This document shows, piece by piece, positions 1-34,066 of a stretch of 34,066 nt of DNA; position 1 is the first letter of the stretch; every line of letters begins with the position of its first letter. This stretch comes from Calditrichaceae bacterium (lineage in GTDB: Bacteria; Calditrichota; Calditrichia; Calditrichales; JBFXGD01), in contig JBFXGD010000020.1 of assembly GCA_050178385.1 (NCBI GenBank), forward strand, positions 1 to 34,066, given 5' to 3'. Made by a program: the position numbers and the translations under genes. The notes beneath the pieces are model-generated. The model saw only the letters and a program-made list of their open reading frames with translations. It had not been told where the DNA came from and searched no databases.

Positions 1-1
1 A

Positions 2-220
2 GCGCTCGCCTCACGGCCGGCCTTTGTACTCGCGGATGAACCTACTGCAAATCTGGACTCTGAATCAGCAGAATCTTTTCTGGATTTGATGGAGGATTTA
101 AATCTGACATCCGGCATGACATTTCTTTTTTCAACTCATGATGCCAGAGTGATAAAACGCGCGCATCGGGTTATAACCCTTAGGGACGGCGCGATTTTTT
201 CAGATGAAAAGAGAAAATAA
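2..220 (+). CDS. ABC transporter ATP-binding protein, LolD/MacB-like (3' part only)
   Basis: Manual translation of frame 2 gives ALASRPAFVLADEPTANLDSE...TFLFSTHD...VITLRDG, i.e. Walker B/D-loop and H-switch. TAA at 218-220. Not in the ORF track because it is truncated by the window edge. Confidence 0.9.
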   Translation, partial: ALASRPAFVLADEPTANLDSESAESFLDLMEDLNLTSGMTFLFSTHDARVIKRAHRVITLRDGAIFSDEKRK

Positions 221-224
221 ACGA

Positions 225-1409
225 ATGCGCCATTTAATATTTTTAATCAGTTTATTTTATCTGACATCTTTCGGACATGCCGGGGATTACGAGGCAAACG
301 GATATGTCAAATACCTTTTTTCTTCATCCGGGCTGACCGGTGAGAATAACCGCTATAATGATCATATGCTCCATGCCCGGCTCAATACCCGCTGGTCACC
401 GGCTTATTCTTTCTATTCAGTGCTTGAAACCCGTATACGAGGTTATTATGGAGATTCAATTAGTGAGATGGCCGGTTTTAAAGATCTCATAAAAAATAAT
501 TATGATTTTCTTGATCTGGATGCCGTGCTCCTTGATGAGAATGACTCATATATATACGCGGAGATTGACCGTTTGTATTTTGATTATACCGCGGGTAAAC
601 TGGAGATGACCATCGGCAGACAGAGAGTCGCATGGGGAACCTCGCTTGTCTGGAATATCACGGATTTGTTTAATCCTAAATCCGTTCTGGATTTTGATTA
701 TGAAGAAATGCCCGGCGCCGATGCCTTTCGTCTTCAGTATTATACGGGAGCTGTCTCGAAGGCAGAATTCGTCATAAAACCCGGAGAAAATCGGTATCAG
801 AGAACGATTGCCGGATTATGGTCGATCAACGCGGCCGGTTATGATATTTTTCTTCTCGGAGGACTGAGAAACAACCGCAAATTAGCGGGATTTTCATGGG
901 CGGGGGATATTCGGGGAGCAGGATTCAGGGGTGAGGTTACATTGAGCGATCCGCCGGAAAAAGGGGCACCCGCGGAATTTATTATACCTGATATTTACGG
1001 CAGCAGTCTTACAGAAGAGAACAAAAACACTCTTAGCGTCGTGCTTTCCGGTGACTATACATTCGAAAACTCATTTTATATTCATACGGAGATGCTGTAT
1101 AATAATATCGGTAAAACGAAAAACACCGGTCTCTTTTACTATCAGGCAGGCGATGCCGGCCTGCTCACTCCCGCCCGCTGGTCTGTTTATCAGGAGTTTT
1201 CCTACAACATTACCCCACTTACCAGAGGTACTGTATTCATCATATACAATCCGTCCGATCATTCATCCATCACTGTACCTCTGATCAGCCGTTCATTAAC
1301 GGAATCCGTCGATCTCATGCTGATTGGTTTTCTCTCCTCCGGAAAAAGGTTTACAGAATACGGAGATGCCGGTGATTCCATTTACCTGAGAGTAAAATAT
1401 TCATTCTAA
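225..1409 (+). CDS. Putative outer-membrane beta-barrel protein
   Basis: Signal peptide (MRHLIFLISLFYLTSFGHA), alternating aromatic/hydrophobic strands, GRQRVAWG motif, C-terminal Y-S-F. ATG 225 is preferred over 204. Confidence 0.7.
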   Translation: MRHLIFLISLFYLTSFGHAGDYEANGYVKYLFSSSGLTGENNRYNDHMLHARLNTRWSPAYSFYSVLETRIRGYYGDSISEMAGFKDLIKNNYDFLDLDAVLLDENDSYIYAEIDRLYFDYTAGKLEMTIGRQRVAWGTSLVWNITDLFNPKSVLDFDYEEMPGADAFRLQYYTGAVSKAEFVIKPGENRYQRTIAGLWSINAAGYDIFLLGGLRNNRKLAGFSWAGDIRGAGFRGEVTLSDPPEKGAPAEFIIPDIYGSSLTEENKNTLSVVLSGDYTFENSFYIHTEMLYNNIGKTKNTGLFYYQAGDAGLLTPARWSVYQEFSYNITPLTRGTVFIIYNPSDHSSITVPLISRSLTESVDLMLIGFLSSGKRFTEYGDAGDSIYLRVKYSF

Positions 1410-1651
1410 ACGGGTCACCCTGTAATTACTTAGAGCAGCGTTAATGATCCGTATAATAAAACCCGATAATTTAATTAAAATTATTTATAATCCTGCCTGA
1501 TGATGCCGACAATCCTTACCAAATTCTCTGCGGTAATTTTTGTGTGACAGAACAGTAATTATTTGCGGATATACACAAAATCAATCTTGCAAACTGAGAA
1601 TTTATATTTAAATTTAGCAGCTATAATTGATTTAGATATGGAGTATTTTTG

Positions 1652-2245
1652 ATGTTGGAATCTATCGCAATGACTGTGTCACCGGACATTATGACATACC
1701 TGGTCATCCCTATTCTTATTATGATAGCCAGAATATTTGATGTAAGTCTTGGAACTATCCGGATCATCATGATATCGAGATCAAACAGGCTTGTCGCGTC
1801 CTTCCTTGGATTTTTTGAAGTTATTATCTGGCTGGTTGCGGTAACACAGGTTCTGCAGAATCTACAGAATGTTGTATCCTATATCGCGTACGGAGCCGGT
1901 TTTGCCATCGGTAATTATATTGGCATTTCCATTGAGAACAAGCTGGCTATCGGCATGCAGACCATACAAATAATTACAAAGGATAACTTTAAAACATTGT
2001 CGATGCTTTTGAGAGAAGAGGGATTTGGCGTCACAAATCTGCAGGCAAACGGTCAGAAGGGGCAGCTCGATTTTATTCACGTGGTGACTTCCCGTAAGAG
2101 GACAAAAGATGTACTCAGTATCGTCAAACAATTTGATCCGATGGCATTTATTTCCATCACGGATCTCAGATCTTCATACGCCGGTTTCAATGGTAATAAA
2201 ACAAGAAATTCCTGGTGGCCGCGCGGTATCGTAAAGAAAAAATAA
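1652..2245 (+). CDS. UPF0316 (DUF2179/DUF5698) membrane protein
   Basis: ARIFDVSLGTIR, GFFEVIIW and YGAGFAIGNYIG motifs; EGFGVT...FDPMAFI C-terminal domain; GGAG RBS at 1640-1643. Confidence 0.85.
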   Translation: MLESIAMTVSPDIMTYLVIPILIMIARIFDVSLGTIRIIMISRSNRLVASFLGFFEVIIWLVAVTQVLQNLQNVVSYIAYGAGFAIGNYIGISIENKLAIGMQTIQIITKDNFKTLSMLLREEGFGVTNLQANGQKGQLDFIHVVTSRKRTKDVLSIVKQFDPMAFISITDLRSSYAGFNGNKTRNSWWPRGIVKKK

Positions 2246-2347
2246 ACGTGATCTTAGGAATCATGCGTGTTTTATTTGCATGAAATCACTGAGATCGGTA
2301 TAATTAGCCCGATAATTACATATTTTACAGATCAATCCGGAGGTTTT

Positions 2348-2806
2348 TTGAAAAACGTAAAAATATATACTGACGGCGCGTGCTCGGGGAATCCCGGTCC
2401 GGGTGGATACGGCACCATTGTTGAGATCGCCGGAGAACGAATCGAGCTTTCAAAGGGATATAAAAACACTACAAACAACAGAATGGAACTTCGCGCGGTC
2501 ATTGCCGGTCTTGAATTACTGAAAGAACCGCATGAAGTGGAAATTTACTCCGATTCCAAATATGTAATTGATGCCATCAGACTCAAATGGGCGGAACGCT
2601 GGAGAGCAAATAACTGGATGCGCAACAGGAAAGAAAAAGCGTTAAACCCCGATCTTTGGGGTAAACTTCTCGACCTGCTAAAACCCCATAAAGTTACATT
2701 GAACTGGGTAAAGGGTCATGCCGGGCATCCGGAAAATGAACGATGTGATGAATTGGCAGTCGCCGCGAGTTCCGGCCGTGATTTAGAAATTGATCCGAGA
2801 AGCTGA
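2348..2806 (+). CDS. rnhA: Ribonuclease HI
   Basis: IYTDGACSGNPGPGG, TTNNRMEL, SDSKY, WVKGHAGHPENERCD. TTG start at 2348 after GGAGG (2339-2343). Confidence 0.97.
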   Translation: MKNVKIYTDGACSGNPGPGGYGTIVEIAGERIELSKGYKNTTNNRMELRAVIAGLELLKEPHEVEIYSDSKYVIDAIRLKWAERWRANNWMRNRKEKALNPDLWGKLLDLLKPHKVTLNWVKGHAGHPENERCDELAVAASSGRDLEIDPRS

Positions 2807-2816
2807 CCAAGGTCGC

Positions 2817-3731
2817 TCAGATATTTTTCAGCAATTTTTTTGATTCACGGTACTGGTTCAAATAATTTTCAAGAGCATTGATGCCTATCAACGGATAATC
2901 AGCCGTCGGTAAGATTGTAAGATGGTCATTTTTAAAGTGCTTTGAGATGCTTTTAACGTTTACTGTATCGTCATAACGGTTGATAAAAATGCTGTTTATC
3001 TCAACTTTAATTTCCTTCAATTTGTTTTGAATCAATGCAGATTCCGCAAGTGAAAGACGGTCCGGATTTAGTATCAGATTGATTTTACTCGCTTTTTTAT
3101 TTTCAAAGTACTCTTTCGTCATCTGATATCTTTCAATAAGACTATTTAATTTATTAATAACCTTGTCTTTTTCGAATTCCTTTTTCCCTAACTTAATTCT
3201 GGTGACTAATTCCTTTTTTATGATTAATTCTTTTCTTAATTCCAGCAACCTCTTCAGCCAGATCAGCGAAAGCCCGGGCAGCGCAAAGAACTTCAGAGTG
3301 AGCGCGGTAGGAGGCATGTCAAACAAGTAATAGTCATATCCCTTTTCATTCTTTATGATATCATCAAAGGCAAGGAGCAGCGCGTATTCTTCGATCCCCG
3401 GTGAATATTTGATTGTTGAAAAATATTTTTCCAGATTATACGCTGTTAAATAACCGTAAGCTTTATACATCTGTTTTTCGACATCGCCTAAATACTTCTT
3501 AACCCAGTAGTCAAGGTCAACCTCTTTAACCGATAGATTCTTGCGTATTTCGATAGACTTTTCGGCAAGTTTTGTTTCAAATATATCAGATTGATTATGA
3601 GCGGGATCCATTGAAATTAACAGGATACGATGATTATTCTGTGCCAGGCCAAGCGCAATAAGCGCGGATGCGGTTGATTTTCCAACCCCGCCTTTTCCTA
3701 AAAAAAAGATTGACTTGTTTGTCTTTGACAT
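2817..3731 (-). CDS. Single-domain ArsA/Get3(TRC40)-family ATPase
   Basis: GKGGVGKST deviant Walker A, SMDPAH switch I, SPGIEE, DMPPT switch II. The protein contains no Cys. Confidence 0.9.
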   Translation of the reverse strand: MSKTNKSIFFLGKGGVGKSTASALIALGLAQNNHRILLISMDPAHNQSDIFETKLAEKSIEIRKNLSVKEVDLDYWVKKYLGDVEKQMYKAYGYLTAYNLEKYFSTIKYSPGIEEYALLLAFDDIIKNEKGYDYYLFDMPPTALTLKFFALPGLSLIWLKRLLELRKELIIKKELVTRIKLGKKEFEKDKVINKLNSLIERYQMTKEYFENKKASKINLILNPDRLSLAESALIQNKLKEIKVEINSIFINRYDDTVNVKSISKHFKNDHLTILPTADYPLIGINALENYLNQYRESKKLLKNI

Positions 3732-3734
3732 ACA

Positions 3735-4004
3735 TTATCCTATATCAAAACCTGAGAAAAGCTCCGACATCGGTGCGTTTGCCGTGTCAATTTTATTCAA
3801 CATTACCACAAATTCTTTGCCCAGCTCAGGAATCAGATCGAGTGTGAGCTGCATCGGAGGCGACGGAAGCCCGATAAATGATCCCAAAACCAGCATTCCG
3901 AAGATATTCTCCAATTCTGATAATTCCATTTCGATGATTTCCGTCGCTTTGTATCGCGCGATCTCACCGGCAGTATTTTTCTGTCTGAGAAGAAAAGACC
4001 ACAT
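3735..4004 (-). CDS. Small conserved-type protein of cstA-ArsA clusters
   Basis: ELENIFGMLVLGSFIGLPSPP...LDLIP resembles, from memory, the small proteins encoded between cstA and ArsA-like genes. Stop is 3 bp before the ATPase start. Confidence 0.7.
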   Translation of the reverse strand: MWSFLLRQKNTAGEIARYKATEIIEMELSELENIFGMLVLGSFIGLPSPPMQLTLDLIPELGKEFVVMLNKIDTANAPMSELFSGFDIG

Positions 4005-4047
4005 CTTTCCAAAAATATTGTCCTTTTTTATTTAGTCCAGCCTTTCT

Positions 4048-4512
4048 CTATGTGTTTGGATCGACACGAAAAATCATCTCTTCCGTGGAAATCCTTTTTT
4101 TTGACGGATAATAGTAATAAACAGCATAAAATACGAACAGAGCTGTCCCCGCCAGATGAATTTTATATATATCATAAAGACACGCGATGAAAAGGATATA
4201 AGCGGATATTGATGCGATGTATAAGGTCGTCTTTTCGAATTTCAAAAACTCGCCGCGTTCCAGTTTTTTTTTGTGACGAACTCTCCCTATAAACACCAGC
4301 CTGTAAACCAACGGCAAAATGATTGAAAAAAGACCCGCGGTGAAAAACAGGCCAGGCGATATAAATCCGGGCGTTCCTTCTATCCTGATCTGATTGCCGG
4401 TTACAAGCCTCGCGAAATAAAGAATCGCGATCAATATAAACGCGGGCAAAATTAATTTCCGGTAAGTTCCGGATATAATTGTTCTGTTATCCATTATGTT
4501 CATTGTTCTCAA
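4048..4512 (-). CDS. Hypothetical membrane protein (about 4 TM)
   Basis: Four hydrophobic segments, C-terminal YYYYPSKKRI. Start could be 4512, 4503 or 4494. Confidence 0.65.
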   Translation of the reverse strand: MRTMNIMDNRTIISGTYRKLILPAFILIAILYFARLVTGNQIRIEGTPGFISPGLFFTAGLFSIILPLVYRLVFIGRVRHKKKLERGEFLKFEKTTLYIASISAYILFIACLYDIYKIHLAGTALFVFYAVYYYYPSKKRISTEEMIFRVDPNT

Positions 4513-4596
4513 TTTACATAAAATGAGATATTTGTCTCAATCAGATTTACAAAAAAACCCGTAAATAATTCAGGCGAAATAATATATTTTATCTTT

Positions 4597-6342
4597 CTAC
4601 ACCATATCTGCCGTATTTTCTACTATTTCATCAACGTGATTTGTAGAGAAAAATTTTATTAATCCCTCCCCGATAACCCATATTACAATAAAAATAATCA
4701 CTCCATTCACGATCTGCAGCAATAAATTCTGGTTTGCTCCGAACTCCACCTGATTCATGACTGAAGCCCATAAAGTCATTACACTCATAAAAATAGCCGG
4801 AATTCCGGCGACCACCCATTTCAAGCCGCCTTTGCTTTTCAGATATAGCGTAATTATGATTAATGCCAGCGCGGCAAGGGTCTGATTAACCGCTCCGAAT
4901 AACGGCCATAAAGTCAAAGCCCCTTTTCCACTGCTGCCTGAAGCGAAGGCGAGCAAAGCGGCGGTAATAACCACAAACGCGGTAGAAATATAGCGGTTTC
5001 TGAATATCTCAATTTTCATATCTGTCCCGAGTTCAGTGACCACATACCTTTGAATACGTGTCGCGGTATCCAGGGTAGTGCCGGCAAAACTGGCGACAAA
5101 CAATCCCATGACTACGATCCCTATCTGTTGTGGAATACCGATTGTTGACATCATATTCGCGGCTCCTACCACAAACGCGCTGACTTTGGATCCCAAACCC
5201 GCCGCCGCGGTCCAGGAAGAGTAATGGGTTGACCATGCCTCCACTCCATAAAATGTGGCCCCGGCCTGATTGGTGTATCCCATGCCTATTCCTGCCGAAA
5301 CCGCAATGATGACGAGTGTGGCCAGACTTCCCTCGACCAGCATTGATCCGTATCCCACAAACAGGGAATCCGATTCCGATCTCACCTGCTTTGCTGTGGT
5401 TCCGGATGCAACCAGCGAATGAAATCCGGAAATGGCTCCACAGGCAATTGTTATGAAAAGAAACGGCCACATGGGAGGCGCATTTTCGGGTGACATCTGC
5501 ACGGCGGGAGCGACTATTTCCATGTTTCCGAACATTGAAGCGCTCAGTGCTCCGAGTACGAGTAAAACCATAGCCACAATCAACTGATAAGCATTTATAA
5601 AATCCCTTGGCTGAAGAAGTGTGGTAACCGGCAGGACTGACGCAATATACGCATAAATCAGTAATATGATTGTCCAGATGCCGGTCGGCGCTATACCTAA
5701 GAATGAGGGCATTGCCAGGGGCATATAATTTCCCACAATTACAGAGCCATACATCACAACAAGCGCTATGACAGACCAGGTAAATATATTTTTCCCCTTT
5801 TTATATATCAGGTGCCCCAGATAAACAGCAATGGGGATTTGCAGCCAAACCGGAAATACGGAAGACGGATACATATTAAATATGATTGCTATTATGAGAC
5901 CAAAAATCGATATGACAATCCATAAAGCAAGAAACACAATTACAAAGAAAAAGAATCGGGTACGGCTGTTGACATATTTGGCTGTAAATTCCGATATGGA
6001 CTTTCCCTGATTTCTCAGGGAGATAACCAACGCTCCAAAATCGTGAACCGCCCCCATGATCGCTGATCCAAGAAATACCCAGATAAGCGCCGGAAGCCAT
6101 CCCCATATAATCGCGATTGCCGGTCCGACAATCGGCCCTGTACCCGCTATTGATGTGAAATGATGGCCAAAAATGATTTCCTTTTTTGTGGGGACAAAAT
6201 CTATTCCGTCTTCATATTTTACAGCAGGTGTTTCCGCTTATTCAGAAATATTAAAAATTTAATATCCAAGAAACCTACCGTAAAACTTGTACATAACAAG
6301 ATAGCCGAAGAATACAACTGCCATCATGAGTAAAATTTCCAT
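4597..6342 (-). pseudogene. cstA: Carbon starvation protein A (CstA/BtsT-family transporter) with two in-frame TAA near the 5' end; pseudogene or sequence error
   Basis: ATG at 6342 after GGGTGAG is in frame with ORF 4597-6057 and reads MEILLMMAVVFFGYLVMYKFYGRFLGY*IFNISE*AETPAVKYEDGIDFVPTKKEIIFGHHFTSIAGTGPIVGP. Downstream motifs LLQPRDFIN, TIACGAISGFHSLV, TTLDTATR, LWPLFGAVNQ are intact. TAA at 6259-6261 and 6238-6240. Confidence 0.8.
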
Positions 6343-6577
6343 ATCTCACCCTATTTTCATGTATTTGACGCTATTTTCATCTATGCTCATGTCAGTAAAA
6401 CGGGCTTCATGAATAATGAATTCCTATATGGGCATATCTTTAATCATTGAAAAATATAATACAAATACCTTTTGATTCAAACCACCAATATTATATTTTT
6501 AACGCGATACAAAACCTGAAACTTACCTGAAAAGGACATGATCAGATTTTTTGATCCGCGGGAGAAAAAATCAACTC

Positions 6578-6615
6578 AAAAAAAAGCGGCCGGATATATA
6601 TCGGGCCGCTAAAAA
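6578..6615 (-). terminator. Rho-independent terminator downstream of the TAXI gene
   Basis: AGCGGCC...GGCCGCT stem (6585-6610) with an A8 tract at 6578-6585, which is a U-tract on the minus strand. Confidence 0.75.
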
Positions 6616-6637
6616 GAGAATTTTTGGATTATTTTTA

Positions 6638-7597
6638 CTATTTCAGAACACCCTTTTCCTTCCAAAACTTTTTTGCACCCGGATGCAATGGCGTCACAAT
6701 CCCTTTGATCCCGTTTTCCGTGCTCATGGCTGTTGCCGAAACATGGGCTTTTACCATATATTCAAGCCCTTCTTTGGTAAAAATATTTAACAAAAGTTTA
6801 TACACATCATCATCGGAGACTTTTTTATTCACAACAAGAATGGCGGTATCCTGAAAAGTGATCACATCTTCAGATTGCCCCTGATATGTATCCGCCGGAA
6901 TCACAACTTTTGTAAAATATGGATATTTTTTGAATAATCCCGCTTCGTCACCGGCTTCATATGTATTTAGGAGCATGATATCCGTTTTTGACGCGGCATC
7001 ACTTACAGAAGCATTTGGAAATCCCGCAAAAACCCAGAAGGCATCCAACTGACCATTTACAAATGCTTCGTCAGCCTCAAGATATCCCAAATTTTCACGA
7101 CCCATTTTATCCCAAATGCCAAGCGCGCTGAAATAAAGCTCCGCATTTTCCGCAGCGCCGGAACCTTCATTACCGACACCGACACGTTTATCCATTAACT
7201 CTTTCGGATGTGTTATCCCTGCTTTTTTCTTCACAATCAGCTGGGCCGGCGCTCCGTAAAGATAGGCCACGGCCATTACATCGCCATATTTGCTTTTGTC
7301 GTTTTTTAATTTTCCTTCTTTTGCGCTATAAACATGAGCGGAATACGCGATCCCAAATCCGGAGAGTCCTGAATTAACCAGACGTATATTTTCAATAGAA
7401 CCGTTTGAAGACATCGCGAGTATTTTTAAATCACTATTTTTTGCGAGATTTTGTATGGCCTGGGCATAATACTGGAAAGTCCCGCCTGAAGGGCCTCCGG
7501 ATATTTTATAGATTTGAGAAAATGCAGCTTCCGGCAAAATCATGATTGTTGAAATGGCAAGAATTATAAAAAGCTTAAAAAAACGGATACTCAGCAT
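6638..7597 (-). CDS. TAXI-family TRAP transporter solute-binding subunit
   Basis: Signal peptide; GGPSGGTFQYY, SNGSIENIRLV, VGNEGSG, GQLDAF, PLHPGAKKFWKEKG; AAGGAG RBS. Confidence 0.93.
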   Translation of the reverse strand: MLSIRFFKLFIILAISTIMILPEAAFSQIYKISGGPSGGTFQYYAQAIQNLAKNSDLKILAMSSNGSIENIRLVNSGLSGFGIAYSAHVYSAKEGKLKNDKSKYGDVMAVAYLYGAPAQLIVKKKAGITHPKELMDKRVGVGNEGSGAAENAELYFSALGIWDKMGRENLGYLEADEAFVNGQLDAFWVFAGFPNASVSDAASKTDIMLLNTYEAGDEAGLFKKYPYFTKVVIPADTYQGQSEDVITFQDTAILVVNKKVSDDDVYKLLLNIFTKEGLEYMVKAHVSATAMSTENGIKGIVTPLHPGAKKFWKEKGVLK

Positions 7598-7819
7598 AAT
7601 TCAACTCCTTTTATTGGATCAGGCATTCTGGGATTAATTTATGTAATATATTAAAACTAATTCCGTCTTGGATGGAGCTGTATAATCATATTGCAGCTTT
7701 CTTTATAAAGTTCAGGGCGATTTTTCCGCACTGATATCACCCGCTGACCGCAACAGATTGTTTTTAGTATGACAAATAACAATCGCTGATATTCCTTTAG
7801 ATCTTGACCTCCTTATCCA

Positions 7820-7866
7820 AACAAAACAGCCGGTCTGTTATAATAAAAATTAAACACTGACCGGCT
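7820..7866 (-). terminator. Stem-loop/terminator at the end of the liv-CBS operon
   Basis: AGCCGGTC (7828-7835) ... GACCGGCT (7859-7866) with inner TGTT/AACA pairing, followed on the minus strand by GTTTTGTTT. Confidence 0.6.
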
Positions 7867-7903
7867 CATGTGCAAGCTTAAAAGAAATTAGCATTTGTTG
7901 ACA

Positions 7904-8554
7904 TCAATCCACTGTAAGTTCAACCGTTTTATATTCTTTCTTTAATTCAGCGATAATACTTTTTAATATTTTTTCATTTGCCTGAAATCTGATGAGAACC
8001 TCCCTGCTCCCTTCGGGGACGCCATGTTGAGTCGTTAGAATACTGATGCACTTAAAATCTTCTTTTCTCATCAGATCGCAAACTTCCTTTATAGATCCTG
8101 GTGTATCAGGAATAACCAATGATATCCTGTATGCTGCCACACGCGCCCCGGTTATGTTGATCAAAGCTTCAAAAATATCCTGTTCGGTTACTATGCCTAT
8201 TAACTTCTGTTTGTCATCAATAACAGGTAAGCCGCCTATTTTGTTGTCATGCATCAAAATAGCCGCGCGCTCGATCGTTGCGTCCGGTATAACGGTGATT
8301 GGTGACCGGGTCATGATATCTTTTACTTTGATTCGGGACATCAGATAATGAAGTTCCCATATATCAAGCGAAGATGCTTTTGAAGGTGAAGCCTCTTTCA
8401 GGTCCCTGTCGGAAACAATTCCTACCAGTTTATCTTTGCGCATGACCGGTAATCGACGGATCCGGTTTCTTTTTAGCAAATTGATCGCTTCAGAAAGTGA
8501 TTCATCTTCATCGACGGTAATAACTTTTTTACTCATCCATTTACGCACAAGCAT
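7904..8554 (-). CDS. AcuB-like CBS-pair + ACT domain protein
   Basis: IRRLPV...GIVSDRDLKEASPSKASSL..WEL.Y, KIGGLPV...GIVTEQDIF, PDTPGSI (ACT). Confidence 0.9.
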   Translation of the reverse strand: MLVRKWMSKKVITVDEDESLSEAINLLKRNRIRRLPVMRKDKLVGIVSDRDLKEASPSKASSLDIWELHYLMSRIKVKDIMTRSPITVIPDATIERAAILMHDNKIGGLPVIDDKQKLIGIVTEQDIFEALINITGARVAAYRISLVIPDTPGSIKEVCDLMRKEDFKCISILTTQHGVPEGSREVLIRFQANEKILKSIIAELKKEYKTVELTVD

Positions 8555-8577
8555 AATTACTCCTGCTGTTCTTTTTA

Positions 8578-9282
8578 CTAAATACCCAAATAGGCGGATT
8601 TGACATGTTCATTATTTAAGAGCTCCTTTCCGGTACCGGCGATCGTTATCCTTCCGTTCTCCAGAACATAGGCTCTGTCGCAGAATGTAAGAGTAGACTG
8701 AACATTTTGTTCGACAAGCAAGACAGTCATTCCCTTTTTATTGATACTTTTGATGATATTAAAAATTTCCTGAACAAGCACCGGCGCCAGACCCAGGCTC
8801 GGCTCATCAAGCATTAATATTTTTGGCAGTGACATCAGTCCCCTACCCACAGCCACCATCTGCTGCTCTCCCCCGCTTAATGTACCCGCTAACTGTTTTC
8901 TGCGTTCTTTTAATCTGGGGAACAAATGATAACATTCTTCCAGTGTTTCATCGCGTTTGGTTTTGGCGTCACCGTGAAGGGAACCCATTATTAAATTTTC
9001 TTCGACTGTCATTTCATTAAAAAGCCGGCGGCCTTCCGGGACATGAACAACTCCCTTTTTTATAATATCGTCCGGAGCGATATTCGTCAAACTTTCGCCA
9101 TTAAAGGTAATTTCACCGGAATCTACTTTTTGCAAACCTGATATCGTTTTGATCGTTGACGATTTTCCGGCGCCGTTAGCTCCAACCAACACAACAATTT
9201 CACCATCCTTTACATCGAATGAAATATCCCAAAGCGCCTGTAAATCGCCATAACTCATATCAATATTAGTAACCTTAAGCAT
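8578..9282 (-). CDS. livF: Branched-chain amino acid (HAAT) ABC transporter ATP-binding protein, LivF-like
   Basis: GANGAGKS, VPEGRRLF, LSGGEQQM, LDEPSLGLAP, LVEQN. Start at ATG 9282 after GGAG. Confidence 0.92.
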   Translation of the reverse strand: MLKVTNIDMSYGDLQALWDISFDVKDGEIVVLVGANGAGKSSTIKTISGLQKVDSGEITFNGESLTNIAPDDIIKKGVVHVPEGRRLFNEMTVEENLIMGSLHGDAKTKRDETLEECYHLFPRLKERRKQLAGTLSGGEQQMVAVGRGLMSLPKILMLDEPSLGLAPVLVQEIFNIIKSINKKGMTVLLVEQNVQSTLTFCDRAYVLENGRITIAGTGKELLNNEHVKSAYLGI

Positions 9283-10018
9283 TATAAGGATTCTCCATAT
9301 TATAATCCGCTCCCAGATAGGCTTCAATGACTGTCGGATTTTTTGAGACCTCTGCAGGTGTTCCTTCAGTGATTGTCGCCCCGTAGGCGATGGCGTGAAT
9401 CCGGTCACTGATACCCATGATAACTTTCATTATATGCTCAACAATGATGATGGTAATACCAAGTTCATGTCTGATTTTATTAATGATATCAATAGCCTCA
9501 TCAAGCTCCGACGGGTTGAGTCCCGCGGCCGTTTCATCAAGAAGAAGCAGTGAGGGTCTGGTTGCCAGCGCTTTTGCAATTTCCAGCCTTTTCCGCCCTG
9601 CGATAGGCAGGCTGCCGGCTTTTATTTGACTTACCGAAGTTAAGCGGCAAAAATCGACTACTTCCCTGGCAACTTTCCTTGATCCCTGAAAAGTTGACTC
9701 ACGCGCGAAAGCCGCCGCCATCACATTCTCTTCCACGGTCATTCTCTTCAAAGGTTTAACAACCTGAAACGTCCGGCCTATGCCGAGCCGCGCTATCTCA
9801 AATGTTTTTTTGTTTGTAATATCCTGGCCTTTAAATATGATTTTGCCTGAACTGACGGGAAAATACTGATTGATAAGATTAAATAAAGTCGTTTTTCCAC
9901 TTCCGTTCGGACCGATCAGCCCAAAGATTTCTCCTTCCTGAACTTCCAGAGAAACATGATCTACAGCCATCAGGCCGCCGAAGGATTTTGTGACACTATC
10001 AAGAGTCAGAATACTCAT
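9275..10018 (-). CDS. livG: HAAT ABC transporter ATP-binding protein, LivG-like
   Basis: GPNGSGKTT, RTFQ, LLLDETAAGLN, VEHIM, VIEAYLG. Confidence 0.92.
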   Translation of the reverse strand: MSILTLDSVTKSFGGLMAVDHVSLEVQEGEIFGLIGPNGSGKTTLFNLINQYFPVSSGKIIFKGQDITNKKTFEIARLGIGRTFQVVKPLKRMTVEENVMAAAFARESTFQGSRKVAREVVDFCRLTSVSQIKAGSLPIAGRKRLEIAKALATRPSLLLLDETAAGLNPSELDEAIDIINKIRHELGITIIIVEHIMKVIMGISDRIHAIAYGATITEGTPAEVSKNPTVIEAYLGADYNMENPYNA

Positions 10019-11010
10019 TATTTTATCTCCGGAACTCTTTTGAACCTGAATTTTTTAGCTATAATTTTCCAGTCGCCCACTATGCCGCCGGCCAGATACA
10101 GAATAACAAATATTACCAGTAACCCGAAGACTAATGAGTGAATTCTTGAGACCCATACGGGCGCGAACCCAAAAAAAGCGGATCGGAAGAGTTCCTGAAC
10201 GAATACCATCACAACGGCGCCGACCGCAGGTCCCCAAATTGTACCGACCCCGCCGATAATACCGACCAGGATCGTGATAATCGATATGTTATGAAGCGCG
10301 AAAACAACTTCCGGATCAATGAATCCCATATAGATCATATAAAATGCGCCTGCCGTTCCGGCCCAGAATGTAGAGATGACTGTCGCGACATTCTTGTATT
10401 TTTTTGTGTCAATGCCCAGCGCCTCCGCGGCGTCCTGATCTTCTCTGATTGACAGAAAATAGAATCCGGATTTTGACCGCATCACCGCCTTTATGGAAAA
10501 AACAGCACCGGCCGCAAGGATCAGCGCGATGAAATAATAGGGATATTTGCTCACCCATGTGGTTATATAAAGGATTCCATTATGTCCGCTCGTCAACCAT
10601 TCTTCTTCACCGAATATTAAACGAAGTATCTCTGCCGAAGCCAGAGTTCCAAGAGCAAAATACGGCCCTCTCAGCCTGAATACCATAATTCCAAGCAGAT
10701 AACCTATGAAGATAGCCGCCAATCCGCCTGTAAGCAGTCCCCACCAGGGTGAAATTTTAAAATGATAATATGGTAAAGCCGCCGCGTAAGCCCCTATGCC
10801 GAAATAAGCCGCATGACCAAATGAAACAAGTCCGGTGTATCCCGCAAGAAGATTCCATGAACTACCAAGTATCACCCACAGGAGTATAAATATCAGGAGC
10901 CCTTGTATATATGGCGAAAAGTGAAAAATAAACGGCAGAATAACCGCGACGGCAAGAATACCCAGCTCAACCCGCGAAATGCCTAGTAAAGTCGATTTTT
11001 TTTCAACCAT
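10018..11010 (-). CDS. livM: HAAT ABC transporter permease, LivM-like
   Basis: WNLLAGYTGLVSFGHAAYFGIGAY, RLRGPYFALGTL, IREDQDAAEALG, GGVGTIWGP. Confidence 0.92.
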   Translation of the reverse strand: MVEKKSTLLGISRVELGILAVAVILPFIFHFSPYIQGLLIFILLWVILGSSWNLLAGYTGLVSFGHAAYFGIGAYAAALPYYHFKISPWWGLLTGGLAAIFIGYLLGIMVFRLRGPYFALGTLASAEILRLIFGEEEWLTSGHNGILYITTWVSKYPYYFIALILAAGAVFSIKAVMRSKSGFYFLSIREDQDAAEALGIDTKKYKNVATVISTFWAGTAGAFYMIYMGFIDPEVVFALHNISIITILVGIIGGVGTIWGPAVGAVVMVFVQELFRSAFFGFAPVWVSRIHSLVFGLLVIFVILYLAGGIVGDWKIIAKKFRFKRVPEIK

Positions 11011-11019
11011 TTTTAATTC

Positions 11020-11895
11020 CTAAACCTTTGTCAATCGTTTTAAACCACCAGGAAAAAACACCAAAACAAGAAGGAAAATGATAAGCCCGACCGCATCACG
11101 GTACCCCATAGAAATGTAAGTCGCTCCAAAAGTTTCAGCGACTCCCAGGACAATACCGCCTACGATTGCTCCAACTGTCGAACCTAATCCTCCCAGAATA
11201 GTGATTACAAATGCCTTCACGGTGAAAATGGGACCAACATCCGGGTACAAATAATATACCGGTAGAAGGAGTGAACCTGCGGCGGCATCAAGAGCGCTTC
11301 CCAGCCCGTATGTGAGAATCGTGATCTTTCCCGCGCTCACCCCCATCAGTGTCGCTGCTTCTTTATCCTGCGCGGTGGCCCTTATTGATCGTCCCAGGTC
11401 GGTTTTTATCAGCATCCAAAACAAACTGACTGTAAGAAAAATAGCGATGACAAATGCGATGACTAAGGGTGTATGAAAAGAGATTCCGGAAAAATGCCAG
11501 GCCATATCGGTGTAAGATGTCTGAATCGAGCGATAATCACTGGAGAAAATTGAGCGCGCCAGCTCCACCAGCACCATACCAATACCAACAGTCATAAGCA
11601 CCTGATTTTCAGGCAATATTGATTCTTTCTTTATCAGGGGATGCAAAAGATACTTACTTAGACCTTCCGCGAATATAAAAACGACCGGGATAGTAATGAA
11701 AATCGAAATATATGGATCCAGGCCGACAAACTTCCATAATACCCAGGTAATGTACATAGCAACCATGAGAATCTGCCCATGAGCCAGATTTATAATTCCA
11801 AGCACGCCCATAATCAGCGTCATGCCTATCCCGATAATCGCGTATAAACCACCAATAAGCAGTCCGGACACGAGTGTTTGCAAGAATAATTCCAT
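11020..11895 (-). CDS. livH: HAAT ABC transporter permease, LivH-like
   Basis: GMTLIMGVLGIINLAHG, GRSIRATAQD, KAFVITILGGLGS. ATG 11895 is preferred over TTG 11907. Confidence 0.92.
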   Translation of the reverse strand: MELFLQTLVSGLLIGGLYAIIGIGMTLIMGVLGIINLAHGQILMVAMYITWVLWKFVGLDPYISIFITIPVVFIFAEGLSKYLLHPLIKKESILPENQVLMTVGIGMVLVELARSIFSSDYRSIQTSYTDMAWHFSGISFHTPLVIAFVIAIFLTVSLFWMLIKTDLGRSIRATAQDKEAATLMGVSAGKITILTYGLGSALDAAAGSLLLPVYYLYPDVGPIFTVKAFVITILGGLGSTVGAIVGGIVLGVAETFGATYISMGYRDAVGLIIFLLVLVFFPGGLKRLTKV

Positions 11896-11926
11896 CAACA
11901 ACCCCAAATAATTGGATTATTAGAGA

Positions 11927-11989
11927 AGGAGAATAAAACCGGTTTTAAATCTGCTGAAAATGCCCTGTAAAATGACCGGTTTTTCTCCT
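11927..11989. other. Intercistronic stem-loop between the SBP and permease genes
   Basis: AGGAGAA(TA)AAACCGGT at 11927-11943 pairs with ACCGGTTTTTCTCCT at 11975-11989. Confidence 0.7.
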
Positions 11990-12001
11990 GAATATCAAAC
12001 A

Positions 12002-13240
12002 TCATTTAGCCCAAATCATATTCCAGTCAATCGGATAGTTGAACTCAGCGTTCGCCAGATTTCTCGGCCATACAAGTTTCAATTCATCGTCTACCCATTG
12101 TACTACATACGTATCCATTTTATTCTGGTGAATTTTATTGCCGTACGCGACAAACTTCACCGGACCGAATACGGTCATCATATCCGTGTTATCCAGAGCT
12201 TTTTTGATGGTTTCCGAATCGTATTTGCCTTCACAGCGCATCAAAGCGTCCGCGACAATTTGAGCCGCTGAATATGCTTCCGCACCGTGGTAATCCGGCC
12301 CGTCTCCACCATATTTGGTAATGTAATCATCAAAATATTCTTTGGCGCCGGGAATCGGCAGAGTCTCATGCCATAATGTGGCGGAAAGAACCATTTTTGA
12401 TGCCGCTCCCGCATTATCCTTAAATGCCGGCATTGTATAACCCGCGCCTGCTCCAACAAAGAGCTTAGGCTGGAAATCCAGTTCACGTGATTGTTTCATT
12501 AATAAGGCAGCGTCCATGACATAGGAAATCATATACATCATATCGGGATTCGATTTTTTCGCATTCATCAGTAGCGGTTTAAAATCGACCGTCCCGCTTG
12601 AATATGAATCCAATCCCTTCACTTCGATTCCAAGTTTTTCACTTGATTCCTTAAATGATTCCGCTCCTTTGGAACCAAATGCCGTATTTTCATGGAGAAT
12701 ATAAACAGACTTTGGTTTAACAACTTCTGCCAGCAATCCCTCCAGACCGGAGGCATATTCCGATACCGGTGGATTGAGGCGGTAAATATAAAATCTGTCA
12801 CCGTCATTTACGGTCAGGTTAAAGTCTTCAGGCTGAGTGATTTTATCAACCGAACCGGTGTTAACCAGAAATGGAATTCTGTACTGCTGCGCCACCGCGG
12901 CGGCGGCAAAAGTAACCGAGGAACTGTATCCTCCTGCAATAAGCGGCACCTTATTGACATTAATAAGTTTTTCCGCTGCCGATCGCCCCACATCGGGTTT
13001 ACCTGTATCATCTTCATAAACAAATTCAAGCATCCTGCCGTTGATACCTCCCGCAGCGTTTATTTTGTCTTTAGCCATTTCGTAGGAGTTTTTCTCCATT
13101 TCACCAAAATTCGCCTGAGAACCGGATAAAGGAAGCAGGACACCGATTGTAATTGGACCGCTTTCTTTTTTGGCACAGCTGTTTATTCCAATCATCATAA
13201 AAATGATAGAAGAAATAACCAGAATCTTTAAAACCTTCAT
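12002..13240 (-). CDS. HAAT ABC transporter substrate-binding lipoprotein (LivK/LivJ-like)
   Basis: Lipobox (INS-C), IGVLLPLSG, INAAGGINGR, EDDTGKP, GGYSSS, ENTAFG, TVFGPVKF. Confidence 0.9.
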   Translation of the reverse strand: MKVLKILVISSIIFMMIGINSCAKKESGPITIGVLLPLSGSQANFGEMEKNSYEMAKDKINAAGGINGRMLEFVYEDDTGKPDVGRSAAEKLINVNKVPLIAGGYSSSVTFAAAAVAQQYRIPFLVNTGSVDKITQPEDFNLTVNDGDRFYIYRLNPPVSEYASGLEGLLAEVVKPKSVYILHENTAFGSKGAESFKESSEKLGIEVKGLDSYSSGTVDFKPLLMNAKKSNPDMMYMISYVMDAALLMKQSRELDFQPKLFVGAGAGYTMPAFKDNAGAASKMVLSATLWHETLPIPGAKEYFDDYITKYGGDGPDYHGAEAYSAAQIVADALMRCEGKYDSETIKKALDNTDMMTVFGPVKFVAYGNKIHQNKMDTYVVQWVDDELKLVWPRNLANAEFNYPIDWNMIWAK

Positions 13241-13309
13241 GCTACCCCCATCCCGGAATTCCGGGTTTAAATTTTAGAATAAATGATGAGAGATTCTGTT
13301 GTCATTTTG

Positions 13310-13353
13310 AAAATATTCAGGGGACAGGGACATCCTGAAAAGTCCCCTGAATA
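13310..13353 (-). terminator. Stem-loop/terminator after the porin gene
   Basis: Perfect 12-bp inverted repeat TATTCAGGGGAC (13314-13325) / GTCCCCTGAATA (13342-13353), followed by a short U-run on the minus strand. Confidence 0.7.
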
Positions 13354-13358
13354 GTGAA

Positions 13359-14363
13359 TCAGAAAACCAACTGAAACATTACATAGAAAATATTATTGTC
13401 TATGTTGGCATCTTCATCCTGAAGGACATAGGCTGCTGTAATTTTTGAAGCAGACCATTTTTCCGGAAAGAACGAGTAGGAAGCTCCGAAAGTGATATCC
13501 GTTTCTTCGTTTTTATCGACATCTGTATTCGGATCAACCTGTTCCCAGCGAGCCAGAAGTTCAATATTTTCCTGAATACGGTACGCGCCGAAAACATAGT
13601 ATCCATTGAAGGTAACATCTTTAGCGCCGTTTTTATCTATAACAGCGATATACTCCGCTTTTATACGATAAGGGAGAGGCTCAAAATATAGATATCCCGA
13701 ATAGCTGGAATATTCATTAAAATATTTGTTGCCCATGCCATAATAACCGCCGGCTTCGAGACCCTTCACGGTGGCAGGTTTATATGTCAGCATACCACTT
13801 ACCGCGGCGCCCGTGGACTGTGTTTTGGCCGTCGATTGATGTGACGGTTTAATGTTTACGGCGCCATCTCCGTTATGCAAAGTAATGTTATAACTGATAT
13901 CACTAAACTTACCAAGTAAAGCCATTCCATAATCGCGATAATCCGCGCCAATCGTCATCGAACCCCATTTCTGAGCCGAAACCGGGCGCTCGATAATATC
14001 TATATCCGTGTGTGATGTCAATCCGCCTGCGCGCACTCCCGCGCCAATAAAACGGCCGACCCTGAGCTCAGCTTTATCGGATAATTTGTATTGAATACGG
14101 GCATCAAGCAATTTTGGGGTAGTAAGTTCCATTTGAACAAATGCTTTTAAATTAGGACCCATTGTCCCGGTGAAACGCAGCCTAACTCTGCGAAGGCCGA
14201 ATCCCGCTTCAGAAGTATCCGTATTCGTTTGAGCGAAGCTGCCCCAAAACTGGACAGTACCATTTGTTTTGACCGTGATATCCGGCAGTTCACCGGCATG
14301 AGATAAGTTTGTAAATAAGAACAATAAGGCAAATGAAAATAATAGTGTGGTAATTTTTCGCAT
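13359..14363 (-). CDS. Outer-membrane porin (OprO/OprP-like)
   Basis: Signal peptide; FGLRRVRLRFTG, LLDARIQY, RVGRF, IERP, RDYG; C-terminal QLVF; AGGAGG RBS. Confidence 0.85.
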   Translation of the reverse strand: MRKITTLLFSFALLFLFTNLSHAGELPDITVKTNGTVQFWGSFAQTNTDTSEAGFGLRRVRLRFTGTMGPNLKAFVQMELTTPKLLDARIQYKLSDKAELRVGRFIGAGVRAGGLTSHTDIDIIERPVSAQKWGSMTIGADYRDYGMALLGKFSDISYNITLHNGDGAVNIKPSHQSTAKTQSTGAAVSGMLTYKPATVKGLEAGGYYGMGNKYFNEYSSYSGYLYFEPLPYRIKAEYIAVIDKNGAKDVTFNGYYVFGAYRIQENIELLARWEQVDPNTDVDKNEETDITFGASYSFFPEKWSASKITAAYVLQDEDANIDNNIFYVMFQLVF

Positions 14364-14468
14364 TCCGCCTCCTAATTTGAGATTAAAGTAAAAAATTGAT
14401 TATACATTAAATATTTTCTGAATCTATATATCCTCCTTTTTTATAAATCGACTAACAGGCGGGAAATA

Positions 14469-14485
14469 TGCAATGGGTATGCCAA
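14469..14485 (-). promoter_or_regulatory. Sigma-54 (-24/-12) promoter of the porin-liv-CBS operon
   Basis: Minus strand reads TTGGCATACCCATTGCA, an exact GG-N10-GC, about 105 bp upstream of the porin ATG and next to a sigma-54 activator gene. Confidence 0.88.
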
Positions 14486-14580
14486 ACGGAAAAATGATCC
14501 GGGAGACCGACTTTAACAACGGTTAACTGGTAACTTCTGTGAAAATTGAAGAAAAAAGGATTTCCTGAAATCACAATAAA

Positions 14581-14620
14581 ATGGCTAAAATTGACCGATA
14601 ATGGCTAAGAATCACCATTT
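14581..14620. promoter_or_regulatory. Candidate upstream activator sequences (tandem pair)
   Basis: ATGGCTAAAATTGACCGATA and ATGGCTAAGAATCACCATTT at a 20-bp period, each a weak GG...CC palindrome, about 100-130 bp upstream of the -24 element. Confidence 0.55.
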
Positions 14621-16002
14621 CCGATATTAAATTTACTGATTTTATATCGAAGCGTCTCCCGTGGTATTTTTAACAGTCTGGCAGCTTTACTCGTATTTTT
14701 ATCACTTAGTGTATAAGCTTTCTCCAGTAACCTTATCTCTGTTTCTTTCATGATTTCATCAAAGGAACGTCCGCCAAAATCAGATTTCCGCAGCAAATTA
14801 CCGGAGCCGCTTTCAAGCTGAGCATTGATTAGTTCACCGGGAAGATGCCGCATTTCGATAACCGATTCTTTTTGAAGAATACATATCCGTTCCATTATGT
14901 TTTTTAGTTCACGCACATTACCGGGCCAGCCGTACTGAAGTAGAATCCTTTTTGTATCAATCGAAAATCCCATAATTTTTTTATTAAATTTTCTGTTGAA
15001 ATGATCGAGAAAAAATTCCGCCAAAACCGATATATCTTCAGGACGCTCCCGTAAAGGCGGAACTTCAATCCGCAACACGTTCAGTCTATAATACAAATCT
15101 TCCCGGAATTCTTTATTGATGATAGCTTCTTTAAGATTTTTATTTGTCGCGGCGATGATTCTCAGACTCACCTCAATATCATCGACAGAACCAAGACGCC
15201 GAAATTTTTTGTTTTCAAGAACCCTTAATAGTTTGGCCTGGAGAGACAGGCTCATCTCACCGATTTCATCCAAAAACAGCGTACCCTCGTCTGCTCGCTC
15301 AAATAATCCTATTTTTCTGTTTTTTGCATCCGTGAACGCGCCTTTTTCGTATCCGAATAATTCACTTTCAAGCAGTGTCTCCGGTATCGATGCGCAATTC
15401 ACCTCTATAAATTCTTTTTCCGCTCTCGGGCTTAATGTATGCAGAGCCGATGCCACCAGCTCCTTACCTGAGCCGCTTTCACCCGTTATAAGTACAGTTT
15501 CGGTCCCGTGCCTGGCATATTCTGAAATCTGGTGTTTAACATGCGCCATGACAGAACTCGAACCAAGAATCAGGTCAATGCCTTTTTTTTCCTGCTGCTC
15601 CTCCCTCAGCCGCTTTACGGTTCTCTTGAGACTCTGAGTTTCTAATGCCAAACGTGTAATTAATTTAATGGCATCCGCTTTAAACGGTTTCTTGATGTAA
15701 TCATAAGCGCCCAGTTTAATCGCTTCGACAGCCGACTCAACAGAAGCAAATCCGGTGACAACAATCACCAGTAAGTCTGGCTGAATCTTTTTCATCTGTT
15801 CGAGAATTTTTATTCCGTGCATATCAGGTAAGTTCAGATCAAGTAAAGCAAGATCGATATCTTCCTTTTTTACTGTCTCCATGGCTTTTTTACCGGTACT
15901 CACCGTCAAAACCCGATATTTTTCTTCTGTAAAAATACGCTTTAAATTTAGCCTGATAAATTCCTCGTCATCAACAACCAGAACGGTTTTCTGTTTTGTC
16001 AT
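14605..16002 (-). CDS. Sigma-54-dependent response regulator (NtrC family: REC-AAA+-HTH)
   Basis: VVDDE, LLDLNLP, GESGSGKE, ESELFG, GAFTDA, FLDEIG, FREDLYYRL, WPGNVREL, Fis-type HTH. ATG 16002 preferred. Confidence 0.95.
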   Translation of the reverse strand: MTKQKTVLVVDDEEFIRLNLKRIFTEEKYRVLTVSTGKKAMETVKKEDIDLALLDLNLPDMHGIKILEQMKKIQPDLLVIVVTGFASVESAVEAIKLGAYDYIKKPFKADAIKLITRLALETQSLKRTVKRLREEQQEKKGIDLILGSSSVMAHVKHQISEYARHGTETVLITGESGSGKELVASALHTLSPRAEKEFIEVNCASIPETLLESELFGYEKGAFTDAKNRKIGLFERADEGTLFLDEIGEMSLSLQAKLLRVLENKKFRRLGSVDDIEVSLRIIAATNKNLKEAIINKEFREDLYYRLNVLRIEVPPLRERPEDISVLAEFFLDHFNRKFNKKIMGFSIDTKRILLQYGWPGNVRELKNIMERICILQKESVIEMRHLPGELINAQLESGSGNLLRKSDFGGRSFDEIMKETEIRLLEKAYTLSDKNTSKAARLLKIPRETLRYKISKFNIGNGDS

Positions 16003-16017
16003 AAACTTTCCTTCCAC

Positions 16018-19000
16018 TTATGCATGTACCGGCTGAGAAAGAGCAGGAAGATAGATCGCGAATATGGTTCCCTTGCCTTCAATGCTTCTAACTTCTATTT
16101 TTCCGCTATGCTCAGAAATAATACTGTGTGTGATGGATAAGCCCAGTCCTGTTCCGCCGCTCTTTTTCGTATAAAAGGGATCAAAAATCTTATCCAGATC
16201 ACTCACTGGAATACCCGGACCAGTATCTTCTATGATTATCTCAATCCAGGTTTTTTCTTTATCATTACTTTCTATTCCCACATATGAATTGCCCAACCGC
16301 CCGTCATCCGAACAGGAAGTAGACACAGTCAATTTACCTCCTTGGGGCATTACCTGGATGGAATTTATAATAATATTGAGCAGGGCCTGACGTATTTTTT
16401 CAGAATCCATCATGATCACAGGGACATCCGGTTTTAAACGGGTCTTAACAATAATCTCTGCGTTCTTACACTGTTTATCAACGAACCGCAGTGTCGTATC
16501 AATAAGTTTGTTTATATCTTTTAAAGCCAACTGCCCTTTTGACGGAGCGGCATAATCGAGCAATTCATTGATTAAATTTTCGAGTCGTTCAACTTCGGTC
16601 AGGGCTTGTTCAACAACTTTTGTGATCTCAGGCTGATTCGAAATTTTATCATGCAGATCATCAAGAAATAGACTGATTCCTGTAAGGGGATTCCTGATTT
16701 CATGGGCAATTCCGGCGGCAAACCGCCCGAGTGAAGCCAGTCTGTCAATACGTTTCAGATGATCGTCGATATGCTTTTTATCGGTCGTATCCTGCAGTAT
16801 GACAATGACCCCGGTGCTGTCACCTGTCGAGTTATGAAGGACAGAAACGTTCACCATAACAAAACGTATTCCTTCTGCTGTGTACAACTCAAGATTATAT
16901 CCGTGATAAAAACCCTTTGATTTTATGGATTTCTGAACTTCATCTATCACATACTGATGATTTTTGAACACTTGCCAGACGGTCCTGCCGATTATCTCTT
17001 CCCGTTCAGCCTTCAAAATATGGATGGCTGATCTGTTAATACTGGTAATTTTTCCGTTTTTATCCGTGGTGATGACTCCGTTGAGCATGTATCTCAGTAC
17101 GTCTTCGACAAAATTTCTCTGCTGTATGATTTCCCGGTACAACTGCGTATTTTCAATGACCCGGGCCGCCTGGTTAGCCAGAATTTGAAGTGAATTTATG
17201 TCCAAATCCGAAATAATCTCTTTGGTAAACAGCTTATCGGCACCCAGAATACCTATGATTGTCTCTTTAATTTTCAACGGAATAAAGACGAATGAATTAC
17301 TCTTCCCAAGCTTTCTTATTTTTTTGTCAAGCGGTGTGGCCTCAGGGTAAACTTTAAAATCATCGACTCTGACAATCCGGCCGGTTTTTACCACCCGCGT
17401 TTCGATACAGTCAAATCGATGCAGATTATACTTTGATCTGCGCGCGAGGTGTTCCTGTTCATCTGAAAAGCCAAAAGTTTCCCGGCACTCCAGATATGTC
17501 CCGGAATCATCAATTAAATACAAAATGGCCCGGTCGAATCCCATACTTTCAACTGAATTTTGCAGGATCAGTCTGAGTATCTTATTTATATCAAAAGTTG
17601 TTCCGAGAATATTGCTGATTTTTTGGATTGTTTTGAATATTTTTACCTGGTATTCCAGATCCCGCGCGTAATTTTCAGTTTCATTCTTCGAAATTTCAAG
17701 CGTCTTCATTGAATTCAATAATTCACTCTTGCTTTTTTTTAATTCATAAGCCATGAAATTAAAGACCATTCCCAAAACGCCAATTTCGTCTCGTCTCTGA
17801 ATATTTATGACTTCATCAAGATGCCCGTCGGCCAGTCTGCCGGCCGCGTCGGTAATTTTTAAAAGAGGGCGTGAGAAACTTCTGGAGATAAACCAGGAAG
17901 AAATTCCGGCAAACGCGAAAGTGATTATTATAAACCAGACAATATTATTACGAATAAACAAAATTATTCTGCTGAAATCATTGGCAATTGAGAGAGCGGG
18001 ATGCTGAAAACGCCCGATTTCCGCTCCGATTGTAATGGCGCCAAAAATCCCGGATTTTTTATAATCCCCTTTATTGTAAAATATCGGGGCGTATGCCATC
18101 ACTTTTTTTATTCCGCCCACATTCGTTGTGACCACCGCTCCCGAAACCCCCTCGCGAACCTGGCCGGCGACATAAGGATATCCCTGATGAATAAATCCTG
18201 CTTCATCGAGATTAAATGGTATTCTCCCTTCCGCGACCGCTTCAGGTGGAGAATCCGCTCTGTAAGGCGGAACCCATTTTCCGTTCTCATTTACTCCCCG
18301 TATATCCCAAAATTTCGGATGCGTGATAATCCATCCTTCATCATCAAACATAAAAGCGTAATCACCCGATCCATAGACCGGAAAGACTGTCGTCGATTTC
18401 TGGTTAGGCAGGATGTGCTGGGTAAATTCCATAAGGTGCCGGTGATCCAGCGCCAGCATCACAATTCCCCTAAACTCGCCATAATCATAAAGCGGAGCGG
18501 CAAAACGCACTACTCCGTCGTATTTCTTTCCTTCAACAGCCTCTTCTATTGTCGCGGCGCTCTGAAGCTGTTCCTTCCTGCTGACATAAAATCCTGTCAC
18601 ATGAGACACATATATTTCGTTTTCGGGCAGTTCCGCGGTTTCCCGAAAATAAGTTTCACATAAGTATGTTGTGTTTTTCGGATTTCGCACATTCTTCAGT
18701 GATTTTTTAGGAAGGAGTATATTATCCTGTATTTTTAATTTTTCATTTCCGTTCGCGTCAATTATAGCGATCTCTTTATAGAGTGGAATAAGAACTCTTT
18801 CTTCAGACGGATACTCATTCGTCCCGCCTCTCACCCAGATTTCCGATTTATGCTGATTATTGAAATAATGGTAATTTGTCTCAGTCGGGATGACATCTTT
18901 AAACGCCAGAAGATCATGTTCGCACTGTTTTAAAAATTTTTGCACCATTGTCGCGGTTAACACTGCCTGCAATTCCATCGATTCCTGCGTCTTTTGATCG

Positions 19001-19200
19001 ATGGCCTGTAAAACCTGTTCGTAGATATCACTTTTCAGCGAATTCATTGTAAATAATGTAAAAAACCCAAATATTAGTAACGGCAGTATGGCGATCACAA
19101 GAAACGACAACAGGAATTTTTTAAATATGCCGAGGCGGAAATCCGGCAGATAACTCAGATATTTGTTTTTTTGAGGTGATTCTGACGGGTACTCTTTCAA
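16018..19200 (-). CDS. Membrane sensor histidine kinase (Cache-like, HAMP, GAF, PAS, HisKA, HATPase)
   Basis: Two TM segments around a large periplasmic domain (YAFMFDDEGWIITHP), RRDEIG HAMP, GAF, PAS, AHEIRNPL, DTGPGI, FDPFYT, GTGLGL. Confidence 0.93.
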   Translation of the reverse strand: MKEYPSESPQKNKYLSYLPDFRLGIFKKFLLSFLVIAILPLLIFGFFTLFTMNSLKSDIYEQVLQAIDQKTQESMELQAVLTATMVQKFLKQCEHDLLAFKDVIPTETNYHYFNNQHKSEIWVRGGTNEYPSEERVLIPLYKEIAIIDANGNEKLKIQDNILLPKKSLKNVRNPKNTTYLCETYFRETAELPENEIYVSHVTGFYVSRKEQLQSAATIEEAVEGKKYDGVVRFAAPLYDYGEFRGIVMLALDHRHLMEFTQHILPNQKSTTVFPVYGSGDYAFMFDDEGWIITHPKFWDIRGVNENGKWVPPYRADSPPEAVAEGRIPFNLDEAGFIHQGYPYVAGQVREGVSGAVVTTNVGGIKKVMAYAPIFYNKGDYKKSGIFGAITIGAEIGRFQHPALSIANDFSRIILFIRNNIVWFIIITFAFAGISSWFISRSFSRPLLKITDAAGRLADGHLDEVINIQRRDEIGVLGMVFNFMAYELKKSKSELLNSMKTLEISKNETENYARDLEYQVKIFKTIQKISNILGTTFDINKILRLILQNSVESMGFDRAILYLIDDSGTYLECRETFGFSDEQEHLARRSKYNLHRFDCIETRVVKTGRIVRVDDFKVYPEATPLDKKIRKLGKSNSFVFIPLKIKETIIGILGADKLFTKEIISDLDINSLQILANQAARVIENTQLYREIIQQRNFVEDVLRYMLNGVITTDKNGKITSINRSAIHILKAEREEIIGRTVWQVFKNHQYVIDEVQKSIKSKGFYHGYNLELYTAEGIRFVMVNVSVLHNSTGDSTGVIVILQDTTDKKHIDDHLKRIDRLASLGRFAAGIAHEIRNPLTGISLFLDDLHDKISNQPEITKVVEQALTEVERLENLINELLDYAAPSKGQLALKDINKLIDTTLRFVDKQCKNAEIIVKTRLKPDVPVIMMDSEKIRQALLNIIINSIQVMPQGGKLTVSTSCSDDGRLGNSYVGIESNDKEKTWIEIIIEDTGPGIPVSDLDKIFDPFYTKKSGGTGLGLSITHSIISEHSGKIEVRSIEGKGTIFAIYLPALSQPVHA

Positions 19201-19381
19201 ATTATTCTTTCTGAACTGATTTTACTTGAGATTCTCCGAACCATAAATATTAAGATTTTGATATTCTAAAATCAACTGTTATCCAATTCACAAGGTACCA
19301 GTTTCTATTTAAGCTTTAATATTAAATTCGTATAACGAGAAAATCTCTTTCTTTATTTTCGAATCATCCTGTAAAACTCAC

Positions 19382-19427
19382 TTGTTTTTTGATGAGAATT
19401 ATCTATATTAGGTGTACTTATGTACAC
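19382..19427 (+). promoter_or_regulatory. Putative sigma-70 promoter with a palindromic operator (LexA-like) upstream of dnaE
   Basis: TTGTTT (19382-19387) -16 bp- TATATT (19404-19409), then perfect GTGTAC-TTAT-GTACAC (19412-19427) just before the GGAG RBS. Confidence 0.65.
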
Positions 19428-19439
19428 TTGGAGCTTATA

Positions 19440-22400
19440 ATGAACGGATTCGTGCACCTTCATACACACAGTTATTACAGTCTTTTGGATGGTATTTCTT
19501 CTCCGGAAGAACTGGTTATTGCCGCCAAAAAAAGCGGCATGAAAGCGCTCGCGCTGACCGATCATAACAGTCTTTACGGCGCGATCGAGTTTTATCAGAC
19601 CGCGAAAAAATACAATCTGAAACCTATCATAGGCGCCCAATTACGAATTTCGGACGGCTTCGATCTCATTTTTCTGGTAAAAGATGATACCGGTTACCGG
19701 AATTTATGCAATATAATTTCGATCGGGCAGTTAAACGGGGGCCATCTCAAATTCCGGATAGACATAAAAGATATTTTTCATTACAAGGACGGATTAATCG
19801 TTTTGTCCGGCGGTCACAAAGGAAAGATTTTTCATCTGCTCCACAAACGCCGGTTTGATGAGGCAATAGAAGAAGCATGTCAGCTGCAAAGTCAGTTCGG
19901 AGAAGATTTTTTTCTCGAAATGCAGCATTTTTCACCACAGCACACAATTATCAATCTGAGGCTTCGGGATATATCGGCGGAATATAAAATTCCGCTGGCG
20001 GCGACCAATGATGTTCATTTTGTTTCGCTGAAAGACTGGTCACTGCGGCGTGTTTTGCATGCAATCGACGCCAACACAGTCTCCGGCAAAATTGAAACCG
20101 CCGGAAGTTCCGAGCAGCATTTAAAATCCCCCGGGATGATGAAAGAGATGTTTGATGTCTTTCCATCGGCTCTGACGAACACTCAGCGCATCGCGGGAAT
20201 GTGTCATTTTGAGTTTGATCTTGGAAAGCCCATTTTTCCTTCGATTGAACTGCCGGAGGGTGAAACAGGATTTTCATATTTATGGAAAAAGAGTTTTGAA
20301 GGCGCGACCAGGCGGTACAAACCTCTGACGCGTGAAGTAATTAAGCGGCTTCAATATGAACTGCAAACCATCCATGACCTTGGGTTTGCGGAATATTTTT
20401 TGATCGTCAAAAACATAGTCGATTATTGCCATAAAAACCATATTCCATGCGTGGGGCGCGGATCTGCCGCCGACAGTCTCGTTTCTTACGCGCTTGAAAT
20501 TACCCAGGTCGATCCAATCCGTCACAACTTATATTTTGAACGTTTTCTTAATCCGGAACGCGCCGATCCGCCGGATATTGATCTGGATATCTGCTGGAAG
20601 AACAGAGACCGCGTACTCGGCTATGTTTATGAAAAATACGGCAAAGACCGGGTTGCCATGATTTGCACTTTCAACACCTTCCAGGTGCGGTCGGCCATAC
20701 GTGATGTTGCCAAAACCTACGGACTGCCCGAAGACGAAATCGGCAAACTTACCAAACATCTGCCGCACCGCGCCATCGAACAGCTTGAGGAAACGATTAA
20801 CACCCTGCCGGAATTACGCGAACTGCGTCACAATCTCTCATTGTATGAAGAAATCATTCGTATCGCCCATCGTATTGCCGATTTTCCCCGTCACCTTTCC
20901 ATTCATCCCGGAGGCGTCATTATCGCTCCGGACCGGATAACCAATCATACCCCGCTGGAAATAGCCGGGAAAGGAATTGTTATTTCTCAGTACGATATGT
21001 ATTCCATCGAAAAACTGGGCTTGGTTAAAATGGATCTTCTCGGCGTGCGCTCGCTTAGCGTTATCACGGACTGTATCCGCGCGGTAAAGAAAAAGGCCGA
21101 ATCCGGCGATCTGAAAACCGTTGCGGATAAGCATAAAAAAACGCCGGATTTTCTCCTGAAAAACAGCGATGAGCTCTCCCCGCTTGATTTGAGAACGATT
21201 CCCGGGGAAGATCCCGATGTCACCGCCTATATCCGTTCCGGACAGACTATGTGCTGTTTTCAGCTGGAAAGCCCCGCCATGCGCGGATTATTAAGAAAAA
21301 TGATGATTGAAGGCGTTGACGATGTCATTACAGCCGTGGCGCTGATACGGCCGGGCGCATCCGGCAGCGGTATGAAAGAGATCTATATAAAACGGCGCGC
21401 GGGGCTGGAAAAAACCACATATATCCATCCATCCATCGCTCCCGCCCTTGAAGAAACTTACGGTGTCACCATTTATCAGGAGCAGGTGCTGCGCATTGCC
21501 CATCTGGCTGCCGGACTCAGTCTTGGGCAGGCTGATTCACTTCGCAGAGCCATGACCAAATCACGCAATAAAAAAGAATTTTTAAACATTCACGGGGCGT
21601 TCATTCAGGGCGCATTAAAAAACGGACTGGACAATTCACAGGCTGATACAATCTGGCAATTTCTCTCGCAATTCGTCGGCTACGGTTTTAACAAAGCCCA
21701 TTCGGCCACATACGGCACGATCGCCTATCAGACCGCTTTTTTGAAATATTATTTCCCCCTGGAATATATGTGCGCCGTACTCAATAACCAGGGCGGTTTT
21801 TATTCCCGGATGGCTTATACAGAAGAGGCGCGGCGTATGGGATTGCGGCTTTTGACTCCGGATGTTAATTATTCGGAAGCTGATTTTAGCAGTGACAACG
21901 ACGCCATCAGGACCGGACTCGGAGCGGTTTTTGAACTTTCAGAAAAGACGATTCAGTCAATCATAGCCGCCAGAAAAATCAAATCTTTTTCCGATATATT
22001 TGATTTTATCAGAAGAACCCGGGCAAACGAAAAAGAGATCGGGCACCTTATCAAAGCCGGAGCCCTGACATCCATCCATCAAAGCGCGCCCCAGCTTCTG
22101 CTGCTGAACAGGCTGTATTTTAAAAACAAAAAAAAGACGGCTGTTGTACAGTATGTGGCGGGTGAAACCGAACTAGAACCATTTAACGATTATCAAAAAA
22201 TCATCAACGAAATGGAGATGCTCGATTTTGCCGTCACGGATCATCCCCTTGCTCTTTTTGAACAAAATATTCCCGGCGACAGCATCATTCCTTCAACAGA
22301 AATTGAATCTCATAAAGGTAAATCTGTTACCTGTATCGGGTGGCTGGTCACATCACGACGCATCGCCACATCCAAAAATCAATATATGAAGTTTCTCACA

Positions 22401-22628
22401 CTGGAAGATCGTTTCGGCTTGTTTGAAGTCGTCCTTTTCCCTGCCGTTTATAACAGGTTTGGCCATTTAATCCGCACTCACGGACCCTACATTATTACGG
22501 GAAAAATACAGTCCCGTCTGCCGGGAGAAGCCAATCTGATTGTTGATAAACTGGAAATTGTCGCCATGGACAAAAAAGAGATTGAATTTCTTCTGCAAAA
22601 AAAAGAACCTCTGGAATGGAACGATTAA
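19440..22628 (+). CDS. dnaE: C-family DNA polymerase III alpha subunit, probably a non-replicative DnaE2 type
   Basis: HLHTHSYYSLLDG (PHP), GRGSAA, FERFLNPER, PDIDLD, KMDLLG, FQLES, YQEQV, YGFNKAHS, C-terminal OB fold (TLED). ATG 19440 after GGAG. Confidence 0.92.
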   Translation: MNGFVHLHTHSYYSLLDGISSPEELVIAAKKSGMKALALTDHNSLYGAIEFYQTAKKYNLKPIIGAQLRISDGFDLIFLVKDDTGYRNLCNIISIGQLNGGHLKFRIDIKDIFHYKDGLIVLSGGHKGKIFHLLHKRRFDEAIEEACQLQSQFGEDFFLEMQHFSPQHTIINLRLRDISAEYKIPLAATNDVHFVSLKDWSLRRVLHAIDANTVSGKIETAGSSEQHLKSPGMMKEMFDVFPSALTNTQRIAGMCHFEFDLGKPIFPSIELPEGETGFSYLWKKSFEGATRRYKPLTREVIKRLQYELQTIHDLGFAEYFLIVKNIVDYCHKNHIPCVGRGSAADSLVSYALEITQVDPIRHNLYFERFLNPERADPPDIDLDICWKNRDRVLGYVYEKYGKDRVAMICTFNTFQVRSAIRDVAKTYGLPEDEIGKLTKHLPHRAIEQLEETINTLPELRELRHNLSLYEEIIRIAHRIADFPRHLSIHPGGVIIAPDRITNHTPLEIAGKGIVISQYDMYSIEKLGLVKMDLLGVRSLSVITDCIRAVKKKAESGDLKTVADKHKKTPDFLLKNSDELSPLDLRTIPGEDPDVTAYIRSGQTMCCFQLESPAMRGLLRKMMIEGVDDVITAVALIRPGASGSGMKEIYIKRRAGLEKTTYIHPSIAPALEETYGVTIYQEQVLRIAHLAAGLSLGQADSLRRAMTKSRNKKEFLNIHGAFIQGALKNGLDNSQADTIWQFLSQFVGYGFNKAHSATYGTIAYQTAFLKYYFPLEYMCAVLNNQGGFYSRMAYTEEARRMGLRLLTPDVNYSEADFSSDNDAIRTGLGAVFELSEKTIQSIIAARKIKSFSDIFDFIRRTRANEKEIGHLIKAGALTSIHQSAPQLLLLNRLYFKNKKKTAVVQYVAGETELEPFNDYQKIINEMEMLDFAVTDHPLALFEQNIPGDSIIPSTEIESHKGKSVTCIGWLVTSRRIATSKNQYMKFLTLEDRFGLFEVVLFPAVYNRFGHLIRTHGPYIITGKIQSRLPGEANLIVDKLEIVAMDKKEIEFLLQKKEPLEWND

Positions 22629-22676
22629 TAAATCACCCGATATTGCCGACATTAGTTTTTTATTTTTATCTTGCAT

Positions 22677-22783
22677 ATATAAACACATTGCTTATATTTC
22701 ACTTTATATAAGTTTTTTACTTATTTTTGTTTTTATATAAGCTAATCAATTATAAATATGCGAATATAACAGAAAGCCTTATA
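22677..22783. repeat. Four ATATAA-N9-TTAT(A) palindromic boxes at an exact 29-bp period
   Basis: TATAA half-sites start at 22678, 22707, 22736 and 22765: TATAA-acacattgc-TTATA, TATAA-gttttttac-TTATT, TATAA-gctaatcaa-TTATA, TATAA-cagaaagcc-TTATA, with 10-nt linkers. Confidence 0.85.
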
Positions 22784-22789
22784 ACTGCA

Positions 22790-23434
22790 ATGCAAAATCA
22801 ATATCTCGTGATAATCGGTGATATTATCGGATCAAAAGGAATCAAAAATCGTAAACAGGTTCAGCAAAGATTCATGAGCGCGCTGAATGAGTCATCGGCT
22901 GCATACGCGACATCCGTGGTCTCCCCACTGACATTAACCATTGGCGATGAGTTTCAGGTGGTGTTATCGGATTCAGGAATGCTTTTTGATACGCTTTATC
23001 AGATTGAATCGAGCATGGAGGGAATATCTCTGCGCTACGGTTTCGGGATGGGTGGCATTGACACGGAAATTAACAGAGAAAGCGCCATCGGGATGGATGG
23101 ACCGGCATTTCATTATGCCAGAAACGCGGTCGAAACAGCGAGAAATATGAACAAAATATATGTATTAAAGTGCGCCGATAAATCGAAAGAAGCGAGAATA
23201 AATATATTACTGGACTGGTTAAATGTAACAACAGCAAAATGGAATATTCAAAAAAAGAGTATTTTGTTTTATTACGGGAAACGCTGGACCCAGACTAAGA
23301 TTGCCGGGAAAGTCGGAATGACCCAGCCTGCGGTTTCACAGCATCTCAAAGATCCGGCCTTTCCGCTTGTAAACAGGACACAAATGAGTATTCAGACAGA
23401 CATGAACAACATAATCTCGGACCGCACAATATGA
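22790..23434 (+). CDS. SatD-family protein (nucleotidyl-cyclase-like domain + C-terminal HTH)
   Basis: YLVIIGDIIGSK, TLTIGDEFQ, LRYGFGMG, GMDGPAFHYAR, then TQTKIAGKVGMTQPAVSQHL (HTH). ATG 22790 is the likely start. Confidence 0.87.
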   Translation: MQNQYLVIIGDIIGSKGIKNRKQVQQRFMSALNESSAAYATSVVSPLTLTIGDEFQVVLSDSGMLFDTLYQIESSMEGISLRYGFGMGGIDTEINRESAIGMDGPAFHYARNAVETARNMNKIYVLKCADKSKEARINILLDWLNVTTAKWNIQKKSILFYYGKRWTQTKIAGKVGMTQPAVSQHLKDPAFPLVNRTQMSIQTDMNNIISDRTI

Positions 23435-24198
23435 ATATACAAATTATTTACCTGGCGATATATTTAACGGGCCGTCTTTTGTTCTATGATATGAATCTGA
23501 TCATCTATCCGCACGCCCGTCTAAAAAAGCGCTTTATCATCAAACGGATTTTATGGGGAATGACCGCGATAATACTGGCTGTGGATTTATCATCCGCCAT
23601 GCTGATATTCATTATTCACTCGCTGATGGTTTTAATCGACTCGCTTCTTCTTCCGGGAAAAACGCACAATGCTAAACTTTTCCTTCTCCTGCACCTGTTT
23701 ATCGGTCTAATTCTTTTTCCGCTGCAGCTCTCTTTTATGGAAAACTGGCTTCCCGCTATGCCAAATAAAATGGCTGAAATCATATTTGAAGGATTAAAAG
23801 GGAGTGCTTTTCATAAATTCACTCTTCCCGATATAAATATTGACCAGTTACTTCTTATTCTCACGGGATATGTATTTACCCTCAAGGAAAGTACGATCCT
23901 TATACGTCTGATTCTCAACAGGATTCAGGCGGTTCCTACCCAAAAAAACTTTCCCGATGAAACTGATACTGATGAGTATGACCGCGGTAAACTGATCGGT
24001 AATCTGGAACGGACATTTATTTATTTTCTAATCATATTTGATCAGATTGCCGCGATTGCCGTCATTATCGCTTTAAAGTCACTGGCCAGATTCAAGGAAA
24101 TGGATGATAAAAATTTTGCGGAATATTTTTTGATTGGTTCCCTGCTCTCATTATTTCTTGCCGCTCTTCCGGCGGTGTTGGTACTCTTATTGTTCTGA
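23431..24198 (+). CDS. DUF3307/SatE-like polytopic membrane protein
   Basis: Many TM segments; C-terminal GKLIGNLER...ALKSLARFKE...FAEYFLIGSLLS signature; ATGA overlap with the satD stop. Confidence 0.8.
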   Translation: MNIQIIYLAIYLTGRLLFYDMNLIIYPHARLKKRFIIKRILWGMTAIILAVDLSSAMLIFIIHSLMVLIDSLLLPGKTHNAKLFLLLHLFIGLILFPLQLSFMENWLPAMPNKMAEIIFEGLKGSAFHKFTLPDINIDQLLLILTGYVFTLKESTILIRLILNRIQAVPTQKNFPDETDTDEYDRGKLIGNLERTFIYFLIIFDQIAAIAVIIALKSLARFKEMDDKNFAEYFLIGSLLSLFLAALPAVLVLLLF

Positions 24199-24274
24199 GC
24201 GCTCCTTTTTGCAATAATTGATAAACAGTCCCGAAATATTTATTTTCCGGAAAACGATATTCATGGAAGTTCAC

Positions 24275-24769
24275 ATGGCCAAAAAAAGAACCTTTATTTC
24301 GATTTCGTTGATATTACTAATCACTTTTGATCTTATGACTAAAAATTTTGCGGCTGATTTTCTTAAAACAAGGGAATTCATTCCGATAATTGGGGACATA
24401 CTTGTGTTCAGGTATGTAGAGAATCATTCTATGGCGTTTAATTTACTTTCATCTATGGAAACAGACGTACGTTTATATACCATTCTGGCATTAAAATTGA
24501 GCATTTTACTGATTCTGATAATTATCGCGATGCGTAAAAATTCATTTTCCATGCTGCGTTTAACGGCATTTACACTGATTATCGCGGGCGGAATCGGTAA
24601 TTTTATCGACCGCGCTGTCAACGGTTACGTTATTGATTTTATTCATTTTTTTATCTCTGACATTTTTAATTTTCCTGTTTTTAATTTCGCGGATATTTTT
24701 ATTTCGACCGGAATCATAATCTTGCTATTCTGGGGAAAGCCGCTTACTTTATTTGCAAAAATTGATTAA
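24275..24769 (+). CDS. lspA: Lipoprotein signal peptidase II
   Basis: DLMTK, ENHSMAF, GGIGNFIDR, GYVIDFI, PVFNFADIFI. Confidence 0.93.
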   Translation: MAKKRTFISISLILLITFDLMTKNFAADFLKTREFIPIIGDILVFRYVENHSMAFNLLSSMETDVRLYTILALKLSILLILIIIAMRKNSFSMLRLTAFTLIIAGGIGNFIDRAVNGYVIDFIHFFISDIFNFPVFNFADIFISTGIIILLFWGKPLTLFAKID

Positions 24770-24781
24770 AAAGGAGACTGA

Positions 24782-25276
24782 ATGGATCAGAATACGGTGA
24801 TTAATTTTTCTAAATTTAAAACCAGACAGAGTTCTCTCTCTGAATTTGAACGCTTAAAATTAATGGATTATATGGGTAAGAGCCAGCCAATCGTTATGAC
24901 TTACCTGATGGCAGCGACTGAAAGCCTGAAAAGTCAGACCGCGCGAAAAACCCTTTTTGATCTTGGACTGACGCTTTTGATGACGGTTTCTGAAAATAAA
25001 AACAACATTATCGAATACACCACGCTCGACGGGCATAATAAAAAAAATATCCGGCTTTTTGAGTCTGTGCTCAAGTCAGATAATAATCATTTAATTGATT
25101 CTTCGATTGCCATTGTTAATGAATTGCCCGACTCCGAATTACTGCTGATGATTATAGAATCTTTAAAAGAATGGACAAGAGCAGAATCACAGTTTAAAAA
25201 GAATTATTATACAATGATGTTAATTTATCTCAAAACCATCATTGACTGCTTTGCGGAAAAAGAAGTACAAATATAA
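24782..25276 (+). CDS. Hypothetical protein
   Basis: 164-aa ORF with AAGGAG RBS, tightly spaced between co-oriented genes; no motif recognised. Confidence 0.7.
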   Translation: MDQNTVINFSKFKTRQSSLSEFERLKLMDYMGKSQPIVMTYLMAATESLKSQTARKTLFDLGLTLLMTVSENKNNIIEYTTLDGHNKKNIRLFESVLKSDNNHLIDSSIAIVNELPDSELLLMIIESLKEWTRAESQFKKNYYTMMLIYLKTIIDCFAEKEVQI

Positions 25277-25308
25277 ACTTTTCCCTTTAGAGTTACCGGT
25301 TAAAACAA

Positions 25309-26115
25309 ATGAACAAAGAAATCACGCATAAATCCGTAGATTTAAGATTTTATGCGGAACTGAACGATTTTTTACCGGCGGACAAACAATTCATACGGTT
25401 TAATCAGAGATTTAAGGGCACTCCTTCAGTAAAAGACTTAATTGAAGCAGCCGGGGTTCCGCATCCTGAAATTGATTTGATACTTGTTAACAGTGAATCC
25501 GTGAACTTCGCATATAAAATTTCCGATCACGACCAAATTTCTGTTTACCCCGAATTTGAATTATTAAACATTACACCGATCATAAGATTACGAGCGCGGC
25601 CTTTACGTATTACAAAATTCATTCTTGACATAAATCTGGGAAAACTCGCAAAATACCTGAGAATTCTTGGTTTTGACACATATTACAACAATAAACTTGA
25701 TGATTCTGAAATTGTTAGTCTCGCCGGACTTGAACACCGGATCATTCTGACAAAAGACATTGGACTGCTAAAGTACAAGGCAGTGACACATGGCTTCTGG
25801 ATAAGATCTGTCTATGTCAGGGAACAGCTTCGGGAAGTCGTTGAAAAATTGGACATCGGACAGCAGGCAAAGCCTTTCACCAGATGCGCGCATTGTAACG
25901 GAGAACTTGAAATAGTACCCAAAGAAGTCGTCCGTGATAGGCTTGAGCCGCGCACAAAAAAATATTTCAGTGAATTCCGCCAATGTCCGGATTGCGAAAA
26001 AATCTACTGGAAAGGTTCACATTTTAAACGAATGCAAAAAATTTTTGATGATCTCATCGAAATCACAGCCACAAAAAAAAACCCGCATCTTGATCCCGAT
26101 TTTTATTGGGATTGA
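25309..26115 (+). CDS. Mut7-C RNase-domain protein with N-terminal ubiquitin-like domain
   Basis: RFYAELNDFLP...SVKDLIEAAGVPHPEIDLILVN (Ub-Mut7C), FILDINLGKLAKYLRILGFDT, RIILTKD, CAHCNG...CPDC..IYWKGSH. Confidence 0.92.
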   Translation: MNKEITHKSVDLRFYAELNDFLPADKQFIRFNQRFKGTPSVKDLIEAAGVPHPEIDLILVNSESVNFAYKISDHDQISVYPEFELLNITPIIRLRARPLRITKFILDINLGKLAKYLRILGFDTYYNNKLDDSEIVSLAGLEHRIILTKDIGLLKYKAVTHGFWIRSVYVREQLREVVEKLDIGQQAKPFTRCAHCNGELEIVPKEVVRDRLEPRTKKYFSEFRQCPDCEKIYWKGSHFKRMQKIFDDLIEITATKKNPHLDPDFYWD

Positions 26116-26133
26116 TGCGGGATAATATTTTTT
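26073..26133. terminator. Bidirectional terminator between the convergent Mut7-C and lipA genes
   Basis: CCCGCATC...ATCCCGA / TTGGGAT...GATGCGGG stem (26082-26121), A9 on the left and a T-run on the right; overlaps the last codons of the Mut7-C ORF. Confidence 0.7.
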
Positions 26134-26140
26134 CCTGCTC

Positions 26141-27031
26141 TTACTTTAAGGATGAAATCTGCTCGTCCGCATGATAGGAACTTCTGACCAGCGGTCCGGA
26201 TTCCACATGTTTGAACCCAAGTTCCAGACCGATGCTCTTAAGTTCTTTAAATTCATCAGGGTGATAATATCTGGTTAAGGGATAGTGCATTTTAGTCGGA
26301 GGAAGATACTGACCGATGGTCAGGATATCGCAGCCGACCGCTCTTAGCTCTTTCATCGCTTCAATGATTTCATCTTTCTCCTCCCCGACCCCAACCATCA
26401 TACCGGATTTCGTCGTAAAACCCCGTTTTTTGGCATGGTCCAGCACGGAAACCGATCGTTCGAAGTATGCCTGAACACGAAGCGCTTTTTGTAAACGCTT
26501 AACCGTTTCAACATTGTGATTGAGAATATCCGGTTTAGCGTCAAGCACCACATCCAGATCATCGAAATCTCCCTTAAAATCGGGTATCAGCACTTCGACG
26601 GAGCATCCCGGAGCCTGCTGTCTTATCTGACGGATCGTTTCCGCGAAGATGAAAGCCCCACCGTCAGAAAGATCATCCCGCGCGACAGAGGTAATTACTG
26701 CGTGACGCAATTTGAGGTCATTTACCGCTTCACCTACCCGGTAGGGCTCTTCGATGTCATATTCCGTCGGTTTCCGGACGTCAATATTGCAAAATGTGCA
26801 GCTTCTCGTGCAGATATTCCCCAAAATCATAAAAGTCGCCGTCCCCCGGCCCCAGCATTCACCCAGATTTGGGCAACGCGCGCTTTCACAAACCGTATTA
26901 AGGCTTCTGCCTTTTACCAAATGTCTTAAATCCGAAAATTCATGATTACTACCCAGCTTCACCTTTAGCCATTCAGGCCTGCGTAAAGCAATATTCTGCT
27001 CTATATTTAAAGGATTTGTCTTTTTTGCCAA
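26141..27031 (-). CDS. lipA: Lipoyl synthase
   Basis: TVCESARCPNLGECW (CX4CX5C), CTRSCTFC radical-SAM motif, HNVETV, GQYL, VRSSY. Confidence 0.97.
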   Translation of the reverse strand: MAKKTNPLNIEQNIALRRPEWLKVKLGSNHEFSDLRHLVKGRSLNTVCESARCPNLGECWGRGTATFMILGNICTRSCTFCNIDVRKPTEYDIEEPYRVGEAVNDLKLRHAVITSVARDDLSDGGAFIFAETIRQIRQQAPGCSVEVLIPDFKGDFDDLDVVLDAKPDILNHNVETVKRLQKALRVQAYFERSVSVLDHAKKRGFTTKSGMMVGVGEEKDEIIEAMKELRAVGCDILTIGQYLPPTKMHYPLTRYYHPDEFKELKSIGLELGFKHVESGPLVRSSYHADEQISSLK

Positions 27032-27094
27032 TGATAATTCCTTTGTTATAATTTCTTTTAAAACACAAAAATATTCTGATCTTGATCAATCAGA

Positions 27095-28093
27095 TCAGAA
27101 TCGAATCAGACTTGACGCCCATGTAAAACCGCTGCCGAAAGATGCAATACTTACGAGGCTGTTGTCTTTAATAAGACCCATTTCCATCGCTTCACTCATA
27201 GCAATAGGAATAGATGCCGCAGTAGTATTGCCATACCGTTCTATATTGCTGAAAACTTTTTCCGGTGGTAATTCAAGTCTTATTTGGACGGCTTCGGTGA
27301 TACGTTTGTTAGCCTGGTGCGGAATAACAAGATCGATATCATCTTTTGTATATCCGGTGGCATCAAGCGATTCCTGGATCACTTCCGGAAATCGTGTCAC
27401 CGCGTTTTTAAAAACATGTCTGCCGTTCATATACGGATAAATCGATCCTTCTTCAATCATTTGTACCGACAACCTTCCTGGCTTCACGCTTCCGGGATCT
27501 TCAGCCCAAAGATGTTTTGTAAAGCGGCCGTCCGCATGGAGGTGACTTGTCAGCACGCCTTTTTTCTTGTCATCAGTGGCTGTCATTACCACAGCGCCTG
27601 CGCCGTCACCAAAAAGAACCGCTACATCCCGTCCGCGGGTTGTTAAATCGAGTCCCGTACTGTGAACTTCGCTGCCCACAACGAGGATGTTCTTATACAG
27701 GCCGGTTTTTATAAACTGATCCGCGGTAGCGACCCCATACACAAAACCCGTACATTGATTTCTGATATCCATCGCGCCGATCCCGTAAAGCTCAAGATGT
27801 TCCTGCATCGGGCATCCGGAACCGGGAAATACAAAATCGGGGCTCAAAGTCGCAAATATAATAAAATCAATTTCTTCAGCTTTCATTCCGGCCATATCCA
27901 GGGCTTTTTTGGCAGCCTGCGCTCCCATATATGATGTTGTTTCAACACCCGGATTAACAAATCTGCGTTCAACAATACCTGTTCTCTCACGGATCCAGGC
28001 ATCAGAAGTATCCATTATTTTTTCTAAATCAAAATTTGTAACAACTCGATCCGGGAGATAGCGCCCTACTCCCACGATTTTTGAATTTTTCAT
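27095..28093 (-). CDS. fabH: 3-oxoacyl-ACP synthase III
   Basis: DTSDAWIRERTGI, NQCTGF, FGDGAGA, PHQAN, GNTTAASIP (Cys-His-Asn triad). Confidence 0.95.
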   Translation of the reverse strand: MKNSKIVGVGRYLPDRVVTNFDLEKIMDTSDAWIRERTGIVERRFVNPGVETTSYMGAQAAKKALDMAGMKAEEIDFIIFATLSPDFVFPGSGCPMQEHLELYGIGAMDIRNQCTGFVYGVATADQFIKTGLYKNILVVGSEVHSTGLDLTTRGRDVAVLFGDGAGAVVMTATDDKKKGVLTSHLHADGRFTKHLWAEDPGSVKPGRLSVQMIEEGSIYPYMNGRHVFKNAVTRFPEVIQESLDATGYTKDDIDLVIPHQANKRITEAVQIRLELPPEKVFSNIERYGNTTAASIPIAMSEAMEMGLIKDNSLVSIASFGSGFTWASSLIRF

Positions 28094-28196
28094 ACTCACC
28101 TTTCTGAATTATGTTAATTTTTAAATTGAGAAAATATACAAATTTTTATCCTTAATTTAAAGTGAGTGATATTTAGCATCATCCCTGACTTTTATT

Positions 28197-29057
28197 TTAA
28201 AAATATTTTTTTATAAATTGGTCTACGCCCTCCGCCAGTTTCGGATCGGTCAATAGTGATGAATGAGAATGACCTTCCATTTTTAAACTTTCCACATTCC
28301 CCCTGTTCGCAGATTTTACGAGCATGTCCATATTTCCAAATGCTACTGTCTCATCACGGTCGCCATGGACCACCAAAACCGGATTCTGAAAAGTCTTAAT
28401 TGTATGAGACGGAGTGATCAGGCTGAATTTTTTCCCCAACCTTACTTCAATGAATGTCAAAATACTGTTTGCAAAACCCCGCGGCATTTTTTTCTTCAGA
28501 AATATTTCACGCATGAACGATTCCAGATCCGCAAATGTTCCAATAGTTACTACGCCTCCGATTCTTGGGTCATCGGCGGCTTTATAAAGTGATGCGGCTC
28601 CTCCCAATGAATGGCCTAAAAGTACTATCCTTTTATCAGAAACTGAGCCGTTCCGGACATATTCTGCCACCTGATCGAGATCTTCCTTAAATTTGATCAT
28701 GGACGAATAACCGTCATCATCGCTCTCACCATGATTTCGGCAATTTAGCAAAACAACCCTCCACCTGTGCTCCAGACTCTTAGTCAAAGTCAGCAGCTTC
28801 TCTGAAGTACTCGCCCATCCATGAACACCTATGATTACAGGGCCATCGGCAGTCGAATTGATATCCCAAATCTGAATTTTTTTACCGTGTTTCGTTTTGA
28901 GAAACAAATTTTTGTATTCCAATCCGAAATCTTCCGGATTTTTAGAATTGGAAATATGCGGCAGATTAAAAGATTTCTGCAGCACGTAATTAAACATGAT
29001 ATACAACGCAATAATCCCGGTAAAGCTCAGAAAAACAATCGATAGTATAACATTCAC
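28197..29057 (-). CDS. Membrane-anchored alpha/beta hydrolase
   Basis: N-terminal TM, HGW, GHSLGG nucleophile elbow, HGDRDETV, GHSH. Confidence 0.9.
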   Translation of the reverse strand: MNVILSIVFLSFTGIIALYIMFNYVLQKSFNLPHISNSKNPEDFGLEYKNLFLKTKHGKKIQIWDINSTADGPVIIGVHGWASTSEKLLTLTKSLEHRWRVVLLNCRNHGESDDDGYSSMIKFKEDLDQVAEYVRNGSVSDKRIVLLGHSLGGAASLYKAADDPRIGGVVTIGTFADLESFMREIFLKKKMPRGFANSILTFIEVRLGKKFSLITPSHTIKTFQNPVLVVHGDRDETVAFGNMDMLVKSANRGNVESLKMEGHSHSSLLTDPKLAEGVDQFIKKYF

Positions 29058-29252
29058 AGCCCTAACTCCTTCTTAGCCATCAGATTCTCAGCGCATTGCA
29101 CTAACGGACAGTAGAAATCGAATGAATTTTATCAAATAATTTCATTTATTGTCTATTGTCTTTATATTCAATTCCTGAATCTAACTCAATAATAAATAAA
29201 TAGTAAATAAAAACTCAACAAATAACTATCGTTCAATTTACCGGGTCTGACA

Positions 29253-30200
29253 ATGAATTTTATTATAATGCATTTTTCTTCATGGTTCAAAAAATTATTT
29301 ATTTTACTCCTGATAATTATACTTTTTTCATGTGATGAAGACAACAGTATTACACCACCCGAAAACGGGACACCAGAATTTCATGTGACGGCCTACGGTG
29401 ATTCAGGCAGCTTCGAAATCGCTACCTGGAATATAGAAAACTTCCCGAAAGCGTCATCCACGACCATCAAAAATCTGGCAAATATTATAACCGATCTCGA
29501 TGTGGACATCATCGCCGTTGAGGAAATTACAAATACGGGTTCATTCAACTCACTTCTCACCGATCTGAGCGGCTGGGATGGAGTACTCTCCTCTGATGTT
29601 TATAATGATGGATCTTATCAGAAAACGGGCATTTTGTATAAAACGGATATTGTCAGCGTTTCCAATGTCAGAAATATTTTTACAAATGACAGCTACGCGT
29701 TTCCCCGTCCGCCGCTGACCGCGTTTATAGAGATAAAAGACACCACGGGTATCAAGTATGACTTTAATATTATCGTTTTACATCTTAAAGCATATGGAGA
29801 TTCTCTGTCGGTTAACCGACGCCGGGAAGCCTGTTTGCAATTAAATGATTACATAGAACTTCAGATCGCGGCAGGAGATGACGCGGATTTCATTGTTCTC
29901 GGTGACTGGAACGATCAACTGTCTGATCCAGATTCGGTAAACGTTTTTATGCCATTTTTAGCGGATTCAAACGGTTATACTTTCCTGACAGAAGGAATAT
30001 CAGACAAGTATTCCTATATTTCAGACTATTATAACAGTTTAATTGATCACATTCTCATCACCGGGGATTCCCGTCAGGAATTTTCATCCGGGAATCTCGA
30101 TATATTGTATCTCGATTCAGAGTTTTCCGACTATGAATCCACTATATCCGATCACCGGCCCGTAGTTGCGAAATTCAAAGGCTTTGAATTACACTATTGA
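29253..30200 (+). CDS. Exonuclease/endonuclease/phosphatase (DNase I-like) lipoprotein
   Basis: Lipobox LFS-C; ATWNIENF, VEEI, HLKA, GDWND, IDHILI, SDHRPV. Confidence 0.9.
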   Translation: MNFIIMHFSSWFKKLFILLLIIILFSCDEDNSITPPENGTPEFHVTAYGDSGSFEIATWNIENFPKASSTTIKNLANIITDLDVDIIAVEEITNTGSFNSLLTDLSGWDGVLSSDVYNDGSYQKTGILYKTDIVSVSNVRNIFTNDSYAFPRPPLTAFIEIKDTTGIKYDFNIIVLHLKAYGDSLSVNRRREACLQLNDYIELQIAAGDDADFIVLGDWNDQLSDPDSVNVFMPFLADSNGYTFLTEGISDKYSYISDYYNSLIDHILITGDSRQEFSSGNLDILYLDSEFSDYESTISDHRPVVAKFKGFELHY

Positions 30201-30218
30201 TGTAATTCATGAATGGAA

Positions 30219-30617
30219 TTATTCCGTTTCGACTTTATTCTTCCGTTGGATGAATAATTTATACAGGTACGAAAAAAATAATATCCCGCTGATATCAGCA
30301 ACCCAGTCATATATATCAGACGTCCTGCCCGGAACAAAAGACTGATGCAACTCATCTGAAAACGCGAAAAGCATTCCCGCAATAATTACAATTATGAATA
30401 AATTTTTTTGCGCGAAATCGCTTTCCGTCATTAAAAGTCCCCTTGTCAGGGACAATCCCCAGATTCCGAACACTATAAAATGAAGCAGTTTATCAATAAA
30501 ACTGACTCCAACATCCGGGAGATATATCGAACTTACAGATGACTGAATAGTGATAAGTATGGACATCAAGATCCATGGAAAGTGAGCATCCAATTTTTTT
30601 AGCATTTTCAACTCCAT
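30219..30617 (-). CDS. VanZ-family membrane protein
   Basis: DKLLHFIVFG, SDELHQSFVPGRTSDIYDWVAD. Confidence 0.9.
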   Translation of the reverse strand: MELKMLKKLDAHFPWILMSILITIQSSVSSIYLPDVGVSFIDKLLHFIVFGIWGLSLTRGLLMTESDFAQKNLFIIVIIAGMLFAFSDELHQSFVPGRTSDIYDWVADISGILFFSYLYKLFIQRKNKVETE

Positions 30618-30847
30618 TTTCTAAATGCTGTAGATTATCAAAAAATCAATTGTTTTGAGATATATTAAAAAATATAGCAAACATTAAAATTATTGTCAAC
30701 GTGATAAAAATAAATGCTCGATCTGATACCGGCATATAAGATGCTCTGTAAAATGTTTCTAAAATCACTTAACATAGTTGAATTCACGTCGATTATTTTT
30801 TGACATTAGGAAGGCTGTTCTCTAAATTATTTGGGTTTGAGGAGATT

Positions 30848-31267
30848 ATGGCAATAACAAAAAAAGATAAAAATACATATATTTTCCCGAGCAGTATTGA
30901 GTATTTGGAAAAAATCGAGGCAATCTCCGAAAAAATTGCCGCAAAAGCAGGTATGGATGAATCCGCTTCTGATGATCTGTCTATTGCCGTTACTGAACTG
31001 GTCAACAATGCCATCCATCATGGCAATAAAGATGATAAAAGCAAAAAAGTCACTGTTACATTTTTCCCGGGTAAAAAGCAGATTAAAGTCTCGATAAGCG
31101 ACGAAGGAAACGGTTTTAACCCATCGAAAGTTAAAGACCCGGTCGCTCCGGAAAATCTGCTCGCAGAAAGCGGCAGGGGAATTTATCTTGTTGAAGCTTT
31201 AATGGATGATCTGAAAATCAATCTAACCGGATCGGGCACCGAAATAATCATTATCAAAAAATTTTAA
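30848..31267 (+). CDS. RsbW-like anti-sigma factor / Ser-Thr kinase (HATPase_c)
   Basis: IAVTELVNNAIHHGN, ISDEGNGF, ESGRGIYLVEALMD. ATG 30848 after GAGGAG. Confidence 0.9.
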   Translation: MAITKKDKNTYIFPSSIEYLEKIEAISEKIAAKAGMDESASDDLSIAVTELVNNAIHHGNKDDKSKKVTVTFFPGKKQIKVSISDEGNGFNPSKVKDPVAPENLLAESGRGIYLVEALMDDLKINLTGSGTEIIIIKKF

Positions 31268-31294
31268 CATTTAATAATAATAGCAGGTATATAG

Positions 31295-32398
31295 ATGTCA
31301 GACAAAACCGTTGTCGTAGCGATGAGCGGTGGCGTTGATAGTTCCGTAGCGGCAGTTCTTTTAAAAGAACAGGGTTATAAATGTATTGGTATAACAATGA
31401 AGCTGTGGGACTATGAACTGGTTGGTGGAAATATTAACCACGAGAGCGGCTGCTGTTCACTTGATTCCATAAATGACGCGCGAATGGTTTGCGCGAAAAT
31501 AGACATTCCGCACTATGTTTTAAATTTCAGCCGGGAGTTTCACACCGGTGTCGTTGACGATTTTATTAACGAATATATCGCCGGACGCACACCAAATCCC
31601 TGCGTTCAGTGCAATCTTAAAATCAAATGGAAAACTTTGATTGATAAGGCAGTGGAATTAGGGGCTGATTATATCGCAACCGGACACTATGCGCGCGTCA
31701 AACACAACGAGCAAACCGGCAGGTACGAATTACACAGGGGTTTGGACCCAAACAAAGATCAGTCTTACGCTCTCTGGGGAACCCGGCAGGAAAGTCTTGC
31801 CAGGACCTTGCTTCCTCTTGGTGAACTGACCAAACCACAAGTGAGAGAACTGGCGCGAAAATATGATCTGCGTACCGCGGAAAAAAGTGAAAGTATGGAA
31901 ATCTGCTTTGTCCCGGATAATAATTACAAACGTTTCCTTAAAACCATTGTCCCTGAACTGGAAGAAAAAGTTAATGATGGAGATCTTGTCAGTATCACTG
32001 GTGATAAATTAGGGTCTCACCATGGATATCCGTTTTTTACAATCGGTCAGCGCCGGGGAATTGGGAAAGGTTTTGGGAAACCGATGTATGTGGTGGACAC
32101 GAATCCGAAAAACAATGAAGTCATCATTGGTGAGGAAAAAGATCTTTATTCAAGCGAACTTACTACAAAATCCGTAAATTTTATCGGAATAAGCGCCGCG
32201 GATGACGAGGTTCGGGCCACTGTAAAAATCAGATACAAGGATCAGGGCAGCCCGGCTACTTTATTTTCCGTCGGAGACGGCAAGGTTAGAGTAATATTTG
32301 ATAATCCCCAGAAAGCGGTAACTCCGGGTCAATCGGCCGTATTTTACGACGGTGATTCGGTTCTGGGCGGCGGAATCATCGAATCTTTCAAACGATAA
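31295..32398 (+). CDS. mnmA: tRNA 2-thiouridine(34) synthase
   Basis: AMSGGVDS, GCCS, TPNPCVQCN, ATGHY, KDQSY, ESMEICF, TIGQRRG, PGQSAVFY. Confidence 0.97.
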   Translation: MSDKTVVVAMSGGVDSSVAAVLLKEQGYKCIGITMKLWDYELVGGNINHESGCCSLDSINDARMVCAKIDIPHYVLNFSREFHTGVVDDFINEYIAGRTPNPCVQCNLKIKWKTLIDKAVELGADYIATGHYARVKHNEQTGRYELHRGLDPNKDQSYALWGTRQESLARTLLPLGELTKPQVRELARKYDLRTAEKSESMEICFVPDNNYKRFLKTIVPELEEKVNDGDLVSITGDKLGSHHGYPFFTIGQRRGIGKGFGKPMYVVDTNPKNNEVIIGEEKDLYSSELTTKSVNFIGISAADDEVRATVKIRYKDQGSPATLFSVGDGKVRVIFDNPQKAVTPGQSAVFYDGDSVLGGGIIESFKR

Positions 32399-32428
32399 TA
32401 ATCAGACAGAAAAATGACAGGAACATAA

Positions 32429-33244
32429 ATGTCAGTATCCAAAAATGTAAAAAAAATGACCGTCCCGACCATAATGGATATGAAAAGCAAGGGTGAGAAG
32501 ATAACCATGCTCACTGCTTATGACGCTCTTATGGCGCAGATATTGGATGACAGCGGTATTGATATCATTCTGGTTGGCGACTCGGGCGGTATGGTGATGG
32601 GCGGCCATGAAAACACACTTGCGGTTACAATGGATGAAATGATTCATTACACCCGTTCTGTACGGCGCGGAGTCAGTAAGGCGCTGCTGATTGCCGATAT
32701 GCCTTTTTTATCCTATCAGGCCGATATGGGTGAAGCGATCAGGAATGCCGGTCGTTTTCTTCAGGAGGCAGGCGCCGAGGGTGTGAAGATTGAGGGCGGA
32801 AAAGCGGTTGCCGGCCTGGTTCAAAAACTGGTTGATTACGGTATCCCGGTTATGGGGCATATTGGATTGACACCGCAGTCTATCCATCAGTTTGGCGGAT
32901 ACGGACTGAGGGGCAATAATCGAAAAATGGCAGAAGAATTAATCGAAGACGCAAAAATTTTGCAGGACGCCGGAGCCTTCTGTATCGTTCTCGAAAAAAT
33001 ACCGGCTGAACTAGCGGAAAAAATTTCAGAAACACTAAAAATTCCGACAATCGGGATTGGTGCCGGAGTCAATTGCGACGGTCAGGTTCTGGTGAGTCAA
33101 GATATGCTGGGTATGTATACTAAATTTAAACCGAAATTTGTAAGAAGGTATGCGGAACTTGGTGAACTGATGACAACTGCTTTTAAAAACTACATCACTG
33201 AAGTTAAAAACAATCGATTTCCGGATACAGATGAAAGTTATTAA
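32429..33244 (+). CDS. panB: 3-methyl-2-oxobutanoate hydroxymethyltransferase
   Basis: MLTAYD, LVGDS, ADMPF, VKIEGG, GHIGLTPQS, GIGAG, DGQVLV. Confidence 0.97.
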   Translation: MSVSKNVKKMTVPTIMDMKSKGEKITMLTAYDALMAQILDDSGIDIILVGDSGGMVMGGHENTLAVTMDEMIHYTRSVRRGVSKALLIADMPFLSYQADMGEAIRNAGRFLQEAGAEGVKIEGGKAVAGLVQKLVDYGIPVMGHIGLTPQSIHQFGGYGLRGNNRKMAEELIEDAKILQDAGAFCIVLEKIPAELAEKISETLKIPTIGIGAGVNCDGQVLVSQDMLGMYTKFKPKFVRRYAELGELMTTAFKNYITEVKNNRFPDTDESY

Positions 33245-34066
33245 AAATATTTCTGACATGCGGGCCTGGTCTGAATCCCGGCGGATTTCCGGTAAACGTA
33301 TCGGTTTTGTGCCCACCATGGGTTTTTTGCATGAGGGACATCTTAGTCTTATAAGAACAGCAAAAGAAAAATGCGAATTTGTGGTTGTCAGCATCTTCGT
33401 AAATCCCGCGCAGTTTGGTCCAAATGAGGATTTTTCAAGATATCCCAGAGATTTTGATCGTGACCGGCAAATGTGTCTGGAAGAAGGTGTCGATATCATC
33501 TTCTACCCTGCCGTTGAAGAGCTTTATCCCACCGGATACAAAACTTATGTTATTACTGAAGATATTTCAAAAATACTATGCGGAGTTTCCAGACCCGATC
33601 ATTTCAGGGGAGTTACGACAATTGTCGCGAAACTGTTCAATATCGTCAATCCGCATGTGGCCGTTTTCGGGCAGAAAGACGCCCAGCAGGCCATCATCAT
33701 TAAACGCATGATTTCCGATCTTGATTTCGGCATTGAGACCATTATAGCGCCTATTATCAGGGAACCCGATGGTCTTGCTATGAGCTCCAGAAACAAATAT
33801 CTTTCTGAAACCGATAAGAAAGAGGCTATTGCCCTTTACCGTAGTTTAAAACTCGCCCGGCTGGAGATGATCAATAAAAACAATGATGTGGCAGATATTC
33901 GCGAAAAAATGACACAATTGATCACATCCGAATCATCAGGCAGAATTGATTATATTGAATTTCGTGACGCAGACAGTCTTGTTGAAGAAAAAATCGCCGA
34001 AGGGAGTGTACTCGTGGCAATCGCGGTCTATTTTGGAAAAACGCGTTTAATAGATAATATGATCGT
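33231..34066 (+). CDS. panC: Pantoate--beta-alanine ligase (runs off the window end)
   Basis: Manual translation: MKVIKNISDM...IGFVPTMGFLHEGHLSL...SIFVNPAQF...RPDHFRGV...FGQKDAQQ...REPDGLAMSSRN...TRLIDN. Overlaps the panB stop. Confidence 0.96.
   Translation, partial: MKVIKNISDMRAWSESRRISGKRIGFVPTMGFLHEGHLSLIRTAKEKCEFVVVSIFVNPAQFGPNEDFSRYPRDFDRDRQMCLEEGVDIIFYPAVEELYPTGYKTYVITEDISKILCGVSRPDHFRGVTTIVAKLFNIVNPHVAVFGQKDAQQAIIIKRMISDLDFGIETIIAPIIREPDGLAMSSRNKYLSETDKKEAIALYRSLKLARLEMINKNNDVADIREKMTQLITSESSGRIDYIEFRDADSLVEEKIAEGSVLVAIAVYFGKTRLIDNMI

Follow-up and report, generated by a model that had tools for sequence, protein, structure and literature searches.

Palindromic boxes at a conserved 28-29-bp period in front of satD are predicted to form an autoregulatory operator array

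The window, a stretch of 34,066 nucleotides from a Calditrichaceae bacterium, carries a gene of the SatD family directly downstream of a gene for a dnaE-type polymerase III alpha subunit (19389-22628), and evenly spaced palindromes occupy 107 of the 161 bp that separate the two genes (dnaE stop 22628, satD ATG 22790; 77% AT). This arrangement raises the question of which protein the palindromes serve and how its binding would affect the genes downstream. As detailed below, the array is most probably of a known kind, an autoregulatory operator array, and its owner is an uncharacterised system.

The initial annotation had described four evenly spaced palindromic boxes in front of satD, and these were confirmed. 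The palindrome TATAA-N9-TTATA is present as box 1 (22678..22696, matrix score 16.1, overlapping a predicted promoter), box 2 (22707..22725, score 20.6, the best match to the clade consensus TATAAG-N7-CTTATA), box 3 (22736..22754, score 17.9) and box 4 (22765..22783, score 14.6, the last one before the start codon), all without an assigned strand. The boxes are 19 bp long and separated by linkers of 10 nt, which results in a period of exactly 29 bp, and 6 nt remain between the end of box 4 and the satD ATG. The motif originally quoted, ATATAA-N9-TTAT, is likewise present, but its matches start at 22677, 22706, 22735 and 22764, one base before the positions given with it, which belong to TATAA-N9-TTATA. 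A degenerate fifth copy that had been suspected near 22650 did not hold up, as the sequence at 22650..22668, 28 bp before box 1, scores 5.2 against 14.6-20.6 for the boxes and its left arm is altered in the relative L001; it is probably non-functional. A match to ATAA-N9-TTAT at 22811 within satD was considered as an additional box and assigned to chance (score -2.5, off the period). An alternative TTG start of satD at 22727 was discarded given that homologues start at the ATG equivalent to 22790.

The box pattern matches six times in the window compared with 0.25 matches expected. In a shuffle test of the periodicity as proposed with the initial annotation, four equally spaced palindromes never arose when the gap was dinucleotide-shuffled 20,000 times, the best shuffle containing three, and the pattern is thus not frequent in the shuffled gap; the test accepted any 4-bp arm, any spacer of 3-15 and any period and did not assume the motif. 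Furthermore, 11 columns are identical across the four units, whereas at most 10 were reached in 3,000 shuffles with the period left free. The comparison with the 93%-identical relative L001 (Calditrichaceae) revealed changes in 0 of 40 arm positions versus 14 of 73 other positions (Fisher p 0.002), in line with the earlier reading of conserved arms and divergent interiors as putative selected binding sites. The array is real and conserved, and it is almost certainly functional.

A sigma-70-type promoter is predicted at 22671..22698 on the forward strand (TTGCAT 22671-22676, 16 nt, TATATT 22693-22698), its -10-like hexamer TATATT consisting of the right arm of box 1 and one additional T. The element TTGCAT-16-TATATT had been proposed before; the sequence is indeed there, but it lies under the threshold of the promoter scanner, which called no sites, and its support comes from the register within the clade. 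There, TTG[ACG]NN-16/18-TA[TC]ANT, placed so that its second hexamer coincides exactly with the right arm of a box, was detected in 15 of 21 loci, as opposed to 1.0 (at most 5) when linkers and flanks were shuffled and the boxes kept. Since the predicted promoter sits on box 1, protein bound to this box would mask the promoter core, and protein on the other three boxes the transcribed leader as far as the start codon. Judged by the general properties of sigma-70 promoters, this geometry indicates repression. Activation instead of repression may apply to loci in which the promoter overlaps the last box. In the spirochaete loci L012 and L015 the last 35 nt in front of satD contain a TTGACA-18-TACAAT element that shares sequence with the last box and is separated from the satD ATG by 7 nt, a position that suggests a leaderless transcript.

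In order to compare other satD genes, 209 loci were gathered, the start codon being available in 207, and 161 were left after dropping loci that were more than 80% identical or had less than 130 nt upstream. A motif-free 4-mer lag profile of these 161 upstream regions peaked at lag 29 (6.3-fold over shuffles) and lag 28 (3.8-fold), with lag 58 at 3.9-fold and lag 56 at 2.3-fold and all other lags at or below 1.6, while the coding-DNA control had no 28/29 peak. When any period of 20-40 was allowed, three palindromic boxes fitted best at 28 or 29 in 95 of the 161 regions. In a per-locus test (p <=0.02), which is liberal as it uses mononucleotide shuffles and which was applied to related loci that do not represent independent samples, an array was present in 74 of 113 loci bearing a membrane partner gene downstream, in 3 of 4 without partner, in 6 of 12 with insufficient downstream sequence and in 1 of 32 loci of a paralogous partner-less clade. 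Among the partner-bearing loci the array was detected in 74 of 104 when satD was not operon-internal versus 0 of 9 when it was internal; the 30 of 104 leading satD genes without significant array include most Negativicutes and Acidimicrobiia loci. Within the clade of the window, three or four boxes with the consensus TATAAG-N7-CTTATA were counted at 21 of the 23 loci, and the steps between boxes comprise 39 of 29 bp and 10 of 28 bp. Different boxes at the same period were identified in Spirochaetota (L012, L015), Acidobacteriota (L016), Clostridia (L013, L065) and on alphaproteobacterial plasmids (L082, L083), and the best box period is also 29 in the haloarchaeal plasmid loci L079 and L081. 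The earlier expectation of ATAA-N9-TTAT arrays at 29 bp before other satD genes is therefore borne out for the period of 28-29 bp, but the letters ATAA-N9-TTAT are kept in this clade only. That the period stays fixed from bacteria to archaeal plasmids although the letters vary is indicative of a conserved protein-DNA assembly.

The changing letters appear to be related to SatD itself. In a second clade with the helix SExAVYKN the boxes read TTNAACC-N5-GGTTNAA, and Calditrichota hold two box types, on different SatD clades. Across 61 loci with clear arrays the box similarity correlated with the identity of the recognition helix (0.54, palm identity allowed for), and residues 177-185 ranked first of 65 nine-residue windows with a partial correlation of 0.53 compared with a median of 0.10. 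Palm windows (99-110) likewise attain 0.36-0.37, so that this correlation is not entirely freed from the effect of common descent. Residue Q184, part of the predicted recognition helix, varies together with box position 6: among the 36 of 61 loci with an AA[G/C] half-site, Q occurs with AAG in 15 of 15 and K with AAC in 20 of 20, whereas a single locus pairs R with C. A tree built from the palm alone shows three changes of both traits, with only one independent pair on well-supported branches, so that the Q/K rule is suggestive and not significant on its own. The comparison suggests that box letters follow the SatD helix rather than host taxonomy. The array predicts a SatD binding site, a promoter and a one-residue specificity switch, and the family offers sets of orthogonal repressor-operator pairs.

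The gene satD (22790..23434, forward strand) encodes a protein of 214 aa which belongs to the family PF16264 (E 5.5e-37; 127.9 bits at a cut-off of 29; model positions 1-205 of 211). The structure model (pLDDT 96) comprises an N-terminal nucleotide-cyclase-like palm (residues ~1-150) and a C-terminal HTH, the helices of which (residues 168-175 and 179-187; 23291..23350, forward strand) were assigned from profile and model; the HTH profile weakly matches the HTHs of GerE, UPF0122, DeoR and NarL. Residues conserved in SatD include D11, S15, R21, GDEFQ 52-56, D103 and R111. The fold of the palm matches class III adenylyl/guanylyl cyclases, GGDEF, GTP cyclohydrolase III, Cas10 and mCpol at Z 8-10 with none of them standing out; the best match is 5mbg (Z 10.1, rmsd 3.5, 136 aligned), and 2qv6 (Z 9.9, rmsd 2.9, 117 aligned) and the Panoptes mCpol 9mnr (Z 8.0, rmsd 2.8, 107 aligned) are also matched. 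SatD shares with class III cyclases, GGDEF and GTP cyclohydrolase III the palm fold and the position of D11 and D53, which align with the two metal-binding Asp of the cyclases in an otherwise non-significant profile comparison (hhalign probability 0.6%). It differs from them in having 14-19% identity, no match to the family sequence profile at a significant level, no evident catalytic Asn and a fused HTH. Searches of SatD for PF00211, mCpol and PucR/CdaR Pfam families gave no match, and no solved structure is related by sequence to the SatD palm or to the membrane partner. PucR/CdaR-type regulators combine a GGDEF-like domain with a C-terminal HTH, and their palms are degenerate and located behind a sensor domain. 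The domain order of palm and HTH is as in SatD, which in contrast retains the acidic residues and has no extra domain. The SatD palm probably binds nucleotide and metal, either as sensor or as enzyme.

The second gene of the operon (23431..24198, forward strand) overlaps satD by 4 nt, is translationally coupled and encodes a DUF3307-like helical membrane protein of 255 aa. No Pfam family including PF11750 (DUF3307) matched this partner up to E 1. It shares a profile family with the Pfam-DUF3307 protein of the haloarchaeal plasmid locus L079 (E 3e-51), and DUF3307 proteins occur among its homologues; the label DUF3307-like is based on this profile relation without a direct Pfam match. The model (pLDDT 92.7) is all-helical and multi-pass, and the invariant residues include E193, R194, K216 and R220. 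Foldseek gave no match of the fold at E 0.001, the best Z of 8.9 among helical membrane proteins is not meaningful, and the matches in the structure Atlas were unnamed clusters only. This coupled membrane gene, to which the initial annotation of the boxes made no reference, is probably what the array controls.

The palindromes of the locus are repeated, are under selection and overlap the predicted promoter of a gene whose product carries a DNA-binding domain, as is characteristic of autoregulatory arrays. Judged from the sequences, the boxes are most probably occupied by the HTHs of SatD dimers, which would thereby repress the satD/DUF3307-like operon to which satD itself belongs. One SatD dimer would sit on each palindrome via its two C-terminal HTH domains, and neighbouring dimers would touch each other and load cooperatively. 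Different phyla share the 28-29-bp period even though their box letters vary with the helix, which suggests that the spacing is set by dimer-dimer contacts. As 29 bp correspond to 2.76 and 28 bp to 2.67 helical turns, approximately 34 degrees apart, the occurrence of both implies that the arrangement tolerates about 34 degrees; at a guess, the dimers might form a spiral or wrap round the DNA. The cyclase-like palm may act as nucleotide-binding sensor or synthase that tunes the repression, and a transcription factor with a cyclase fold may add a new nucleotide signal.

The likely purpose of such a repression would be to keep the coupled membrane protein low, as judged by the loss of satD being lethal in Streptococcus pyogenes Tn-seq while its operon partner is dispensable. 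In the accessible parts of PMC11323703, satD is present in 178 of 249 S. pyogenes genomes, and no other accessory gene falls into the top essentiality class; its operon has two members, both accessory according to the tables. All 9 of 9 data sets class satD as essential and its operon partner, which the tables do not name, as non-essential. By analogy with this distant homologue of the window SatD, the split would be the pattern of a repressor or antitoxin that guards a harmful partner. Harm from an unrestrained membrane partner is nearly an even call, leaning slightly against; if the partner is toxic, there would be a simple cause for the unexplained essentiality of the S. pyogenes accessory gene. 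The gene layout, a small two-gene operon, agrees with that of toxin-antitoxin systems, and the antitoxins AbiEi and Rv2827c have been described to repress through several inverted repeats (PMC7319586, accessible parts). These operons resemble the present one in their two genes, a two-domain DNA-binding first protein, several inverted repeats and, as judged by S. pyogenes, a first gene needed for growth. By comparison, SatD carries its HTH at the C-terminus and joins it to a cyclase-like palm, its partner sits in the membrane, and the family keeps three or four boxes at a fixed period of 28-29 bp.

An unlikely but more elaborate alternative retains this repression and adds catalysis and defence to it: as in a Panoptes-like guard, a nucleotide made by SatD would keep the membrane protein inactive, the array would set the SatD level and loss of the signal would kill. 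In Panoptes the minimal palm enzyme mCpol neutralises a membrane toxin by catalysis (PMC12657230, PMC12657218, accessible parts), and SatD does not appear in the main text of either paper. Panoptes (mCpol/OptS and 2TM-beta/OptE) and the SatD operon have in common a minimal palm with two acidic residues encoded upstream of a membrane gene and possibly an antitoxin-like logic. In addition to the order of enzyme gene and membrane gene and the S. pyogenes essentiality data (PMC11323703), the guard is favoured by the palm fold, resembling that of class III cyclases, GGDEF and GTP cyclohydrolase III (Z ~10) and of mCpol 9mnr (Z 8.0), and by D11 and D53, which 112 and 113, respectively, of the 113 partner-bearing loci retain. 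However, the same Asp residues are kept in 32 of 32 loci of the partner-less paralogue, the match to the class III cyclase profile is negligible, and a plain repressor also accounts for the Tn-seq pattern. With mCpol-family synthases SatD has the shared fold only, its Z value being below those of the class III cyclases, and it carries an HTH and an operator array; the all-helical, multi-pass partner differs in fold from a 2TM-beta or CARF-TM effector. A defence context was not found either, as PADLOC detected neither satD nor the partner (0 of 2) and matched 5 of 114 neighbouring genes as a raw count, with generic models only; location in a defence island was accordingly rejected. A broader formulation, which we likewise regard as improbable, takes SatD/DUF3307 for a cross-domain addiction or guard module of an undescribed type: a cyclase-fold enzyme would act as its own repressor, the array geometry would couple occupancy to nucleotide synthesis or sensing, and the nucleotide or the repression would restrain a lethal membrane protein. 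Such a module, if real, would account for satD being the sole essential accessory gene of S. pyogenes.

Much less probable than this guard is the binding of the boxes by another host-encoded regulator or a nucleoid protein with SatD merely located downstream. The boxes are AT-rich, and single N7 boxes outside the array are in mild excess in the genome (16 versus 2-11 for other spacers, about half of them within ORFs), as might be expected of such a regulator. However, the letters track the SatD helix, the two box types in Calditrichota occur on different SatD clades, and the same period is found on archaeal and proteobacterial plasmids. A matrix scan of the genome revealed no second array. The 348 single ATAA-N9-TTAT sites in the 3.9-Mb genome are about as numerous as those with other spacers, all genome-wide pairs of ATAA-N9-TTAT at 29, 58 or 87 bp derive from this array, and the dnaE-satD gap ranks first of 646 AT-rich upstream regions of this genome for 28/29 periodicity. 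A wider regulon was rejected on the same counts of arrays and single boxes.

It is very improbable that the array represents a recombination, replication or RNA element such as an integration site, iterons or repeated hairpins. The cassette occurs on plasmids and its neighbours are variable, which would suit a mobile or replicative element, but no recombinase or Rep gene accompanies it in the loci examined, the arms of 5-6 AT-rich bases would presumably be too weak for hairpins, and the array is tied to a promoter-like element and missing when satD is operon-internal. A chance pattern or a decayed tandem duplication, as the AT content of the gap might suggest, is refuted by the shuffles, the selection on the arms and the family-wide period.

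Repression of the operon by SatD is also compatible with the distribution of the array. The 114 neighbours flanking satD fall into 93 groups, and since the flanking genes vary, the array goes with satD and not with dnaE. A dnaE-group gene precedes satD in 7 Calditrichota loci, pointing to an ancient insertion site in part of the phylum; a link to dnaE or to an SOS-type regulon was rejected because the dnaE group accounts for only these 7 sampled upstream neighbours. The SatD family was represented in 77 of the 86 Calditrichota genomes, frequently by two genes each, and in 3 of 151, 4 of 151, 11 of 120 and 7 of 151 genomes of four other groups sampled, each of these counts including the genome on which the sample was centred. 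The gene also occurs on a few plasmids, three of them haloarchaeal (L079, L080, L081); in two of these three satD is followed by a DUF3307 (PF11750) gene, comparable to the DUF3307-like gene of the window. Scans of IMG/VR, and of a phage collection queried with one clostridial SatD, gave no viral satD. The sat operon of Streptococcus mutans likewise contains a member of the SatD family (PF16264), but here satD leads its own operon after dnaE and does not follow ffh.

According to the accessible parts of PMC11323703 satD has an association with acid tolerance and is otherwise 'not studied', and those of PMC10326533, PMC12005413 and PMC5786311 just list it. No description of a SatD operator, DNA binding site or cyclase fold was found in a literature search that covered few subscription papers and main texts rather than preprint supplements. 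The proposed repression of the operon would provide a testable function for a widespread family known by name only.

Among the single boxes of the genome, high-scoring intergenic ones are located at G000:C15:5866, C91:2834, C52:20371, C159:6088 and C103:1541. The N-terminus of a gene 73 nt from one single intergenic box presumably resembles that of Rho. The second rank in the periodicity scan was taken by a simple repeat at G000:C173 (~2860-2930) that consists of about 10 head-to-tail copies of the 7-bp unit TTAAGAG and lies approximately 110 nt upstream of a gene whose product begins like a signal peptide. The genome also encodes a second SatD paralogue (G000:C105:3787-4464, reverse strand; L209) with the sequence xKGDEFQ, E in place of G101 and N/S in place of R111. 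This paralogue is widespread in the searched Calditrichota genomes and occurs without membrane partner and without array; its gene overlaps a gene weakly similar to HNOB/DUF2378 (TIGR02265) at the end of a housekeeping run. Furthermore, six proteins of 410-428 aa (P0133, P0164, P0181, P0206, P0245, P0260) contain two SatD-matching stretches each and are possibly tandem fusions that would mimic a dimer, and in L066 the SatD domain is part of a 707-aa frame.
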